Part shown: piece after piece, positions 1 to 64,000 of the stretch
Position numbering within the stretch: the stretch's first letter is position 1
Layout of the letters: each line of letters begins with the position of its first letter
Source of the DNA: Spirochaetia bacterium
Lineage (GTDB): Bacteria; Spirochaetota; Spirochaetia; SZUA-6; Bin103
Reading direction: 5' to 3'
Length of the DNA stretch: 64,000 nucleotides
NCBI GenBank assembly: GCA_965208575.1
Contig: CBDBOV010000002.1
Coordinates: 1 to 64,000, forward strand
Notes under the pieces: generated by a model
Told to the model about the DNA's origin: nothing
Databases searched by the model: none
Seen by the model: only the letters and a program-made list of their open reading frames with translations
Position numbers and translations under genes: made by a program

Positions 1-889
1 GCGCCAGTTCGGCGATACGCATGTCCAGGTCGGGATCGCCGAGGCGCGCCACCGCCGCGATCACCGTTGCCATGAGCAGATTCTGGTCGCGGTCGTCGAC
101 ATTCGCGAACTGCGCCAGGTGGCCGCGGTCGAGCAGCCTCAGCAGCACCGTCTTGCCGCTCAGGTCGCCGAGCCGCGCCAGCGCCAACGCGGCGTCCCAG
201 TTCACCCCCGGCTCCGGATCGTGCAGGGCGCGCTTGAGCGGCTCTATCGCGGCCGGGTTGCCCGCCAGTCCCATGGCGGTCGCCGCGCCGGAGCGGACCC
301 GCGCCGACTGATCGTCCAGGTAGGGCGACAGTGCCGGCAGCACGGCCGGGTCGCCGAACATGCCGAGCGCCACCAGCAGCATGAAGCGGGTGCCCTCCGA
401 CTCGTCCGCGATGGCGCCGGCGATCGGTGCAATGAACTGCGCGTTGCCGGTGAGCGCCATGGCCTGCGCCAGGTACTGGCGCACCCGCGGGTCGTCGTGG
501 GCCGAGGCGTCGAACACCCCGAGCATTTCGTCCACGAAACGCTGCTCCTCAGGTACCCGTTCCGGGTCCGCGAGAATCTTTGACAACTCGAACGCCGCCT
601 GCCAGCGCTTGGTGGCGCCGCCCACCTTGACGTCCGCGACATAGTCGTACACCGAGTGCGGTTCGTTGGTGAGGATGCGCCAGGTGACCACCAGCAGTCC
701 GGCGAAGATCGCGATCAGGAACGGGATGATGAAGAAGGAATGGATGATGACGCTGATGAACGAGCGCTGCTCCGGCTGCGCGGGTTCACCGCCGGCGCCG
801 CCGGCGGGCGCTCCCGGGGCGGTGCCGTTGGCGCCGGGCTGGTGCGATTCGGGAACGGAGACTTCCGGCGCCTGATCCGCAGGGTCCAT
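1..889 (-). CDS. HEAT-repeat membrane-anchored protein (3' end runs off window)
   Basis: Manual translation from ATG at 889 (not in the ORF track because it is open-ended): one TM segment (IIHSFFIIPFLIAIFAGLLVVTW), then HEAT-like repeats (DDPRVRQYLAQAMA, DQSARVRSGAATAMG, DPEPGVNWDAALALARLG). Confidence 0.8.
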   Translation of the reverse strand, partial: MDPADQAPEVSVPESHQPGANGTAPGAPAGGAGGEPAQPEQRSFISVIIHSFFIIPFLIAIFAGLLVVTWRILTNEPHSVYDYVADVKVGGATKRWQAAFELSKILADPERVPEEQRFVDEMLGVFDASAHDDPRVRQYLAQAMALTGNAQFIAPIAGAIADESEGTRFMLLVALGMFGDPAVLPALSPYLDDQSARVRSGAATAMGLAGNPAAIEPLKRALHDPEPGVNWDAALALARLGDLSGKTVLLRLLDRGHLAQFANVDDRDQNLLMATVIAAVARLGDPDLDMRIAELA

Positions 890-987
890 CGTCCGCTAAT
901 CTACGGCAATAGCGTGCGGCCATCAACCGTCCCTGGCCGCAAAATTGGCCGCAATCTGCGCGTGCCACATGCTACGATGCGGTCGCG

Positions 988-1416
988 ATGGAGCGGTTCC
1001 GCCTGGTGCCGGAAGTGTACCTGTTGCTCATGGACGAGCGTGGGATACTGCTGCTGCGCCGCTGCCGGACCGGCTGGGAGGACGGCAACTACAGCGTGGT
1101 GGCCGGTCATGTCGACGGCAACGAGCCGGCGCGTGCGGCCATGGTGCGCGAGGCGCGCGAGGAGGCGGGCATCGCCATCGCTCCCTCGGCATTGGTGTTA
1201 CGCCACGTCATGCACCGCCGCTCCGACCGCGAGAGCGTCGGTTTCTTCTTCTCCTGCCGTGCGTGGTCCGGCGAGCCGGTCAACCGCGAGCCGCACAAGT
1301 GCGACGACCTGCGCTGGTTCCCGACCGGCGCCCTGCCCGCCAACACGGTGCCCTACGTGCGCCACGCCATCACCTGCACCCTTGCCGGGCAACCCTACTC
1401 CGAGTTCGGCTGGTAA
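988..1416 (+). CDS. Nudix hydrolase
   Basis: Nudix box GHVDGNEPARAAMVREAREEAGI; C-terminal EPHKCDDLRWF. Confidence 0.92.
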   Translation: MERFRLVPEVYLLLMDERGILLLRRCRTGWEDGNYSVVAGHVDGNEPARAAMVREAREEAGIAIAPSALVLRHVMHRRSDRESVGFFFSCRAWSGEPVNREPHKCDDLRWFPTGALPANTVPYVRHAITCTLAGQPYSEFGW

Positions 1417-1429
1417 CGGACCCTCGCCG

Positions 1430-1476
<47 letters not shown>

Positions 1477-1490
1477 GAACTGCTGCCGAC

Positions 1491-1781
1491 CTACGGGTTT
1501 CCGCCCGATGCTATCCCGAAGTGGTGCAGCAGCTTTCTCACATCCGTCCTGAGCGTCGCGAGAGCCGCCTTGATAGTAGCGAAGTCGGCCTTGATGGCCG
1601 CGATGTCGCGTGAATACGCTTCATTCATGTCGCTTGTCGCATCCACGACGTTCGCCGTGGTGGATGCGCCTTGGCTCTCAGAGTGGACCGGGCAACGCAG
1701 TTCGGCTGGGGCTCCGATATGTTCGCCGCTACACATGTGGGCCTCCAGCGCCGCGAGCGCCACGGCCACGTGGAATCGCAT
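1491..1781 (-). CDS. Small hypothetical protein with C-terminal coiled-coil-like segment
   Basis: ORF MRFHVAV...DIAAIKADFATIKAALATLRTDVRKLL; minus-strand TTGACA-N18-CATTAT promoter-like sequence ends 5 nt before this ATG (leaderless-type). Confidence 0.45.
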   Translation of the reverse strand: MRFHVAVALAALEAHMCSGEHIGAPAELRCPVHSESQGASTTANVVDATSDMNEAYSRDIAAIKADFATIKAALATLRTDVRKLLHHFGIASGGNP

Positions 1782-1843
1782 TATGTATAATGACCATTCC
1801 AAAATATTCATGTCAAGCGTCATAAAAGGGTGGTTGGCAGCAG

Positions 1844-2851
<1,008 letters not shown>

Positions 2852-3265
2852 GGCGCCATGATGCCCCGCCGGCAGGACAACGGGCAATTCCAACTTATGT
2901 GGAGGGTGGGAACGCCGAAAGCGGTAGCCGTGGACCGAAAGTGAGATGCATGAGGCAATATGGTGACTCCGTGATATGGAAGACGATGAAACCGATGCCC
3001 GAGCATCGCCGACCCACAGGAATTTCGGACCAGGCAGCGTGCCGTCCCGGCAGATCGTGAGCACGGAAAAAATCGCGAAAAAACTGCGCGCACCCCTTGA
3101 CGCGATTTTCGGGGCTCATGGTGGCTCGCTACGGCCCGCGGCGGTCCCTCCGACTGCCCCGGAACGACTTGGCCTCCGTTGCCGCGACAGCGCCCCGTGG
3201 CGCGGCCTTCCGGGCGCCGTTTCGGCGCAGTCCAGGGCTCGGAAAAATCTGTTATTTCCAATCCC

Positions 3266-3275
3266 ATGTTATACT
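3266..3275 (+). promoter_or_regulatory. Extended -10 promoter (TGn-TATACT) for a leaderless HNH transcript
   Basis: ATGTTATACT ends 7 nt before ATG 3283; no Shine-Dalgarno present. Confidence 0.55.
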
Positions 3276-3282
3276 TATGAGT

Positions 3283-5133
3283 ATGAGTGAGTCGTCTTCG
3301 CCCACCCCCTGGTCCACCGTCGCCGCGCTGCCCGACTACCTCCTGCTGGCGCAGACCCGGCAGCTCGCCCGCCACGAACAGGCGCTGCAGATCCTGGTGC
3401 TCGACCACCTGCGCGAGATCGAGGCGCGCAGCCTCCACCTGACCCGCGGGTATGGCAGTCTGTTCGACTACGTCGTGCACGAACTGGGCTACACCGCGGC
3501 CGCCGCCTGGCGGCGCATCAAGGCGATGCGGCTGTGCACCGGGACCGGCGCTGCGCGTGAGCTGCTGCAGGACGGCTCGCTGAACCTGAGCAACGCGGCG
3601 CAACTGCAGAACCTGTTCGAGCGCAACGACCGCAACCGGGGCCGCCCGCCGGTAAGTACCGGAGCAGGTGGCGCCGTGGGCGGTGCGCCACCGAGTGACG
3701 GCGCACCGGGCGAGCCGGGACCGGCGGCGCCGGCGCGCGGCGGCGAGCACGATCCGGCGCCACCGGCAGCCGGGCCGGTGCTGGACGCGGCGGCGCGGGA
3801 GAAGCTGGTCCGGCAGGCGGCGGGCAAGAGCACGCGCGAAGTGCAGCAGATGCTGGCCGAGGTGGACCCGGAGTTGGCGCAGCCGAGCGACCGGTTGCGC
3901 GCGCTCGGAGGCGGGCGCTGGGAGTTGAAGGCGGCGGTCGACGCGGAGTGCCGGCATGGGCTGGAGAAGCTGCTGATGCTGCTGTCGCACACGGATCCGC
4001 ACCTGACGCTGGGCGGGCTGGTGGCGCGGCTGGTGCGCGACGGCCTGGACCGCTACGACCCGGCTCGGCCACCGCGTGTGCGGCGTACGGGCGCTGGCGG
4101 CTCGGTCGACGGCGCAGGATCCGCGAGCACGCCGGCGCTACCGGTCAGCGGTGAGCTCAACGGTTCGCCGGCGAATCGCCACGCCGAGGCCGAACTCGGT
4201 CGGGCGTCGCGTGCGGTGACGCAGGACGGCGACGGTGGGGCGGTGTCGGCGGCGAAACAGCGTGCGGAGGACGCGTGCGGCGGCGCGAAGTCGGCGGCTG
4301 AGAATGACCTGCCCGGTCCCTCGGCCCCGAAGCGGCCTGCGGAAGTCGAGCATGGCGAAACGAACTCCACGGCGGTGCGGGATATTGTCCGCTGCTCCGA
4401 TTCGGCGCCGAACGAGTCCGCGCCGGTGGGGGACAGAGAGGGGCACACCACTTCGCTGGCGAAGCGCCACTCGGTCACCGGGCACGGCAGCGCGTCACGG
4501 GCGGCGGCGCCGAACAGCGGTGCGCACACCACTTCGCCAGCGAAGTGCCGATCCGAAGCCCAACCCGGGCGCAGGCCGCACGCGGTGGCACGGAACGGCA
4601 CCGGTCCGGCGGTTCCGGCGGCGAAGCGGGACACGGAGGCCGAGCGCGGCGGTTCGAAGTCCGCGCCGGTGCGGGACACGGTCCGGCGCTCGGAGTCGGC
4701 GGCGAAGCGGCTTGCGTACGCCGCCGGGCATGGCGCGGTGGGGCCGGCGGTGCGTTCGCCGGCAGTGGAGCGGCACCTTGCCGCGTTGCGCAGCCTCGGC
4801 GCGGTGCCGGGCTCCCGGTCGCGGTACATCCCGGTAGCGGTGAAGCGGGAGGTGTGGCGCCGCGACCAGGGTTGTTGCACCTATGTCGACCGCCGCAGCG
4901 GGCGGCGCTGCGGCTCCCGCTATCGGCTGGAGATCGACCACATCGTGCCGTTCGCGCTCGGCGGCGGCGCGGAGCCGCGGAATCTGACGCTCCATTGTCG
5001 AGCGCACCACAGGTTGCGCCACGCTCAGCGCCATGCTCACGCCGAGAGTGTGCCGAATGAAGCCCGGCGCGCTCCGGTCTCCGCGGTCGATCCGAACGAA
5101 CACGGGCGCACCGTCGGATCGCATGCGGTGTAA
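3283..5133 (+). CDS. HNH endonuclease with N-terminal helical (DUF222-like) domain and repetitive linker
   Basis: N-terminal LDHLREIEARSLHLTRGYGSLFDYVVHELGYTAAAAWRRIKAMR; C-terminal RYIPVAVKREVWRRDQGCC...DHIVPFALGG...NLTLHCRAHH. Alternative start at 3277. Confidence 0.85.
   Translation: MSESSSPTPWSTVAALPDYLLLAQTRQLARHEQALQILVLDHLREIEARSLHLTRGYGSLFDYVVHELGYTAAAAWRRIKAMRLCTGTGAARELLQDGSLNLSNAAQLQNLFERNDRNRGRPPVSTGAGGAVGGAPPSDGAPGEPGPAAPARGGEHDPAPPAAGPVLDAAAREKLVRQAAGKSTREVQQMLAEVDPELAQPSDRLRALGGGRWELKAAVDAECRHGLEKLLMLLSHTDPHLTLGGLVARLVRDGLDRYDPARPPRVRRTGAGGSVDGAGSASTPALPVSGELNGSPANRHAEAELGRASRAVTQDGDGGAVSAAKQRAEDACGGAKSAAENDLPGPSAPKRPAEVEHGETNSTAVRDIVRCSDSAPNESAPVGDREGHTTSLAKRHSVTGHGSASRAAAPNSGAHTTSPAKCRSEAQPGRRPHAVARNGTGPAVPAAKRDTEAERGGSKSAPVRDTVRRSESAAKRLAYAAGHGAVGPAVRSPAVERHLAALRSLGAVPGSRSRYIPVAVKREVWRRDQGCCTYVDRRSGRRCGSRYRLEIDHIVPFALGGGAEPRNLTLHCRAHHRLRHAQRHAHAESVPNEARRAPVSAVDPNEHGRTVGSHAV
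4164..4766 (+). repeat. Degenerate intragenic tandem array, about 81-bp period, palindromic core TTCG-N4-CGAA
   Basis: Cores at 4164, 4245, 4320, 4401, 4452, 4533, 4614, 4695 and 4755 (spacings 81,75,81,51,81,81,81,60). Confidence 0.8.
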
Positions 5134-5326
5134 GGCCGCGCTCCATCGCGCCGCCGATCCAGTTCGCCAGTCCCCGGATGTTCGCATCCGTGCCATCGAG
5201 CGGGTAGACCATGCTGCAATGACCTGCGTACCGCTTTCCGCGTTCGCACCCTTATGTGGAAGGCGACGGGCACGAGTCACGCGGTGGCGCCGGCGCTGCC
5301 GCTCTCCCGCGCGCATGCCGCCGAGG

Positions 5327-6457
5327 TCAGCGCGCTTCGAGGGGGAGCCAGCGGCGGGCGCGCGGACCGCGGTAGGTCGCGCGCGGGCGCAGCAGCACGT
5401 TGGAGTCGCGCTGCTCGATGGCGTGCGCCAGCCAGCCCACCACCCGGGCTACCGCGAACGCCGGCGTGAACCACTCGCGCCGGAAGCCGACGGCGTGCAG
5501 CAGGAGACCGGTGTAGAACTCCGCGTTGGTGTGCAGACGGGCCTGCGGGCGGTGCTCGGCGAGCACCCGCAGTGCCACCTGCTCGACGGCGCGCGCCTTG
5601 CGGTAGAGCGCCAGCACGTCGGCGCGGCCGGGGACCCGGGCCGCGATCAACTCCTCCAGAGCCGCGGCCAGCACGTCGGCGCGCGGGTCGCGCGTGCGGT
5701 AGACCCCGTGGCCGAAGCCCATCAGCCGCTCGCCGCGCGCCAGCATGGCGCGCAGGTTGTCCGCCGCCCGGTCGACGTGCGCGATGCGCTCCACCATCTC
5801 CAGCGCCGGCCCCGGAGCGCCCCCGTGGCGCGGTCCCTTGAGCGCGGCCAGCGCCGCCAGCGTGCACGACAGCAGGTCGGTGTGGGTGGAGGCGGCCACG
5901 CGCGCGGCGAAGGTGGAGGCGTTCAGCCCGTGGTCCATCATCGCGACCAGGTAGGTCTCCAAGGCGCGCACGGCGGCCGGGTGGGGCGGGCCGCCGCCGG
6001 CGAGATGCAGAAATGCTTCGACGTGGCCGGCACCGGCCGGCGGCAACTCGGGTTTGCCGCCGGCCCACAGGCGGGCGTAGCAGCCGGCTGCCATCATCAG
6101 GCCGGTGACGATCGCCACCGGCCCCGGATCGGACCCCGGCCGGCGCAGGTGGGCGGCCAGCGTCATCAGGGCGTCGACTGGCTCTACCCGGTCCGCGGCC
6201 GCCCGCCGCGCGGCCGCCAGCAGCGCGCCAGGCATGTGGCGCTCCCGCGCGAGCCGCGCTGCGAAATCCGCCAGATCGGCCGCGTTCGGCAGCCGGCGGT
6301 GGAACAGCAGAAAGCACGCCTCTTCGAACGAGCACCGGGGCGCGATCTCGTCGATGGCATGGCCGGCGACCGTCAGCCGGCCGCGCTCGCCGTCGATGTG
6401 TGTCAGCGACGTGGCCGCGACCGTTACCCCGCGCAGCCCGCCCGATTCGGAATCCAT
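5327..6457 (-). CDS. Citrate synthase-family protein
   Basis: DHGLNASTFAAR, GPRHGGA, GFGHGVYRTRDPRA; NAEFYTG where NVDF is canonical. Confidence 0.9.
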   Translation of the reverse strand: MDSESGGLRGVTVAATSLTHIDGERGRLTVAGHAIDEIAPRCSFEEACFLLFHRRLPNAADLADFAARLARERHMPGALLAAARRAAADRVEPVDALMTLAAHLRRPGSDPGPVAIVTGLMMAAGCYARLWAGGKPELPPAGAGHVEAFLHLAGGGPPHPAAVRALETYLVAMMDHGLNASTFAARVAASTHTDLLSCTLAALAALKGPRHGGAPGPALEMVERIAHVDRAADNLRAMLARGERLMGFGHGVYRTRDPRADVLAAALEELIAARVPGRADVLALYRKARAVEQVALRVLAEHRPQARLHTNAEFYTGLLLHAVGFRREWFTPAFAVARVVGWLAHAIEQRDSNVLLRPRATYRGPRARRWLPLEAR

Positions 6458-6488
6458 ACGGGGTAAAGTTCTCGCTCGTTTCGCTATT

Positions 6489-6520
6489 GTCAAGATTGAT
6501 CAAGTAATCAATATATTGAC
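6489..6520. promoter_or_regulatory. AT-rich inverted-repeat operator in divergent promoter
   Basis: ATTGAT-N6-ATCAAT (6495-6512) flanked by GTCAA...TTGAC in a 66-bp intergenic region. Confidence 0.6.
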
Positions 6521-6523
6521 CGT

Positions 6524-7873
6524 GTGGACGAGGTGAAGGATTCGCCGCACTTGACGGCGGCGGACGCGGCGCGCTTCCTGGGCGTGAAGACCGCGACCAT
6601 CTATGCATACGTGAGCCGCGGGCTGATCCGGTCCGAGCGCATCGGGCCGGGGCGCGAGCGCCGCTACCGGCGCGACGACGTGCTGCGCCTCAAGCGGCGC
6701 GCCGAGGTACGCGTCGATCCGAGCAGCGCGGCTCGCCATGCATTCGAACACAGCGCGGCACCGATCCTGGACTCTTCGCTGACCCTGATCACCGAACAGG
6801 AGCTGTACTACCGCGGACTCCCGGTGTCGGTGCTGGCGCGCGCGCACACGTTCGAGCAGGTGGTCGCGCTGCTGTGGTGCGGCGACCTGCAGGCGCCGGT
6901 CGCCGAGCTGGCACGGCCGGTGCCGCCGTTCGTGGAACGAACCTGGGTGCAGTCGGCGGGGCGTCCGCTGGACCCGTGGTTCGCCTTTCAATCGGTGCTG
7001 CCACGGCTGGCGGCCGCGGACCCTGCGGCCGAGGACCTGAACCCCGCCGCCGTCCGGCGCACCGGCGCGCGCATCCTGCTGGCGGAGGTCGCCTGCCTGG
7101 AACGCCTCCCGCCGCCGCCCGGCGGCAGCGCCCGCGGGGGGGCCGGTCCGGATGACGCGCCCGGCGGAGCGGCTGCGCACTCCGCGGCGCAGGCGCGGGT
7201 GGCGGCGGGAGGCGTTCCGGCCGTGGCGCCCGGCGGAATGGTGGCGCGCTCCCTGGCGCGGGCGTGGGGGGTGGCGCCCACCGAGCCGGCCGCCGCCTTG
7301 ATCGAGTCGGCGTTGATTCTGCTCGCCGACCACGAACTGAACGTCTCCACCCTGGCGGCCCGCACGGCCGCGTCGGCCCGTGCCAGCCCCTACCACGCGG
7401 TGCTGGCCGGGCTGGCCGCCGCGCACGGCGCCCTGCACGGCCAGGCGAGTATCCTGGTGGGGGATCTGCTGCGCACCGTGTCCCACCCGCGGCGTGCGCG
7501 CCGGGTCGTGGGCGAGTACCTGCGGTCGCGCCGGCCGCTGCCCGGCTTCGGGCACCGCGTTTACCGCGCCCGCGACCCGCGAGCCGCCGCGTTGCTGCAC
7601 CACCTGCGCGCGGCCGCACCCGCCCATCCGGCCCTTGCAGTGGCGGAGGCGCTGGCCGAGGCGGTCCACGAGATGGTGACCGACGCGCCGGTGAACGTCG
7701 ATTTGCCGCTGGCGGTGCTCGCCGCCGTACTCGGCTTGCCCGCCGGCGCTTCGGAGGCCCTGTTCATTGTCGCCCGCACCACGGGCTGGATCGCGCACGC
7801 GCTGGAGCAATATCGAGCCGGCGGGCTGCTGCGCCCCCGCGCCAGGTACGTCGGCCCTATTCCGGAGCGGTAG
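6524..7873 (+). CDS. HTH (excisionase/MerR-like) fused to citrate synthase-family domain
   Basis: N-terminal LTAADAARFLGVKTATIYAYVSRGLI; CS motifs DHELNVST, GALHG, GFGHRVY..RDPRA, NVD. Confidence 0.88.
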   Translation: MDEVKDSPHLTAADAARFLGVKTATIYAYVSRGLIRSERIGPGRERRYRRDDVLRLKRRAEVRVDPSSAARHAFEHSAAPILDSSLTLITEQELYYRGLPVSVLARAHTFEQVVALLWCGDLQAPVAELARPVPPFVERTWVQSAGRPLDPWFAFQSVLPRLAAADPAAEDLNPAAVRRTGARILLAEVACLERLPPPPGGSARGGAGPDDAPGGAAAHSAAQARVAAGGVPAVAPGGMVARSLARAWGVAPTEPAAALIESALILLADHELNVSTLAARTAASARASPYHAVLAGLAAAHGALHGQASILVGDLLRTVSHPRRARRVVGEYLRSRRPLPGFGHRVYRARDPRAAALLHHLRAAAPAHPALAVAEALAEAVHEMVTDAPVNVDLPLAVLAAVLGLPAGASEALFIVARTTGWIAHALEQYRAGGLLRPRARYVGPIPER

Positions 7874-7983
7874 CACGTCGGGTCGCATATCCGCACGCCG
7901 CTACGAGGCGCAACCGGACGCCTGCAGGACGTCTGCGAATACCGCTTGACAAACGGCCGCCGATCAGTAGGTTTACCTCACTC

Positions 7984-8238
7984 ATGGCGTACATCATCAC
8001 AGAGCCGTGCATTGGCACCTGCGACACCTCGTGCGTCGAGGTGTGCCCGGTGGACTGCATCCATCCGGCGGAAGGTTTCGACGACCCGGCGGACAAGCAG
8101 CTCTATATCGACCCCGACGAGTGCATCGACTGCGCGGCCTGCGTGCCCGAGTGTCCGGTCGATGCGATCTACGAGGAGAGCGAAGTGCCCGACAAGTGGG
8201 CGCACTTCATCGAGATCAACGCCGAATACTTCAGGTAG
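7984..8238 (+). CDS. Ferredoxin (7Fe/2x[4Fe-4S] type)
   Basis: CIGTCDTSCVEVCPVDCI and CIDCAACVPECPV; TTGACA-N16-TAGGTT upstream (7946-7973). Confidence 0.93.
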   Translation: MAYIITEPCIGTCDTSCVEVCPVDCIHPAEGFDDPADKQLYIDPDECIDCAACVPECPVDAIYEESEVPDKWAHFIEINAEYFR

Positions 8239-8291
8239 GGCGGCTGCCCGGCCGGCGGGCGGCACACGGTTCGCGAGGTAACCGGAACGAC

Positions 8292-8627
8292 ATGGCCAAG
8301 ACGGCACAGAATTTCTACAAGTCGATCCCCGAGCTTCCCAAGGCGATGCAGACCAAGCGGCGCAAGCCGAAGCTCATGGCCGTGGTGGACGAGGACAACT
8401 GTACCGGTTGCCAGGTGTGCGTACCGTTCTGTCCGGTCGACTGCATCAGTCCGGTCGACACGGACGTGTATGACAACCGCCCCATTCCGCCGGTGCAGAT
8501 CCGCTTCAACGAGTGCATCGGCTGCCAGATCTGCGCGCGCGTGTGCACCCAGCTCACCTGGGACGCCATTCGCATGCTGCCAACGGCGCAATTCGAGGCG
8601 CAGTACGGCATTACGGTCGAGGGTTAG
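8292..8627 (+). CDS. 4Fe-4S dicluster protein
   Basis: CTGCQVCVPFCP and CIGCQICARVC motifs. Confidence 0.9.
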   Translation: MAKTAQNFYKSIPELPKAMQTKRRKPKLMAVVDEDNCTGCQVCVPFCPVDCISPVDTDVYDNRPIPPVQIRFNECIGCQICARVCTQLTWDAIRMLPTAQFEAQYGITVEG

Positions 8628-8703
8628 GATCCAGCGACAGTGGTCCGCCGGTGCTGCGGACCGCCTTCCGACAGTTCCGTAACCGGAGGTAGCGCGCACA
8701 CCC

Positions 8704-9228
8704 ATGTGGTTGTTCATGTACGTGTGTTACCTGATGGCCGCGCTCACGTACGTGCTGTTCGTGCTCGCCGGTCTGCAGGGCATGTTCGGATTTCCCGTGC
8801 TCGGCGCGCCGCACCCCACCTTCTCGTTCCTGACCGCCATCATCTACTTCTTCACGCAGACGCTGACCATCTTCTTCTTCGTCGGTACCGGCAGCAACAT
8901 CCGCGAATACCTGGAGGCCGCGGCCCGTGCCGATCCGGAAGGGAGCGCCGCGAAGCTGGTGGCGCGGGCACGGCACATCCGCGGCGCGGTGTCGGGCCAC
9001 ATCTATCTCAACATCCTGCTGTTCCTGACCCAGGCGATTCTTGGCGGCGCGGTGGCCGCGCGCGCCGTGCCGCGTTTCCTGCACGGCACGCTGGTGGCGG
9101 TGGCATTCCTGCACTTCCACTACGTGTTGTGGCGCGAGCACCTGGCCTTTCGCGACATGACCGCGGTGGTGGTGGCGATGACCACCGGCGCGCGCCGCGG
9201 CCACCCGGACCAGGCCACGGACGGCTGA
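8704..9228 (+). CDS. Four-TM membrane protein, His-containing
   Basis: Four hydrophobic segments, good RBS (GGAGG), GC3-rich codons. Confidence 0.75.
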   Translation: MWLFMYVCYLMAALTYVLFVLAGLQGMFGFPVLGAPHPTFSFLTAIIYFFTQTLTIFFFVGTGSNIREYLEAAARADPEGSAAKLVARARHIRGAVSGHIYLNILLFLTQAILGGAVAARAVPRFLHGTLVAVAFLHFHYVLWREHLAFRDMTAVVVAMTTGARRGHPDQATDG

Positions 9229-9403
9229 CCCCGCGGCGCAGTCGAGCAGCCCGCGGCGACCCCCCGCTGCATTGAACTGCGTCGACGCATCCCGGCTCGC
9301 GGTGTCACTCTTCGTTCACCTGTGGCCGACGTGCCCGTTCTTCGCCGCGTTCAGCCGCGCGCCGCGCCGCTCTCGGTGCGACGCCGCGTTCCGCCACCGG
9401 CTG

Positions 9404-9595
9404 CTACAGCAGATTCCAGAAGAAGTAGACCGCGAACGCGAGCAGGCCGCCGGCGCTGACGGCCAGGATGACGATCGCGCGGGTGAACGCGCGCCGCCCG
9501 CTGTCGAACTTCAGGATGGTGCGGGCGGGGGCTCGCGCCGCCGCGTCTTCGGCGGTCCGCTCCGGACCGGCATCCGGTTGCGGTGGCACGGCCAT
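9404..9595 (-). CDS. Small single-TM protein
   Basis: MAVPPQP...RAIVILAVSAGGLLAFAVYFFWNLL; TGATG overlap with the upstream ORF. Confidence 0.6.
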   Translation of the reverse strand: MAVPPQPDAGPERTAEDAAARAPARTILKFDSGRRAFTRAIVILAVSAGGLLAFAVYFFWNLL

Positions 9596-9759
9596 CAGCC
9601 GCCGCCCTTGCCGCCGCGCACCAGGAACCAGCCGAGCAGGAACACGCCGGCGGCGATGGCCAGGTCGCGGCCGCGCGGCGTGGCCGGCAGCGTGATCACG
9701 TAGCTCACGCCCAGGTAGGCGAGCGCCGCCGCCTGCAGTATCTTGCCGGCGATCAGCAC
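9595..9759 (-). CDS. Small two-TM protein (54 aa, below ORF-track cutoff)
   Basis: Manual translation from GTG: MLIAGKILQAAALAYLGVSYVITLPATPRGRDLAIAAGVFLLGWFLVRGGKGGG; translationally coupled to the next ORF. Confidence 0.55.
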   Translation of the reverse strand: MLIAGKILQAAALAYLGVSYVITLPATPRGRDLAIAAGVFLLGWFLVRGGKGGG

Positions 9760-9882
9760 GGCGGGGTGCCCCGGCGGTTGACAGCCGCGCAGACCAACAT
9801 ATGATAAAACAGTAGCGTCGATGAGCGCGCGCGGCCAGCGGCCCGCGGCGCGCCGCCACGCTCACTTCCCTCAGGAGACAGT

Positions 9883-11253
9883 ATGAGCAGCATTTCAGGA
9901 CGGCCCGCGCGGGTCGCCATCGTGGGCAGTGGCCCTTCCGGATTCTACGCGGCCGACGCACTGATCAAGGCCGACCAGGACGTGACCATCGACATGTACG
10001 ACCGCCTGCCGACGCCGTTCGGCCTGGTTCGCGGCGGTGTCGCCCCCGACCATCCCAAGATCAAGAACGTGATCCGCATCTACGAGCGCACCGCCAAGGA
10101 TGCCGCGTTCAGCTTCCTCGGCAACGTGCTCGTGGGCCGCGACGTAAGCGTGGAGGAACTGCGCGCGCACTACGACGCGGTGATTTTTACCTGTGGGGCG
10201 GAGACCGACCGCACCCTGAACATTCCCGGCATCGAGCTGCCCGGCAGTCACACGGCGACCGAATTCGTGGGCTGGTACAACGGCCATCCGGACTACCTGG
10301 ACCGCTCCTTCGACCTGTCGCAGGAGGTGGCGGTGGTGATCGGCCAGGGCAACGTTGCCGTCGATGTCACGCGCGTGCTCGCCAAGACGGTGGACGAACT
10401 GCAGGACACCGACATCGCCGCCCACGCGCTCGACGCGCTCGCCGCGAGCAAGGTGAAGGAAGTGCACATGATCGGGCGCCGCGGGCCGGTGCAGGCGGCG
10501 TTCACGAACAAGGAGATCCGCGAGCTCGGCGAGCTCGCCGACTGCGACCTGGTGTTCAACGACCTCGGCGACTTCGAGCTGAATCCGGCCAGCCAGGCCG
10601 AGCTGGACGACCGCGCGAACATCGGCGCCGGCCGCAACTGGAAGGTACTGGAGGAGTTGCGCGTCCTGCAGCCGGCCGGCAAGAGCCGCCGCATCGTCGT
10701 GCACTTCTTCCGGAGCCCGCGCGAGCTGACCGGCAACGGCCGGGTGCGGTCGCTGGTGCTGGAGCGCAACCGGCTGGCGGGTGAGGCGAACGACCAGTGG
10801 GCGGAGGGCACCGGCGAGACCGACACCATGGCGTGCGGGCTGTTCTTCCGCAGTGTCGGCTATCGCGGCGTGGAGATCCCGGGCGTGCCGTTCGAGGCGC
10901 GGCGCGGGGTGTTTCCCAACGAGGCGGGGCGTATCGTCGACGACGGCGCGCCGGTACCGGGCATGTACGCTGCCGGCTGGATCAAGCGCGGCCCGTCCGG
11001 GGTGATCGGCACCAACAAGCCCGACAGCGTGGAGACGGTGCGGAAGCTGCTGGAGGATCTGCCCTCGCTGCCCGGTTGCGCAACGCCGGACACCGGGTCG
11101 ATTCAGGATCTGCTCGGCTCGCGCGGCGTTCGGGTAGTCAGCTACGCCGACTGGCAGAAGATCGACGCCGCCGAGGTGGCGCGCGGCAAGCCAAACGGCA
11201 AACCGCGCGAAAAGCTCACCACCGTGGCGGAGATGCTCGCCGTTCTGGACTGA
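9883..11253 (+). CDS. fprA: NADPH:ferredoxin reductase (FprA/adrenodoxin reductase type)
   Basis: [42 protein letters not shown]; TTGACA-N16-TATGAT upstream (9778-9805). Confidence 0.92.
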
Positions 11254-11362
11254 CGCTTCCGAGATTGGTCGAACACGGTGCCGGTTTGAGCGAGCATCGC
11301 TGCCCACTGACGCTTCCGCAAGTGGTAGAACACGGTACCGGTTGAGCGAGCACCGCTGCCCA
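11249..11362. repeat. Two-copy 57-bp imperfect tandem repeat
   Basis: ACTGACGCTTCCG...GAACACGGT...TTGAGCGAGCA.CGCTGCCCA starting at 11249 and 11306. Confidence 0.9.
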
Positions 11363-11465
11363 GCCCGCCGTGCCGGACAGCAGGGCGGCATTCTGCAGCA
11401 TTACACCGGCGGCCATGCCGGCTATCCGCGCGCCTGCAGCACCCGAGCCTCGCGATCGACGGGCG

Positions 11466-11981
11466 TTACGTGGCCAGTTCGGCGAGCAGCTCCAGTTCGG
11501 CGGCCTGCAGCGACTCGAGCACAGCCACGGAAGCCGATCCGTGGCGCGAGGCAGCCGCGCACAGATCCACGAACGTGAACGGATCCCAGCGTTCGGTGAG
11601 CGCGGCAAGTCCGGATTCCTGCTCGCCGCCGGCCTCGGCAAGCACCGAGCCGGCGCGCCGGGACATCTGCACGAAGCCGGGGTGTGCGCCCACCCTCCGG
11701 AACCAGTACTTGCTGTTGGAGAAGTCGCCCTCGCGGCGGTGCATGGTGCCGTGCAGCCAACTTCCGAACGCGTCGGGCAAAGCCTGCGACAGGGTGTGCG
11801 ACGCGTCGAGGTCGTCGTTCCAGAGCAGCAGGGCGCTCGCCGCCGCCGGCTGCAGGTCCGCCGCGGCGATGCGCCGGCTCAGGTCCCGGCTCCACGGCGC
11901 CGCCGGACACAGCGGCGGCAGCGGCTGCCGGGTGCGCAGTTCGGCGCTGATCTCCCGCACCAGGGCGCGCAACTCGGTCAT
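11466..11981 (-). CDS. Conserved hypothetical protein
   Basis: LLLWNDDLDASHTLSQ...HGTMHRREGDFSNSKYWFRRVG looks like a conserved family motif; coupled to the upstream gene. Confidence 0.75.
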   Translation of the reverse strand: MTELRALVREISAELRTRQPLPPLCPAAPWSRDLSRRIAAADLQPAAASALLLWNDDLDASHTLSQALPDAFGSWLHGTMHRREGDFSNSKYWFRRVGAHPGFVQMSRRAGSVLAEAGGEQESGLAALTERWDPFTFVDLCAAASRHGSASVAVLESLQAAELELLAELAT

Positions 11982-12229
11982 CCTGTTACCTCCAAGCCGA
12001 ACGGCAGCGACGGCAGGGCGCCCACCAGGCCGCGCAGCCGGTCCGGCGTCATGTCCACGTGCACGGTGCCGTTGAGCATCAGGTTGGGCCCCTCTTCGCA
12101 GTGTCCGAGGCAGCCGCAGCGCTCCACGGTCAGGTCGGCGCGCGGACGGTCCTCGGTTTCGGCAAGCAGGTCGCTCGAGAAGTTGACGCCGCAGGTGGGG
12201 CCGACGCAGATGCGCAGATTGTGGCTCAT
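11978..12229 (-). CDS. Thioredoxin-like [2Fe-2S] ferredoxin
   Basis: CVGPTC...CLGHCEEGPN. Confidence 0.85.
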   Translation of the reverse strand: MSHNLRICVGPTCGVNFSSDLLAETEDRPRADLTVERCGCLGHCEEGPNLMLNGTVHVDMTPDRLRGLVGALPSLPFGLEVTG

Positions 12230-13560
12230 GCGACGGCGGCCGCGGCCAGGCGCTCGATCGTGGAGTAGGGGAACAAGCCGGTGCTGTGGCCGTCGCTCCA
12301 GGTGATCGACAAGGCGTAGTTGCCGACCGTCCGCACCTCCTTCGCCCGGATGTCCGCCGCAATGGCCGCCGGGTCGGCGGTCCGCTCGCCGGTGTACTCG
12401 TTGACGCAGTGGGCGCATCGGCAACTGATGCGCAACTCGCGGTTGGCGACCGACACCGTCTTGCCGTCGGCCCACCGCAGGGTGATGGCACGGTCATCGT
12501 GTTCGACGCCGATGCTCTCCTGCGCCACCGATGCCTTGCCGAGGGCGCGTACCATCCGGTCGGCGGCGTCCGCGATCTCCGGCAGTTCGAACTCGTCGCC
12601 GAAGGTGCGTCCGTAGCGCTGCGGGTCGAGCGGCAGCCGGCCGAGCACCTCCACGCCGAACCGCTCCTGGAGCTGCCGGACGCCGTCGCTGCCGAACACG
12701 GCGTGACGTTCACCGCCGGCTTCGAACCAGGCCATGTTCTCCACCACGCCGAGCACCGGCACGCTCACCTTGTCGAACATCACGATGCCCTTGCCGACGT
12801 CCGCGAGCGCCAGCGGCTGCGGCGTGGTTACCACCACGGCGCCGTTCAGTTGCGCCGCCTGGGTGATGGTGAGCTGAATGTCACCGGTGCCGGGCGGCAG
12901 GTCGAGGAACAGGTAGTCCAACGTGCCCCACTGCACGCCGTGCAGCAACTGCTGGATGTAGTTGGTGACCATCGGTCCGCGCATCACCGCCGGCGCGTCG
13001 CCGAGCCAGAAGCCGAACGACATCAGCTTGAGCGCGCCGACCTGGGCCGGCAGCAGCGTGTTGCCGGGACCCGCCTGCAGGTCCAGGTCGCGGCAGTCGA
13101 ACAGGGTCGGTATGGACGGTCCGAAGATGTCGGTGTCCAGCAGCCCGACGCGATGGCCGCGCTGCGCAAGTTCGCACGCCAGCGCCGCCGCCACGGTGGA
13201 CTTGCCCACCCCGCCCTTGCAGGAGGCCACCGCAATCAACGCTCCCACGCGGTCGAGTCCGCTCTCCCGGGCGGCCCCCGGCCGCCGCGCGGCGGAGCGG
13301 GCGGCCGCGGCCGGCTGCGGTGCGCTGGTGATGGTCACGGTGACCGACCTGGTCCCCGGCAAAGCTCCCACCAGCCGTTCCGCCTCCGACTTGAACTGGT
13401 CGCGCACCGGGCACGCGGGCGTGGTGATGCGAATCTCCACCAGTACGTGCCCGTCTTCGATTTCCAGACTGGTGATGAAGCCGAGCGCCACGATGTCGCG
13501 CCCCAGATCGGGGTCGACGATCTGCGCCAGCGCGCCCAGTACCTGTTCCTTGGTAACCAT
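12226..13560 (-). CDS. mrp: Mrp/NBP35 Fe-S carrier ATPase with N-terminal DUF59 and C-terminal DUF971-like domain
   Basis: DPDLGRDIV..TTPACP, KGGVGKST, DLPPGTGD, C-terminal CRCAHC...GNYAL.ITWSDGHSTG. Confidence 0.9.
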   Translation of the reverse strand: MVTKEQVLGALAQIVDPDLGRDIVALGFITSLEIEDGHVLVEIRITTPACPVRDQFKSEAERLVGALPGTRSVTVTITSAPQPAAAARSAARRPGAARESGLDRVGALIAVASCKGGVGKSTVAAALACELAQRGHRVGLLDTDIFGPSIPTLFDCRDLDLQAGPGNTLLPAQVGALKLMSFGFWLGDAPAVMRGPMVTNYIQQLLHGVQWGTLDYLFLDLPPGTGDIQLTITQAAQLNGAVVVTTPQPLALADVGKGIVMFDKVSVPVLGVVENMAWFEAGGERHAVFGSDGVRQLQERFGVEVLGRLPLDPQRYGRTFGDEFELPEIADAADRMVRALGKASVAQESIGVEHDDRAITLRWADGKTVSVANRELRISCRCAHCVNEYTGERTADPAAIAADIRAKEVRTVGNYALSITWSDGHSTGLFPYSTIERLAAAAVA

Positions 13561-13955
13561 GTTCCTTCGGTCAATCTACGCCGAAACAGATTGCGCGGCC
13601 AGCATGCCCGAGCCCGTGCCCGGGTCCCGAGCGCCCGCGCCGCCGCGGTCCGGATGGACAAGCCGTCCCCGGCGCGGTACCGTCCCGCCAGTGTCGCGGC
13701 GCTTGCCGTGAAGGTACGGTTCCGACATGATTACGCCTGATGAAGTGACGCAAAAGTGACACCCAATACGATTTCTGATGATGCCCGAAATGCACGCATT
13801 TTCCTGTAATGACATGATTTTGAACCCTGAATGGACCTAGCTTTCCCGAACTGCGCTGATGTTCGATGATCGGTGGGCTACACTCGCCGGCAACTGAACA
13901 CTGGACGAGATCTGTGGAATACGCCGACGAAGGTGTGACTGAAGCGAAGCCGGTA

Positions 13956-14966
13956 ATGCGGTTCGCGTACCGTGAGTTTGTGACACCGCCCATGTCGATG
14001 CTGGCACTCGGCATCGGCATGAGCATGATTGTCCTCTATGCATTCGTTGGACCGTTCGACACGCGCAACACGCTGAATTGGAACGGCCGTCTTGCCTATT
14101 GCGTCGTGATCGGCGCTCTGTGTTTGCTCATCTGCTACCCGGCGATGGTGCTGACGCTTTTCATTGCGCGGTTCCGATCGAACGTGCAGATGATGTTGGC
14201 GCTGGCCGTGTACAGCATGGTCATGGCGGTGCCCTGCGGTGCCATCGCCTACGGGGTGTACGGATTGTTCCACGGCACCCCGCGGCCGCTCGCCGAGCTG
14301 CCGGCGACCTACCTGATCTGCGCCGCGAACATCATCGCCGCAACGGCGCTTGCGTACTGGGTTCTGCAGCTGCGCATGAGCCGGAATCAGCTGCTTGCCG
14401 CCGGCGCGCCGCCGTCGGGCGCGCGTCCGCCGTCCCCGGGTCGCCCTGCCGCCGCCACGGCGCACCCCGCGGCACCCTCGGCGCCGGTCGTTCCCGAGCG
14501 TGCGTCTCGGCACGTGTCCGGCGATGGCGGCAGCCACGAGACTCGGTCCGGGACCGAGCCGGCGGCGGATTCGGCAGATTCGACAGATTCGTCAGAGCCC
14601 GCTCCTGCCAGTTTCCTGGACCGGCTTCCCGTGCACCTCGGCAGGGACGTGGTTTATCTCAAGGTTTCCGGCCACTACCTGGAGGTAGTTACGACGCAGG
14701 GATCCGGCGTCATCCTGCAGCGGCTCATGGATGCGGTCCGCGAACTCGGCAGTACAGGCATGCAGATCCATCGCTCCTACTGGGTGGCGCATCACCACAT
14801 CAGATACGTCGTGCGCCGCGACCGCCGGACGCTGTTGCACCTGACCGGCGATTACGAAGTACCGGTGAGCCGTACGTTCCTTCCCGAAGTGCGGCATCGC
14901 ATCAAGCCGCAGGCGGCACGCAGGCACCGCGGCCCGGGCCATCCCGAGCAGCAGACCAGCTTGTAG
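13956..14966 (+). CDS. Membrane-bound LytTR family regulator
   Basis: Four TM segments, Pro/Ser linker, LytTR domain (GHYLEVVT, QIHRSYWVA, VPVSRTF); start uncertain (13866-13992). Confidence 0.85.
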   Translation: MRFAYREFVTPPMSMLALGIGMSMIVLYAFVGPFDTRNTLNWNGRLAYCVVIGALCLLICYPAMVLTLFIARFRSNVQMMLALAVYSMVMAVPCGAIAYGVYGLFHGTPRPLAELPATYLICAANIIAATALAYWVLQLRMSRNQLLAAGAPPSGARPPSPGRPAAATAHPAAPSAPVVPERASRHVSGDGGSHETRSGTEPAADSADSTDSSEPAPASFLDRLPVHLGRDVVYLKVSGHYLEVVTTQGSGVILQRLMDAVRELGSTGMQIHRSYWVAHHHIRYVVRRDRRTLLHLTGDYEVPVSRTFLPEVRHRIKPQAARRHRGPGHPEQQTSL

Positions 14967-15045
14967 CCAGGCTCGGCCGCCGCTGCCCGCCGGCTAGCGC
15001 CCCGAAATCGCCGCCTGCGGCGACGCTTCCGGCCCAACCGGCCTG

Positions 15046-15080
15046 CCTAGGAGCCTGTCGGAATCCGACAGCCTCCTAGG
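15046..15080. repeat. CTAG-bounded palindromic element, copy 1
   Basis: CCTAGGAGCCTGTCGGAATCCGACAGCCTCCTAGG; near-identical to 31034-31066. Confidence 0.85.
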
Positions 15081-16938
15081 GCAGATTCAGAGGCAGATCG
15101 AGCGCGTCCTCGGGTACCCGGTAGACCCGGTAGCTCCAGGCATCGAGGGCGCCCTTGAACATGGTCACCTGCATGTGCACGGTGCCGGTATCCGGGTCGA
15201 CTTCGCTCACCGCGATGGTGTTGTCCACCGCGACGGACCGGTCGGATGCGCCGCCACCCCAGTTGATCAGCCAGTGCACCTTGCCGCCGAAGGCGTCCAG
15301 CACGTGGACGCCGCCACGGTAGGGGAAATAACCCTGGCCGTCAGGCGCCCGGTACTCGCGCTTGTAGACCGCATGGGTGCCGGAGGAAATGTCGTATTCG
15401 ACCGCGCGCGAGAACGGCGCGCTGTGCTTCCTGGTGCCGATGCATTGGACGCCGTTGTCGTACATCACGACGGTTTCGGAAGAGGTCAGCGTGACGTGGT
15501 GCTGCCCACAGAACTCCTCGACCGCGTCCGGACTGTCCATCATCTCCAGGAATTCCGCGCCGGAGTCCGCGTCCGGAGCGGTGCCGCCGAGCTTCCACTC
15601 CACGGCGCCGGTCGAGCCGTCGATGCGCAGCACCTGGGAACAGCCGCGCAACGAGGCCACGAAGTCGCCGTCCGCGAGCAGTTGCAGCCCATTGAGGTGG
15701 GCGTAGGTGTCGGGGTATTCGCCCACCCTGCAATCACGGCCTACCTGGAGCACATCTCGATGGTCCCAGGAATTCCACGTGAATTGCGACTCCCCCGCCG
15801 CCGTCCTGCGCTGGATCACCGAGTCGCGCGTACGCTGTGACGCCGATCCACCATACTCGCCGAAGTCGCGCAGTTCGTCGTCGTAGTAGGACAGCAGCAT
15901 GTACCGTTCATCGTGTTCGTCCCCGGCGACCTGAAAGTCGTGCCCGTCGGTCTGCGACAACGGAGCCACCGTGGTCACGGTCGACGTCACCTCGAGCTCG
16001 TCGTTGAGCAGGTCGATCTGCCAGTTGCCGAATGCGGAGTCGGCAACATTCAGGAGCGGCCGCCGGGAAACCGAAAAGCGGCCGCCGCCGTGATACTGGA
16101 AGTTCATCGCCCAGAAATTGGCGTCGGTAAGCAGGCGGTGGAAGCGGGGCACGCCGTTGTTGTCGAGCACCGCCAGGTAGGTGACGCGGTCGTGGTACCC
16201 TCCGTAGGTTGGCGTCATGAGCAGCAGCCCGTCCTTGACCTGGTCGGTCCTGGTGACGTTGACCGCAGGGAAGGCGGCGGGCAGGCAGTGCACGACGTAG
16301 GTGGCGGTTTCGCCGCCGGCGCTGACCTCGATTGCGAGGTCGTGGTCTTCGTCGACCGTGACGCTCGCACTCAGGGCGCCGCTGGCGGAGACTGCAGGAT
16401 CGACGCTGTCGCCGCTGTCGGCGCTGTCGGCGCGCAGCAGGGTCAGTTGCGCGCCGTGGTGCTCGGTCTCCGCCGCAACGCTGAGCGTGGGTGACTCGCT
16501 GCAGTACAGCGCGTAGTGCAGTATGTCGCCCGCGAACGCCGGATACATGGCGCCGTCGCCGCCGGACACCACCAGGGAGGACAGCTCCACCATGACCGGA
16601 TCGGGCGGGTCGACCGTGCCGAGCTGGTTCTCGCCGGTGCCGGGCGAGGTTGCTCCCGGTTCGGCGGCGGTTCCGTCCGGGCCGGGAGCGTTGTCGCCGG
16701 CTTCGGGCTGCGCGCCGACCACACCGGCCCGAGTTTCGTCCTCGGCGGCTTCGGTGTCGGCCGGAGCATCGCCGGCTTCGATGGCAGCCGTGCACGCGCC
16801 CAGGATCAGCGCGCTCAGCGCCGCCGCGAGCAGCGCCTGCACGGCGGGTGCACGCCGCCGGGACGAGGGACTTCGCCGCGGTCGGGACTCGAGTGAGGCT
16901 GTCTGCCGGCTCGGACGCACAGTGACGCAGGATACCAC
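15076..16938 (-). CDS. Arylsulfotransferase (ASST)-like beta-propeller lipoprotein
   Basis: Lipobox LILGAC; DGHDFQ, YAHLNGL, ASLRGCSQV, FCGQHHV, YDNG motifs; true start may lie downstream of 16938. Confidence 0.75.
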   Translation of the reverse strand: MVSCVTVRPSRQTASLESRPRRSPSSRRRAPAVQALLAAALSALILGACTAAIEAGDAPADTEAAEDETRAGVVGAQPEAGDNAPGPDGTAAEPGATSPGTGENQLGTVDPPDPVMVELSSLVVSGGDGAMYPAFAGDILHYALYCSESPTLSVAAETEHHGAQLTLLRADSADSGDSVDPAVSASGALSASVTVDEDHDLAIEVSAGGETATYVVHCLPAAFPAVNVTRTDQVKDGLLLMTPTYGGYHDRVTYLAVLDNNGVPRFHRLLTDANFWAMNFQYHGGGRFSVSRRPLLNVADSAFGNWQIDLLNDELEVTSTVTTVAPLSQTDGHDFQVAGDEHDERYMLLSYYDDELRDFGEYGGSASQRTRDSVIQRRTAAGESQFTWNSWDHRDVLQVGRDCRVGEYPDTYAHLNGLQLLADGDFVASLRGCSQVLRIDGSTGAVEWKLGGTAPDADSGAEFLEMMDSPDAVEEFCGQHHVTLTSSETVVMYDNGVQCIGTRKHSAPFSRAVEYDISSGTHAVYKREYRAPDGQGYFPYRGGVHVLDAFGGKVHWLINWGGGASDRSVAVDNTIAVSEVDPDTGTVHMQVTMFKGALDAWSYRVYRVPEDALDLPLNLP

Positions 16939-16971
16939 TATCGCGCCTCGCTCGCACCCGTCAGCCCGGGC

Positions 16972-18878
16972 GAGCCAATTGCGCTGTAGCGGTTTTTTGG
17001 GCCGTTGAGCAGCCGGTCACACCAGAGAGCACGCGCCCGGGACGTTGACGGCGTCGCTGACGCTCGCCCGGCGCCGAATGACGGCTCTATCGAGTGTGCT
17101 GAGTGGGGTCCGCGAGGTGGGATCAAGCCTCATCCGTGGCTCAATGCACAGATCGGGACAGACCGGTCTCGCTGAGGAGCCGGTGGGATTGGGTTTCTTG
17201 GTGACCGGCGAGTGGCCGTCGGTCAGGCGGGTTTGACCAGACTCCGCAGGTTCTCTGGTTGGCCGGCGCGGATGCGCCCCACGGCCATCGCCAGCATGAT
17301 CGTCAGCGCCATGGTGACGCGCAGCTGCATCTTCGCCAGCCCGCGGATGCCCGGTCGCTCGAACCCGAAGCCGCCGGCCAACCGGCTGTTGACCCGCTCC
17401 ACGGCACCGCGCTGGTCGTAGAAGTCCTGCCACCGGTAGCTGGACCGCGCCACCGGCGTGAACACGCGCCGATCCTCGGCCAGCGGGATGCGCACCGCGT
17501 CGCTCACCGGGCACCGATCCATGCCCTTGCAGGTGACCCCCGAGTAGCGCGCCGGACAGCGATACTTGAGCGACTCGCGAGCCTGCTCGAAGCCGCCGTA
17601 GGCCATGCGGTGCAGTTCACCGGTCCGCGGGCACATGCAGGATACCTGGCCGTCGTGGGTATAGATCACGTTCTCCTGACCGCTCACCCGCTTGGTGAGG
17701 ACGCCATCCTGCTCCGCCTCTCCGTCCTTCCAGCAGTTTCGAATGTCGATGACCGGCTTGATCTGATGCTGTTGCCACAGCCGATTGATCAGCTTTTGGT
17801 CGTCGTAGCCCTTGTCGGCGCTCAGGCGATCGCACCGTTGCAGCAGCTCGGGATGACGATCCTGCATCTGATCAAGCAGTCGCTGTGCCTGCGGCTGCTC
17901 ACCGGTCGACGCCTTGGTGACCTCGAACGCCAGCGGCACCTCGTAGGTGGCGTCCACGACCAAGTGCAACAGGTAGCCGAACCAGTAGTGTTTCTTCTTG
18001 CCTTTCTTCTCGCCCTTCTCGCCCTTCTTCTCGCCGGAACCCTTGACGCCCCAATCGGCATCGCGGTCGCGGCGCCCGTCGGTGTCTTCCTTGTTATCCT
18101 TCGGCACCGGATAGCTGCTCGGACCGTTGGCCAGGGAGTGCAGCTCCTTGCCGTCCAGCGCCTGTACCTGGCCCAGGTCCGGCAGCTCAATCCGGAGTTC
18201 GTCGAGGGTGCTGTGGAACAGCTCATCGATCTGCCCCTGATGCTTGCGCAGCCGGCGCTGGAAGCGGGTATAGGCGTATTCGCTGGGCACCGCCCGTGCG
18301 CCGTCGAACGGGTCGAACCCGCACAGGTCTCGCAACTGCGCGTTGCGCAGCAACTCGCGCCGCAAGGCGGCGATGCTGGGATGCTGGAACACGAAGCCGG
18401 CGATCAGCGAGTTCCACATCGGGCGCACCGGATAATCGTTGCGACCGCGACCGCGACCGGCTTCCAGCAGTTGCATCAGCGGCTCGTCGGGGAGCGCGTC
18501 GAGCACCAGCGTCAGGCGTTCGAGATCACCCAACTGGTCGACGCTGTCCCAGCGGAACAGAAACGGATGTGGTATAGTGGCCATCGGCGGTTCTCCTGTT
18601 GTGAATTACTGTTCACTTGCCACTATGGCGAGTTACAGGAGAACCGTCAATTATTTTGTAGACAAACAGTTGCGATGTATCATCGGGGCCTTGACCGGCG
18701 CTCCCGACGCGCGTACAGGGGATCAGCAGGTCGTGGGGTAAGAAATACCTCCCCCTGGTTTCTGATCGCCTGCATCGGGCTTGCAGCAAGCGCAATTGCC
18801 TCGGTCACGGGGTAAAGAAAAAATCGCCCACTTCTATCTCGCTGCCCGCTTGGAACTTACCGACAGCGCAATTGGCTC
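16972..18878 (-). mobile_element. Complete insertion sequence, 1907 bp, 16-bp perfect TIRs, 5-bp TSD
   Basis: GAGCCAATTGCGCTGT (16972-16987) is inverted at 18863-18878; CGGGC is duplicated at 16967-16971 and 18879-18883. Confidence 0.92.
17223..18584 (-). CDS. DDE transposase (DUF772-type N-terminus; IS1182/IS5-like, family uncertain)
   Basis: GRNDYPVRPMW, ALDGK, SADKGYD, Y..R..VERVNSRL, RGLAKM. Confidence 0.9.
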   Translation of the reverse strand: MATIPHPFLFRWDSVDQLGDLERLTLVLDALPDEPLMQLLEAGRGRGRNDYPVRPMWNSLIAGFVFQHPSIAALRRELLRNAQLRDLCGFDPFDGARAVPSEYAYTRFQRRLRKHQGQIDELFHSTLDELRIELPDLGQVQALDGKELHSLANGPSSYPVPKDNKEDTDGRRDRDADWGVKGSGEKKGEKGEKKGKKKHYWFGYLLHLVVDATYEVPLAFEVTKASTGEQPQAQRLLDQMQDRHPELLQRCDRLSADKGYDDQKLINRLWQQHQIKPVIDIRNCWKDGEAEQDGVLTKRVSGQENVIYTHDGQVSCMCPRTGELHRMAYGGFEQARESLKYRCPARYSGVTCKGMDRCPVSDAVRIPLAEDRRVFTPVARSSYRWQDFYDQRGAVERVNSRLAGGFGFERPGIRGLAKMQLRVTMALTIMLAMAVGRIRAGQPENLRSLVKPA

Positions 18879-18942
18879 CGGGCGGCCCGCCCACTGGCGC
18901 CGCCTTCCGGGGTTGGGGTACATTGCGCGCATCCGCTTGGCA

Positions 18943-19601
18943 ATGCGTTGGTTGCTCGATCTGCTTTCCACGTCCATCGGCAAGAAGGTGCTGATGGCGC
19001 TCACCGGTTTGTTCCTGGTGCTGTTCCTCGCCGTGCACCTGTACGGCAACCTGTACCTGTACGTGGGTGAGGAAGCGTTCAACCACCATGCCGAGGCGAT
19101 CTCCGGCAGTGCGTTGATCCGCATCGTGGAGGTGGTGCTGTTCCTGGCGATCGTTGCCCACGCGGCAAGCGGAGTACAGTTGACCATCCGCAACCTGCGC
19201 GCGCGCCCGCAGCGCTACCGCGTGAAGCGGCGTGCCGGCTTCAGCACCCTGGCCTCGCGCAGCATGATCGTTTCCGGTGGCGTGGTGTTCATCTTCATCG
19301 TCGTGCACCTGCGCAACTTCTTCTATGAGGCGCGCTTCGGGCGTGCGGCCGCGGGCGACTCGCTGTACAAGGTGGTGACCGAGACGTTCGCGCTGCCCGG
19401 TTACGCGGCGCTCTACGTGATCGCGATGATCCTGCTCGGCCTGCACCTGGCGCACGGTTTCTTGAGCGCGCTGCGCACCTTCGGCATCGAGCACCGGCGC
19501 TACACGCCGCTGTTGCGCGCGGTGGGGCTGGTGCTGGCGGTGGGGTTCGCCGCCGCGTTCGCCTCCATGCCGATCGTATTCTTCGCCCGGAGCCTCGCGT
19601 G

Positions 19602-19602
<1 letters not shown>
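18943..19602 (+). CDS. sdhC: Succinate dehydrogenase/fumarate reductase cytochrome b subunit
   Basis: [19 protein letters not shown], five TM segments, heme His residues; directly upstream of sdhA. Confidence 0.92.
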
Positions 19603-21524
<1,922 letters not shown>

Positions 21525-21576
21525 CGACGCGAGCGAAGATGGCACGAACGACCGTACACACGGCGGGAGCGGCCGC

Positions 21577-22320
21577 ATGACACTGCACCTTGAGGTATGG
21601 CGCCAGCCGGGGCCCGAGGCGGATGGCGGCTTCGTGAGCTACGAGATGGACGAGGCGGTGCCCGACATGTCGTTTCTGGAGCTGCTCGACGTGCTCAACG
21701 AGCGGCTGGAGCGCGCCGGCGAGGAGCCGGTGGCGTTCGAGCACGACTGCCGGGAGGGAATCTGCGGGAGCTGCGGCTTCATGATCAACGGGCGCGCGCA
21801 CGGGCCGTTGCGCGGGGTGACCGTGTGCCAGCTCCACCTGCGCCACTTCCAGGACGGCGAGCGCATCGTGCTCGAGCCGTGGCGGGCACGCGCCTTCCCG
21901 GTGCTCAAGGACTTGGTCGTGGACCGCTCCGCCTTCGACCGCGTGATCCAGGCGGGCGGTTTCGTTTCCGTCAACACCGGCAGCGCTCCGGAGGCCAATT
22001 CCCTTCCGGTGCCGCGCGCCGACTCCGACCGGGCGATGGACGCCGCCGCCTGCATCGGCTGCGGCGCCTGCGTCGCCTCCTGCAAGAATGCCGCCGCCAT
22101 GCTGTTCGCCGGCGCCAAGGTCACCCAGCTCGCGCTGCTGCCGCAGGGCGCCCCGGAGCGCCGCCGGCGCGCCGCCGCCATGGTGGCAGCGATGGACGGA
22201 GAAGGCTTCGGCAACTGCACCAACGAGCGCGAGTGCGAGGGCGACTGCCCCAAGGAAATCTCGTTCGCCACCATCGCCCGCCTCAACCGCGAGTACCTCG
22301 CGTCCCGGCTCACCCGCTGA
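21577..22320 (+). CDS. sdhB: Succinate dehydrogenase iron-sulfur subunit
   Basis: [32 protein letters not shown]. Confidence 0.96.
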
Positions 22321-22360
22321 CCCGCACGGCCGCCGAGCCTATCTACCGCGGCAACCGCGG

Positions 22361-22819
22361 CTATTTGCCGTTGATCGGGAGGCGGCCGCGGATCAGGAAG
22401 TAGGCGCCGGCGAGGGCGACCACCAGGGCGGCGATGCCGACCAGGGTGAGCGCGGACGCCTTGGTGGGGTCCAGGATCAGGATCTTGCGGCAGATCGCGG
22501 TGAGGGCGATCAGGATCAGGAACTCGACGTGCACGTGGGCGTCGGACAGGAACAGTTGCACCGCCTCGACCAGCTCCACGCCGATCAGGACCAGGAGCAT
22601 GAAGCTGAACAGGCTCAGGAACTGGTCCGCGGTCAGTTCCGCGATCGGGGTTCCCAGCAGCTCCACGCCGAGCAGCCACCCCAGCCGCGCGATCATCACG
22701 CCGAGCAGCGCCAGCACGAGCACCAGCACCAGCACCACGACGATGCGCTGCAGGTTGTCCGCGTAGCGCGGAATCGCGTGCGTCCAGGAGCGTTCTGATC
22801 GATCCGGCTCGGCCATCAT
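22361..22819 (-). CDS. Phosphate-starvation-inducible PsiE-family membrane protein
   Basis: LLVLIGVELVE...IALTAICRKILILD signature. Confidence 0.8.
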   Translation of the reverse strand: MMAEPDRSERSWTHAIPRYADNLQRIVVVLVLVLVLALLGVMIARLGWLLGVELLGTPIAELTADQFLSLFSFMLLVLIGVELVEAVQLFLSDAHVHVEFLILIALTAICRKILILDPTKASALTLVGIAALVVALAGAYFLIRGRLPINGK

Positions 22820-22895
22820 GCCGCCACCCTACCGCGGCCGGGCCGCCGATTCCAGACCGGAACGTTCGGGTACGGCAACGGCTCGGGCCGGGCGG

Positions 22896-23921
22896 TCAGA
22901 GCCCGGACTTGATCAGGGCGCCGGCGATGCGGTCGATGTCCGCGCGCGACTCGATCTTGCCGAGCTTCAGCACGCGGCGCACCAGCGGCAGCCACGGGCC
23001 GAACGCGGAACGCAGACTGCTCACCTCGAAGGCGGTGGTGTCGACCGGTTCGCCGCCGGCGTCGAACGGCAATGCATCGAGGCGCGCGAGCAGCGTGGTC
23101 AGGAAGCGGGCGATGCGGCGCATCTTGCGGTAGTTGAGCCGCTGCGGGGTATCGCTCTCGCGGTGGTAGTGCTCCCAGCGACCGCAGGAGAAGAACAGGT
23201 AGGGCTTGCCGGCCCGGCGGAACGCCCGGTGGTCGCTGACGTCGCCGATGTAGCGGTTGAGTACGGCGATCAGCGGCAGCCGCCACGGCCGCCGGCATGC
23301 GGCAACCGCGGGTGCGAGTTCGGCGTGCGATTCCGCGCCGGTCATGAACAACAGGCCGCTCGTGCGCGGAAACCGCCGTTTCCTGCCGCCGCCTTGCAAC
23401 GACACGTTGTGGCCGGTCAGGTCCTGTATCACGGCGCAGGCGACGCCGCGGCTGTCCATCTGGCGGTCGTGGAAGTGGGTGCTGCCCATGCCCGCGGTGC
23501 CGGCGTAGGGCGCCTCCTCGGTGTCGAACAGGGCCACCACCACGTCGCGCGTCAGTGGGCGGTCGACCAGTTCCAGCGCTACCTCCAGCACGATCGCCAC
23601 CGCCGCGGCGTTGTCGTCGGCACAGGGCGCCTCCAGCAGGCTGTCGTAGTGGGCGCCGAGCAGCAGGGGGGCGGCGTCGCGGTTGGTTCCCCGCGCCACC
23701 GCCACCAGGTTCATGCCCTCGGTCACGCCGTCGCGGCGCAGCTCCCGCGGGATCTCGAACGGCAGCCGGAACTCGTCGCCGCGGTAGGGCGACAGGCCGA
23801 TGGTGAGCAGACGCTCCACCAGGAAGTGCTCTGCGCGCCGGTGGCCCAGGGTCCCCGGCTTGCGGCCCTCGGCATGGGCCAGCTCCGCCACGTCCTCCCG
23901 CAACCGCTGAATCGCCGCCAT
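22896..23921 (-). CDS. M28 family peptidase
   Basis: GAHYDS, ADDNA, FDTEE, SDH, HYHRESD. Confidence 0.88.
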   Translation of the reverse strand: MAAIQRLREDVAELAHAEGRKPGTLGHRRAEHFLVERLLTIGLSPYRGDEFRLPFEIPRELRRDGVTEGMNLVAVARGTNRDAAPLLLGAHYDSLLEAPCADDNAAAVAIVLEVALELVDRPLTRDVVVALFDTEEAPYAGTAGMGSTHFHDRQMDSRGVACAVIQDLTGHNVSLQGGGRKRRFPRTSGLLFMTGAESHAELAPAVAACRRPWRLPLIAVLNRYIGDVSDHRAFRRAGKPYLFFSCGRWEHYHRESDTPQRLNYRKMRRIARFLTTLLARLDALPFDAGGEPVDTTAFEVSSLRSAFGPWLPLVRRVLKLGKIESRADIDRIAGALIKSGL

Positions 23922-23936
23922 CGCCGCCGCCCTCCT

Positions 23937-25373
<1,437 letters not shown>

Positions 25374-25375
25374 GC

Positions 25376-26329
25376 TCAGGCGAGCTCCGGGTACTGGCGC
25401 TGCACGACCTCCACCAGCTCGCGCACGTGGGCGGCGGAGGAGGTCAGCAACTCCTGCTCGCCGGTCTCCAGGCGTACCTCCAGGATGCGCTCCATGCCGC
25501 CGGCGCCGAGCACGCACGGCACGCCCACGAACAGCCCGTCGATGCCGTACTGGCCGTCGCAGTAGCCGGCGCACGGCAGGATGCGCTTCTTGTCGCGCAC
25601 GATCGCTTCCACCATCTGCGTGACCGCGGCCGCCGGCGCGTAGTAGGCGCTGGTGCCGAGCAGTTCCACGATCTCGCCGCCGCCCTGCTTGGCGCGCTCC
25701 ACCAGCTCGTCGAGCCGCGCCGCGCTCATGAATTCGGTCACCGGGATGCCGCCGATGTTGGTGAACCGCGGCAGCGGCACCATGTCGTCGCCGTGGCCGC
25801 CGAGCAGCAGGGTACCTATGTCCTCCACCGAGAATCCGGTCTCCTCGGCGATGAACGCCTTGAAGCGCGCCATGTCCAGGCAGCCCGCCTGGCCGACGAT
25901 GCGGCGGGTGGGGAAGCCGGTCACCTTCCAGGCCGTGTACACCATCGCGTCGAGCGGGTTGCTGACCACGATCACGATGCTGTCCGGGGCGTGCGCGGCG
26001 ATCTGCTCGCTCACGCTGCGCACGATGGCGACGTTGGTCTTGACCAGGTCGTCGCGGCTCATGCCCGGCTTGCGCGGCACGCCGGCGGTGAGCACCACCA
26101 CGTCGGCACCGGCGATGTCGGCGTAGTCGGCGGTGCCGGTGACCGCGCAGTCGAAGCGGCGCACCGGCGCGCACTCGTACAGGTCCAGCGCCTTGCCCCG
26201 CGTGGCGCGCTCCATCTGCGGAATGTCCACCAGCACCACGTCGCCGAGTTGTTGCGATACGATCCACAGTGCGCAGGTGGCGCCGACGTTGCCGGCGCCG
26301 ATCACGGCGATCTTGGCCCTTCCCACCAT
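25376..26329 (-). CDS. mdh: Malate dehydrogenase (LDH-like)
   Basis: [25 protein letters not shown]. Confidence 0.96.
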
Positions 26330-26498
26330 CTGTCAGGTCTCCTTTACGGGCGGCGAAGGCTGGTCGCCCGGCGCCGCCGGCTGCTTGTCCGAATAGCCCG
26401 CCCGGCCCGACCGCCCGTGGTGAACTCCGCCTGCTGCATCGCATGCGGCGCTCTCGCTGCGCCGCCGGCTCATCTCGGGCTGCCGGAGCATCCCTCGC

Positions 26499-27122
26499 TT
26501 GTCCCCGGAACAGCGAGCCCCTATCTTTCGGGCCACTGTGGCGCCAACCGGACCGGACCTCGCCGATGCACCGGCGTCCCTCAAGGCATGCTTCCGGCGA
26601 ATTATACGAGAACTCGGAGAGGATATCGACCGCGAGGGCCTGGTGCGCACCCCGCACCGCGCCGCCCGCGCGCTCACCGACCTCACCTCCGGCTATCGCG
26701 AGAACCTGCAGGAGATCATCAACGGCGCCATCTTCCAGTCGGAGTCGGACGAGATGATCATGGTGCGCAACATCGAGACGTTCTCGCTGTGCGAGCACCA
26801 CCTGCTGCCGTTCATCGGCCAGTGCCACGTGGCCTACATTCCCGATGGCCGCATCATCGGCCTGTCCAAGATCCCGCGCATCGTCAACCATTTCGCGCGG
26901 CGGCTGCAGATCCAGGAGCGGCTGACCCTGCAGGTGGCGCACGCGGTGCGCGATGCGGTCGGCGCCCAGGGCGTGGGCGTGGTGATGCAGGCCAGCCACC
27001 TGTGCGTGATGATGCGCGGCGTGGAGAAGCAGCACTCGCAGATGAAGACGTCCTGCATGCTCGGCACCTTCCGCAGCCGCGCCGCCACCCGCGCCGAGTT
27101 CCTGCAACTGCTGAACACCTGA
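26499..27122 (+). CDS. folE: GTP cyclohydrolase I
   Basis: [32 protein letters not shown]; start uncertain. Confidence 0.95.
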
Positions 27123-27136
27123 ATCGGCGCCCGGCG

Positions 27137-27487
27137 ATGGACCGCGTCATCATTCGCGAACTGCGCGTGACCTGCATCGTCGGCATCCTGCCGGCGGAGC
27201 GTACGACCCCGCAGGAGGTGGTGGTGAGCCTGGCGGTGGGCACCGACACCGCGCGCGCCGCCCGCTCGGGTGAGCTGACCGACACCATCGACTACGCGGC
27301 GCTGGCCGGGCAGGTGCGCGAACTGGTCGTGCGCGGCCGCTACCGCCTGTTGGAGACGATGGCCGAGGAGCTGGCCGCGTGCGCGCTGCGCGATCCGCTG
27401 GCGGCCTCGGTGCGGGTGACGATCCGCAAGCCGGCGGCCATCGCCGGTGCGCGCGACGCCGGGGTGGAGATCGTCCGTGAGCGGTAG
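27137..27487 (+). CDS. folB: Dihydroneopterin aldolase
   Basis: GILPAER..PQ, TIDY, LLETMAE, KPAA; operon context. Confidence 0.92.
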
Positions 27488-27502
27488 GCACGCGGGCTCT
27501 TG

Positions 27503-28345
27503 ATGTCGAACGTGGACCGTGACCCGATGCGTGCGGCGCGGCGGCCCACCATCGTCGGAGTCATCAACCTGTCGCCGGAGTCGAACGTGCCCGGCTCGCA
27601 TGCCGCCGGCCTGCCGGCGGTGCGGGAGCGCGCCGCCGCCCTGTGCGCGGACGGCGCCGACTACGTGGAGCTGGGCGCGCGCTCGATCAGCCATGACCGG
27701 GCGCCGATCGACGACGCCGAGGAGTGGCGCCGCCTCCGGCCGGCATTGGAAGCCCTGGTCGCCGCCGGCTACCGGGTGGCGGTCGACACCTGGAGCGAGC
27801 CCTGCGCCACCGCGGCGCTGGCCGGGGGCGCGTGTTTTGTCAATTTTACCGGTGCCTGGCCGTCGCCGGAACTGTGCGCCGCCGTGGCGGCGAGCGGCGC
27901 TACCCTGTGCGCGCTGTACCTGCCGTACGCCGACCCCTACCGGATGCGCGCCCGCCCGCCGGCGCGCTACCAGGTTGCAGACATCCTGAATCGCTTCCGC
28001 GTGCTGCGCGCCCGCGCCCGCGCTGCCGGGCTCGCCCGCCTGGTGCTCGACCCCAACCTCGGCATCTTCCACCCCACCTTCGATGACGCCGCCAAGATCG
28101 CCTACCAGGTGCAGGCGCTGACCGCGTTGCCCGCCGTGGCACGGCTCGGCTGCCCGACGCTCGCCTACCTGGCGCGCAAGTCGGCGCTGACCAGCCGGCA
28201 ACTGATCGCCGCCCACCTCGCCGCGCTCGAGGTGGACTACATCCGCGCCCACGAACCGGCGATCGCCGTGCGCGCCTGGGGGCTGCACGCGGCGCTGCCG
28301 CGGGCGGCGGCCGCCGCGCCGGTGCCGGCGCCGAACCATGGCTGA
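27503..28345 (+). CDS. folP: Dihydropteroate synthase-like protein (divergent)
   Basis: GVINLSPES, VAVDT, LDPNLG, ARKS, IRAHE; lies between folB and folK. Confidence 0.75.
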   Translation: MSNVDRDPMRAARRPTIVGVINLSPESNVPGSHAAGLPAVRERAAALCADGADYVELGARSISHDRAPIDDAEEWRRLRPALEALVAAGYRVAVDTWSEPCATAALAGGACFVNFTGAWPSPELCAAVAASGATLCALYLPYADPYRMRARPPARYQVADILNRFRVLRARARAAGLARLVLDPNLGIFHPTFDDAAKIAYQVQALTALPAVARLGCPTLAYLARKSALTSRQLIAAHLAALEVDYIRAHEPAIAVRAWGLHAALPRAAAAAPVPAPNHG

Positions 28346-28847
28346 CCTGTACCTTTCGCTGGGCTCCAACCTGGCGCCGCGCCACCACTTGCCGCGCGCC
28401 GTGGCACTGCTGCGCGCGCGCTATCCGCTGCTGCGCGTGTCATCCTGGTTCCTGACCAGGCCGTGGGGGGTGGCCGACCAGCCCTTGTTCCTGAACTGCT
28501 GCGCGCACGCCGTCACCCGCGAGCACCCGTTGCGGGTGCTGGCCTTCACGCAGCGCATCGAGGCGCTGCTCGGCCGCCGCCGGGTGCTGCCGAACGGTCC
28601 GCGCACTGTGGATATCGACCTGCTCCTGCACGATAATCACGTATGCGACGGCGCCCGCCTCACCCTGCCTCACCCGGGACTGCGCGAGCGTGATTTCATG
28701 CTGATCCCCCTGCTGGAGCTGGCCCCCGCGGTGCGCGATCCGCGCGACGGCAGCGCGCTCGCGGCGGCGGCGGGCGCGCTGCGCTACCGGCAGATTGCCC
28801 GCCGGGTGGCGCCGCAACGCGGCGCGCCGCCAGCGGGCAGTGCGTGA
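28338..28847 (+). CDS. folK: 6-hydroxymethyl-7,8-dihydropterin pyrophosphokinase
   Basis: LSLGSNL, FLN, GPRTVDIDLL, LPHP..RDF. Confidence 0.94.
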   Translation: MADLYLSLGSNLAPRHHLPRAVALLRARYPLLRVSSWFLTRPWGVADQPLFLNCCAHAVTREHPLRVLAFTQRIEALLGRRRVLPNGPRTVDIDLLLHDNHVCDGARLTLPHPGLRERDFMLIPLLELAPAVRDPRDGSALAAAAGALRYRQIARRVAPQRGAPPAGSA

Positions 28848-29073
28848 GCCGGCGCGAGAGCGCGGTGCGCGCCCGGCGGCCGCGGGCAGGCACCAGGGGC
28901 ACGCGCCGCGCAGCCGGCCCGGCGCGTGCCGCGACCCCGAATCGCCGCGCCGCGTCGCACCGTGCCGCGTTGGCAGCGCGCGGCCGGCCCGCGGCGCGCT
29001 CCCACCGCGCGGCGCCTTTGCGTTCGGCGGGCGTCACCTTCGCACCGGCGCCGGCCGTGTCGGGCAACGGCTC

Positions 29074-29877
29074 GTGACGAGTCCCGGAGGCGCGGGCGGC
29101 GCCGCGCGGCCCGGTTTGCCCGCCGAACGGTCCGCGCCGCCGGCGCCGGAACTGCGCGGGCGGGTGGCGCTGGTGACCGGTGCGGCGCGGCGCACGGGGC
29201 GCGGGCTGGCACTGGCGCTGGCGGCGCGCGGCGCCGCGGTGGCGGTGCACTACCGCTCGGGGGCCGCCGCGGCCGCGGCGGTGGTGGAGGAGATCGGCGC
29301 CGGCGGCGGCGAGGCGTTCGCGGTGCAGGCGGAGTTGCGCGAACCGGCGGCGGTGGCGGAGATGGTGCGGGCAGTCACGGCGCGGGCCGGGCGGGTGGAC
29401 ATTCTGATCAACAACGTCGGCACGTTCCTGGTACGCGCCATCGGCGAGGTGTCGCCCGCCGAGTGGGAGGAGAGCCTGGCCACCACGGTCACCGCCACCT
29501 TCCTCACCTGCCGCGAGGTGTTGCCCGGCATGGCGGCGCGCGGCTGGGGGCGGATCGTGAACTTCGCCGACGCCGGCGCCGATCACCTGCGCGCGGCGCC
29601 CAACATCACCCCCTACCTGGTGGGCAAGACCGGGGTGCTGATCCTCACCAAGAGCCTGGCCGCGGCGTACGCCGACCGCGGCATCACCGTGAACGCGGTG
29701 TCGCCCGGCATCATCGAGAACTCGGTGACCAAGCCGCCGGGCGGTGAGCGCGCGATTCCGGCCGGCCGCTTCGCCACCGTGGCCGACATCGCCAACGCGG
29801 TGCTGTTTCTGCTCGCCGAGTCGTCGGCCTACATCACCGGCGCCAATCTCAAGGTCGCCGGCGGCTGGCACGCTTAG
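29074..29877 (+). CDS. SDR oxidoreductase, pteridine reductase/FolM-like
   Basis: TGAARRTG, VHYRS, NNVG, YLVGK; follows folK; start uncertain. Confidence 0.8.
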   Translation: MTSPGGAGGAARPGLPAERSAPPAPELRGRVALVTGAARRTGRGLALALAARGAAVAVHYRSGAAAAAAVVEEIGAGGGEAFAVQAELREPAAVAEMVRAVTARAGRVDILINNVGTFLVRAIGEVSPAEWEESLATTVTATFLTCREVLPGMAARGWGRIVNFADAGADHLRAAPNITPYLVGKTGVLILTKSLAAAYADRGITVNAVSPGIIENSVTKPPGGERAIPAGRFATVADIANAVLFLLAESSAYITGANLKVAGGWHA

Positions 29878-29949
29878 GAGAGTGGACGGGATGGGCCGAG
29901 AGCGGCGCCGGCGGTGAGATGCGGCCCGGCGGACGAACCTCCTGACGCG

Positions 29950-30693
29950 ATGGCGGTGCTGTACGTGGTTGCGACGCCGATCGGCAACCTGGGGGACATC
30001 ACGGTGCGCGCCCTCGACACGCTGCGCGCGGTGGACGTGATCGCCTGCGAAGACACCCGCCGCACGCGTACCCTGTTGGGCCACCACGGCGTGGGCACGC
30101 GCACCGTCGCCTACGGGCACGACGAGACGCGCAGCGGGCGCGTGCTCGGGCTGCTGCGCGCCGGACTCGACGTGGCCCTGGTGTCCGACGCCGGCACGCC
30201 GGGTGTTTCCGACCCGGGCGGCGGCGCGGTGCGTGCCGCGCGCGAGGCCGGCTTCGCGGTGGTGCCGATCCCCGGCGCGTCGGCGGTTACCGCGTTGCTG
30301 AGCGTTGCGGGAACGAGTGCCCAGGGGGTCCGCTTTTACGGGTTCTGCTCGCCGAAGGCGGGCCGCCGGCGGGCCCAGCTCGAGCGCCTGCTCGCCGACG
30401 GCGCTCCGTTCGTGCTGTTCGAGGGGCCGCACCGGGTGCTGAAGCTGCTCGGCGACCTGGCGGCGGCGGCTCCCGAGCGGTCGATCGTGCTGGGCCGCGA
30501 ACTAACCAAGCTCCACGAAGAGGTGCTGGTGGGCACCGCCGCGTCCCTGTGCGACGAACTCGCATCGCGCGCCCGGATCGCGGGCGAGCTGACGCTGCTG
30601 GTCACCGGGAACCGGCCGCGCCGCGGCGCCGGACCGCGGTACCGGGACCGCCCGACGGGGAAAGGAGCAGGAGGGGCAGGCAGCGGGCCTTGA
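29950..30693 (+). CDS. rsmI: 16S rRNA C1402 2'-O-methyltransferase
   Basis: [41 protein letters not shown]. Confidence 0.96.
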
Positions 30694-30749
30694 CGCCGGG
30701 TAGCCAACCGTGTCAGGGTGCCGCTACCATAGTCGGAGTAAATGCGCGT

Positions 30750-31037
30750 ATGGCGATCGAAGGCATAGGTCCGGTCGACCCGGTCTCGAACTACCAGCCG
30801 ATAGAACGTACCGCCGCGGCGGGCCAGATCGGGGGCGTGGATTCGGTGGAGATCTCCACCGAAGCACAGGCGGCGAGCGAAGCGCTGCGGGTGGCCACCG
30901 AAATTGCGTTGAACAGTCCGGACCTGCGGGCCGAGTTGGTGTCCGAGGCAGCCCGCAATCTGCAGGACCCGGCCTATCCGGGCGCCGACGTACTCAACAC
31001 CGTCAGCGACCGAATCCTGGATTCCTTCGGTATCTAG
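30750..31037 (+). CDS. flgM: Flagellar anti-sigma factor FlgM, spirochaete type
   Basis: DSVEISTEA...PDLRAELV...DPAY...VSDRILDSFGI pattern; position after rsmI. Confidence 0.7.
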   Translation: MAIEGIGPVDPVSNYQPIERTAAAGQIGGVDSVEISTEAQAASEALRVATEIALNSPDLRAELVSEAARNLQDPAYPGADVLNTVSDRILDSFGI

Positions 31038-31066
31038 GAGGCTGTCGGATTGCGACAGCCTCCTAG
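31034..31066. repeat. CTAG-bounded palindromic element, copy 2
   Basis: CTAGGAGGCTGTCGGATTGCGACAGCCTCCTAG; makes up the whole intergenic space between two convergent genes. Confidence 0.88.
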
Positions 31067-31527
31067 TCGGGAGGACGGGATGGGCCAAGGGCGACGCCGG
31101 CAGGCGGCGGTTCTGGGCCGCTAGCAGCCCGCGGCGCAACAGCGGCCGCATTCGGGTTGCGATGCACCCCGGCGGCGGTCCCGTTGGCCGGCTCGACGCG
31201 GAAACGTACGCTGCTCCAGGACAGGAACGCCAGGTAGCGCCGGCCGCCGTGCTCCCACACCGTGACCCGCCGCCCGACCACGGTGCGCTGCAGGATGGCG
31301 GCAATGGTTTCCAGCAGTTGCGGCGCCGGGTTTCCGTTCGCGGCCAGTATCGAGCGCGGCAGCAGCGCGGCGAGTTCGCGGTCCGGCACCCACACCGCGG
31401 TGCGCCGGCCGCCCGCATCGCGTACCACCGCCTCCACTTGCAGACGCCCGTCCACCAGGCGCGCCGTGACCGCCACCACCGAAGCCATCGACGCCACCGG
31501 CGCCGTCCCGTTCCGTTTGGTTGCCAT
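31063..31527 (-). CDS. Hypothetical protein
   Basis: ORF with globular-looking core (PDRELAALLPRSIL...VVGRRVTVW). Confidence 0.65.
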   Translation of the reverse strand: MATKRNGTAPVASMASVVAVTARLVDGRLQVEAVVRDAGGRRTAVWVPDRELAALLPRSILAANGNPAPQLLETIAAILQRTVVGRRVTVWEHGGRRYLAFLSWSSVRFRVEPANGTAAGVHRNPNAAAVAPRAASGPEPPPAGVALGPSRPPD

Positions 31528-31645
31528 GTAGAAGACAACGGGCGCACGTCCGGGACGCTTTTCGCGGTAGCATGAGGGTGGAGACGAGGGTACGGCAATG
31601 CACGAGCGAGCGGTGAAGGAGCCAACAATGAAAAGGAGACAGCAA

Positions 31646-32599
31646 ATGAAAACGGTACTGGGGACCATGACCTTCGGCCCGCGCATGGACGCGGCGGGCG
31701 CCGCGCGGGCGGTGGCGGAGTTCGTTGCCGCGGGGGCGGGTGCGGGGGAGCTGGACACCGCATTCATGTACGGCGGCGGCGACACCGAGACGATTCTGGG
31801 CGGAGTCCTGGCGGAGCGGGGCTGGGACGGCATCACGCTGGCCACCAAGGCGCATCCGAACGCCGCGCAGGGCGCGCCGTCGCTGCGTGCGGAGGAGGTG
31901 GAGCGCCAGTTGGACGGCTCCCTGCAGCGGTTGCGCAGCGACGCGGTGGACCTGTTCTACCTGCACAGCCCCGACAACGACACCCCGCTGGAGCAGACCC
32001 TGGAGGCGTGCGCGCGCCTGCACGACGCCGGCAAGTTTCGCCGCCTGGGGATGAGCAACTACGCCGCCTGGCAGGTGGCGGACGCCTGGCACATCTGCCG
32101 CAGCCGCGGCTGGCCGCTGCCGGAGGTGTACCAGGGCATGTACAACGCGGTGACCCGCGACGTGGAGCCGGAGCTGCTGCCCTGCCTGCGCCACCTGGGC
32201 ATGAGCTTCTACGCCTACAATCCGCTGGCCGGCGGCCTGCTTACCGGCCGCTACGTGGGCGCCGAGGCGCTGCCCGCGAGCGGACGCTTCCACGACATGG
32301 CCAACTACCGGCCGCGCTACTGGCAGCGCTCCTACCTGGGTGCGATGGCAGCGGTACGGGAGGCGTGCAATGCCGCCGGGACAAGCATGACCACGGCCGC
32401 GCTGGCCTGGATGAATCACCACAGCGGCCTGGACGCGGGCGCCGGCGACGCGGTTATCCTGGGCGCCAGCACCCTGGAGCAGTTGGCGGCCAACCTGGAC
32501 GCGCGCCGCGCGGCGCCGTTGGACGACGCGCTGGTGGCGGCGTTCGATACCGCCTGGGAAACCTGCCGCCCCGACTGCCCCCGCTACCTCCGCACCTGA
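31646..32599 (+). CDS. Aldo-keto reductase (AKR7/aflatoxin aldehyde reductase-like)
   Basis: LGTMTFG, LDTAFMY, ATKA, YLHSPD, YQGMYN, YNPLAGGLLTG; AGGAG RBS. Confidence 0.92.
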   Translation: MKTVLGTMTFGPRMDAAGAARAVAEFVAAGAGAGELDTAFMYGGGDTETILGGVLAERGWDGITLATKAHPNAAQGAPSLRAEEVERQLDGSLQRLRSDAVDLFYLHSPDNDTPLEQTLEACARLHDAGKFRRLGMSNYAAWQVADAWHICRSRGWPLPEVYQGMYNAVTRDVEPELLPCLRHLGMSFYAYNPLAGGLLTGRYVGAEALPASGRFHDMANYRPRYWQRSYLGAMAAVREACNAAGTSMTTAALAWMNHHSGLDAGAGDAVILGASTLEQLAANLDARRAAPLDDALVAAFDTAWETCRPDCPRYLRT

Positions 32600-32611
32600 T
32601 GTGAGGGTTCG

Positions 32612-32842
32612 TACAGCGATTACCTGAGGGCGATGGCTCAGATCGGCTCGGGGCCGCATCGTTCGGGAGACGTTGCAAAGGAGCTGGGCCGGCGCGTCAC
32701 TTCGCTGGCGCCGACGCGTGCGCAACTGATCAACAAAGGGATGATCTGGAGTCCGAGCCACGGTGATACCGCCTTTACGGTGCCATTATTCGACGAGTTC
32801 CTGCGACGCATCATGCCTGGCGACGGATGGCGCCGACGATGA
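32612..32842 (+). pseudogene. C-terminal fragment of an AAA-family ATPase (winged-helix tail)
   Basis: RYLRAMAQIGSGPHRSGDVA...LINKGMIWSPSHGDTAFTVPLFDEFLRR; no room for the ATPase domain. Confidence 0.7.
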
Positions 32843-32933
32843 AGCAAGTCGCCACGGCGGTCGCCGGCTTCGGGGCGGCGTGACCCCGCAGTCAGGGGAG
32901 AGTCCCGACTGGAGTGTGGGGGACCGGGTGTGC

Positions 32934-33662
32934 TCAGGTGCGGCGATCGGGGCCGCCGGGGGTGGTGCCGGCGAGGTCGTGGAGCAGGTCCAGTATGGTG
33001 CGGCAGTCGCCGAGCGCGCGCAGGTGGGGCTTGGCGAGCGCGATGCCCTCGCGGCGCGCCGCCTGCGGCAGCGTCCAGTGGCGCAGGCCGCCTTCCTTCC
33101 GGTCGGCGAGACCGTGGTACTCGCTGTAGGCGATGCGCAGGCAGCGCCAGTCGGCCTCCGGCAGTTCCAGTTCGTAGCCGGCGGCGGTGCGGTGCAGCGC
33201 CCGCTTCTCCAGCGGCGCGTCGTAGGCGAGCACCACCTCGGCGGCGGACAGGGCCGCCGCGATCTCGGTGTGCGCGTCGCGGTAGTGCGGCGCATTCATG
33301 CGCTGCAGCTCGTCGCGGTCGATGCCGTGCGCGGCGGTCGCCTCGCGGGTGATCGTTCCGGTAGGCAGCACCACCAGGTCGAGCCGCACGGTGCCCGAGG
33401 TATCGATCATCGATACCTCGATTACCTCGGCGCTGGGCTGGAAGCTGGTCTTCTTGGTGGCGGCGATCAGCACGTCGTCGCGCCCGAGCAGCATGCGCGC
33501 CTCGCCCTGAACGCGCTGTGCAGCCGGCGGCAGCGGGCCCTGCGCGCGCTTGCGGGCGGCGCTGAGGCGGCGCCGGCGCAGCAACACGCGCCCGACGAGC
33601 AACACGAGCCCGGCGCCGCCGGCGACTACGATGATCAGGAGCAGGCTCACCCCGGAGGCCAT
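32934..33662 (-). CDS. Membrane-anchored DEDDh 3'-5' exonuclease-like protein with degenerate active site
   Basis: N-terminal TM; exonuclease-fold motifs AEVIEVSMID, AHGI, RALGDC; ExoI reads ATKKT. Confidence 0.72.
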   Translation of the reverse strand: MASGVSLLLIIVVAGGAGLVLLVGRVLLRRRRLSAARKRAQGPLPPAAQRVQGEARMLLGRDDVLIAATKKTSFQPSAEVIEVSMIDTSGTVRLDLVVLPTGTITREATAAHGIDRDELQRMNAPHYRDAHTEIAAALSAAEVVLAYDAPLEKRALHRTAAGYELELPEADWRCLRIAYSEYHGLADRKEGGLRHWTLPQAARREGIALAKPHLRALGDCRTILDLLHDLAGTTPGGPDRRT

Positions 33663-33944
33663 CCGCGGCGCCGCCGCCTGTTGACTGGTCTGTACATAGT
33701 CTCCCCGCCCACCATAATGCAGTGCCCCGCGGGGCGCCACCCGCACGTCGCCGCGACGTGCGGCACGCTAGCGCTGCGCCGGCCCGCATCGGGAGCTGCC
33801 GGCCGGTTGTGCGCCGGCGCCATCCGGCGCAACGCCGTGGAATGCGCGGGCTGCACGCTGCGGCGGCGGCCGGCAACGCGGCCGTGCGCCCGCGGCCCCG
33901 CCGGCTGCGCTCGCCGCGCGGCGGTGCCGACCGTTGCCGCGACG

Positions 33945-35219
33945 CTACTGCAGGAACAGCTCGATTACCGGGACCGGGGTGTCCGGCTGCAACACCGGCA
34001 GTTCCAGCACCACGGTGTCCGCGGGGGTGCCCTCCATCCGCTGATGGTGCTCGCTGATCGCTTGCATGCGCACCTCGGAGGCGTCGTTCAGGAGTTGCGC
34101 GTATGCCACCTTGCCGGCGTAGCCGGGCAGGTGCAGGTGGCGGAACGGCCACGCGAACAGGTGCACGTACAACCGTTTCCGGTCCGGATGGAAGGTGAGC
34201 CTGCAGTCGGCCGGCTGGGCGAACCCGGCCGGCGCCGCGGTGCAGCCGTATATCGATCGGCTGTGCAGGCGCATCCACTCGCCGATCCCCTGCAGGCGGT
34301 CGAGCGCGCGGCGATCGAACTCGCCGCGCCCGGTCGGGCCGACGTTGAGCAACAGGTTGCCGCCCTTGCTGACCGTGTCCACCAGCATGCGCACCAACTG
34401 GCCGACACTCTTCCAGGATGCTTCGTCGCGGTGATATCCCCAGGAGCCGGAGAAGGTCTGACACGCCTCCCACACCACCGGCTGGCCGTCGACGGTGATC
34501 CAGCGTTGCGGCTGCCACTGCTCCGGGGTGCGGATGTCCCAGCCGTCGTCCAGGTCGAGGCGGTCGTTGAGCACCACGTGCGGCTGCAACTCCCGGATCA
34601 TCCGGTACAGGCGCGGGCTGTCCCAGTCGTCGCGGCCCTTGCCGCGGTCCGGGTAGCTGAAGTCGCACCACAGTACATCGACGCGGCCGAAACCGGTCAG
34701 CAACTCCCGTACCTGGCCGTGCAGGTACTCGATGTACTTGCCCTGGTCGCGCTGCTCGTTCAGTTCTGCCCGCCGCGGATGGTTGCGCAGGGCGTGCACG
34801 TCGTCGATCCGGAACGAGGGATGGTGCCAGTCGATGATCGAGTGGTAGAAGCCGACGCGCAGGCCGCGGGCGCGGAACGCATCCACCATCGGCCGGACCA
34901 GGTCGCGTCCGGCGGGCGCGTTGGTGGCCTTGTAGTCGGTCAGCGCGCTGTCCCACAGGCAGAAGCCGTCATGGTGCTTGGTGGTCGCCACGAAGTACTT
35001 CATGCCGGCGCCGGCGGCAGCCTCGGCCCAGCGATCCGGGTCGTACAGGTCGGGATCGAAATAGTCCAGGTAGCGTTCGTAGTCGCGGACCGGGATCTCC
35101 TCCTTCTGCATCACCCACTCGTGGCGCGCCGGCAGGGCATACAATCCCCAGTGAACGAACAGGCCGAAGCGGTCGTGTACGAACCAGCCGGTGTCGCCCG
35201 GACTCTGTCTGACTTCCAT
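33945..35219 (-). CDS. Alpha-L-fucosidase (GH29)
   Basis: FGLFVHWG, TTKHHDGF, LWCDFS, GGNLLLNVGP. Confidence 0.94.
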   Translation of the reverse strand: MEVRQSPGDTGWFVHDRFGLFVHWGLYALPARHEWVMQKEEIPVRDYERYLDYFDPDLYDPDRWAEAAAGAGMKYFVATTKHHDGFCLWDSALTDYKATNAPAGRDLVRPMVDAFRARGLRVGFYHSIIDWHHPSFRIDDVHALRNHPRRAELNEQRDQGKYIEYLHGQVRELLTGFGRVDVLWCDFSYPDRGKGRDDWDSPRLYRMIRELQPHVVLNDRLDLDDGWDIRTPEQWQPQRWITVDGQPVVWEACQTFSGSWGYHRDEASWKSVGQLVRMLVDTVSKGGNLLLNVGPTGRGEFDRRALDRLQGIGEWMRLHSRSIYGCTAAPAGFAQPADCRLTFHPDRKRLYVHLFAWPFRHLHLPGYAGKVAYAQLLNDASEVRMQAISEHHQRMEGTPADTVVLELPVLQPDTPVPVIELFLQ

Positions 35220-35247
35220 CTCCCGCGCTCCCCCCGGTGCCCGCCGC

Positions 35248-36042
35248 CTACTCGTAGACGATGGTGTAGTCGAGCGGCTCGTCGAGCACCAGCACGCGGA
35301 TCAGGGGAATGGTGATGAGCAGGCTGCCGTCCTCCTGCAGTTCGCCGCCGTCGTGCTCCAGGATTACGCCGTCCACTTCGACGCGCACCGTCACCACCGA
35401 GTCCTCGATGGCCGGGGGGCCGTCGTCGCCGAGCACGAACCCCATCATTTCCAGGTATTCGGCGTCGGTCACCTCCAGGTCCTGCTGCGGGCCGAGGCTG
35501 ACCAGCAGCGGGTGATCGAGGATCGGAAACAGGGCGGTGAGTGCGCGGTAGTTGTCGCGGGCGAGATGTACCCGCAGCGTGTTCGGGTCGCCGCCGGAGA
35601 AGGCAATGAGCGGGCGGCTCGCGGGTCCCGGCACCGGCGCGTTGGAGGCCAGCATCGCCTTCAGGTCCTCGAACGAGAGGTTCAACTCCAACTCCTCGGG
35701 AGTGGGGGTAGCGATGTGGGATATGGTTACTCCGCGCCGTTCGCCGACGGAACGCTCCACCTCCTCGGTGTCGAACACCGATTCCGGCACCATCTCGGAG
35801 TCGCCGGCCGCCTCGGACAGCGTATCGAGATAGTCGACGAACACCGGTTCCAGCTTGACGTGGATCTGCGCGTCGCCGGAGCGGTCGACGCGCAGCGTGA
35901 GCTGCTGATTCACCGTGCAGCCCGCCGACGCCAGCAGCAGCGCCAGGAGCGCCAGGAGCGCGGCCGCGGCCGCCGCCAGGCGGGCGATCCGCCCCTGCCG
36001 GCCAACCGGCGTGGCCGCCGGATCGATGCACCGCCCGCTCAT
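35248..36042 (-). CDS. Putative lipoprotein
   Basis: Hydrophobic signal ending LLASAGC; acidic mature domain; overlaps the stop of the upstream gene. Confidence 0.75.
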   Translation of the reverse strand: MSGRCIDPAATPVGRQGRIARLAAAAAALLALLALLLASAGCTVNQQLTLRVDRSGDAQIHVKLEPVFVDYLDTLSEAAGDSEMVPESVFDTEEVERSVGERRGVTISHIATPTPEELELNLSFEDLKAMLASNAPVPGPASRPLIAFSGGDPNTLRVHLARDNYRALTALFPILDHPLLVSLGPQQDLEVTDAEYLEMMGFVLGDDGPPAIEDSVVTVRVEVDGVILEHDGGELQEDGSLLITIPLIRVLVLDEPLDYTIVYE

Positions 36043-37406
36043 ACGGCGGACAACTCTTGCAGGATAAGACAATACGCCTCCTGTGCGCGCCCGAAGCTGG
36101 CCAGACGGAAGAACTCGTCCGGGCCGTGCGCGCCCTCGTCGTCGAGTGCGAAGGAGAAGCCGATGGTGTGGATGCCCAGTTCCTCCTGCAGCAAGCCGCA
36201 CACCGGAATGCTGCCGCCGGAGCCGGTGTGCAGCGGCGGCGTTCCGTACAGTTTCTCCAGCACCCGGGCGGCGGCCCGGTTGCCGGGATGGTCGGCCGGT
36301 ACCGAGTACGGCGCGCCGTGCACATCGCTTGCAGCGCAGCTTACCCGCACTCCGGCGGGGGCGCGGCGCGTCAGGTGGCCGGCGACCAGGTCCAGGACGC
36401 GCGCCGGCTGCTGGCCGGCGACCAGCCGGCAGGTGATCTTGGCGTGCGCCGAGGCCGGCAGCACGGTCTTGGTGCCGTCGCCCTGAAAGCCGCCCCACAG
36501 GCCGTTCACCTCCAGCGTGGGCCGGATCCACTCGCGCTCGTAGGTGCTCCAGCCCGCCTCGCCGTACAGGGCGGGCACGCCGGTGCTGGCCAGGTACGCG
36601 GGCTCGTCGAACGGCACGCGGGCGTACTGGCGGCGCTGCCGGGGGGTGGGCTCCACCACGTCGTCGTAGAACCCGTCCACGGCGACGCGTCCGTCGGCAT
36701 CGTGCAGGCCCGCGATCAGCTCGGCCAGTGCATGCAGCGGGTTGTGGATAGTGCCGCCGTAGATGCCGGAGTGCAGGTCGGACGCAGGGCCGCTGATGTC
36801 CACCTGCAGGGCGCAAATCCCGCGCAGCGACAACAGCAGCGTGGGCACGGTCTCGCTCCACTGGCTGCCGTCGGCGGACAGGGCAAAGTCGCAGGCCAGC
36901 AGGTCGCGTTGGGAACGCACGAACCCGGCCAGTTGCGGGCTGCCGATCTCCTCCTGCCCCTCGAGCAGGAACTTGACGTTGACCGGCAGGGCGCCGCCGG
37001 TGCGCAGCAGCGCCTCCACGGCGACGATCGGCGCAAGCATGTTGCCCTTGTCGTCGGAGGCGCCGCGCGCGTAGATGCGGTCGTCCGCCAGGCGCGGCTC
37101 GAACGGCGGGTGGCTCCAGCCGTCTTCGAACGTCGCCGGCTGTACGTCGAAGTGGCCGTAGATGAGCACGGTGGGGGCGCCGGGGGCGTGCAGCCAGTCG
37201 CCGTACACCACCGGGTGGCCGCCGGTGGGCAGCGTCTGAACGTGCTCCATGCCGGCTGCCACCAGGCGCGCATGCACCCAGTCGCCGGCGGCGGCCACGT
37301 CGTCCGCATGCGCCGGCAGGGCGCTGACGCTCGGAATGCGAATGAAGGCGAGCAACTCGTCCACTACGCGTTGCTGATGCTCGCGGAGATAGCTTTTCCA
37401 GTCCAT
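36039..37406 (-). CDS. M20 family dipeptidase
   Basis: YGHFDVQP, RGASDDKG, EGQEEIGS, DLHSG, AHGPDE. Confidence 0.94.
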   Translation of the reverse strand: MDWKSYLREHQQRVVDELLAFIRIPSVSALPAHADDVAAAGDWVHARLVAAGMEHVQTLPTGGHPVVYGDWLHAPGAPTVLIYGHFDVQPATFEDGWSHPPFEPRLADDRIYARGASDDKGNMLAPIVAVEALLRTGGALPVNVKFLLEGQEEIGSPQLAGFVRSQRDLLACDFALSADGSQWSETVPTLLLSLRGICALQVDISGPASDLHSGIYGGTIHNPLHALAELIAGLHDADGRVAVDGFYDDVVEPTPRQRRQYARVPFDEPAYLASTGVPALYGEAGWSTYEREWIRPTLEVNGLWGGFQGDGTKTVLPASAHAKITCRLVAGQQPARVLDLVAGHLTRRAPAGVRVSCAASDVHGAPYSVPADHPGNRAAARVLEKLYGTPPLHTGSGGSIPVCGLLQEELGIHTIGFSFALDDEGAHGPDEFFRLASFGRAQEAYCLILQELSAV

Positions 37407-37502
37407 TTGATCTTTGAATCGGCAGGTTGCGCCATACGGTACACTACCAGGCGAGTACCGCTCAATCGCCGGGCGGTGCGCGCACAAAGGAGCGGCAAGT
37501 AG

Positions 37503-39284
37503 ATGAAACTGCGGGAAACCTGGGATCTGGAGGGGATCTTCGCCGGCGGCTCGGCGTCGCCGGCGTTCGCCGACTTTCTGGCCCGCCTGGAGAAGGGCAT
37601 CGAGACGCTGGCGGGGCAGGTGGACGCGCTCGGCGGCGACACCGAAGCGTGGACCGAGGCGGTGAACGGCTGGCAGCGGTGCGCCGCGGAGCTGGGCGAG
37701 GCATACAGCTTCGTGGAGTGCCTGGCGGCGGCGGATACCGGCGACGCTGTGGCCACCGCGCTCGGCGGCCGGCTGGACGCGGTGGAAGCGCGGCTGAAGG
37801 CGATCGAGGTGGAAATCGACCGGCGCCTGCTGGCGCTGTCCGACGAGGCCTGGCGGCGCCTGCTGGGGCAGGAGGAGCTGGCGCCGGTGGCATTCTTTCT
37901 GAACCGGCAGCGCGCCATGGCACGCCACAAGATGGACCCGCGGCGCGAGACGCTGGCCGAGACGCTGGCGGTCGACGGCTACCACGCCTGGGGGCGGATG
38001 TACGACAAGCTGGCGGGCTCGCTGCGCGCCTCGGTGAGCGAGGACGATGGCCAGGTGGAGTTGTCGATGGGGCAGCTCGTGCACCGGCTGGAGGACGCCG
38101 ACGGCGCCGTGCGCGCCGCCGCGTTGCGCCACCTGGAGGAGGCGTGGCGCGGCGTGCAGGATCTTGCCGCGATGGCCCTGAACAGCCAGGCGGGATTCCG
38201 GCAGAGCCTGTACGCGGGGCGCGGCTGGCAGTCGATCCTGTGGGAGCCGCTGCACCTGAACCGCCTGCAGCCCGACACCCTGCAGGCGATGTGGAGCGCC
38301 ATCGCCGCCCGCAGCGCGGCGCTGCTGCCCTACCTGGAGGCGAAGGCGCGGCTGCTGAAGATCGACCGCATGCGCTGGGCGGACCTGGTCGCCCCGGCGG
38401 CGAAGAGCGAGCGCCGCCTCGCTTACGCGGATGCCGCCGACTACATCGTGCAGCGGTTCGCCGCGTTCGGCGGCGAGTTGGGCGACTTCGCCCGCCATGC
38501 CTTTTCGCGGCACTGGATCGAGGTGGAGGACCGGCCCGGCAAGGCGGCCGGTGGCTTCTGCACCGACCTGCCGCTGAGCAAACAGACGCGCATCTTCATG
38601 ACCTACGGCGGCACGTTCGGCGGGGCGAGCACGCTGGCCCACGAGCTCGGCCACGCCTACCACGCCTGGCTGCTGCGCGAGCGCCCCTACTTCGCCACCC
38701 ACTACCCGATGGCGCTGGCCGAAACGGCGAGCACGTTCTGCGAGACGCTGATCATGGACGCGGCGCTCGACGCCGCCGACGGCGAGCAGAAACTGGCGCT
38801 GCTCGGCAACATTGGCGATGAGGCGGTGATGATGCTGATGAACCTGCGCAGCCGCTTCCTGTTCGAAACCGCCTTCTTCGAACGCCGCGCCGGCGGCCCG
38901 CTGACCGCGGACGAGCTGAGCGCGCTGATGGTGGAGGCGCAGCGCGAGGCGTACTGCGGCGGGCTGGCCGAGGACGGCTACCATCCGCTGTTCTGGGCCT
39001 CGAAACTGCACTTCTACCTCACGTCGATGCCGTTCTACAACTTCCCCTACGTGTTCGGATACCTGTTCAGCAACGGCCTGTCCGCGCTCGCCCGCCGCGA
39101 GGGACCCGCCTTCGCCGAGGCCTACGCGCGGCTGCTGCAAGACACCGGCTCCATGACCTGCGAGGAGCTGGCAAAGCGCCACCTGGGCGAGGATTTGACC
39201 GGCGCCGCCTTCTGGGAGCGCGCCGTGGACCGGGTGCTGGAAGTAGTCCCCCGCTTCACCCGCGCCGCCGCCCGCTCCGGTTAG
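37503..39284 (+). CDS. M3 family oligoendopeptidase (PepF-like)
   Basis: TLAHELGHAYH, LAETAS, FYNFPY. Confidence 0.94.
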   Translation: MKLRETWDLEGIFAGGSASPAFADFLARLEKGIETLAGQVDALGGDTEAWTEAVNGWQRCAAELGEAYSFVECLAAADTGDAVATALGGRLDAVEARLKAIEVEIDRRLLALSDEAWRRLLGQEELAPVAFFLNRQRAMARHKMDPRRETLAETLAVDGYHAWGRMYDKLAGSLRASVSEDDGQVELSMGQLVHRLEDADGAVRAAALRHLEEAWRGVQDLAAMALNSQAGFRQSLYAGRGWQSILWEPLHLNRLQPDTLQAMWSAIAARSAALLPYLEAKARLLKIDRMRWADLVAPAAKSERRLAYADAADYIVQRFAAFGGELGDFARHAFSRHWIEVEDRPGKAAGGFCTDLPLSKQTRIFMTYGGTFGGASTLAHELGHAYHAWLLRERPYFATHYPMALAETASTFCETLIMDAALDAADGEQKLALLGNIGDEAVMMLMNLRSRFLFETAFFERRAGGPLTADELSALMVEAQREAYCGGLAEDGYHPLFWASKLHFYLTSMPFYNFPYVFGYLFSNGLSALARREGPAFAEAYARLLQDTGSMTCEELAKRHLGEDLTGAAFWERAVDRVLEVVPRFTRAAARSG

Positions 39285-39299
39285 CGGGGACAAGTGTCG

Positions 39300-39789
39300 G
39301 AAACGGCAAGGCACCGCTGCAACTGGAAGACATCCGGCAGATGCATCGTCTGATGACCCGCCACTCCGACGAGACAGACAATGTACCCGGTCGATTTCGC
39401 CGTCACCGCGTGAGCTTGGCGGCATCAACAACTTCATCAAGACCAAGCTGAACCGGCTGGTGTACCGCGACACCATGTTGAAGGCATACAACCGCAGAGC
39501 GGGCAAGCGCCGACGGGTACTCAACGACCGGGAGTACCGGCTGCTGACCTTTCTGCTCGACGAAACCGAACCGGAAGATCCCTTCGCCGAGAGACCGTCG
39601 AAGCAGGTCTCATTTGCCGACCTGCTGGCGTCGCCCTACGTTCGATCGGCGTACCGTTCGGTCACGCCGCGCACGTTCCGCCGCGAGTTGGTCCGCCTCG
39701 CCGACCTGGGGTTCATCCTGTTCACCGTCCCGGAAGGGACCGATCATCCGATCATCGAGCTCAGCCTCGCTGCCATCGGCAGGTACTGA
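39300..39789 (+). pseudogene. Fic-family gene remnant (5' end and catalytic core missing)
   Basis: Fragment LEDIRQMHRLMTRHSDETDNVPGRFR joined to a C-terminal HTH-like segment; no HPFxxGNGR motif. Confidence 0.55.
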
Positions 39790-40146
39790 CCCGCTGCAGC
39801 CGTCAACCAGGCAGGCTGTGATCACCGCGAAGCGCTCGAAGCGCTCTGAATTGGGAGACAAGACAGGGCAACCGTGCGACACTGCCGACGTGCGTCTGTT
39901 CGCTGACGTTGTCGGTGCGGTCGATCCCGGCACGACTCATCCCGCCGTCACCCCGCCGGACCATTGATCAACCGGAGTCCGCATTGATCCGAATCCCACT
40001 CGGCGTGTTGCCACGACCGCCCCGTGTCCGGCGCCGGGCCCCGACCGGCCCTCTTCCCCGGAGCGATATTGTTCTCGAGGCCGCCTTTTGCATTGCGGCC
40101 GCACGCGCAGGACCCGGCGCGTGGGTTGCCGGCGGGGGGGCGAGCG

Positions 40147-42954
40147 ATGCGCGATAAACGACGCGCCAAGCACCGCGGGAAGAAGCGCTCCCCGCGGCGT
40201 CGCCCGCCGCCCGAGGTCCTGTTGGAGCAGGCCCGCCGCAGCCTTGCCGACGGCAACCCCCGCAAGGCGCTCGAACTGCTGCGGCACGTACCGGACGAGT
40301 ATGGCGATCCGGGAGAGGTGCCCCTGTGGCGGTTCTACGCCTGCGTCGAACGGGCGCGGCAGTTGACCGACAGGGGATTGGCCAAGGAAGCCGCCGCCAT
40401 GCGCGACCGCGCCGAGCAGTACCGTGCGGCGATTGCGGTTCAAGAACTGCCGCAGCCAGACCTGCTTCGCTATCTGCGCTGCCTTGACGGGGGCGAGGCA
40501 GTGTCGACGTATGCCGAGTATCTCGCCTGCCGGCCGCCGCTGGCCGCGGCCGAACGGGTGCTGGCGGACCGGCTGGTGATCGACCGATGCTGGCAGCCGC
40601 TGCAGCGCTTCGCGGCCGACCACTCGCTGCGGCGCGACGCGGAGCCGGTGCAGCGCAGCCTCGACGCAATGGACCGCGGTGAGTGGAGACGCGCGGCGGA
40701 TCTGCTGGAACGCGTACCGCGGCGGTCGCCGTTCGCGCCGTGGCGGACGTTGTGCAAGGCGATGATGAGCCATGCGGCAGAAGACGCTCGCGGCCTTGCG
40801 CGCGCCGCCGCCCTGCTGCCGGAGGACTTCCCGCTGGCCGGCACGGTTGCCGAGCTCAAGCGCTGCGCCGGCGGCGGCGAACAGGCGGGGCCGGCCGCGG
40901 TCCGGCGCGCGCTCGGCACCGACGGCGCGCTGGTGGAGGCGGCCGCCGGCAGGCTGCGCGGGGCGCTGCGCCGCGGCGTCGAGCACCAGGTCGAGCGGTA
41001 TCTGGTCGACCTCGCCGATACCGTCTGCCCCGAGAACTCCCTGCCAGTGCGGATCGACCTGCTGATGATCGCGGCACGGGCAATGCTGGAGAGCCCCTTG
41101 TCCGTTTCCGGCTTCTTCAGCGTCGTCGAACGGACCGTGGAGGAACAGTACGTCGAAAGCGTGATTTCGCAGGCCAACCTGCTGCTCCAGCAAACCGACC
41201 CCGACGAGCTGTGGGACGCCGGCGCCGCGGTGGCCTACCTCGACGATCTCGCCATGCGGTTTCCGTGCCCGGCCGACCAGGCGCTGGCCCGCGGCAGTGT
41301 GCTGGAGTCGCTGGCGCGCAGCGGCGTCGCGGCGGGGGTCCACGTGCACGGTCTCGACGCGGACGACGTGGAATACGTCACCACCCTGCTCGGCGGCCCT
41401 CCCCGACACCCCGACCTGGTGCCGGTCGACCTGCTGATGGCCGGCCTGGCTGCCGACCCGCAATCCACCACCGGCTTTCAATTCCTGCTCGACCTGCTGC
41501 GCCGATACCCGACCGCCGACGCCCGGCTGCGCGGCGTCCTGCACGAGCTGGCGGACCGCTACCCCGACGCCCACGACCCGTGGTTGGAGCTGGCGAGGCT
41601 GCACTATGCCCGCAATGCCTATCGGCGGGCCGAGGATGCGCTCGGCGAGGCGCTCCGGCGCGCCCCCTACGACGACCGCATCCTCGACCTGCAGGCGATC
41701 GGCTTTCTCAAGTCCGCCGACCAGAGCCGCAGACGCGGCCGGCTCGCGCTTGCGGCGCGGGACTTGGCGCGTGCCGCCGAGCTGCGGCGTCCGCGACTGG
41801 AGCCGATACTACGGGTCAAGCGCCTGCTGTTCGACCTGGTCGAGGCAGGCGCCGATTTCGAGGAGGTAGTCGCTCCCCACCTGGAGGCGCTGGCGCCGGC
41901 GGCGCGGCTCAGGACGCTGGCGGTGGCGATCCATGATCTGCACGAGGTCCGTAGCGTCAGGGACGTCGACGTGCGGAGTGCCTCCGCGTTGCACGAGGCA
42001 CTGGCCCGTGCGGCCGGCTCCATCGCACGGCTTGACCCCGATGAAGTGCTGGAGCTGGTGACCGACCTGCCGGCCGACTGCCGCATCCTGTACGGGAGTC
42101 TGCGGGTCGCCGGGGTTCTGACCGAGTGGTGGCCGGCGATGCTGGCGCGCCTCGACGGCGACCGCCTGACCGCGTGCTTCGACATACTGCTTGCCTGCGG
42201 CGGGCGCAAGACGGTGCGCTCCGAGCTGGAGCGCCGTCTGCGCGGCGGCCGCGCCGCCGATCACGCCGCACTGCTGGCGTTCTACCTGGCGGTGATCCGC
42301 TACGAGGAACGGGAGGACTACGGCGCGGCGCGCTTTCTCGACCTCATCGAGCGCGCCGATGCCGCCGGGCGGCGCCGATTGCGGGAGGCGGCGAAGCGCC
42401 TCGCCCCGGTGGTGGGCGAGCCGTTGCGGCAGGCGTTGCAGCGGTTCGACTTCGAGTCGCTGGAGCGTATGATTCCCTCGTTCGAACGCCTGCGGGAGAT
42501 GGTCGAAGACCTGGGAGGACCAGGGGTTCTGGATCAGGTTCTCGGGGAGCAGCGAGATGCGGAGGCCGCGGTTGATGCCGGACCGGCCGAGCCGGAGGAG
42601 GAGGTGGAGCCGGAGCCGTCGGTTCGCGATTTCCAGGCGGCGCTCGCCAAGGCGGCGCGCAATGGACGGTTGGACCGGACCGGGCAGGGGCTGCTGTTCG
42701 AGGAGGAGGAGACCCTGACCATACTGGATCGCCTGGAAGTGATGATCGGCGGCGCCGGACTGCGCGGCGCGGGGTCGGAGGTCATGACGGAGGCGGCACA
42801 AACCGTGCGTGCCGATAGGGAGATCGGGTGGATACTCGATGATCTGGCCGCCTGGTGTACGGACAATGATCGGCGTGACGAGCTGTCGCAGGAGCTGGAT
42901 GCCTTGCTGTACACGAGTCAGAACCCCGGCCACGCCGCCAAGGAGCAATGTTGA
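40147..42954 (+). CDS. Large all-helical TPR-like protein
   Basis: 935 aa; basic N-terminal tail; TPR-like segments such as PWLELARLHYARNAYRRAEDALGEALRRAP; first gene of a coupled operon. Confidence 0.8.
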   Translation: MRDKRRAKHRGKKRSPRRRPPPEVLLEQARRSLADGNPRKALELLRHVPDEYGDPGEVPLWRFYACVERARQLTDRGLAKEAAAMRDRAEQYRAAIAVQELPQPDLLRYLRCLDGGEAVSTYAEYLACRPPLAAAERVLADRLVIDRCWQPLQRFAADHSLRRDAEPVQRSLDAMDRGEWRRAADLLERVPRRSPFAPWRTLCKAMMSHAAEDARGLARAAALLPEDFPLAGTVAELKRCAGGGEQAGPAAVRRALGTDGALVEAAAGRLRGALRRGVEHQVERYLVDLADTVCPENSLPVRIDLLMIAARAMLESPLSVSGFFSVVERTVEEQYVESVISQANLLLQQTDPDELWDAGAAVAYLDDLAMRFPCPADQALARGSVLESLARSGVAAGVHVHGLDADDVEYVTTLLGGPPRHPDLVPVDLLMAGLAADPQSTTGFQFLLDLLRRYPTADARLRGVLHELADRYPDAHDPWLELARLHYARNAYRRAEDALGEALRRAPYDDRILDLQAIGFLKSADQSRRRGRLALAARDLARAAELRRPRLEPILRVKRLLFDLVEAGADFEEVVAPHLEALAPAARLRTLAVAIHDLHEVRSVRDVDVRSASALHEALARAAGSIARLDPDEVLELVTDLPADCRILYGSLRVAGVLTEWWPAMLARLDGDRLTACFDILLACGGRKTVRSELERRLRGGRAADHAALLAFYLAVIRYEEREDYGAARFLDLIERADAAGRRRLREAAKRLAPVVGEPLRQALQRFDFESLERMIPSFERLREMVEDLGGPGVLDQVLGEQRDAEAAVDAGPAEPEEEVEPEPSVRDFQAALAKAARNGRLDRTGQGLLFEEEETLTILDRLEVMIGGAGLRGAGSEVMTEAAQTVRADREIGWILDDLAAWCTDNDRRDELSQELDALLYTSQNPGHAAKEQC

Positions 42955-43256
42955 TGTTGGCCCACTACCTGACCCTGGGTCTCGCGCCGAACGCCAGCCA
43001 GGCGGAGATACGGCGGCGCTACCTGGACCTGGTCCGCAGCCATCCGCCGAGCCGCGATCCGGAGCGCTTCGGGCGGATCGCCGCCGCCTACGAAGCGCTG
43101 CAGGATGACCGCTCGCGCGTGCGGACCGCCATCTTCGGGATCGCGGCGTACAGCGATTGGGAGCTGGCGCTGGACGCGCTGGTACGGGCGCGCACCGGCG
43201 CGCGCAAGGCGCCCGGCCTGCAGGCACTGCTGGCGGCGGAAGGACGGTCGCAATGA
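42954..43256 (+). CDS. Small J-domain-like protein (HPP instead of HPD)
   Basis: YLTLGL..NAS.AEIRRRYL.LVRSHPPSRDPERF..I..AYEAL; alternative start 42948. Confidence 0.85.
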   Translation: MLAHYLTLGLAPNASQAEIRRRYLDLVRSHPPSRDPERFGRIAAAYEALQDDRSRVRTAIFGIAAYSDWELALDALVRARTGARKAPGLQALLAAEGRSQ

Positions 43257-44128
43257 AGGCTTCTCGGACCGGCCCCGGGGGGAGCGAGCCGGTGGAGCTC
43301 GGCCCGGCCTGGATGAACCGCGCACGATCGAGAGGCGCGCCGGTCGACGCGGCGGCAGCGGAACCGGGCAACGCCGGCGCGGCCCACGACCAGGGTGGCG
43401 GCGACTGGAAGCAGCAGGCGCTGGCGGAGTTCCGGCAATGGCTGGACGAGTTGCCCGCCGCCCCCGCCGCGGCGCCGGCGGCGGAGCGGGAACAGGGCAC
43501 GGAAACCGCGTCCTGCGACCTGCGCGCCCTGTTCGCGGAGCTCGCCGCGCTCCGGCAGGAGGTGCGACTGCAGAATCGGGAGCAGTCGCGGGCGAGGCGG
43601 GAGCTGGCCGACGCCGCCGCCCGCGTCGGCGAGTCCGGTCGCCCGGCGGAGACTCGCGACCGGGACCTGGCGGCGTTCGAGGAGCGCTGCTCGCGGGCGG
43701 CCGAGAACCGCTGCCTGCTGCCGGTGCTCGACGTGCGTGACGCCCTGGTGCGCGGCCGCGACGCCGCGGTGCGCCTGCGGAAGGCGGGCGGCAAGGGCGA
43801 CAAGGGCGGCAAGGGGCGGCGTCGGGGCGCGCGCAAGCGGCTGCGCCTCATGCGGCGGGGGATCGCCGGGGTGATCGAAGGCTACGAGCTGGCGGTCAGG
43901 CGCTGTGACCGCATGCTGGCGCGATTCGGCGTGCGCGGGGTGCCCGCGGAGGGCGCCCGGTTCGATGCCCGCACCATGCACGCCGTGGACACGCGCCGGG
44001 TCAAGCAGCAGGCGGAGGGGATCGTGGTAGAGGAATACGTCAGTGGATTCGTACGTGACGGCGCGGTGCTGCGCCTCGCGGAAGTGGCGGTAAACCGCCG
44101 CTCGTCCGCGGAGAAGGGAGCGGATTGA
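43253..44128 (+). CDS. GrpE-like nucleotide exchange factor
   Basis: Coiled coil, then [12 protein letters not shown]...[14 protein letters not shown]; ATGA overlap. Confidence 0.85.
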
Positions 44129-45891
44129 TGGCGGCGGACCGCGAGCCGATAGTCGGCATCGACCTTGGCACCACCAACTCGGAGGTGGCGATCATCGCCG
44201 GGGGAGCGCCGCGGATCGTCGGCGCCGACGACGCGATCCTGCCGTCGTGCGTCGGACTGGACGACTCCGGCGCGATCGTGGTCGGACACCAGGCGCGCAA
44301 CCAGTACGCGGTCGCCCCGGAGCGGACGGTTCGGTCGATCAAGCGGCTGATGGGTTCCGACACGCGCGTACGGATGGGAGCGGAGGCGTACACGCCGCCG
44401 GAGATATCGGCGTTCATCCTGAAGGCGCTCAGGGAGCGGGCCGCCGCGGAGCTCGGACGTCCGGTCCACAAGGCGGTGATCACCGTCCCCGCGTACTTCA
44501 CCGACGCGCAGCGGCAGGCAACCCGGGAGGCGGGCCGGATCGCGGGACTGGAGGTGGTGCGGATCATCAACGAACCCACGGCCGCCGCGCTCGCCTACCA
44601 CGCCGGCGACGCCGGGCAGCGCACGATCCTGGTATACGACCTCGGCGGCGGCACGTTCGACGTGTCGGTGGTGAAGATCGAGAGCGGCGTGGTCGAAGTG
44701 CTCGCTACCAGCGGCGACAATCACCTCGGCGGCGACGACTTCGACGCCATCGTCCTGGATCGCCTCAATGCCCACCTGGAAACGGACGCCGGGCTCGCCG
44801 GCGCGCGCGACGATCGCCTGCTGCAGGCGCGCCTGCGCCGGGCGGCGGAGCAGGCCAAGATCGAACTGTCCCGGCAGCCGTACGTGCTGGTCGAAGAAGA
44901 CCACGTCGCCACCGTGGACGGCGCCGTGCAGCACCTGTCATGGGAGTGGAGCCGCGCCGAGTTCGAGGGCGCCATCGAGGAGCTGCTGGCCGGCACCATG
45001 CGCGCGGTCACCACCGCACTCGACGACGCGGCGGTGCGCCCGAACGAGCTGGACCGCATTCTGCTGGTCGGCGGCTCGACCCGCGTTCCGCGCGTGTCCC
45101 AACTGCTGGCCGAGCGCCTGGGCCAGGAGGCGCACGGCGAAGTGAACCCGGAGCTGTGCGTGGCGCTGGGCGCCGGCGTGCAGGCGGGCATCGAAATGGG
45201 TCTGGACATGCCGGCGGTGCTGGTCGACATCACACCCTACACGTTCGGCACCAGCGTGCGGGGCGAACTCGACGGTCGTCCCTACGCGCACGAGTTCGTG
45301 CCGCTGATCCGGCGCAACGCGAAGCTGCCGGCCACCCACACCGGGGCGTTCTATACAGTGTACGAAGACCAGCGGGCCGCCGAGATCAAGGTGTACCAGG
45401 GGGAGCACCGCGACGCATTGCAGAACGTCGAGATCGGCACCTTCCTGTTCGAGGGGTTGAACCGGCAGCGCGGCGCCCGCGACCGCGGCCTGCTGTTCAC
45501 CTACCACCTGGACCTGGACGGCATCCTGAGCGTGCACGCCGTGGAGCGGGCGACCGGCCGCGAGATCCGCGGCGTGGTGGAGAACGCCCTGGACACCTCC
45601 ACCGAGGAAGCGGTCAGCGCCTCGCAGGAGCGGATCAGCGCCCGCTGGGGCGCGGAAGCGGCCCCGGGCGAAGCCGCCGCCTCGGGTCAGGAGGACGCGC
45701 CGGAACTCCCTGCCGAGATTGGCGACACGCTGCGCCGGGCAGAGGCCGCCCTGGCGACGGCACCCGACGAGGACAAGGAGGAGATCGTCGACCTGATGGA
45801 GGATCTGCGCGATGCCGTGAAGGCGGGCGACACGGAGCGGGCCGCCGGGGCCAGGCAAGAGCTGGACGAGATCCTGTTCTACCTGGAGTAG
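44128..45891 (+). CDS. Hsp70-family chaperone (non-housekeeping DnaK/HscC-like paralogue)
   Basis: [39 protein letters not shown], linker VLVDITP; 587 aa with short lid. Confidence 0.93.
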
Positions 45892-45896
45892 CCGCC

Positions 45897-46196
45897 GTGC
45901 GGCGATGCCCTACCTGCGGCGCCCGCCAGCGCGGCGGTCCCGAGTGCCACCGCTGCCGCACCGACCTGCGCCGGGTGCTGCGCGTCGAACGCTGCGCGGC
46001 CACCCTTCGGCAGCGGGCGCGCGCCGCCCTCGCCGCCGGCCGCACCGAGTCGGCGCGCGCCGCCGCCGAGCGCGCCTGCGCCCTGCACCGCGGTCCCGAG
46101 TCGCTCGCGGTGCGCGCCGTGGTCGCCCTGCAGGAGCGCGACTTCGCCCTGGCCGTGCGCCTCTGGCACGAACGCCGCACCCTTGCCCGCGACTGA
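45897..46196 (+). CDS. Zn-ribbon plus short TPR-like protein
   Basis: GTG start 5 nt after the Hsp70 stop; CPTC-X9-CHRC, then helical segment. Confidence 0.75.
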   Translation: MRRCPTCGARQRGGPECHRCRTDLRRVLRVERCAATLRQRARAALAAGRTESARAAAERACALHRGPESLAVRAVVALQERDFALAVRLWHERRTLARD

Positions 46197-46336
46197 CACC
46201 TCGACCTATCCGGCCGGCCGGTCACCCCGGTAGCGCGGGGGCGCGCAGACTCGGCCGGCCTGCGTCTCACTTGTCCTGTACCTGCTGCGGATAATCGCGT
46301 AATTTCGTCGGGGTCACGAGCCGCGGAGATGAGCCG

Positions 46337-46636
46337 ATGAAGATTCCTATTCTGATAGAGGTCACCGAGGACCATCGATTCCGTGCCACGGGTGGTGAAC
46401 CGTTCGCCGCCGCCGTGGAAGCCGACACGGCGGAAGCCGCATTGGACAAGATGAGGCGGGGGATACTCGAACGGATGGCGCAAGGGGGCCGCCTAGCAGC
46501 ACTCGACCTGCCCGGCGGCGCCAATCCGTGGCAGCAGGTATACGGCATGTTCCAGGACGACCCGCTCTTCGACGAGTGGCAGCAGGCAATCCGCGACAAC
46601 AGACGTATCGTCGACGATAGCGAACAAGGAGCTTGA
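46337..46636 (+). CDS. Putative antitoxin (HicB-like N-terminus)
   Basis: Small acidic ORF (EADTAEAAL..MR; GMFQDDPLFDEW) overlapping the start of a PIN gene. Confidence 0.65.
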   Translation: MKIPILIEVTEDHRFRATGGEPFAAAVEADTAEAALDKMRRGILERMAQGGRLAALDLPGGANPWQQVYGMFQDDPLFDEWQQAIRDNRRIVDDSEQGA

Positions 46637-46838
46637 CCTCGTACGTACTCGACACGGACACGCTGTCGTTGCTGCAACGTGGCAATGCCGCCGTGGGAGC
46701 ACGGTTCAGCCAATACGACGCCGATGAAGTGGCGACGACCATCGTAAGCGTGGAAGTACAGCTCTCGGGTTGGTATACGCTACTGAGGCGTGCCAAGACC
46801 GCGGCGGAGCTTGTCCCCGTGTACCAGCGCATGTCCGC
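46633..46838 (+). pseudogene. Truncated PIN/VapC toxin
   Basis: YVLDTDTLS...TTIVSVEVQLSGW; PIN-like sequence stops at about 46838, where it runs into unrelated oxygenase sequence. Confidence 0.75.
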
Positions 46839-48965
46839 GCCTGCCGGCAGATCGACGCGGCCCGTCTGCGCGTGGCCGGCGGCGCATGGCGCGACACCCT
46901 GCAGCAGGTGGTCGTCCGCGCCGCCGCCGGACTCGGCTGCGCACCCGAGCGCACCCGCGCGCATCTGTACAAGCTACTGATCTACGAGCGAGGCGGGTTC
47001 TTCGCCGCCCACCGGGACACCGAGAAGGAGGACGGAATGGTCGCCACCCTGGTGCTGTCGTTGCCGGTGGCGGGCGCCGGAGGCGAACTGATCATCCGCC
47101 ATCAGCAGCGCGAGACGGTCGTCGATCTGCGCGCCGAGGAGCCCTCCGAGATCGCTTTCGCCGCCTTCTACGCGGACTGCGTGCACGAGGTCCGGCCGGT
47201 CACCGCCGGCCACCGAATCGTCCTGGTCTACAATCTGACGCTGCAGGACAGCGGTCCGTCGTTGCCGACCGCCCCCGACTTCGGCTCCCAGGAGGAGCAG
47301 ATCAGCGCGCTCCTCGCACACTGGGAAGCGGCCGCCGCCGCCGGCGACAAGCTGGTGTGGCTGCTGGAGCACGACTACAGCGAGGCGGGCCTGTCGTTCG
47401 ATGGGCTGAAGAACACCGACGCCGCGGTGGGCGGCGTGCTGGCGCGAGCGGCGCGGCGGGTGCAGCATGCGCTGTTTGCGGCGATCCTGCGTATCGAGGA
47501 GTTCGGCTACGCGGACGAGTCAGGCGGCTTTCCCGACTGGCGTGATGATGACGACGATTGGGAGATGGAGGAGGTGTTCTCTTCCACCCAGGCGCTGGAC
47601 GGCTGGGTCGCCCCCGACGGGACCCGGCCCGGCCACGGCGAGCTTCCACTGCTGCCGGGAGAACTGCTGCCGGAGGGGGCGCTGGAAGGCGCGCCGCCGG
47701 ATGATCAGCAAGCGACCGTGACCGGCAACGAAGGCGTCGAGCTGTCGCGCTCCTATCGGCGCGCGGCACTGGTGCTGTGGCCCGCGGCGCGCACCGTGGC
47801 GACGCTTGTGCGCGGCGGCATCGACGGCGCGGTCACCTACGTCGCCGAGGAGCTTGAGTTCGCCGAGCCCGAGGCGCGCCCGGGCCGGCGCCTGCTCGGC
47901 TTGGCCGCGCAGTTGATCGACGCTTGGCCCGCACCCGGGCGGGGAGGGGCGCGCAACGCCTGCCGGGCCGCGCTGCGCCTGCTGCGCCAACTGGGCGATG
48001 ACGCCACCACCCTGCGCTTCCTGCGCGAAGTCGCCACGCCGCACTACGGGAACGGCGACAACGACGAACTGCTGGCGACGGCGGCATCCGCCGAACCGGC
48101 TACGCTGCATGCCTGGCTGCCGGAGTTCGTAGCGACCAATGTCCCGCGCCAGCCGGAGGCCGCACTCGACCTGTTGTGGCGCCTGTGCGGGCGCGAGCAG
48201 TCGCCGGCCGGCGGGGAGGCGCCACGGCGCTCCCCACTGGAAGCCGCGGCGCGTGCCGCCTGCGCCGCGTTCCCGGCGGCGGTGGCCTCCGCTACGGCGG
48301 CCGAGCCGCCGGCCCGGCGCGGCACGGCCCGACCGCTGAGCGCGCAGGCCATCCGCTCCCTGCTGTTGGTCACTTGGCGCTTCGGGCTGGCCGCGGAGGC
48401 GGAGGCGGCCGCCCGGCTGCTCGTGGAGCACCCGGCGGCGGCGACCCCGCAGCGGGCGCTGCCAACGGCGTTGGCGGAGACGGCGGAGGTCTGCGGCATG
48501 GCCGGCGGCGCCGCAGCGCCCGCCGGGTTCGCCGTGCTGTGGCGGCATGCCGCGTCGAGCCTGCTGGCGCGCAGCGCGCAGCCGCCGGAGGAACCCGCCG
48601 ACTGGGTGATGGCAGCCAGAATCCCATGCAGTTGTCCGCATTGCCGGCGCCTGCAAGCGTTCTGCGACGATCCGACGGCTGTCACGTTGCGGCTTCCGTT
48701 GCGCAAGGAGTTGCGCCGCCACGTCCATGGCGTCATCGACGGCCTCGGGCTCGACATCCGCCACCAGACCGAGCGCACGGGCAGGCCGTACACGCTGGTG
48801 TGCACCAAGACCCGCGGCGCCTGGCAGCGGCGGTGCGCCCAGTATGCCGACGACATTGCCCACCTGCGGCTGCTGGCCGTGGCCGCGCCCTCCGGCGGCT
48901 GCGCCGGCGACCTGCGCGAAGTTCGCGCGGCGCTCACCCGCGCGGCCGCCGCGCTCGCGTCATGA
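46839..48965 (+). pseudogene. 2OG-Fe(II) oxygenase-domain protein, 5'-truncated
   Basis: LYKLLIYERGGFFAAHRDTEK, DCVHEVRPVTAGHR; C-terminal CSCPHC; long open frame but no native start. Confidence 0.75.
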
Positions 48966-49022
48966 CGGAGGCGAGTCCGGCGCGTGGCCAACAACCTCAG
49001 TTAAGAGGAGGAGGCCAACGTC

Positions 49023-50114
49023 GTGATTGGTAGCAGGCTCAAGCTGGCTCGGTCTGCTGCCGGTCTGTCCCTTCGCGAACTGGAGGGGCGAATCGGCAGC
49101 CGGGTCACGGCACAGGCGATCGGCAAGTACGAACGCAACGAGTCGATGCCGGGGTCCGGCGTGCTCATCGCGTTGGCGAAGGCCCTGGGAGTTTCCGTCG
49201 AGTATCTGACCAGTGAGCAGGATTTGACGCTTGAGGCCGTCGAGTTCCGTAAGAAATCAATCGCGCGCAAGCGTGAGGAAATCATCGTACAAGCGAGAGT
49301 TATAGATCTCTTGGAGAGATACGTCTCGGTTGAGCAACTGCTGTCCATGCCAAGCGTGGAGTGGGACAAGCCGCGTGAAGCGCCCTATCCGGTGGATGGC
49401 GATCTGTCCGAAGTGGAGCAAGCGGCCATCAGCTTACGGACACACTGGGATCTCGGACGCAAGCCGATCCTCAGCATGGTCGAGCTCTTGGAAGAGTGTG
49501 GAGTCAAGATCCTCGCTTTGGAGTTGAGCGACATTGGCGGGTTGACCGCATATGCGCGGCGCGGTGGCAAGAATGCCGATGCCGTCATAGTTGTAAACCA
49601 CAAGGAATCGGGGGAACGGCAGAGATTCACGCTCTCGCACGAGCTGGGCCACTTGGTCCTTACGGTTGACGACAAGGTAAATTCGGAGAAGGCGGCTCAC
49701 CGGTTTGCGGGTGCGTTCCTCATGCCGGCCGATGCCGTGCGCACGGAGGTCGGCAGACGCCGCACGTCCATCGGCTGGAGCGAGCTGTTCAACTTGAAGC
49801 CGGTGTTCGGGGTGAGCGTGCAGGCAATCGTGTACCGGTGCCGGGATCTCGGAATCATCAACGATGCCCTCTACACGCGGTTGTTCCGGGATATGTCCAG
49901 GTTTGGCTGGCGCAGCCGCCCATACCGAGAGCCCCAGCCGATCAAGGCGGAGCGGCCCTCGCGGTTCGAGCGCCTCTGCTCTCGCGCCCTGGCGGAGAAC
50001 GTGATCTCCGAAGCCAAGGCGGTAGAGTTGCTCGGTGTCTCGGTTGGTGATCTCCGCGAACAGATGGAGAAGCCCCCGACAAGTGAATCGATATTGGACG
50101 GTAGTGCTGGATGA
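49023..50114 (+). CDS. XRE HTH fused to ImmA/IrrE Zn-metallopeptidase
   Basis: RLKLARSAAGLSLREL...AIGKYE; RQRFTLSHELGH, EKAAHRFAGAFLMP; strong AGGAGG RBS. Confidence 0.93.
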   Translation: MIGSRLKLARSAAGLSLRELEGRIGSRVTAQAIGKYERNESMPGSGVLIALAKALGVSVEYLTSEQDLTLEAVEFRKKSIARKREEIIVQARVIDLLERYVSVEQLLSMPSVEWDKPREAPYPVDGDLSEVEQAAISLRTHWDLGRKPILSMVELLEECGVKILALELSDIGGLTAYARRGGKNADAVIVVNHKESGERQRFTLSHELGHLVLTVDDKVNSEKAAHRFAGAFLMPADAVRTEVGRRRTSIGWSELFNLKPVFGVSVQAIVYRCRDLGIINDALYTRLFRDMSRFGWRSRPYREPQPIKAERPSRFERLCSRALAENVISEAKAVELLGVSVGDLREQMEKPPTSESILDGSAG

Positions 50115-50192
50115 CCCCCGTGACCGTCCCGTGTTGTATTTCGAAGTGCTTGGCTCGGCGGGCGGCTGGGAGCTGCGGGGGGCAACCAACTA

Positions 50193-50746
50193 ATGACAAT
50201 GCCCGGTCAGAGTCACATCGACCAAGTGCGCGACGCTCTTCGGCGCTGGCCCATAGGCGGCGCATCGGTCAGGAACCTGCGCGGTATCCGGGATTTGCGG
50301 GTGCCCTTCGACTATCCCGTCTGCGTTCTGGCCGGTCCCAACGGTTGCGGCAAATCGACGGTCCTGTTCGCATGTGCGTGCGCCTACCGCGTTCCGGGCC
50401 GCGGACCACGAGAGTTCGTCCCGAGTTTGCTGTTCCCGAATTTCGTGAGTCTTCAGCAGCCGGAGTTCTCGGACTCTGCCGCGCGCACCGAGATCGAGTT
50501 CCACTATCTGCACCACGGCGATCGGCTTTCCATGCTGTGGCGGCGTGGCAAGTCATGGGGGCGGAGCTACCTGGGCCGCACGGGTGTCGCGAGGCGAAAC
50601 CTGCCGTGGGGTCACTGGCGTCCGATCTCAATCGGACGGTTCCCGATGTGGCCCGGATCGTCGGCCAGCGGGAAGCCGAGGCGAACGCCATGCCCGAGTT
50701 GACCGGCGCGCTGGCCGAACAGATCAACGCCTGGAGTCGACTGTGA
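50193..50746 (+). pseudogene. ABC/OLD-like ATPase with large internal deletion
   Basis: VRNLRGI and Walker A GPNGCGKS; after about 50590 a C-terminal-like segment continues in another frame to TGA 50746. Confidence 0.7.
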
Positions 50747-51412
50747 CCGAGCAGCAACCCAATTCACCGAGGGACCAGCCCGCAGGCTCGGAGTGGAGCT
50801 GGCCCGGGGCGCGCTGGTGGCGCGTCGACCTCCATGCCCACTCCCCGGCGTCCCACGACTTCGGCAGCGAAGCCGACCGGGGCGATCCGGACTGGGTGGC
50901 CTGGATTACCGCTGCCCGTGACGCGGGTCTGGATGCCGTCGCTATTACCGATCACAACACGGCAGCGGGGGTAGGACCTCTCCAGGACGCGGCCTCGCGA
51001 GTGGAGAATAGTCCGGTTCTCTTTCCCGGTGTGGAAGTTACGGCCAGCGATGGCGTTCATCTGATAGTGTTGTTCGACCCGACTTGTAGCGACCAGTACA
51101 TTGAGGACTTTCTTTCCCGAGTGAAGATCCCGGTAGACAAGCGCGGCGATGACACTGCTCGATCATCGTTCAGCGTTGAACAGATTCTCGACGAGTGCCC
51201 CGATGACGCACTCATCGTCGGCCCGCACGTCAACCAGCCACGTGGACTGCTCGACCTCTCCGGGCAGGAACGGCGCGCGGTGTTGCGTCATGCGAGCCTC
51301 GCCGCGGTCGAGGTTGTCCCCGACTACCCTGTCGACGAGTCCTGGATCGACGGCAGCAGGTCGGAGATCGGGCGCAGGCTCCCGAGGCTATGGAGCTCGG
51401 ACAGCCACGCTC
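50743..51412 (+). pseudogene. PHP-domain/ATPase (TrlF-like) 5' part, interrupted by IS110
   Basis: DLHAHSPAS, AITDHN, PGVEVT, HLIVLF, SDSH. Confidence 0.85.
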
Positions 51413-52420
51413 CTGAGAAACAACAATCAGGCGGCCTCCGGGACAAGCTCATAACCGAGTGCGTGTGCCTGCCTTCGGAGCCGGCGTTCAAAGCGGCGCC
51501 GGTCCTGGCGCTCCTCGGCGGCGAGGAATCGTAGGCCACGCGATGCGTGATCAGATGGTAGATGATCCGAGCCAGTTTATGCGCGACTGCAGTGGTCGCT
51601 TCGGGAGTACCCAGACGCGCCCGCATGCGGCGGAAGTGCTGGCCCAGGGCCGATGGGCTGCGGTACAACGACTGGGTCGCCCAGTGCAGCGCCTCGATTG
51701 GTGCCCCGACCGGATAGTGTTGTTCGACCCGACTTGTAGCGACCAGTACATTGAGGACTTTCTTTCCCGAGTCCGCATCGATTCCCTCATCCGGTGGGTC
51801 GTCGACCGCGCCGGGTGAGATCCCGGTAGACAAGCGCGGCGATGACACTGCTCGATCATCGTTCAGCGTTGAACAGATTCTCGACGAGTGCCCCGATGAC
51901 GCACTCATCGTCGGCCCGCACGTCAACCAGCCACGTGGACTGCTCGACCTCTCCGGCCGTGGCAGGAACGGCGCGCGGTGTTGCGTCATGCGAGCCTCGC
52001 CGCGGTCGAGGTTGTCCCCGACTACCCTGTCGACGAGTCCTGGATCGACGGCAGCAGGTCGGAGATCGGGCGCAGGCTCCCGAGGCTATGGAGCTCGGAC
52101 AGCCACGCTCCTGAGAAACAACAATCAGGCGGCCTCCGGGACAAGCTCATAACCGAGTGCGTGTGCCTGCCTTCGGAGCCGGCGTTCAAAGCGGCGCCGG
52201 TCCTGGCGCTCCTCGGCGGCGAGGATGCTGTCATCGTAGGCCACGCGATGCGTGATCAGATGGTAGATGATCCGAGCCAGTTTATGCGCGACTGCAGTGG
52301 TCGCTTCGGGAGTACCCAGACGCGCCCGCATGCGGCGGAAGTGCTGGCCCAGGGCCGATGGGCTGCGGTACAACGACTGGGTCGCCCAGTGCAGCGCCTG
52401 GGCGGCCCGATTGGTGCCCC
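51063..52420. repeat. Imperfect tandem duplication (about 650-700 bp) of the PHP gene / IS110 junction, probably an assembly artefact
   Basis: 51063-51712 recurs from 51713 with small indels and a roughly 46-bp stray piece of IS110 sequence near 51772-51817. Confidence 0.85.
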
Positions 52421-53513
52421 GACCGGTGTGCGAGCTGATGATCTTGCCGCCGGTGATCTGGTTGTGGGGGCACAGGTGCAGCCAGGAGGCGAATTGCGGT
52501 GCGGTCGGAAAGCGGGACAGTTCCGGGCCGAGTTCGGTGAACAGAACCAGCGCCGTACTTTCGCCGATGCCGGGAATCAGCGTCAGGTCAGTGCCGAACA
52601 GGTGCGTAAGGTGGCCGCGCAGGTCGAACCGCTTGGCCGGTGACTCGGTTGGCGCCTCGGGCTCCGCATCGATTCCCTCATCCGGTGGGTCGTCGCCCAC
52701 CGCGCCGGGTGGCTCGCTGCTGGCTTCGAACGCGCGGATGCCGGCTTCGATTTCCTGATCGCACTCCGTGATGAGTTGTTGGTAGTGGGCATAGGTCGCT
52801 CGCGCGTGCCGCAACGCCAACAGGTGCTCGGCGCGCCAGTCGCCCTGCAGCGCCTTGATCAAGGTCTCGCGGCTGGCTTTGATCCGCCGGTCGGCCAGAG
52901 CGGCCAACCGCGCCGGATCCCGCTCACCCGCCAGGATAGCGTCCGTAATGGCCAGACCGGTCGTCCCCGTCAGGTCAGAGATGGCATGGTGCAGATGCAC
53001 GTTCATCTGGCTGTACGCCTTCTGCATGTGCAACACGCTGCGCGACGCCATCTTGATCAAGGTGTCGCGATGGCGCAGCACCGAGCGCAGTGCACACACC
53101 TCGTCGGCAGGGCGGAATGAGCCGCGCAGCAATCCCACCGAGTGCAGGTAGCGCAACCACTCGCAGTCGGCCACGTCGGACTTCCGACCGGGTACCGAGT
53201 GCACGTGACGCGCATTCACCAGCACCACGTCGAAGCCGTGTGCCTCCAGGATCTGATACACCGGAATCCAGTACACACCGGTGGACTCCATCGCCACCGT
53301 GGTGACCTCGCATTCCTTGAGCCAGTCGGCCAAGGCGTGCAGGTCCGCGGTGAACGTAGCAAAGTTCCGGATCGGGTCCGGGTCGCGCTCCGGGCGCACA
53401 GCCGCGTACACCTCGGTAGCGCCTATGTCCAAGCCGGCAGCGTCCGGGTGCATCACCTTTGGTTGCGCTGTGCGACTGCCCTTGCCCTTGCGTCTGTGTC
53501 TGCGTCGTGCCAT
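52125..53513 (-). CDS. IS110 DEDD recombinase/transposase
   Basis: GLDIG, MESTGVYW, KSDVADC, IPGIG; GGAGG RBS before ATG 53513. Confidence 0.95.
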   Translation of the reverse strand: MARRRHRRKGKGSRTAQPKVMHPDAAGLDIGATEVYAAVRPERDPDPIRNFATFTADLHALADWLKECEVTTVAMESTGVYWIPVYQILEAHGFDVVLVNARHVHSVPGRKSDVADCEWLRYLHSVGLLRGSFRPADEVCALRSVLRHRDTLIKMASRSVLHMQKAYSQMNVHLHHAISDLTGTTGLAITDAILAGERDPARLAALADRRIKASRETLIKALQGDWRAEHLLALRHARATYAHYQQLITECDQEIEAGIRAFEASSEPPGAVGDDPPDEGIDAEPEAPTESPAKRFDLRGHLTHLFGTDLTLIPGIGESTALVLFTELGPELSRFPTAPQFASWLHLCPHNQITGGKIISSHTGRGTNRAAQALHWATQSLYRSPSALGQHFRRMRARLGTPEATTAVAHKLARIIYHLITHRVAYDDSILAAEERQDRRRFERRLRRQAHALGYELVPEAA

Positions 53514-53519
53514 GAAACC

Positions 53520-53779
53520 TCCGCTACGACTGAGTGGTGCGGCCAAGGCGTGTGTAGCAGGTATTCTCCTGAACGGGATGATCGCCACCCGGCCGCGCCG
53601 GCTGACAACCTCACCAATGACTACGCCACCCGCCCCGGGGCCAAGCTCTTGAACGGGTTCGCAGAACGTAACGCCAGTGACGCGCCGGCCTACTTTCGCG
53701 CTCCACCCAGAACTCTGCCCACACTATAGCTCACCCTTGTTTCTTTCATGACTGCGCCGGCCCAGGGGCCGGTGGGATA
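53520..53779 (-). ncRNA. Putative IS110 bridge RNA in the non-coding end (boundaries approximate)
   Basis: About 265-bp non-coding end containing an 8-nt match to the target flank (53645-53652) and a 7-nt match to the element's other end (53566-53572). Confidence 0.65.
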
Positions 53780-53783
53780 GCTC

Positions 53784-54028
53784 TTGATCAGGTCGGCCGA
53801 CGATTCACGTGGATCAAGATGACCAGACCGGATGCCGGTGGTCTGCGCCTGGCGCTTCTCGACGGGGACGGTTCGGTACGGCCGACGGCGGCCGGTGATG
53901 CGGTCCACCCAAATTCTCATGCTGCATCGGCAATTGAGAGCATCCGCATCCACAAGGCCAAGTACCTGGGGCGCTCGGAGCCGCTGACCGTCCCGTTCAA
54001 CCCGTGGTTCAACACGATCATCGGCGGA
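53784..54028 (+). pseudogene. PHP/ATPase (TrlF-like) continuation, truncated at Walker A
   Basis: FTWIKMTRPDAGGLRLALLD...FNPWFNTIIGG, then an abrupt switch to other sequence. Confidence 0.8.
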
Positions 54029-54672
54029 TCGTGGGGAGCGATCCCGACGGTGTCACGCGCCTGACGTTGGCGGGCACTCTTCTGTGCACGTCGAGGCCGC
54101 AGGAGTGGTTGCCCCATGCTCAGATTCAGGCGGTGAGCTATGCAGGCGAGCGCCACGACGTAAACTACCAGACGGACGCGCGTGACATGGATGGCCCGCT
54201 GGACGTACAGATTGGGGACGCCTTGCACTTCGTGCGACGGAACATGCTCGTGCGCGCCACGAAAGTTACCGCCCGGGTGGAGCGGCCGCAATTCAGCGAG
54301 CGCGCGGTGTTCGAGGCGCTGGTGAACGCCGTGGCCCACCGAGACTACTCGATGGCAGGTGCTCGCGTTCGACTGCACCTGTTTGCCGATCGACTGGAGC
54401 TGTACGTGCCCGGAGATCTGGTCAATACGCTTACGATCGACAGCCTGCATCTGCGCCAGGCCAACCGTAATGAATTGATCGTGTCGCTGCTCGGACGCTG
54501 TCCTGCACCGGGCGGTCTCGGCCGCTCCCATCTCATGGACCGACGCGGGGACGGCGTTCCGATCATTCGGCGGGAGTGTCGAGAGTTGTCGGGCCGGCTT
54601 CCGGAATACGAACTGATCGATGACAGCGAGCTGCGCCTCATCATCCGCGCGGCGAATCCGGTTGAGCAGTAA
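54029..54672 (+). pseudogene. C-terminal fragment of AlbA/RecG-C (HATPase_c_4-type) ATP-binding protein
   Basis: TLAGTLL, EALVNAVAHRDYS, FADRLE...PG, RNELI, MDRRGDGV. Confidence 0.8.
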
Positions 54673-54819
54673 CGACGACGAGCGAACACTTGGTGTCCGG
54701 AGCTTCGATGTCGCGCCGGCACCTCCATCTTCCGACCTGCCGGCGGGACAGGGTGTCGTAGTATATTCGCCGGGCGAAGTCACGGTGGCTATGGGCATGA
54801 TCATGAAGAAGGGAACCAC

Positions 54820-56366
54820 ATGGCAGTAACGAATCACGAGCGGGTCGGCAAGCGGGCGTTATCAACAGGCGGAGTTCGCCGCCGATCTGTGGCAGGTGTT
54901 CCTCGGCGATGGATCTGACGAGTATCGCGACCCGGCGGAGTTTTTCCGTCGCACCTACCTGACCACGAGCCTGCGGCAGATGCTGGTCGGTGCGGTGCAG
55001 CGGCTCACCGGGCGGGGCGGCGATCCGGTCGTGCAACTGCAGACCAACTTCGGCGGCGGCAATGCCGGCCGAGCCGCCGGCCGTGTTCGGTGATGGGCTT
55101 CGGCGGCTGGCGACTGCCGCTACGTACCTGTACGAGGACAACGCGCGCTACTGGTTCGCCACCCAGCCCACGGTCACCAAGCTGGCGGAAGATCGAGCCG
55201 AGCAGATGCGGCGCAATCCGGACCGCGTGGTGCTTGAAATCGCCAAACGCGTGCGGGCCGACCTGCGCCAGAAGGGAGACTTCAGCCGGGTGCACCCGTT
55301 GCCGCACTCGGGCCAGGACGTGCCCGACGACATGGACGCACGGCTCGTCGTTGTGGGAATCGAGTACCCGCACAGCCGGGGCGGTGAGAGCCCCGCACTC
55401 AAGCAGGCGCAGGCGATTCTGGAGTCACGCGGCACTGCGCCGCGCATCTACCGCAACACGCTGGTGTTTCTCGCCGCCGACGCCACCCGCCTGCAGGAGC
55501 TCGACGAGGCGGTGCGGCGCTTTCTGGCCTGGGAGTCGATCGTCGCCGATCAGGAGCACCTCAATCTGGCCCCGCAGCAGGTGCGGCAGGCGGAAACGCA
55601 GCGCGAGGTTGCGGCAACCGAGGTGACGACCCGGATTCCCGAGACCTACCGGTGGCTGCTGGTGCCGGGACAGTCCGACCCGCACGGAGCGGCCACGTGG
55701 GAGACCTTGAACCTGACGGGGTCCGACCCGCTTGCGGTTCGTGCATCCCGCCGGCTGCGGGATCAGGACGGACTCCTGACCGCGTACGCCGCGACCCTCT
55801 TGCGAATGGAGCTGGACCGCGTTCCGCTCTGGCGCGGCGATCATGTGTCGGTCTCCCAGCTCGCCGAGGACTTCGCCCGCTACCTCTACCTGCCCCGTCT
55901 CAGGGGACCGGAGGTGCTGCTGCGCACCATCGACGACGGGGTGTCCCTGATCACCTGGGAGCAGGAGACCTTCGCATTCGCCGAGAGCTTCGACGAAGAT
56001 GCCAAACGCTACCGCGCGCTGCGCGTCCAGGATCGGATCAACCTGCCCGACGCAAGTGCTCCGGGAGTGCTCGTCAAGCCCGCGGTGGCCCGGCAGCAAC
56101 TCGATAAGGTAGAGCCCCCGCCGCCGCCACCACCCCCACCGCCGCCGCCGAACGGTGGTGGCAACGGCCCGGGTCCCCCACCACCACCGCCGCCTCGGCT
56201 GCTAAAGCGCTTCCACGGTGCCGTGGCGCTCGACGCCACCCGCGTCGGCCGCGACGCCAGCCAGATTGCCGACGAGGTGATCGCCCATCTCGCCGGGCTG
56301 GTAGGGGCCAACGTGACCGTTACGCTGGAGATAGAGGCCGAGATGCCGGGCGGCGCCCCCGAGCAC
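54820..56366 (+). pseudogene. DUF499-like AAA ATPase with multiple internal deletions
   Basis: MAVTNHERVGK | GRYQQAEFAADLWQV...LQTNFGGG | MPAEPPAVFGD...RNTLVFLAAD...poly-Pro...KRFHG; three pieces in different frames. Confidence 0.8.
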
Positions 56367-57097
56367 GAGAGGAACGTGTACTGGACGATCCGAGCACGTT
56401 GGCGATCAAGGGTCTTGGGCAATTCCGTGAGTTCCCCGTCGTGTCCGAGTTCCGTGGCTTATTGGAGAACTGGCACATTTCCGACTTCCAGATCAGCTCT
56501 GCCCGACAAAGCAGCGACGCGGGACTCTCGGAGCATCTGTCCACACGAGGCGACGACGTCGCTCAGGCCGCGGCATACTTGTATGAGCAACACCCCGATC
56601 GATTCCAACGTATCCTGGAGGTCATGCGCCAACGGGTACCAGGAGTTACCCGCGTAGAAGCCAGAGCGACCGAAGACGGGCGCTTGGTATTGAGGTTTCA
56701 AGACGGCAGCTTTCAGGATCCGTTCATCGCTCGTTACGTTTCTGATGGCACAATAAAGATGTTTGCCTACTTGATCCTCCTGCACGACCCGAAGCCGCAT
56801 CCGGTGTTGGCCGTGGAGGAGCCGGAGAATCAACTCTATCCACGACTTCTGAGTGAACTGGTGGAGGAGTTCCGCGACTATGCACGGCGTGGCGGCCAGG
56901 TATTCGTCTCCACTCACTCACCTGAGTTCATCAACGGCGCAAGTCTCGAAGAGATCTATTGGCTGGAGAAGAAGAATGGCTTTGCCGACGTCCAGCGGGC
57001 TGCTGATCGTGACCTGTTACGCCGATTGATCGACGAGGGAGATCGTCCTGGGGAACTTTGGAAACAGGGCCTGTTCGTGGGAGTGGATCCAGATTGA
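56367..57097 (+). pseudogene. ABC/AAA_21-type ATPase, 5'-truncated
   Basis: Signature VSDGT, Walker B AVEEPEN, STHS; Walker A absent. Confidence 0.8.
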
Positions 57098-57370
57098 GCA
57101 GAGTTGGAAGCGTGGTATCTGGGTGACACGGAGGCTCTCGCTCATGCCTTCGGACATGAGTCGCTCCGAGGGCTGAACCGTAAGGCCAGGTTTCGCGATC
57201 CTGACTCCGTGTCACGACCGTCGGACGCGATCCGTAGACTGGTGCCGGAGTTCCAGAAAGTATCGGGGGCACGACTCATGGCCCAGCATCTGTCGCGCGA
57301 TGGCAACCGGTCACGCAGTTACCAAGTGCTCTTGGAAGGCATTGATGAAATTGGTGGATTCCAGGTGTAG
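57094..57370 (+). pseudogene. DUF4276-like gene with internal deletion
   Basis: Overlapping TTG AGC AGA start jumps directly to ELEAWYLGD...QKVSGAR...NRSRSY. Confidence 0.7.
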
Positions 57371-57455
57371 ACACGCGACTTGCGCGTTTGTAAGAGACAC
57401 AGCCAGAAAGGAATTGTGCTTCGTGGACATCGGCGACATCGACCAGACGTGACTA

Positions 57456-58325
57456 CTAGCGCTGCTTTGCCCAGGGCTGCGGGGTGGTATAGCCCAGCTC
57501 GGCGTAGGGGTCGTCGCCGCGGATCGGCACGACACCGCGGTAGTTCTGTGCGCCGCCCCAGGTGAGCCACGTCGACGCGCTGCAGTAGTGGAAGGTGAGG
57601 GCCGGACGGTGGCTGTCGCTGCGGTTCTTGTGCGAGCTGTGCAGCAGGTAGCCGCTGAAGAACAGGACGCTGCCGGCGGCCATCTGGACCGGGATGGCTC
57701 CGGTGTCGTCGAAGCCGCGCGCGACCGGATTGCTGTCGACGTCCGGCAGGTCGTGGGCGTAGCGTTCGTAGATCACCCCCGACTTGTGGCTGTCCGGCAG
57801 GATCCGCAGGCATCCGTTCGCCACCGTCGCGTCGGCGAGCGCGATCCACACGCCGGTCAGCGAGCGGTCGCGCGTCGGGATCGGGTGCTCGTCCTGGTGC
57901 CACGGGCTGCCGGCGCCGCCCGGAGGCTTGACCACGAACATGCTCTGCATGCACTTGTAGGCGCCGTTCCAGAATGGCACGTAGGCGCCGACGACGTGGT
58001 CGAGGACGCGGCAGATGCCGGAGTGGGTCATGGCGTTGCGGATGACCGCGCTGTAGGCATGCGGCTGCCCCAGGTACATGTGGCGGCCGATGAGCCGTTC
58101 GTCGTCCTCGGGCCAGTCGACCGGCTCGATCCGGTTGCGCCAGGTCACGCCCTCGGCAGGCGAGCGCGAGTAGTCGCCCCGGTTGATCCTGCGCAGCTCA
58201 CGCGTGATCTCGGCGCGCTCGGCCTCGTCCACCAGGCCGGTAACCAGCACGTACCCGCGCTCGATGTAGGCTCTTCTCAATTCGTCGCCCGACGCACGCG
58301 CCGGATCGAACTTCGCGATTGTCAT
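57456..58325 (-). CDS. Phytanoyl-CoA dioxygenase family protein
   Basis: VKPPG..SPWHQD, WIALADAT..NGCL..LPDSH, LLHSS..N...R. Confidence 0.92.
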   Translation of the reverse strand: MTIAKFDPARASGDELRRAYIERGYVLVTGLVDEAERAEITRELRRINRGDYSRSPAEGVTWRNRIEPVDWPEDDERLIGRHMYLGQPHAYSAVIRNAMTHSGICRVLDHVVGAYVPFWNGAYKCMQSMFVVKPPGGAGSPWHQDEHPIPTRDRSLTGVWIALADATVANGCLRILPDSHKSGVIYERYAHDLPDVDSNPVARGFDDTGAIPVQMAAGSVLFFSGYLLHSSHKNRSDSHRPALTFHYCSASTWLTWGGAQNYRGVVPIRGDDPYAELGYTTPQPWAKQR

Positions 58326-58559
58326 CGACTCGCCGCCTCCCGCAACCACACTGCCATGCCCTTGATCCCGCGATGCACCGAGCGCGAATCAGGGCGGCGC
58401 GGTCAGTTCGCCGTTCGGCGCTCGATCGCGACCTTGCCGCAGTCGGCCCGCACGAATCTGACCCGTACGGGTCACGACGGTCAATACACCGCTGACAACC
58501 CATACTGGAAATAAATGTTGCCAGTTGGTCATGGTTCCGGTAAGATGCGTGACCACTAT

Positions 58560-58952
58560 GGCGCCCACCGGACCTACTGCATCGATCACGCCCTGGTCGC
58601 ATCGGTGTCGGCGCAGATACTGATCAACTTCGGCCATCTTCTGGAGAATCTCGTATTCGTGACGCTGCGCCGGAATCACCAGGAGATCTACTACTACAAG
58701 ACCAGGAACGGCCGCGAGGTGGACTTCGTCGTCCCCCGCCGCCGCGCGCGGCCGATGCTGGTGCAGGTGTGCGAGTCGCTGGTAGATCCGGCAACGCGAC
58801 AGCGCGAGACGGCGGCGCTGAACGAAGCAATGCGTGAGCTGGAAGTGACCAGTGGAACGATTGTCACACGCGACGAGCAGGAACTGATCGAGGCCCCGGC
58901 CGGCAGCATCGAGGTGGTGCCGGTCTGGCGTCTCCTGCTCGCTATGGAGTGA
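58560..58952 (+). pseudogene. C-terminal (DUF4143-like) fragment of AAA_14 ATP-binding protein
   Basis: YCIDHAL, GHLLENLVF..LRR, YYKT..GREVDF, QVC; N-terminal ATPase missing. Confidence 0.75.
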
Positions 58953-58975
58953 CACAGACGTTACGATTCATCCGC

Positions 58976-59221
58976 ATGAGGACGATCACTCAGCGCGAGC
59001 TCCGCAACGAGTTGGCGGCCATCCTGCGTGACGTGCAAGCGGGCCGGAGTATGATCGTGACCCGGAGTGGAACCCCGGTCGCGGAGTTGAGGCCTGTGGC
59101 GTTGCGCCGGTTCGTGTCCAGGGCCGCCGTCGCCGAAGCCGCGTCCGCCATGCCGCGGATCGATGCGGCGCGCTTTCGGGCCGACCTGGAGGCGGTAGTT
59201 GATCCGTTCATCCATGGCTGA
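58976..59221 (+). CDS. Phd/YefM-family antitoxin
   Basis: ITQRELRN...L..V..G....VTRSGTPVAELRP. Confidence 0.88.
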   Translation: MRTITQRELRNELAAILRDVQAGRSMIVTRSGTPVAELRPVALRRFVSRAAVAEAASAMPRIDAARFRADLEAVVDPFIHG

Positions 59222-59364
59222 AGCAGGGGTGAATTGAGAGCGGGGATTGCGGGATTGCGGCGAGCGGGTTTGCGGGAGTTTCGCGTGGCGGGGCTGCCCG
59301 GGTGCGCCGGTCTGGGGGCGAGGTGAGCCACCCCGCCGGCGCGGCTTCCAGACCACGCGGCGCC

Positions 59365-61851
59365 ATGCCGCCGGACAGAATGCGCGGCGCAGACCGCCGC
59401 GGCGGGCACCTGGGGTTCATCCTGAACGCCACCTACGCGGTCGAACCCGGCGGCGGCCGCGCGGTGGTGCACCTGTACGGGCGGCTTGCGGACGGGCGCT
59501 CGTTCCTGGTGCGCGACCGCCGCCCGGAGCCCTACTTCTACATCGAGAGCAGCGCCGCCGAGCAGGCACGGGGGCTCGGCGCGCGTAATCTCGACGCCAC
59601 CGACCGGCGCACCCTGCACGGCGCGCCGGTGCATCGCGTCCGCCTGCGCCACCCGGGCGACGCGCCGGCGATGCGCAGCCGCCTGCACCGTGCCGGCATT
59701 GCCACCTACGAGGCGGACGTGCGCTTCGCCTACCGCTACCTGATCGACCGCGGAATCAGGAGTGCGCTGCGTATCCACGGCGCCGCGGTCCCGCTGACCG
59801 GCGCGGTGCCGGCCGCCCCGCGGGAGACGGTGGTGTTCGACGAGCCGGAGGTGGAACCGGCGCGCTGGACGCCGGCGCTGACCACGCTCTCTCTGGACAT
59901 CGAGACCGATCCGGAGGCGAAGCGCCTGCTGTCGGTGGCGCTGTGGGGGTGCGGCGCGCGCGAGGTGCTGCTGCTGTGCCCGGATGCCGCCGCACGCGCC
60001 GCGTGTCCTGCGGATGCCATCCCCTGCGTCAGCGAGGCGGAGTTGTTGACCGTGCTCTGCGAGCGGGTGCGCGCGCTCGATCCGGATGTGGTGACCGGCT
60101 GGAACATCATCGACTTCGACGTGCCGGTGCTGATCCGCCGCGGCGCGGAGCTGAAGGTGCCGCTGGAGCTGGGCCGCGCGCCCGGCGCGGTGCGGCAGCG
60201 CGGAGCGTCGCGCCGCGCCGGCGGTGCCGGCGACGGGGGCAGCGGCGGCAGCCGGCGGCGGTTCAGCGACTCGATCTTCATCCCGGGGCGGGTGGTGCTG
60301 GACGGCATCCGCCTGCTGCGCGCGGTTTCCTACCGGCTGGACAGCTACTCGCTGGACAACGCGGCGCGGGAGATTCTTGGCGAGGGCAAGACGCTCGGCG
60401 GGGCCGACCACGTCGATCAAATCATGCACACCTTCCGCCATGACCCCGAGCGGTTCGTGGAGTACAACCTGACCGATGCGCGCCTGGTGCTCGACATCCT
60501 CGACAAGCTGGACCTGGTGCCGTTCACGGCCGAGCGCAGCGTGCTGACCGGGATGCCGCCCGACCGGGTCGGTTCCTCGATCGCGGCGTTCGACTTCCTC
60601 TACCTGTCGCGGCTGCACGCCCGCGGCGTGGCGGCGCCGACGGTCGGCGTCGAGCGGCGGTTTGGCCATGCCAATGGCAACGGTAGCGAAGATGGTGGCG
60701 GCACCGGCGCGCGACCGGAGCCGATGCACGGCGGCCACATTCTCAAGCCGCGCCCGGGGCTGCACGAGGACGTGCTGCTGTTCGACTTCAAGAGCCTGTA
60801 CCCGAGCATCATCCGCACCTTTCAGATCGATCCGCTCGGCCTGATCCGGGTGGCGGGCGAAGCGCATCGGGCGGCCGGCGGCGAGGTGGTCGAGGCGCCC
60901 AACGGGGCGCGCTTCCGGCGCCGGCGCGGCATCCTGACCGAGCTGCTCGACGAGCTGTTCACCAGCCGCGAGAAGGCCAAGGCGGCCGGCAACACCATCG
61001 CCAGCGACGCCATCAAGGTGCTGATGAACTCGTTCTACGGCGTGCTCGGCACCAGCGCGTGCCGCTTCTCCCATCCGCTGCTCGCCAACGCCATCACCAG
61101 CTTCGGCAAGCACTTCCTGCTGTGGGCGAAGGGCTGGATGGAGCAGCGCGGCCTGACCGTGCTGTACGGCGATACCGACAGCCTGTTCGTGGCCGGCAGC
61201 GGCGGCAGCGGCGGGCCGGCGCTGGCGAAGCGGCTCAATGCCGACCTGGCCGCCTACGTGGCCGCCACCTGGCGGGTGCAGAGCTACCTGGAAATGGAGT
61301 TCGAGACCCGCTACGAACGGCTGCTGCTGCCGAGCGTGCGCGGCGGTGGGCGCGGCGCCACCAAGCGGTACGTGGGGCTGACCGGCGGCAAGCTGCAGTT
61401 CACCGGCATGGAGGTGGTGCGGCGCGACTGGACGGCGCTGGCGCACGAGGTACAGCGCGAGCTGTACCGGCGGTTGTTCGCCGATCAGCCGGTGGAGGAG
61501 TACCTGCGCGCGGTGATTGGCGAGGTGAGCGCGGGGCGGCGCGACGGCCAGCTCGTCTACCACAAGGCGTTGCGCAAGGAGGCGGACGACTACCGCGCGG
61601 CCGCCCCGCACGTGGTGGCCGCGCGCAAGCAGGCCGCCGCCGGACCCGGCGAGGCATCATCCTGGCGCAGCGTGATCGAATACGTGATCACCGTGGAAGG
61701 TCCGGAGCCGGCCGCCGAGCGGGCACACCGGATCGACTACGAGCACTACATCGAGCGCCAGATTCGTCCGGTCGCGGAGCCGGTGCTCGCCATCAGCCGC
61801 CGCGACTTCGGCGAGGTGCGCCGCAACGAGCGCCAGCTCGAACTGTTCTGA
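59365..61851 (+). CDS. polB: DNA polymerase II (family B)
   Basis: ExoI LDIET, GWNIIDFD, YNLTD, DFKSLYPS, KVLMNSFYG, YGDTDS, KRY; C-terminal clamp-binding-like QLELF; start uncertain. Confidence 0.94.
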   Translation: MPPDRMRGADRRGGHLGFILNATYAVEPGGGRAVVHLYGRLADGRSFLVRDRRPEPYFYIESSAAEQARGLGARNLDATDRRTLHGAPVHRVRLRHPGDAPAMRSRLHRAGIATYEADVRFAYRYLIDRGIRSALRIHGAAVPLTGAVPAAPRETVVFDEPEVEPARWTPALTTLSLDIETDPEAKRLLSVALWGCGAREVLLLCPDAAARAACPADAIPCVSEAELLTVLCERVRALDPDVVTGWNIIDFDVPVLIRRGAELKVPLELGRAPGAVRQRGASRRAGGAGDGGSGGSRRRFSDSIFIPGRVVLDGIRLLRAVSYRLDSYSLDNAAREILGEGKTLGGADHVDQIMHTFRHDPERFVEYNLTDARLVLDILDKLDLVPFTAERSVLTGMPPDRVGSSIAAFDFLYLSRLHARGVAAPTVGVERRFGHANGNGSEDGGGTGARPEPMHGGHILKPRPGLHEDVLLFDFKSLYPSIIRTFQIDPLGLIRVAGEAHRAAGGEVVEAPNGARFRRRRGILTELLDELFTSREKAKAAGNTIASDAIKVLMNSFYGVLGTSACRFSHPLLANAITSFGKHFLLWAKGWMEQRGLTVLYGDTDSLFVAGSGGSGGPALAKRLNADLAAYVAATWRVQSYLEMEFETRYERLLLPSVRGGGRGATKRYVGLTGGKLQFTGMEVVRRDWTALAHEVQRELYRRLFADQPVEEYLRAVIGEVSAGRRDGQLVYHKALRKEADDYRAAAPHVVAARKQAAAGPGEASSWRSVIEYVITVEGPEPAAERAHRIDYEHYIERQIRPVAEPVLAISRRDFGEVRRNERQLELF

Positions 61852-61908
61852 ACGCGCCGGGTGCGCGCACGGGGCCGCAAGCGGTCTGCGGCGGCACGAA
61901 TCGAACGG

Positions 61909-61970
61909 TTGACATGCAAGCCAGCGCTTGCATATTATAGGCTCGTGACATGGAAGCAATCACTTGCCTT
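61909..61970 (+). promoter_or_regulatory. Sigma70-like promoter with two ArsR-type operator copies
   Basis: TTGACA-N18-TATTAT enclosing ATGCAAG-N6-CTTGCAT (61914-61933); degenerate second copy ATGGAAG-N6-CTTGCCT at about 61950. Confidence 0.7.
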
Positions 61971-61981
61971 AGACCGGTCGT

Positions 61982-62272
61982 GTGGACGTATATCGCGCGA
62001 TCGCTGACCCAACCAGGCGAGCCATCCTGGATGAACTCGTCGATCGGTCGGGTCAATCGCTCTTCGAACTCTGCGCACGCCTGACCATGAAGCACGGCAT
62101 CAACTCCTCACGGCAGGCGATCACGCAACACCTGGACGTCCTGGAGGCGGCCGGGCTGATTCGCACGAAGCGCGAGGGGAGATCGAAGCTCCATTGGTTC
62201 GAGGGCGGCCCGCTGAAGGCCATCGCGGAGCGTTGGCCGATCTCAACAGATGAAAGAGGTTTTGAAAGATGA
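61982..62272 (+). CDS. ArsR/SmtB family regulator
   Basis: AIADPTRRAIL...SRQAITQHL.VL..AGLI...REGR. Confidence 0.9.
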   Translation: MDVYRAIADPTRRAILDELVDRSGQSLFELCARLTMKHGINSSRQAITQHLDVLEAAGLIRTKREGRSKLHWFEGGPLKAIAERWPISTDERGFER

Positions 62273-62673
62273 GAATACACCTATCGGGTGTCTTCGTAGA
62301 CGACCAACAGAAGGCACTTCGCTTCTACACGGAAACGCTCGGTTTCCAGCTAAAGCACAACATCCCCTTGGGAGATCACGCCTGGATCACCGTTGTATCC
62401 GAGGAAGCTCCAGAGGGGACGGAATTGCTGCTCGAGCCTGATGACCATCCCGCGGTCCGACCGTTCAAGAGGGCGCTCGTGGAGGACGGTATCCCCAGTG
62501 CCTCCTTCGCGGTCGACGACGTCGAAGCCGAACACGAGCGTCTCATGGCAAGAGGTGTGCGATTCGTACAGCCACCAACAGACCTCGGGACTGTCATTGT
62601 CGCGGTATTCGACGATTCGTGCGGCAACTTGATCCAGATCGCAGAGGAGAAACGTCAACCGCGACCATCTTGA
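62269..62673 (+). CDS. VOC/glyoxalase family protein
   Basis: VFVDDQQKALRFYTETLGF...FDDSCGNLIQI. Confidence 0.92.
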   Translation: MRIHLSGVFVDDQQKALRFYTETLGFQLKHNIPLGDHAWITVVSEEAPEGTELLLEPDDHPAVRPFKRALVEDGIPSASFAVDDVEAEHERLMARGVRFVQPPTDLGTVIVAVFDDSCGNLIQIAEEKRQPRPS

Positions 62674-62746
62674 GTCGCCGCGCGACTCGCTACCGCGCCT
62701 GGGCCTGCCAGGGCCAGGTGCCGTAGTCCACCTGTTCTGATCCGAC

Positions 62747-63760
62747 CTAATCCCGGATCCGATCCAGGTGCACGGTTCGGCCGGTGCGGGCCGACTCGGC
62801 GGCGGCGCCCATGACGCGGGCGGTGGCGATGGCGTCGGTGTTGGGGAGCAGGGGCGCGGCGCCGTCGAGCAGGCAGTCGTGGAAGTGGTCGAGGGACGGG
62901 GTGAACGCGCGCACGCCGTTGTTCAGCGTGGCCCGTTCGGTGGCTTGCGGCGTGGTCAGGGTGTAGGCACTCTCCTCGTAGGGGTGGGTGGGTTGCTCGA
63001 TGTGCAGGGAGCCGCCGGAGCCGGCAAGTTGCGCACCGCGCACCGGCATGGCGTCGAAGGTGCCGAACAGGGTGGCCACCACGGCGTCCGGGAACTCCAG
63101 CAGCAGTCCGATGCGGCTGTCGACGCCGCCTTGCCGGGTTTCCCGCCAGGCCGCGGATACCCGGACCGGCTCGGTTCCGGCCGCCCAGCGCGCCACGTCG
63201 ATCAGGTAGCAACCGATGTCGGCGAGTGCGCCGCCGCCCAGATCGGGCTGCCAGCGGATGTTGCCGGGGGGCAGCGGCCCGCCCATGTGCATTGCGACGT
63301 GGCGCAGGTCGCCGATCGCGCCGGCATCGAGCAGGCTGCGCAGGCGCAGCGTCTGCGGGTGATAGCGGAACACCATCGCCTCCATCAGCAGCACGCCGTG
63401 CCGCGCGGCGGCGTCCACCATGCGCTGCGCCGCTTCCGGGCTGGTGGCCAGCGGCTTCTCGCAGAACACGTGCTTGCCGTGCTCCATGGCCCGGATCGCC
63501 CACTCCTCGTGCAGGGAGTTGGGCAGCGGCAGGTACACTGCGTCGACGCGGTCGCTCCACAGCAGGTCGTCGTAGCTGGCGAACACCTCCGGGATCTCCA
63601 GGTCGCGGGCGAACGCCGCCGCCCGCTCGCGGTTGCGGCTCGCCACCCCGGCCAGCTCGCCGCGCGCGGTGGCGCGCAGCGCCGGCGCGAACACCCAGCG
63701 CCCGATCTGCGCGGTGCTGACGATGCCCCACCGCACCTTGTCCGATTTCACTTGCTTCAT
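62747..63760 (-). CDS. Gfo/Idh/MocA oxidoreductase
   Basis: WGIVSTAQIG, PLPNSLH, CEKP, GGGALADIGCY. Confidence 0.93.
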   Translation of the reverse strand: MKQVKSDKVRWGIVSTAQIGRWVFAPALRATARGELAGVASRNRERAAAFARDLEIPEVFASYDDLLWSDRVDAVYLPLPNSLHEEWAIRAMEHGKHVFCEKPLATSPEAAQRMVDAAARHGVLLMEAMVFRYHPQTLRLRSLLDAGAIGDLRHVAMHMGGPLPPGNIRWQPDLGGGALADIGCYLIDVARWAAGTEPVRVSAAWRETRQGGVDSRIGLLLEFPDAVVATLFGTFDAMPVRGAQLAGSGGSLHIEQPTHPYEESAYTLTTPQATERATLNNGVRAFTPSLDHFHDCLLDGAAPLLPNTDAIATARVMGAAAESARTGRTVHLDRIRD

Positions 63761-63837
63761 CGCCCGCTCGCCGCCCCCCGTTCTTTCCGCGCTGCGCTCT
63801 CGTTCACCGGCCCGCGTCCACGGTACAATCGCGCGCC

Positions 63838-64000
63838 ATGAGAATCGTACGCTACGCCAAGGGTGAAACGGTCGGCTACGGCTGTCAACGAGAAGATGGA
63901 TCGATCGTCGCCATTGCCGGCGACCCGCTCGCCGGCAGCGGCCCGCTCGGCCCCGGCGGCCCCGGCGCCTGGTCGGTGACCCGCCGCATCATCGGCGGCG
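63838..64000 (+). CDS. 5' end of a gene, possibly fumarylacetoacetate hydrolase family (partial)
   Basis: MRIVRY...VGYG...IAGDP N-terminus; TACAAT -10-like box just upstream; runs off window. Confidence 0.5.
   Translation, partial: MRIVRYAKGETVGYGCQREDGSIVAIAGDPLAGSGPLGPGGPGAWSVTRRIIGG

Follow-up and report, generated by a model that had tools for sequence, protein, structure and literature searches.

The gene at 3283..5133 of the window, by which the whole 64,000-nucleotide stretch of DNA analysed here is meant, encodes an HNH nuclease and carries within its coding sequence a periodic series of DNA palindromes. This raises the question of whether the array is kept for the sake of its DNA, its RNA or its peptide, and of which molecule reads it. 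A sequence-only reading had proposed that selection may act on the palindrome rather than on the protein, and had offered as options binding sites for the encoded protein, RNA hairpins in a repeat-spacer-like array, and scars of a self-targeting selfish element. The palindrome array in the nuclease gene was determined to be real and beyond chance.

Organization of the window gene

The ORF of 616 amino acids (3283..5133, plus strand) contains, in this order, a predicted ParB/KorB-like helix-turn-helix region, a predicted ribbon-helix-helix module, a repeat linker and an HNH domain. The predicted ParB/KorB-like DNA-binding domain occupies 3370..3882 (plus strand, residues ~30-200) and includes a disordered insert. 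Its predicted recognition helix spans residues 72-87, with the codon of Trp76 at 3508-3510. The predicted ribbon-helix-helix-like dimerisation and DNA-binding module at 3919..4074 (plus strand, residues 213-264) was assigned from its likeness to the TraM N-domain and from the interface of the dimer model. The HNH nuclease domain lies at 4906..5025 (plus strand, residues 542-581; PF01844, E 7.3e-06), and its D-H, N and C-x-A-H-H residues are present. In the sequence search of solved structures, HNH parts were matched and nothing else. No family for the window protein was obtained with PADLOC, which gave weak HNH matches only, for two relatives, and the phage and plasmid collections contained no homologue of the N-terminal half of the protein.

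An extended -10 element (TG-n-TATACT) at 3267..3275 on the plus strand, 7 nt before the ATG, probably serves as a leaderless promoter. The gene had been described as standing alone with such a promoter of its own. The promoter part of this description is consistent with the upstream regions of the homologues, since the layout of the extended -10 and the ATG is common to most of the 22 regions compared; a sigma-70 scan gave no promoter. The gene does not stand alone, as it sits in an inverted-repeat cassette. Further upstream, the segment at 3055..3266 (plus strand), with an A-tract and a TTGAC box, is loosely conserved in the clade of the window gene and in a related clade. Structured RNA in the upstream region was not supported, the consensus fold reaching only -6.6 kcal/mol over 9 sequences.

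The nuclease gene in a mobile cassette

The cassette comprises 2,348 bp (2904-5251), with inverted ends and a 9-bp duplication enclosing the nuclease gene. The left terminal inverted repeat of 23 bp (2904..2926, plus strand) is identical in 21 of 23 positions to the right one (5229..5251, minus strand, 23 bp). The target-site duplication, TTATGTGGA, is present as a left copy of 9 bp at 2895..2903 and as a perfect 9-bp right copy at 5252..5260, both on the plus strand. No transposase was found inside the cassette, where the one long coding ORF matched only HNH families, and the short upstream frame matched nothing in NCBIfam. Further copies of the 23-bp ends were found neither in the window nor in the 78 listed loci, and comparison of the ends with the phage and plasmid collections gave only hits of E 0.3 or weaker.

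Two other subfamilies of the gene have ends of their own. The ends in L051, L053 and L072 are unrelated to those of the window and are accompanied by 9-bp duplications. A third subfamily has its own ends with 8-bp duplications, perfect in L064, L067 and L069 and with one mismatch in L001 and L055; the ends of this 8-bp class may be ISL3-like. An IS1-like fragment beside an end copy in L001 looks like a separate nested element and thus gives no IS family for the ends. Many related loci show no inverted ends. A loose scan for inverted ends with duplications was not discriminating (19 real versus 18 control hits over 79 sequences), and only two kinds of end pair are relied on here, those found repeatedly in one subfamily and those matching the pair of the window in strength.

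The sequence WRRIKAM in the helix is common to the window gene and to the subfamily of L051, L053 and L072, and the ends of the two differ completely; the encoded protein is therefore unlikely to be an end-binding transposase. Judged from its sequence, the locus is a non-autonomous mobile cassette with the nuclease gene as its only passenger, and it would be moved by a transposase from elsewhere. The suggestion of selfish-element scars is thus half borne out, the gene riding in a mobile cassette with inverted ends and a 9-bp duplication; self-cutting would be the other half.

The palindromic array

Eight palindromic cores at 4162..4708 (no strand assigned) make up the array, with the family consensus CTTCG-N4-CGAAG and a period of 81 bp, or 27 codons. 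The 16-mers start at 4162, 4243, 4318, 4399, 4450, 4531, 4612 and 4693. Nine in-frame TTCG-N4-CGAA cores had been counted earlier. They do share one frame, with intervals of 81, 75, 81, 51, 81, 81, 81 and 60 bp, and eight of the nine hold: the motif is exact at 4164, 4401, 4452 and 4533 and has one mismatch in four others. The core at 4755 fails, its right arm being missing and its rank lying outside the top 14 under a matrix built from 144 homologous cores. Under the same matrix the eight good sites of the window rank first, and weak in-frame extra sites appear at 4288 and 4501. The cores at 4164 and 4401 are perfect 12-bp palindromes, as had been observed before, and the extended dyad CACTTCGC-CA-GCGAAGTG was found at 4530-4547.

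When the peptide was held fixed and synonymous codons were resampled from local usage, four exact cores were obtained in 0 of 20,000 draws, and eight cores with at most one mismatch in 0 of 5,000 draws (maximum 6). Resampling under a fixed peptide thus never reproduced the cores. That reading had called the intervening sequences strongly diverged, with the units at 4320 and 4614 visibly related. The units are indeed related, with identities of 74% across 91 nt and of 67-73% across 52 nt. Since the units are related in-frame tandem duplicates, they are not unique spacers and the array is not CRISPR-like.

Homologues and distribution of the motif

The homologue search gave 813 proteins out of 7,999 candidates that were scored; among the 120 listed, those with a name are Spirochaetaceae MAG proteins. 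The N-terminal half was matched by 5,125 representatives at E 0.001 or better. In 118 close homologues, SAAK, SAPK and SPAK account for 408 of the 562 S-x-x-K/N motifs. The peptide, described earlier as varying, is therefore not free; the accompanying claim that the DNA dyad persists is upheld at silent sites. Successive motifs in these proteins lie 27 residues apart in 208 intervals, which is by far the commonest spacing, and the number of motifs per linker ranges from 0 to 13, so that the unit number does vary between copies.

A genome scan with the conserved-helix pattern resulted in at least 78 loci, 58 from Spirochaetia/Spirochaetales and 20 from Bdellovibrionales. At least 23 related loci (23 of the 78 listed) are carried by one chromosome, OZ241863.1. 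The matches listed in the scan included no close relative of the window gene, the best having ~71% DNA identity, and no DNA of the K/N-rich clade described below. The flanks of L038 and L054 are the same, an indication of vertical descent, and some copies come after restriction-modification genes, as in L030 (type IIG) and L011 (HsdS fragment). Spacings of 42 and 84 bp recur, the former in 7 and the latter in 7 of 13 groups, values that are not independent; with the 81 bp of the window off phase, helical phasing of the sites was not counted as evidence.

Arrays confirmed in DNA come, among the matches listed, only from Spirochaetia loci. Of the Bdellovibrionales linkers with DNA, none of the 14 that were delimited holds the site, though the helix is similar, which indicates that the array is dispensable in some lineages.

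Conservation at silent sites

Silent positions were compared in 41 genes (40 loci and the window gene) that are in frame from the helix through the linker, using 159 cores chosen by peptide alone. The silent arm position was T in 142 of 156 cores, compared with 314 of 3235 positions elsewhere in the same linkers. The serine codon of the core was TCG in 154 of 159 cases versus 134 of 283 in the background of the same linkers, and the silent arm G was present in 154 of 155 cores against 1562 of 3235 in the linker background. The central silent position is free (G in 101, A in 53 and C in 5 of the 159 cores). The string CTTCG-N4-CGAAG occurred 179 times in 19,467 linker bases, where 3.3 were expected, and the same arms with other gaps occurred 0-2 times. 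Pairing in the homologue cores ends at the 16-mer, with no stem further out.

The silent identity between nine subfamilies, 0.59 versus 0.46 expected by composition, is near saturation. Silent T was kept in only 22 of 233 between-subfamily comparisons, and the T of the core is the majority in seven of the nine subfamilies. The two subfamilies lacking this majority are L070 (1 of 2) and the window itself, whose cores are among the most decayed, with T retained in 2 of 5 S..K cores. With the silent sites nearly saturated and the core T still the majority in seven of nine subfamilies, the dyad is not explained by shared descent.

A distant K/N-rich clade, comprising 113 of 215 proteins parsed out of 377 and with one named member from Bdellovibrionales, has the protein motif T-[S/F]-x-x-K-[S/L/W]. 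Serine and phenylalanine interchange at the second position in a ratio of 60:36. Directly after T[SF]xxK stands a residue whose codon could begin with T in 131 of 171 cases versus 270 of 1670 after other lysines, and tryptophan follows the motif in 26 of 171 cases versus 1 of 1670. S, L and W share T as the first base, which at the protein level is compatible with completion of an ACTTY-N6-RAAGT dyad in this clade. Taken together, the silent-site conservation, the synonymous-resampling null and the S/F and S/L/W residue pattern of the distant clade strongly support the proposal that selection acts on the DNA palindrome.

Predicted fold and its possible relation to the site

The model of residues 11-264 had a pLDDT of 87.8. 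Among its fold matches were KorB 8qa8 (Z 7.4, rmsd 3.2, 99 aligned residues) and ParB 6s6h (Z 7.4, rmsd 9.5, 115 aligned), together with the DNA-binding domains of Spo0J and SopB, and the last ~50 residues matched the TraM N-domain 3omy (Z 5.5, rmsd 2.0, 48 aligned). All of these Z-scores are below 8, in the range that the tool calls common, and are of moderate strength. Foldseek gave no match at E 0.001 or better, and ParB-family chains recur in both structure lists. The N-terminal half is accordingly predicted to consist of a ParB/KorB-like helix-turn-helix region and a ribbon-helix-helix module.

The homodimer model scored 0.74 and the best of three controls 0.02; among proteins of known structure, 20 of 30 solved as pairs and 1 of 23 solved as single chains came up to this mark. 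The dimer runs agreed in at least 85% of contacts, with pLDDT of at least 76 and a strand-strand ribbon-helix-helix interface. The protein is thus predicted to be a dimer, with a score that may partly reflect likeness to solved ribbon-helix-helix dimers. Dimers of the ParB and KorB type read palindromes of 13-16 bp.

The relation between helix and motif was studied in 372 proteins parsed out of 485, grouped by whether an aromatic residue (Trp, Tyr or Phe) precedes the RR in the predicted recognition helix. The 258 proteins with the aromatic residue had 369 T[SF]xxK, 5 TPxxE and 11 TPxxK linker motifs, and the 114 proteins lacking it had 11, 64 and 19, respectively. In DNA, TPxxE corresponds to the compensated site CTCCG-N4-CGGAG, present in L002, L042, L055 and L070. 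Two site variants occur on one chromosome, OZ253561.1, each following its gene lineage. In a tree built from 54 proteins chosen by hand, for which the helix was masked, both changes occurred together in three separate clades; in the P0139/P0204 clade the aromatic residue is lost and TSxxK is kept. The number of independent pairs is only three, never opposed, and the sign test is not significant (p 0.25-1). A link between the variant of the site and a single residue in the predicted recognition helix is therefore suggestive and not established.

Among the three options offered earlier, binding sites for the encoded protein fit best with the predicted fold, the dimer model and the counts of helix and motif over these candidate sites. 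The encoded protein is probably the ligand of the palindromes.

Proposed function of the array and alternative explanations

Over 53 genes, 206 sites were found in 19,415 bases of linker 2 and none in the 5,834 bases of linker 1, which is variable as well; the upstream and promoter region had 1 site in 12,455 bases. In 307 proteins there were 421 motifs in linker 2 versus 30 in linker 1 (9.2 versus 1.9 per 1,000 residues). In the genes compared, the sites are restricted to the part that separates the DNA-binding from the nuclease coding region, and this restriction leads us to favour an internal operator array bound by the encoded dimer. The two ParB-like helix-turn-helix heads of the dimer would bind CTTCG-N4-CGAAG, copies of which, written into the disordered linker of the gene itself, would multiply through tandem duplications that keep the frame (81 bp for the clade of the window gene). 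Bound dimers would then limit the output of the nuclease. The likeliest route would be a roadblock to RNA polymerase after the DNA-binding half and before the HNH half; as a second route, the array may soak up the protein. Such restraint could allow a chromosome to retain tens of copies of a potentially toxic gene. We lean slightly towards this explanation, in which the array is an operator for the encoded dimer that limits nuclease output and has self-restraint as its purpose. Besides the Bdellovibrionales linkers that lack the site, the decayed cores of the window, the moderate fold scores and the few independent pairs of helix and site, two observations count against this explanation: the promoter lacks a site, unlike that of a classical operator, and 30 motifs do occur in linker 1 at the protein level.

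A bolder extension of the operator proposal, which we regard as rather improbable, is that the occupancy of the sites would decide whether the single ORF gives a DNA-binding product lacking the nuclease or the complete enzyme. The ParB-derived dimer on its internal parS-like array would count copies of the element and release the HNH domain against empty sites or its own locus, the site and the helix would co-evolve, and the gene would be captured repeatedly by unrelated transposon ends.

The same sites could instead recruit the dimer to its own gene for attack. The tethered HNH domain would nick nearby, and repair would duplicate or delete units, convert paralogues and help the cassette to persist in the manner of homing endonucleases. 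Of the 41 in-frame genes, 35 have the HNH motif, three different pairs of inverted ends enclose copies of the gene, only 35 of the 58 listed Spirochaetia loci read through to an intact HNH, and linker length is very variable even in the close relatives P0001, P0003 and P0004 (7, 4 and 5 motifs). However, slippage in GC-rich repeats or errors of assembly may also change the length and shift the frame, and a protein that cuts its own gene should bring about selection against sites that are in fact retained. Such a drive appears unlikely. Slightly less likely still is the binding of a host regulator, for example a DNA-damage repressor, to the palindromes in place of the encoded protein. It would agree with the restriction of DNA-confirmed arrays to Spirochaetia among the matches listed and with the exact site occurring 6 times in 401,894 flanking bases, where 1.1 were expected, although at least two of these six lie in a linker-like remnant on L007. 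As far as the available text of PMC3381160 goes, most genes of the 13E12 family in M. tuberculosis are controlled by LexA. A host factor is harder to reconcile with the coexistence of two site variants on OZ253561.1 that follow the gene lineage, and with the presence of the motif, as judged from proteins, in a clade where the only named member comes from Bdellovibrionales.

The cores could also be RNA hairpins or processing marks in a repeat-spacer array yielding guide RNAs. The regular period and the dyad symmetry would suit such a role, and positions 7 and 10 pair in 17 of the 27 clusters defined by flanks, versus 11 expected. The stem, however, has only 5 bp and a variable loop, no pairing extends beyond the core, and the array folds no better than its shuffles (z 0.34). 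The C.A variant, a mismatch in the sense strand, occurs 15 times and the wobble-compatible T.G variant once. The Rfam search gave no match. The spacers are mutually related and in frame, and the earlier suggestion that they be compared with phage sequences led to only three hits in the phage collection, at E 0.2-0.7. Both the repeat-spacer array and the RNA hairpins are thereby made quite improbable. Least probable of all, and largely refuted by these comparisons, is a pure peptide feature, S/T-x-x-K in a disordered linker, whose dyad would follow from codon bias and descent. The peptide is well conserved and cores share ancestry within a gene or subfamily, the 159 cores forming 27 clusters when grouped by their flanks, and only 3 when the threshold is relaxed. 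Against this stand the rare silent T kept across nearly saturated subfamilies, the rejected fixed-peptide null, and the fact that the alternatives S/F and S/L/W share a first base and not their chemistry.

DUF222-like HNH proteins are common multi-copy genes with no known target. For one branch, a predicted fold, a predicted binding site of 14-16 bp, deduced from the gene itself, and a natural variant of specificity that the counts suggest is linked to one helix residue are now available, which provides the first testable target for an uncharacterised nuclease family. The genes also offer an unusually clean case of two codes in one sequence, with silent positions preserving a DNA site of which a coding region holds as many as 13 copies. 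If the roadblock is true, it would be a way for mobile elements to carry toxic nucleases; in the part of the literature covered, no published description of it was found. The same analysis can be applied to the mycobacterial 13E12 genes.

Comparison with known systems

The actinobacterial HNH proteins of DUF222 (PF02720) and REP13E12 resemble the window protein and its relatives in their helical N-terminal region, C-terminal HNH domain and dispersed, multi-copy occurrence, and differ in that the PF02720 match is absent in the window protein. PF02720 was weak in 5 of 73 relatives (best E 8.9e-05) and in the Atlas neighbour cluster was found in 23% of members, so the assignment of the window gene as a DUF222-like HNH nuclease gene is a weak link. 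The available sections of PMC3381160 present 13E12 genes as LexA-controlled insertion elements with phage attachment sites, and PMC10589994, in its accessible part, counts a DUF222-like HNH group among repetitive elements. In the literature covered, neither an internal palindrome array nor a ParB-like fold was found to be described for them.

Mobile insertion cassettes are defined, in the portion of PMC4337579 that is available, as a passenger gene between IS-like inverted repeats with a target duplication and no transposase of its own. With its inverted ends, duplication and lack of a transposase, the window cassette fits this definition; it differs in having a nuclease passenger with its own site array and in that three subfamilies have three unrelated end pairs.

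The ParB-parS and KorB-operator systems are similar in the predicted four-helix domain with a helix-turn-helix, the ribbon-helix-helix module, the dimeric state and the palindrome of 14-16 bp in several copies. Unlike ParB, the window protein has no room for an N-terminal CTPase (the match starts at about residue 30) and matches no such Pfam or NCBIfam family; it has no ParA neighbour, is fused to a C-terminal HNH domain and has its sites inside the gene.

According to the available text of PMC2988022, I-TevI is a modular nuclease with a DNA-binding domain and a long linker, which binds an operator at its own gene to limit expression. To that extent it is a precedent for a self-repressing homing endonuclease. 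It is an intron-encoded GIY-YIG enzyme with one operator over the promoter, whereas the predicted HNH dimer of the present case has up to 13 sites within its gene and a promoter free of them.

CRISPR, TIGR-Tas and OMEGA systems (IscB, HEARO) likewise have an HNH domain adjoining a periodic array. IscB gave a weak match to the HNH only (25.5 bits versus a cut-off of 175), and the present array differs in being protein-coding, in having spacers that are duplicates of one another, and in that neither an RNA family nor a conserved upstream structure was found. From REP/RAYT the system differs in the low number of exact sites in the flanking bases, mentioned above, and in the protein, which is HNH and not HUH.

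The literature covered, with most subscription papers and all supplements outside its scope, contained no description of the combination seen here. The DUF222-like HNH protein, the cassette and the ParB-like domain are each of a known kind, and what appears to be new, as far as that literature extends, is their combination with an internal, silently conserved palindrome array.

Promoter regions of the nuclease genes

In the promoters of four related gene loci (L003, L013, L023 and L026) and their relatives, a small dyad, TTGACTCAA, encloses the -35 box and is located 17 nt ahead of TATACT. The dyad is a candidate operator for the ribbon-helix-helix module. The promoter of the copy in the window does not contain this -35 dyad. 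About 200 nt on the 5' side of the latter promoter (window 3055-3266) show loose conservation between members of two clades; this segment contains an A-tract and a TTGAC box without a clear -10.

Genomic surroundings

The cassette in the window is flanked on one side by a divergent pair of citrate-synthase-like genes (5327-7873), one of them fused to an HTH_17 domain, and on the opposite side by a gene of the histone deacetylase family. Farther along, two tandem copies of 57 bp (11249-11362), 87% alike, lie directly past an oxidoreductase-like ORF. Three ORFs and a remnant, with labels suggested by their motifs, were found at 49023-51989: one ORF resembles a regulator combining an HTH with a metallopeptidase, one is ATPase-like and broken, one is PHP-like, and the remnant is IS110-like. 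A single exact TTCG-N4-CGAA occurs inside this region, at 50860.

Restriction-modification genes were detected beside some of the relatives' copies. At L030, a type IIG gene with Eco57I/MmeI domains (locus 4366-8046, minus strand) terminates immediately upstream of the gene copy, and at L011 an HsdS fragment (4330-4800, minus strand) is also upstream. Pieces of the 3' end of the type IIG gene are carried within cassettes, upstream of many copies on the chromosome OZ241863.1. Among the loci listed, same-strand tandem copies spaced 2.5-3.2 kb apart were observed in Bdellovibrionales (L005/L006 and, on OZ241848.1, L035/L036/L057); their linker repeats differ (GSAPGP, SASEQSDR) and are without the palindrome.

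Core spacing and variant dyads in the linkers

In Spirochaetia, distances between cores of 42, 84 and 126 bp, corresponding to 4, 8 and 12 helical turns, were found repeatedly in linkers of different subfamilies. The recurrence may reflect either ancestry or phasing. The AT-rich copy L043 carries in linker 1, about 304 nt past the helix anchor, a dyad with the arms of the core and a centre one base shorter. An in-frame palindrome translating as WIPAFAGMT, similar to a REP-type repeat, is present in the L008 linker and in the homologous proteins P0368 and P0373.

Follow-up and report, generated by a model that had tools for sequence, protein, structure and literature searches.

Guidance of IS110-family elements by a bridge RNA, also called a seekRNA, has been established since 2024. 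The RNA is required for members of the family according to published experiments (available text of PMC11208160 and PMC11187229). In IS621 of E. coli, as described in the available text of PMC11208160 and PMC11208158, the recombinase is of the DEDD + Tnp kind, the left end, upstream of the gene, is long and the right end short, and the target loop of the RNA precedes the donor loop. The left guides, preceded on their 5′ side by a C-G-U linker, repeat the top strand of the left halves of target and donor, shared core included, and there is no target duplication beyond this core. The locus analysed here resembles IS621 in each of these respects. We consider it very probable that it is a recently active IS110-family insertion sequence whose 267-nt leader codes for a bridge RNA (seekRNA) through which the insertion site is chosen.

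The element is located at positions 52108..53780 of the window, which is the whole 64-kb stretch of DNA that was analysed, and is 1673 bp long when the shared GAG is counted once. All features given below are on the minus strand. The left end is a 5′ non-coding leader of 267 nt (53514..53780), followed by the recombinase gene (52125..53513; 462 aa), which is preceded by the ribosome-binding site GGAGG (53518-53522), and by a right end of 17 nt located 3′ of the gene. A long non-coding end upstream and a short end downstream correspond to the layout of the IS110 group, and the match to the RNA model described below is located upstream of the gene, and not downstream of it as for the IS1111 group. 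The genome contains 15 copies of the element with 100% identity across 1669 nt. An empty site is represented by a contig of public run X1, in which position 52106 is joined straight to 53780 so that exactly 1673 nt are skipped. The frame on the plus strand stays open after removal of these 1673 nt in silico, in agreement with the proposal in an earlier note on this DNA that excision restores the host frame. The strings named in that note were all recovered where it had placed them. Its bounding motif GCTC is present at 52107-52110 and 53780-53783, although only GAG (CTC on the plus strand) is common to the junctions of all copies.

The insertions are site- and orientation-specific, without target duplication beyond the short GAG core, as is typical for the IS110 family. 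Another family trait, the joining of the right end to the left end across the core, is present in two places. Two copies are arranged head-to-tail on contig C4 (C4:1265902-1269243) with 4 nt between the members, and a contig of public run X5 joins 53779 to 52107, that is, the left end to the right end, a joint that fits a free circle or a tandem arrangement alike. In one trait the element departs from the IS110 group, in which the subterminal inverted repeat is absent or only 2-3 bp long. Here, a 7-bp repeat covaries in the relatives, with the right copy (TTGTTTC in the sense orientation) at 52115..52121 and the left copy (GAAACAA) at 53737..53743, 38 nt inside the left end. It is kept with at most one mismatch in 32 of 45 relatives versus 42 of 422 foreign controls.

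The recombinase contains the domain DEDD_Tnp_IS110 (PF01548, E=6.4e-20) followed by Transposase_20 (PF02371, E=1.5e-11), both above their gathering scores, and scores 251 bits against NF033542, “IS110 family RNA-guided transposase”, for which the cut-off is 140. The comparison with IS621 (chain 8wt6_A) yields a local match with E=1.3e-7, in which the Tnp domain alone aligns clearly, and T354 is aligned with the catalytic serine S241 of IS621. The enzyme is new as an individual member, whereas the kind of recombinase, also called new in the earlier note, is already known and named in NCBIfam. The bridge-RNA reading is in itself ordinary, as annotation pipelines already name the protein accordingly. 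Matches in a plasmid search were labelled just “IS110 family transposase”.

Two homologous modules are present in the leader; in each, a 7-nt guide with AG at its end comes after a conserved stem-loop that terminates in CCCG, from which it is separated by one linker base. The left target guide, UCAAGAG (53646..53652), is identical to the left target half (TCAAGAG in the sense orientation, 53781..53787), which is located inside an interrupted host open reading frame, while the right target half has the sense sequence CGTGGCTG (52100..52107). The left donor guide, UCAGGAG (53566..53572), is identical to the left donor half (TCAGGAG in the sense orientation, 52108..52114), which makes up the terminal 7 nt of the right end. 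Thus, the identity between the two CTCCTGA strings that had been reported from the sequence holds, as does the order of the motifs, with the target-matching motif first and CCCGU located 5′ of each of them in the sense of the element. The left target and donor halves differ at one base only, and, judging from these sequences, strand exchange must occur within the GAG that is common to target and donor. Because the left target guide has the top-strand sequence of the left target half, it could base-pair with this half's bottom strand. The two nucleotides 3′ of the left target guide (CU, 53644-53645) are identical to the first two of the left end, and the left donor guide is extended by AA (53564-53565). 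In the relatives, the extension of the target guide corresponds to the right donor flank (identity 0.97/0.72, z=4.7).

The identity to the target is a general feature of the copies and greatly exceeds what chance would give. TCAAGAG is located directly 5′ of the leader in 14 of the 15 copies; the fifteenth, which is the downstream member of the head-to-tail pair, has TCAGGAG, the element's own end, at this place. In the reconstructed insertion sites, TCAAGAG occupies positions -7 to -1 in 14 of 14 cases and in a single orientation. A flank common to other copies had been the decisive test in the earlier note, which had also described a guide and flank identity of 8 nt. The 8-nt string GCTCTTGA is present at 53645-53652 and 53780-53787, but the identity extends over 7 nt (53646-53652 and 53781-53787) in all copies and the eighth position is not general. 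As for the fourth junction base, the element contributes its own first base on the side of the leader, and the target supplies it on the opposite side (C at 10 of 15 junctions, T at three, A at one and G at one). The genome also contains a truncated relative, in which the guide is UGUCAAG and the flank TGTCAAG.

Target choice is not fixed by the 7-nt guide alone, since the genome has 317 TCAAGAG sites without an insertion and further preferences are seen at the occupied ones. These preferences are located at -15, -13, -11 and -8 (p=0.0003-0.0012), and T(-11), T(-10) and C(-8) are common to the occupied sites and the donor end. The right flank shows a weak preference for C at +1 (9/14) and G at +2 (8/14). 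A search for RNA complements to target positions -17 to -8 gave no segments better than those in shuffled leaders, in which the best scores were reached in 126/200 and 48/200 shuffles. Pairing of AGUC (53622-53619) or GAAAGU with the conserved target positions -14 to -8 was rejected on this ground and because it was without support in the relatives.

Across about 100 relatives, changes in the two guides go along with changes in the flank and the end. Both motifs are present at 96 loci. At these, the stretch 95-180 nt upstream contains the target guide belonging to the locus in exact form in 30 cases and with no more than one mismatch in 69, compared to 31 and 562, respectively, of 5090 combinations with foreign guides. 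Altogether, 27 different target guides occur in the relatives. Exact identity between donor guide and right end holds in 45 loci, with seven distinct donor guides, each of which equals its own right end. Column-by-position covariation gave z=5-8 on both left guides, and z=5.8-8.1 on the left target guide. The shuffle tests overstate independence because most of the relatives fall in few clades. Taken together with the flank at 14 of 14 sites, this covariation bears out the proposal of an IS110 element with a target-matching and then a donor-matching guide in its 5′ non-coding end. The 7-mers shared between the leader and the 3′ end (31/34 loci) were discarded as evidence, since the mismatched-pair control (809/1122) is uninformative because most relatives have the same donor guide.

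A covariance model, R1, built from 23 relatives with this element left out, matched the leader over its full length with 89.7 bits (E=2.7e-24), and this was the sole match in the window. The matching segment (53535..53699) is the candidate core of the bridge RNA. There were 95 matches to the model among 100 sources searched, mostly metagenome-assembled genomes and metagenome contigs from soil, peat and marine environments. The fold of the single sequence was no better than that of shuffled sequences (z=-0.5). In the minimum-energy structure of the leader, the target module is paired with the initial bases of the left end, a pairing that probably has no relevance if the transcript begins inside the leader. 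A scan of 51000-55000 against Rfam 15 with E-values up to 10 gave no match, and Rfam may hold no bridge RNA family.

In the predicted fold, the target module (53639..53690) is closed by a helix between GGCCG (53686-53690) and UGGCC (53639-53643), called helix 1, in which 99.8-100% of the cells in the alignment are paired. Stem-loop 1 (UGGCGUU ... AACCCG, 53654..53676; helix 2) is located directly 5′ of the left target guide, with 91-93% of the cells paired. Stem-loop 2 (UGGUGAGG ... UCAUCCCG, 53574..53616; helix 5) is located directly 5′ of the left donor guide, with 99% of the cells paired and four to five pairs changed on both sides. The donor module has an inner helix (53627-53629 with 53561-53563) and is surrounded by a long-range helix (53543..53638; helix 3) between CCGGGG (53633-53638) and CCUUGG (53543-53548), with both-side changes in 5/6 pairs among 24 sequences and in 6/6 pairs among 85 sequences. 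For the whole fold, 96.1% of the cells are paired in 24 sequences compared to 85.2% in shuffled alignments (reached in 0/500) and 25-48% in slid ones, with both-side changes in 15 of 27 pairs. The corresponding values for 85 distinct sequences are 96.9% of the cells and 18 of 27 pairs. The fold contains many G-U pairs, and four pairs have G-U in 23-24 of 24 sequences. These pairs make sense on the element strand only. About 25 nt upstream of the modelled RNA is the sequence TATAGT (53723..53728), which may be read as a -10-like box, and a TAnnnT box is present at the same place in the relatives. A consensus scan identified no full promoter and no terminator.

The left guides follow the 3′ strand of the stem-loop and are closed by a helix to the upstream strand, so that the order within the IS621 loops (stem, left guide, stem-loop, right guide, stem) is not the one found in this fold. 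In the relatives, the right target guide is located 5′ of the left guide, which is the reverse of IS621. At the homologous position, 4.49 of 6 positions pair with G(-1) and the right flank from +1 to +5, compared to 3.40 +/- 0.19, and this was reached by 0/2000 shuffles. Tentatively, the segment GCGCGUC (53679..53685) on the 5′ side of the target module is the right target guide of this copy. In the register of the relatives, only two of its six positions pair, with mean values of 2.36 for the occupied sites (n=14) and 2.98 for the unoccupied ones. With U53680 bulged, the occupied sites reach 4.0 of 6, compared to 3.19 for the unoccupied sites (p=0.0023). A weak candidate for the right donor guide, GGUGGCGUAG (53621..53630), was read by eye. 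It pairs with bases 1-10 of the left end at 9/10 positions and is not kept in the closest relatives, L076 and L022. No signal for a right donor guide was obtained in the relatives by fixed-register or matrix covariation tests. The 5′ side of the donor module showed a cross signal with the right target flank (3.41 compared to 2.89), for which common descent may be the source.

From the homology with IS621 and ISEc21, one would expect the element to leave as a circle that joins the right end, GAG and the left end. The leader would be transcribed and bound by the DEDD + Tnp recombinase, and its two loops would hold target and donor side by side so that strands are exchanged at the AG common to both. 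In our reading, each loop would be a circular permutation of the IS621 loop, in the order closing helix, right guide, stem-loop, left guide and closing helix, with the donor module placed within the long-range helix. The one to two nucleotides after each left guide match the right flank of the partner, and could therefore pair with the product after exchange of the bottom strand.

A bridge RNA with the canonical IS621 layout, in which the permuted and nested architecture is an artefact of the alignment and of few clades, is in our view unlikely. It would account for the misfit of this copy to the right-target-guide register of the relatives (2/6), for the failure of covariation to find a right donor guide and for the noise in the column-by-position matrices, and alignment A3 was itself fitted to the structure of the model. 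Against this, RNAalifold gave four of the five helices without manual input, the slid controls drop to 25-50% paired, and the five nucleotides after the left target guide pair about 40 nt upstream in nearly all cells, as described for helix 1. Furthermore, the search for right guides at the place that they have in IS621, 3′ of the left ones, yielded no consistent segment, and the stretch from the left target guide to the donor module contains no segment that pairs with the core and the right flank.

Identity of sequence alone fits a guide made of DNA or RNA equally. The two leader motifs might also be protein-binding DNA repeats. If the recombinase itself read TCA(A/G)GAG at target and donor without an RNA guide, the target would resemble the guide only via its likeness to the donor end (7/8 bases). 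Consistent with such repeats, the left halves of target and donor are one base apart, the occupied sites share the bases at -11, -10 and -8 with the donor end, and the contigs from RNA run X20 cover parts of the recombinase gene only (95-96% identity), none of them the leader. However, the guides of the relatives differ at many positions and each tracks its own partner; in L024, for example, they are as far apart as CCCAAAG (target) and UUAGAAG (donor). This covariation, the conserved fold with G-U pairs that fit the sense strand only, and the published experiments on family members (PMC11208160 and PMC11187229, available text) make protein-binding repeats highly improbable. Pairing of the element end as single-stranded DNA with target DNA, as in IS200/IS605, is scarcely credible, since the guides are set back 128-214 nt from the element end as part of a conserved leader fold with abundant G-U pairs, and the protein is a DEDD/Tnp recombinase, not an HUH enzyme. 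The preferred reading thus remains that of a bridge RNA encoded in the leader.

The element provides a clean natural case for such guidance, in which one genome and its public reads together supply 14 sites for 15 identical copies, as well as an empty allele and a joint in head-to-tail form. Compared to IS621, as far as it is described in the available text of PMC11208160 and PMC11208158, the protein is larger (462 aa rather than 326 aa) and has a threonine at the position of the catalytic serine. The core is AG (GAG) rather than CT, the left guides are 7 nt rather than 8-9 nt and are located 3′ rather than 5′ of the stem-loop, a long-range helix encloses the donor module, and the inverted repeat is 7 bp rather than 2-3 bp long. 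In the available text of PMC11187229, the IS1111-type seekRNAs of ISEc11, ISPa11 and ISKpn4 have a segment complementary to the top strand located 5′ of one complementary to the bottom strand. This order is found in the relatives, and this copy fits it only with one bulged base (p=0.0023). The same text describes for the IS1111 type a subterminal inverted repeat with a length of 7 bp or more and an S/T-G motif in the C-terminal domain, both of which are shared here, as well as a downstream non-coding region, proteins of 330-350 aa and a left repeat copy at the junction, whereas here the region is upstream, the protein has 462 aa and the repeat copy is located 38 nt inside the left end. With ISEc21, an IS110-type seekRNA element in that text, the locus shares the upstream non-coding region, guides to both strands of the linear target and the absence of duplication; the top-strand match is located 3′ of the bottom-strand match in ISEc21 but 5′ of it in this clade.

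A catalogue of 32,190 predicted bridge RNAs and 86 covariance models contains many models that deviate visibly from IS621 yet covary with target and donor (available text of bioRxiv 10.64898/2026.10.21.760802). It is conceivable, though we hold it to be the less probable outcome, that the relatives form an undescribed clade intermediate between IS110 and IS1111, with an upstream RNA, permuted loops, a nested donor module, a 7-bp repeat and a product-pairing “handshake” on the bottom strand. Should the layout, and with it the extensions that match the product, be real and undescribed, they would bear on how the IS110 and IS1111 groups are related, and on guide design for the orthologues in this clade. 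The proposed bottom-strand handshake would mirror the top-strand handshake guides of IS621, and the clade of large proteins (about 440-460 aa) seems to have its RNA wired differently from that of IS621.

The insertion sequence occupies positions 52108-53780 of the minus strand and contains a recombinase gene (52125-53513, minus strand) for a protein of 462 amino acids, in which a DEDD_Tnp_IS110 domain (E=6.4e-20) is followed by a Transposase_20 domain (E=1.5e-11). The protein scores 251 bits against the NCBIfam model NF033542, "IS110 family RNA-guided transposase" (cut-off 140). Among solved structures, the only one related to it in sequence is that of the IS621 recombinase (8wt6_A, E=1.3e-7), with a match mainly in the C-terminal domain. 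In this alignment, T354 coincides with the catalytic serine of IS621, a position at which most relatives have a serine and a few a threonine. The non-coding DNA amounts to 267 nt upstream of the gene and only 17 nt downstream of it. With bases numbered to the left (-) and right (+) of the junction in gene sense, the right end contains TTGTTTC at -14 to -8, which is the reverse complement of GAAACAA located 38 nt inside the left end, and 32 of 45 loci keep this subterminal repeat relation with no more than one mismatch, compared with 42 of 422 foreign controls.

A search of the element's own genome (6.5 Mb, 6 contigs) identified 15 copies with 100% identity over 1669 nt. The heptamer TCAAGAG is placed directly 5' of the left end (gene sense) in 14 of these, while the fifteenth is preceded by the element's own end, TCAGGAG, and forms the downstream copy in a head-to-tail pair on contig C4 of this genome (C4:1265902-1269243), in which two full copies are separated by 4 nt (sense GAGC). 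The right end is followed by GAG and then by C in ten of the 15 copies, T in three, A in one and G in one. The element is therefore 1673 bp long when one GAG is counted (52108-53780), and strand exchange must fall inside GAG. The earlier note had staked its reading on other copies sharing the target-like flank, and TCAAGAG is indeed present in all 14 rebuilt sites.

Positions -7 to -1 are invariant in the rebuilt sites, with weaker preferences at -8 (C, 11/14), -13 (A, 11/14), -12 (C, 9/14), -11 (T, 8/14), +1 (C, 9/14) and +2 (G, 8/14). The genome contains a further 317 TCAAGAG sites that are empty, relative to which the occupied sites are enriched for T at -15 (p=0.0012), A at -13 (0.0005), T at -11 (0.0004) and C at -8 (0.0003), and on the right side only, and weakly, for G at +2 (0.04). 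Taken together, these sites imply that the 7-nt match is necessary but not sufficient. Within the target preference T(-15), A(-13), C(-12), T(-11), T(-10), C(-8), positions -11, -10 and -8 are common to the donor end. No RNA segment was found that matches the preferences at -15 to -8 better than chance, and these may reflect recognition by the protein or by way of the inverted repeat. The same genome also contains a second, related element (locus L017, C4:146594-146768, at about 146.5 kb) with 74% nucleotide identity over the matching part and a gene cut to 153 codons. Its guide, UGUCAAG, differs from the target guide of the main element and agrees with its own flank, TGTCAAG.

Contigs from the public sequencing run X1 join 52106 to 53780 and skip 1673 nt, with four ambiguous letters, and represent the empty site at the window's own locus. 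The depth in X1 is about 500 over the element and 20-32 on the flanks. A contig from X5, an independent run, leads from 53779 back to 52107 and contains the junction of left and right end that the earlier note had predicted, and this junction may come from a circle or from a tandem; the junction in the head-to-tail pair is the same as a circle would give. Contigs from the RNA run X20 cover only parts of the recombinase gene, at 95-96% identity. The runs X9-X19, labelled as coral reef, sponge or marine metagenomes, contain 0.22-0.55 of the sampled words from 51000-54000, which does not firmly indicate a habitat.

The interrupted plus-strand ORF (50545-51408) has a weak PHP-domain match, below the cut-off (E=0.0034); it is preceded by a fragment of an AAA_23/AAA_15-like ATPase (50193-50702) and followed by a HATPase_c_4 protein (53819-54672). 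Because the neighbouring frames overlap and a P-loop-like stretch after 53819 ends in a stop, some of these ORFs may be pseudogenes. Just upstream of the element there is a mosaic duplicate, in which 51063-51817 repeats parts of 51713-52711 at offsets of 650-705 nt. The repeated parts, all at 100% identity, are three host segments (60, 139 and 146 nt) and the initial ~305 nt on the element's right-end side. The second host copy is interrupted by a 46-nt piece of the element interior (like 52663-52711), and at 51957-51961 the letters of the X1 and X5 contigs disagree with the window. This pattern points to an assembly artefact, with a source population mixed for the insertion, although the mosaic may also be a real rearrangement.

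Relatives were collected from genome contigs (53 loci, best amino-acid identity 69%) and metagenome contigs (80 loci, best 75%). Their leaders, the 5' non-coding left ends, contain two occurrences of a motif made up of C-[CUA]-C-G-N, five variable bases and a final AG. Sufficient DNA upstream, together with both motifs, was available for 96 loci. Their own first 7-mer reappears 95-180 nt farther 5' as an exact match in 30 of them and with no more than one mismatch in 69, compared with 31 of 5090 (0.6%) and 562 of 5090 (11%) trials with foreign first guides that had at least three differences. There are 27 distinct first guides among the relatives. Among 69 loci that have a left-end boundary as well as both motifs, 45 carry a second 7-mer identical to the sequence just 3' of the stop codon (7 distinct guides), while the other 24 either lack the 3' end in the collected DNA or show no exact match. 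A column-by-position comparison of 29 non-redundant rows linked RNA positions 0-4 of each guide, by sequence identity, to DNA positions -7 to -3 of its partner (z 5.1 to 8.1), and the same diagonals reappear on the model-based alignment. The strings named in the earlier note were all found in place, and its proposal of a target-matching motif followed by a donor-matching one gains support from the covariation of each guide with its partner.

Immediately 3' of the target guide come two bases that agree with the first two of the left end (in 0.97 and 0.72 of rows, z=4.7), and the single base 3' of the donor guide agrees with the one that opens the right target flank (0.72, z=4.0), which indicates that each left guide reaches into sequence that is joined to its DNA half only after recombination. 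In this element, the CU after the target guide matches the left-end CT, while the AA after the donor guide mismatches its right flanks. The closest genome relative, L022, contains a guide-module-like fragment (CCCGU and its own donor guide) twice just outside its left end (L022:845-870 and L022:1206-1231, 361 nt apart), which suggests insertion beside the remains of a related element.

For 24 aligned leaders, RNAalifold predicted four helices that show compensatory changes, and a fifth was added by analogy. Standard pairs make up 96.1% of 635 cells, compared with 85.2% after shuffling (0/500 reach the observed value) and 25-48% with slid partners, and substitutions on both sides occur in 15 of the 27 pairs. 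When a covariance model was made from 23 relatives, excluding this element, its only match in the window was a stretch of this leader (53535-53699, minus strand; 89.7 bits, E=2.7e-24). The model has 17 matches in the genome, which are the 15 copies, the second, related element and a weak hit of 27 bits (C4:498536-498694), and 95 matches in 100 sources. Across 85 distinct rows from these matches, the share of paired cells is 96.9%, and 18 of the 27 pairs vary on both sides, in an alignment that is fitted to, and biased towards, the model. Several pairs are of the G-U type in almost every row, which would fit an RNA of the minus (element sense) strand.

In the predicted fold (all minus strand), the target module is closed by GGCCG (53686-53690) pairing with UGGCC (53639-53643) and contains a 9-nt strand (53677-53685), stem-loop 1 (53654-53676), a linker U, the target guide UCAAGAG (53646-53652) and CU. 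The donor module is built on the same plan and has a long-range helix around it (53633-53638 with 53543-53548). It comprises a short helix formed by 53627-53629 and 53561-53563, a strand of 10 nt (53617-53626), stem-loop 2 (53574-53616) and, after another linker U, the donor guide UCAGGAG (53566-53572) followed by AA.

The loops of IS621 are described in the order stem, left guide, stem-loop, right guide and stem, with the left guide on the 5' side and preceded by a C-G-U linker (PMC11208160, PMC11208158). The left guides of this element are also preceded by C-G-U. Here, however, these bases form the end of a full stem-loop, and a helix with an upstream strand closes the loop. As modelled, the loop would be a circularly permuted form of the IS621 loop, and the permutation predicts right guides on the 5' strands. 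Judged from sequence comparison, this position holds for the putative right target guide in the relatives, where a six-base segment that ends three bases before the UGG in stem-loop 1 pairs with G(-1) and right flank +1 to +5. The pairing averages 4.49 of 6 (41 non-redundant rows) compared with 3.40 +/- 0.19 in 2000 shuffles, none of which reached the observed value, and matched variants include GCCGAC with GTCGGC, GGGGAC with GTCCCC and UUGAC with GTCAG. This copy is an outlier with two of six pairs in the relatives' register, in which its occupied sites pair less than the empty ones (2.36 vs 2.98). With U53680 bulged, occupied sites reach 4.0 of 6 vs 3.19 for empty sites (p=0.0023, three registers tried). 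A candidate right donor guide (53630-53621), found by eye, pairs with nine of the first ten left-end bases in the same bulged register, without covariation support and without being kept in the closest relatives.

According to Siddiquee et al. (PMC11187229), IS1111-type seekRNAs have the top-strand match 5' of the bottom-strand match, while the IS110-type ISEc21 has the reverse order, and IS1111 elements have, with few exceptions, subterminal inverted repeats and a downstream non-coding region. In Durrant et al., the repeats of IS1111 span 7-17 bp and those of the IS110 group 2-3 bp. The clade studied here thus combines an IS110-type RNA position with an IS1111-type repeat and, as predicted from the relatives, an IS1111-type guide order. 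The element belongs to an already known kind, the bridge-RNA/seekRNA IS110 elements, for which a 2026 preprint (bioRxiv 10.64898/2026.10.21.760802) describes 32,190 predicted bridge RNAs and 86 models, many deviating from IS621.
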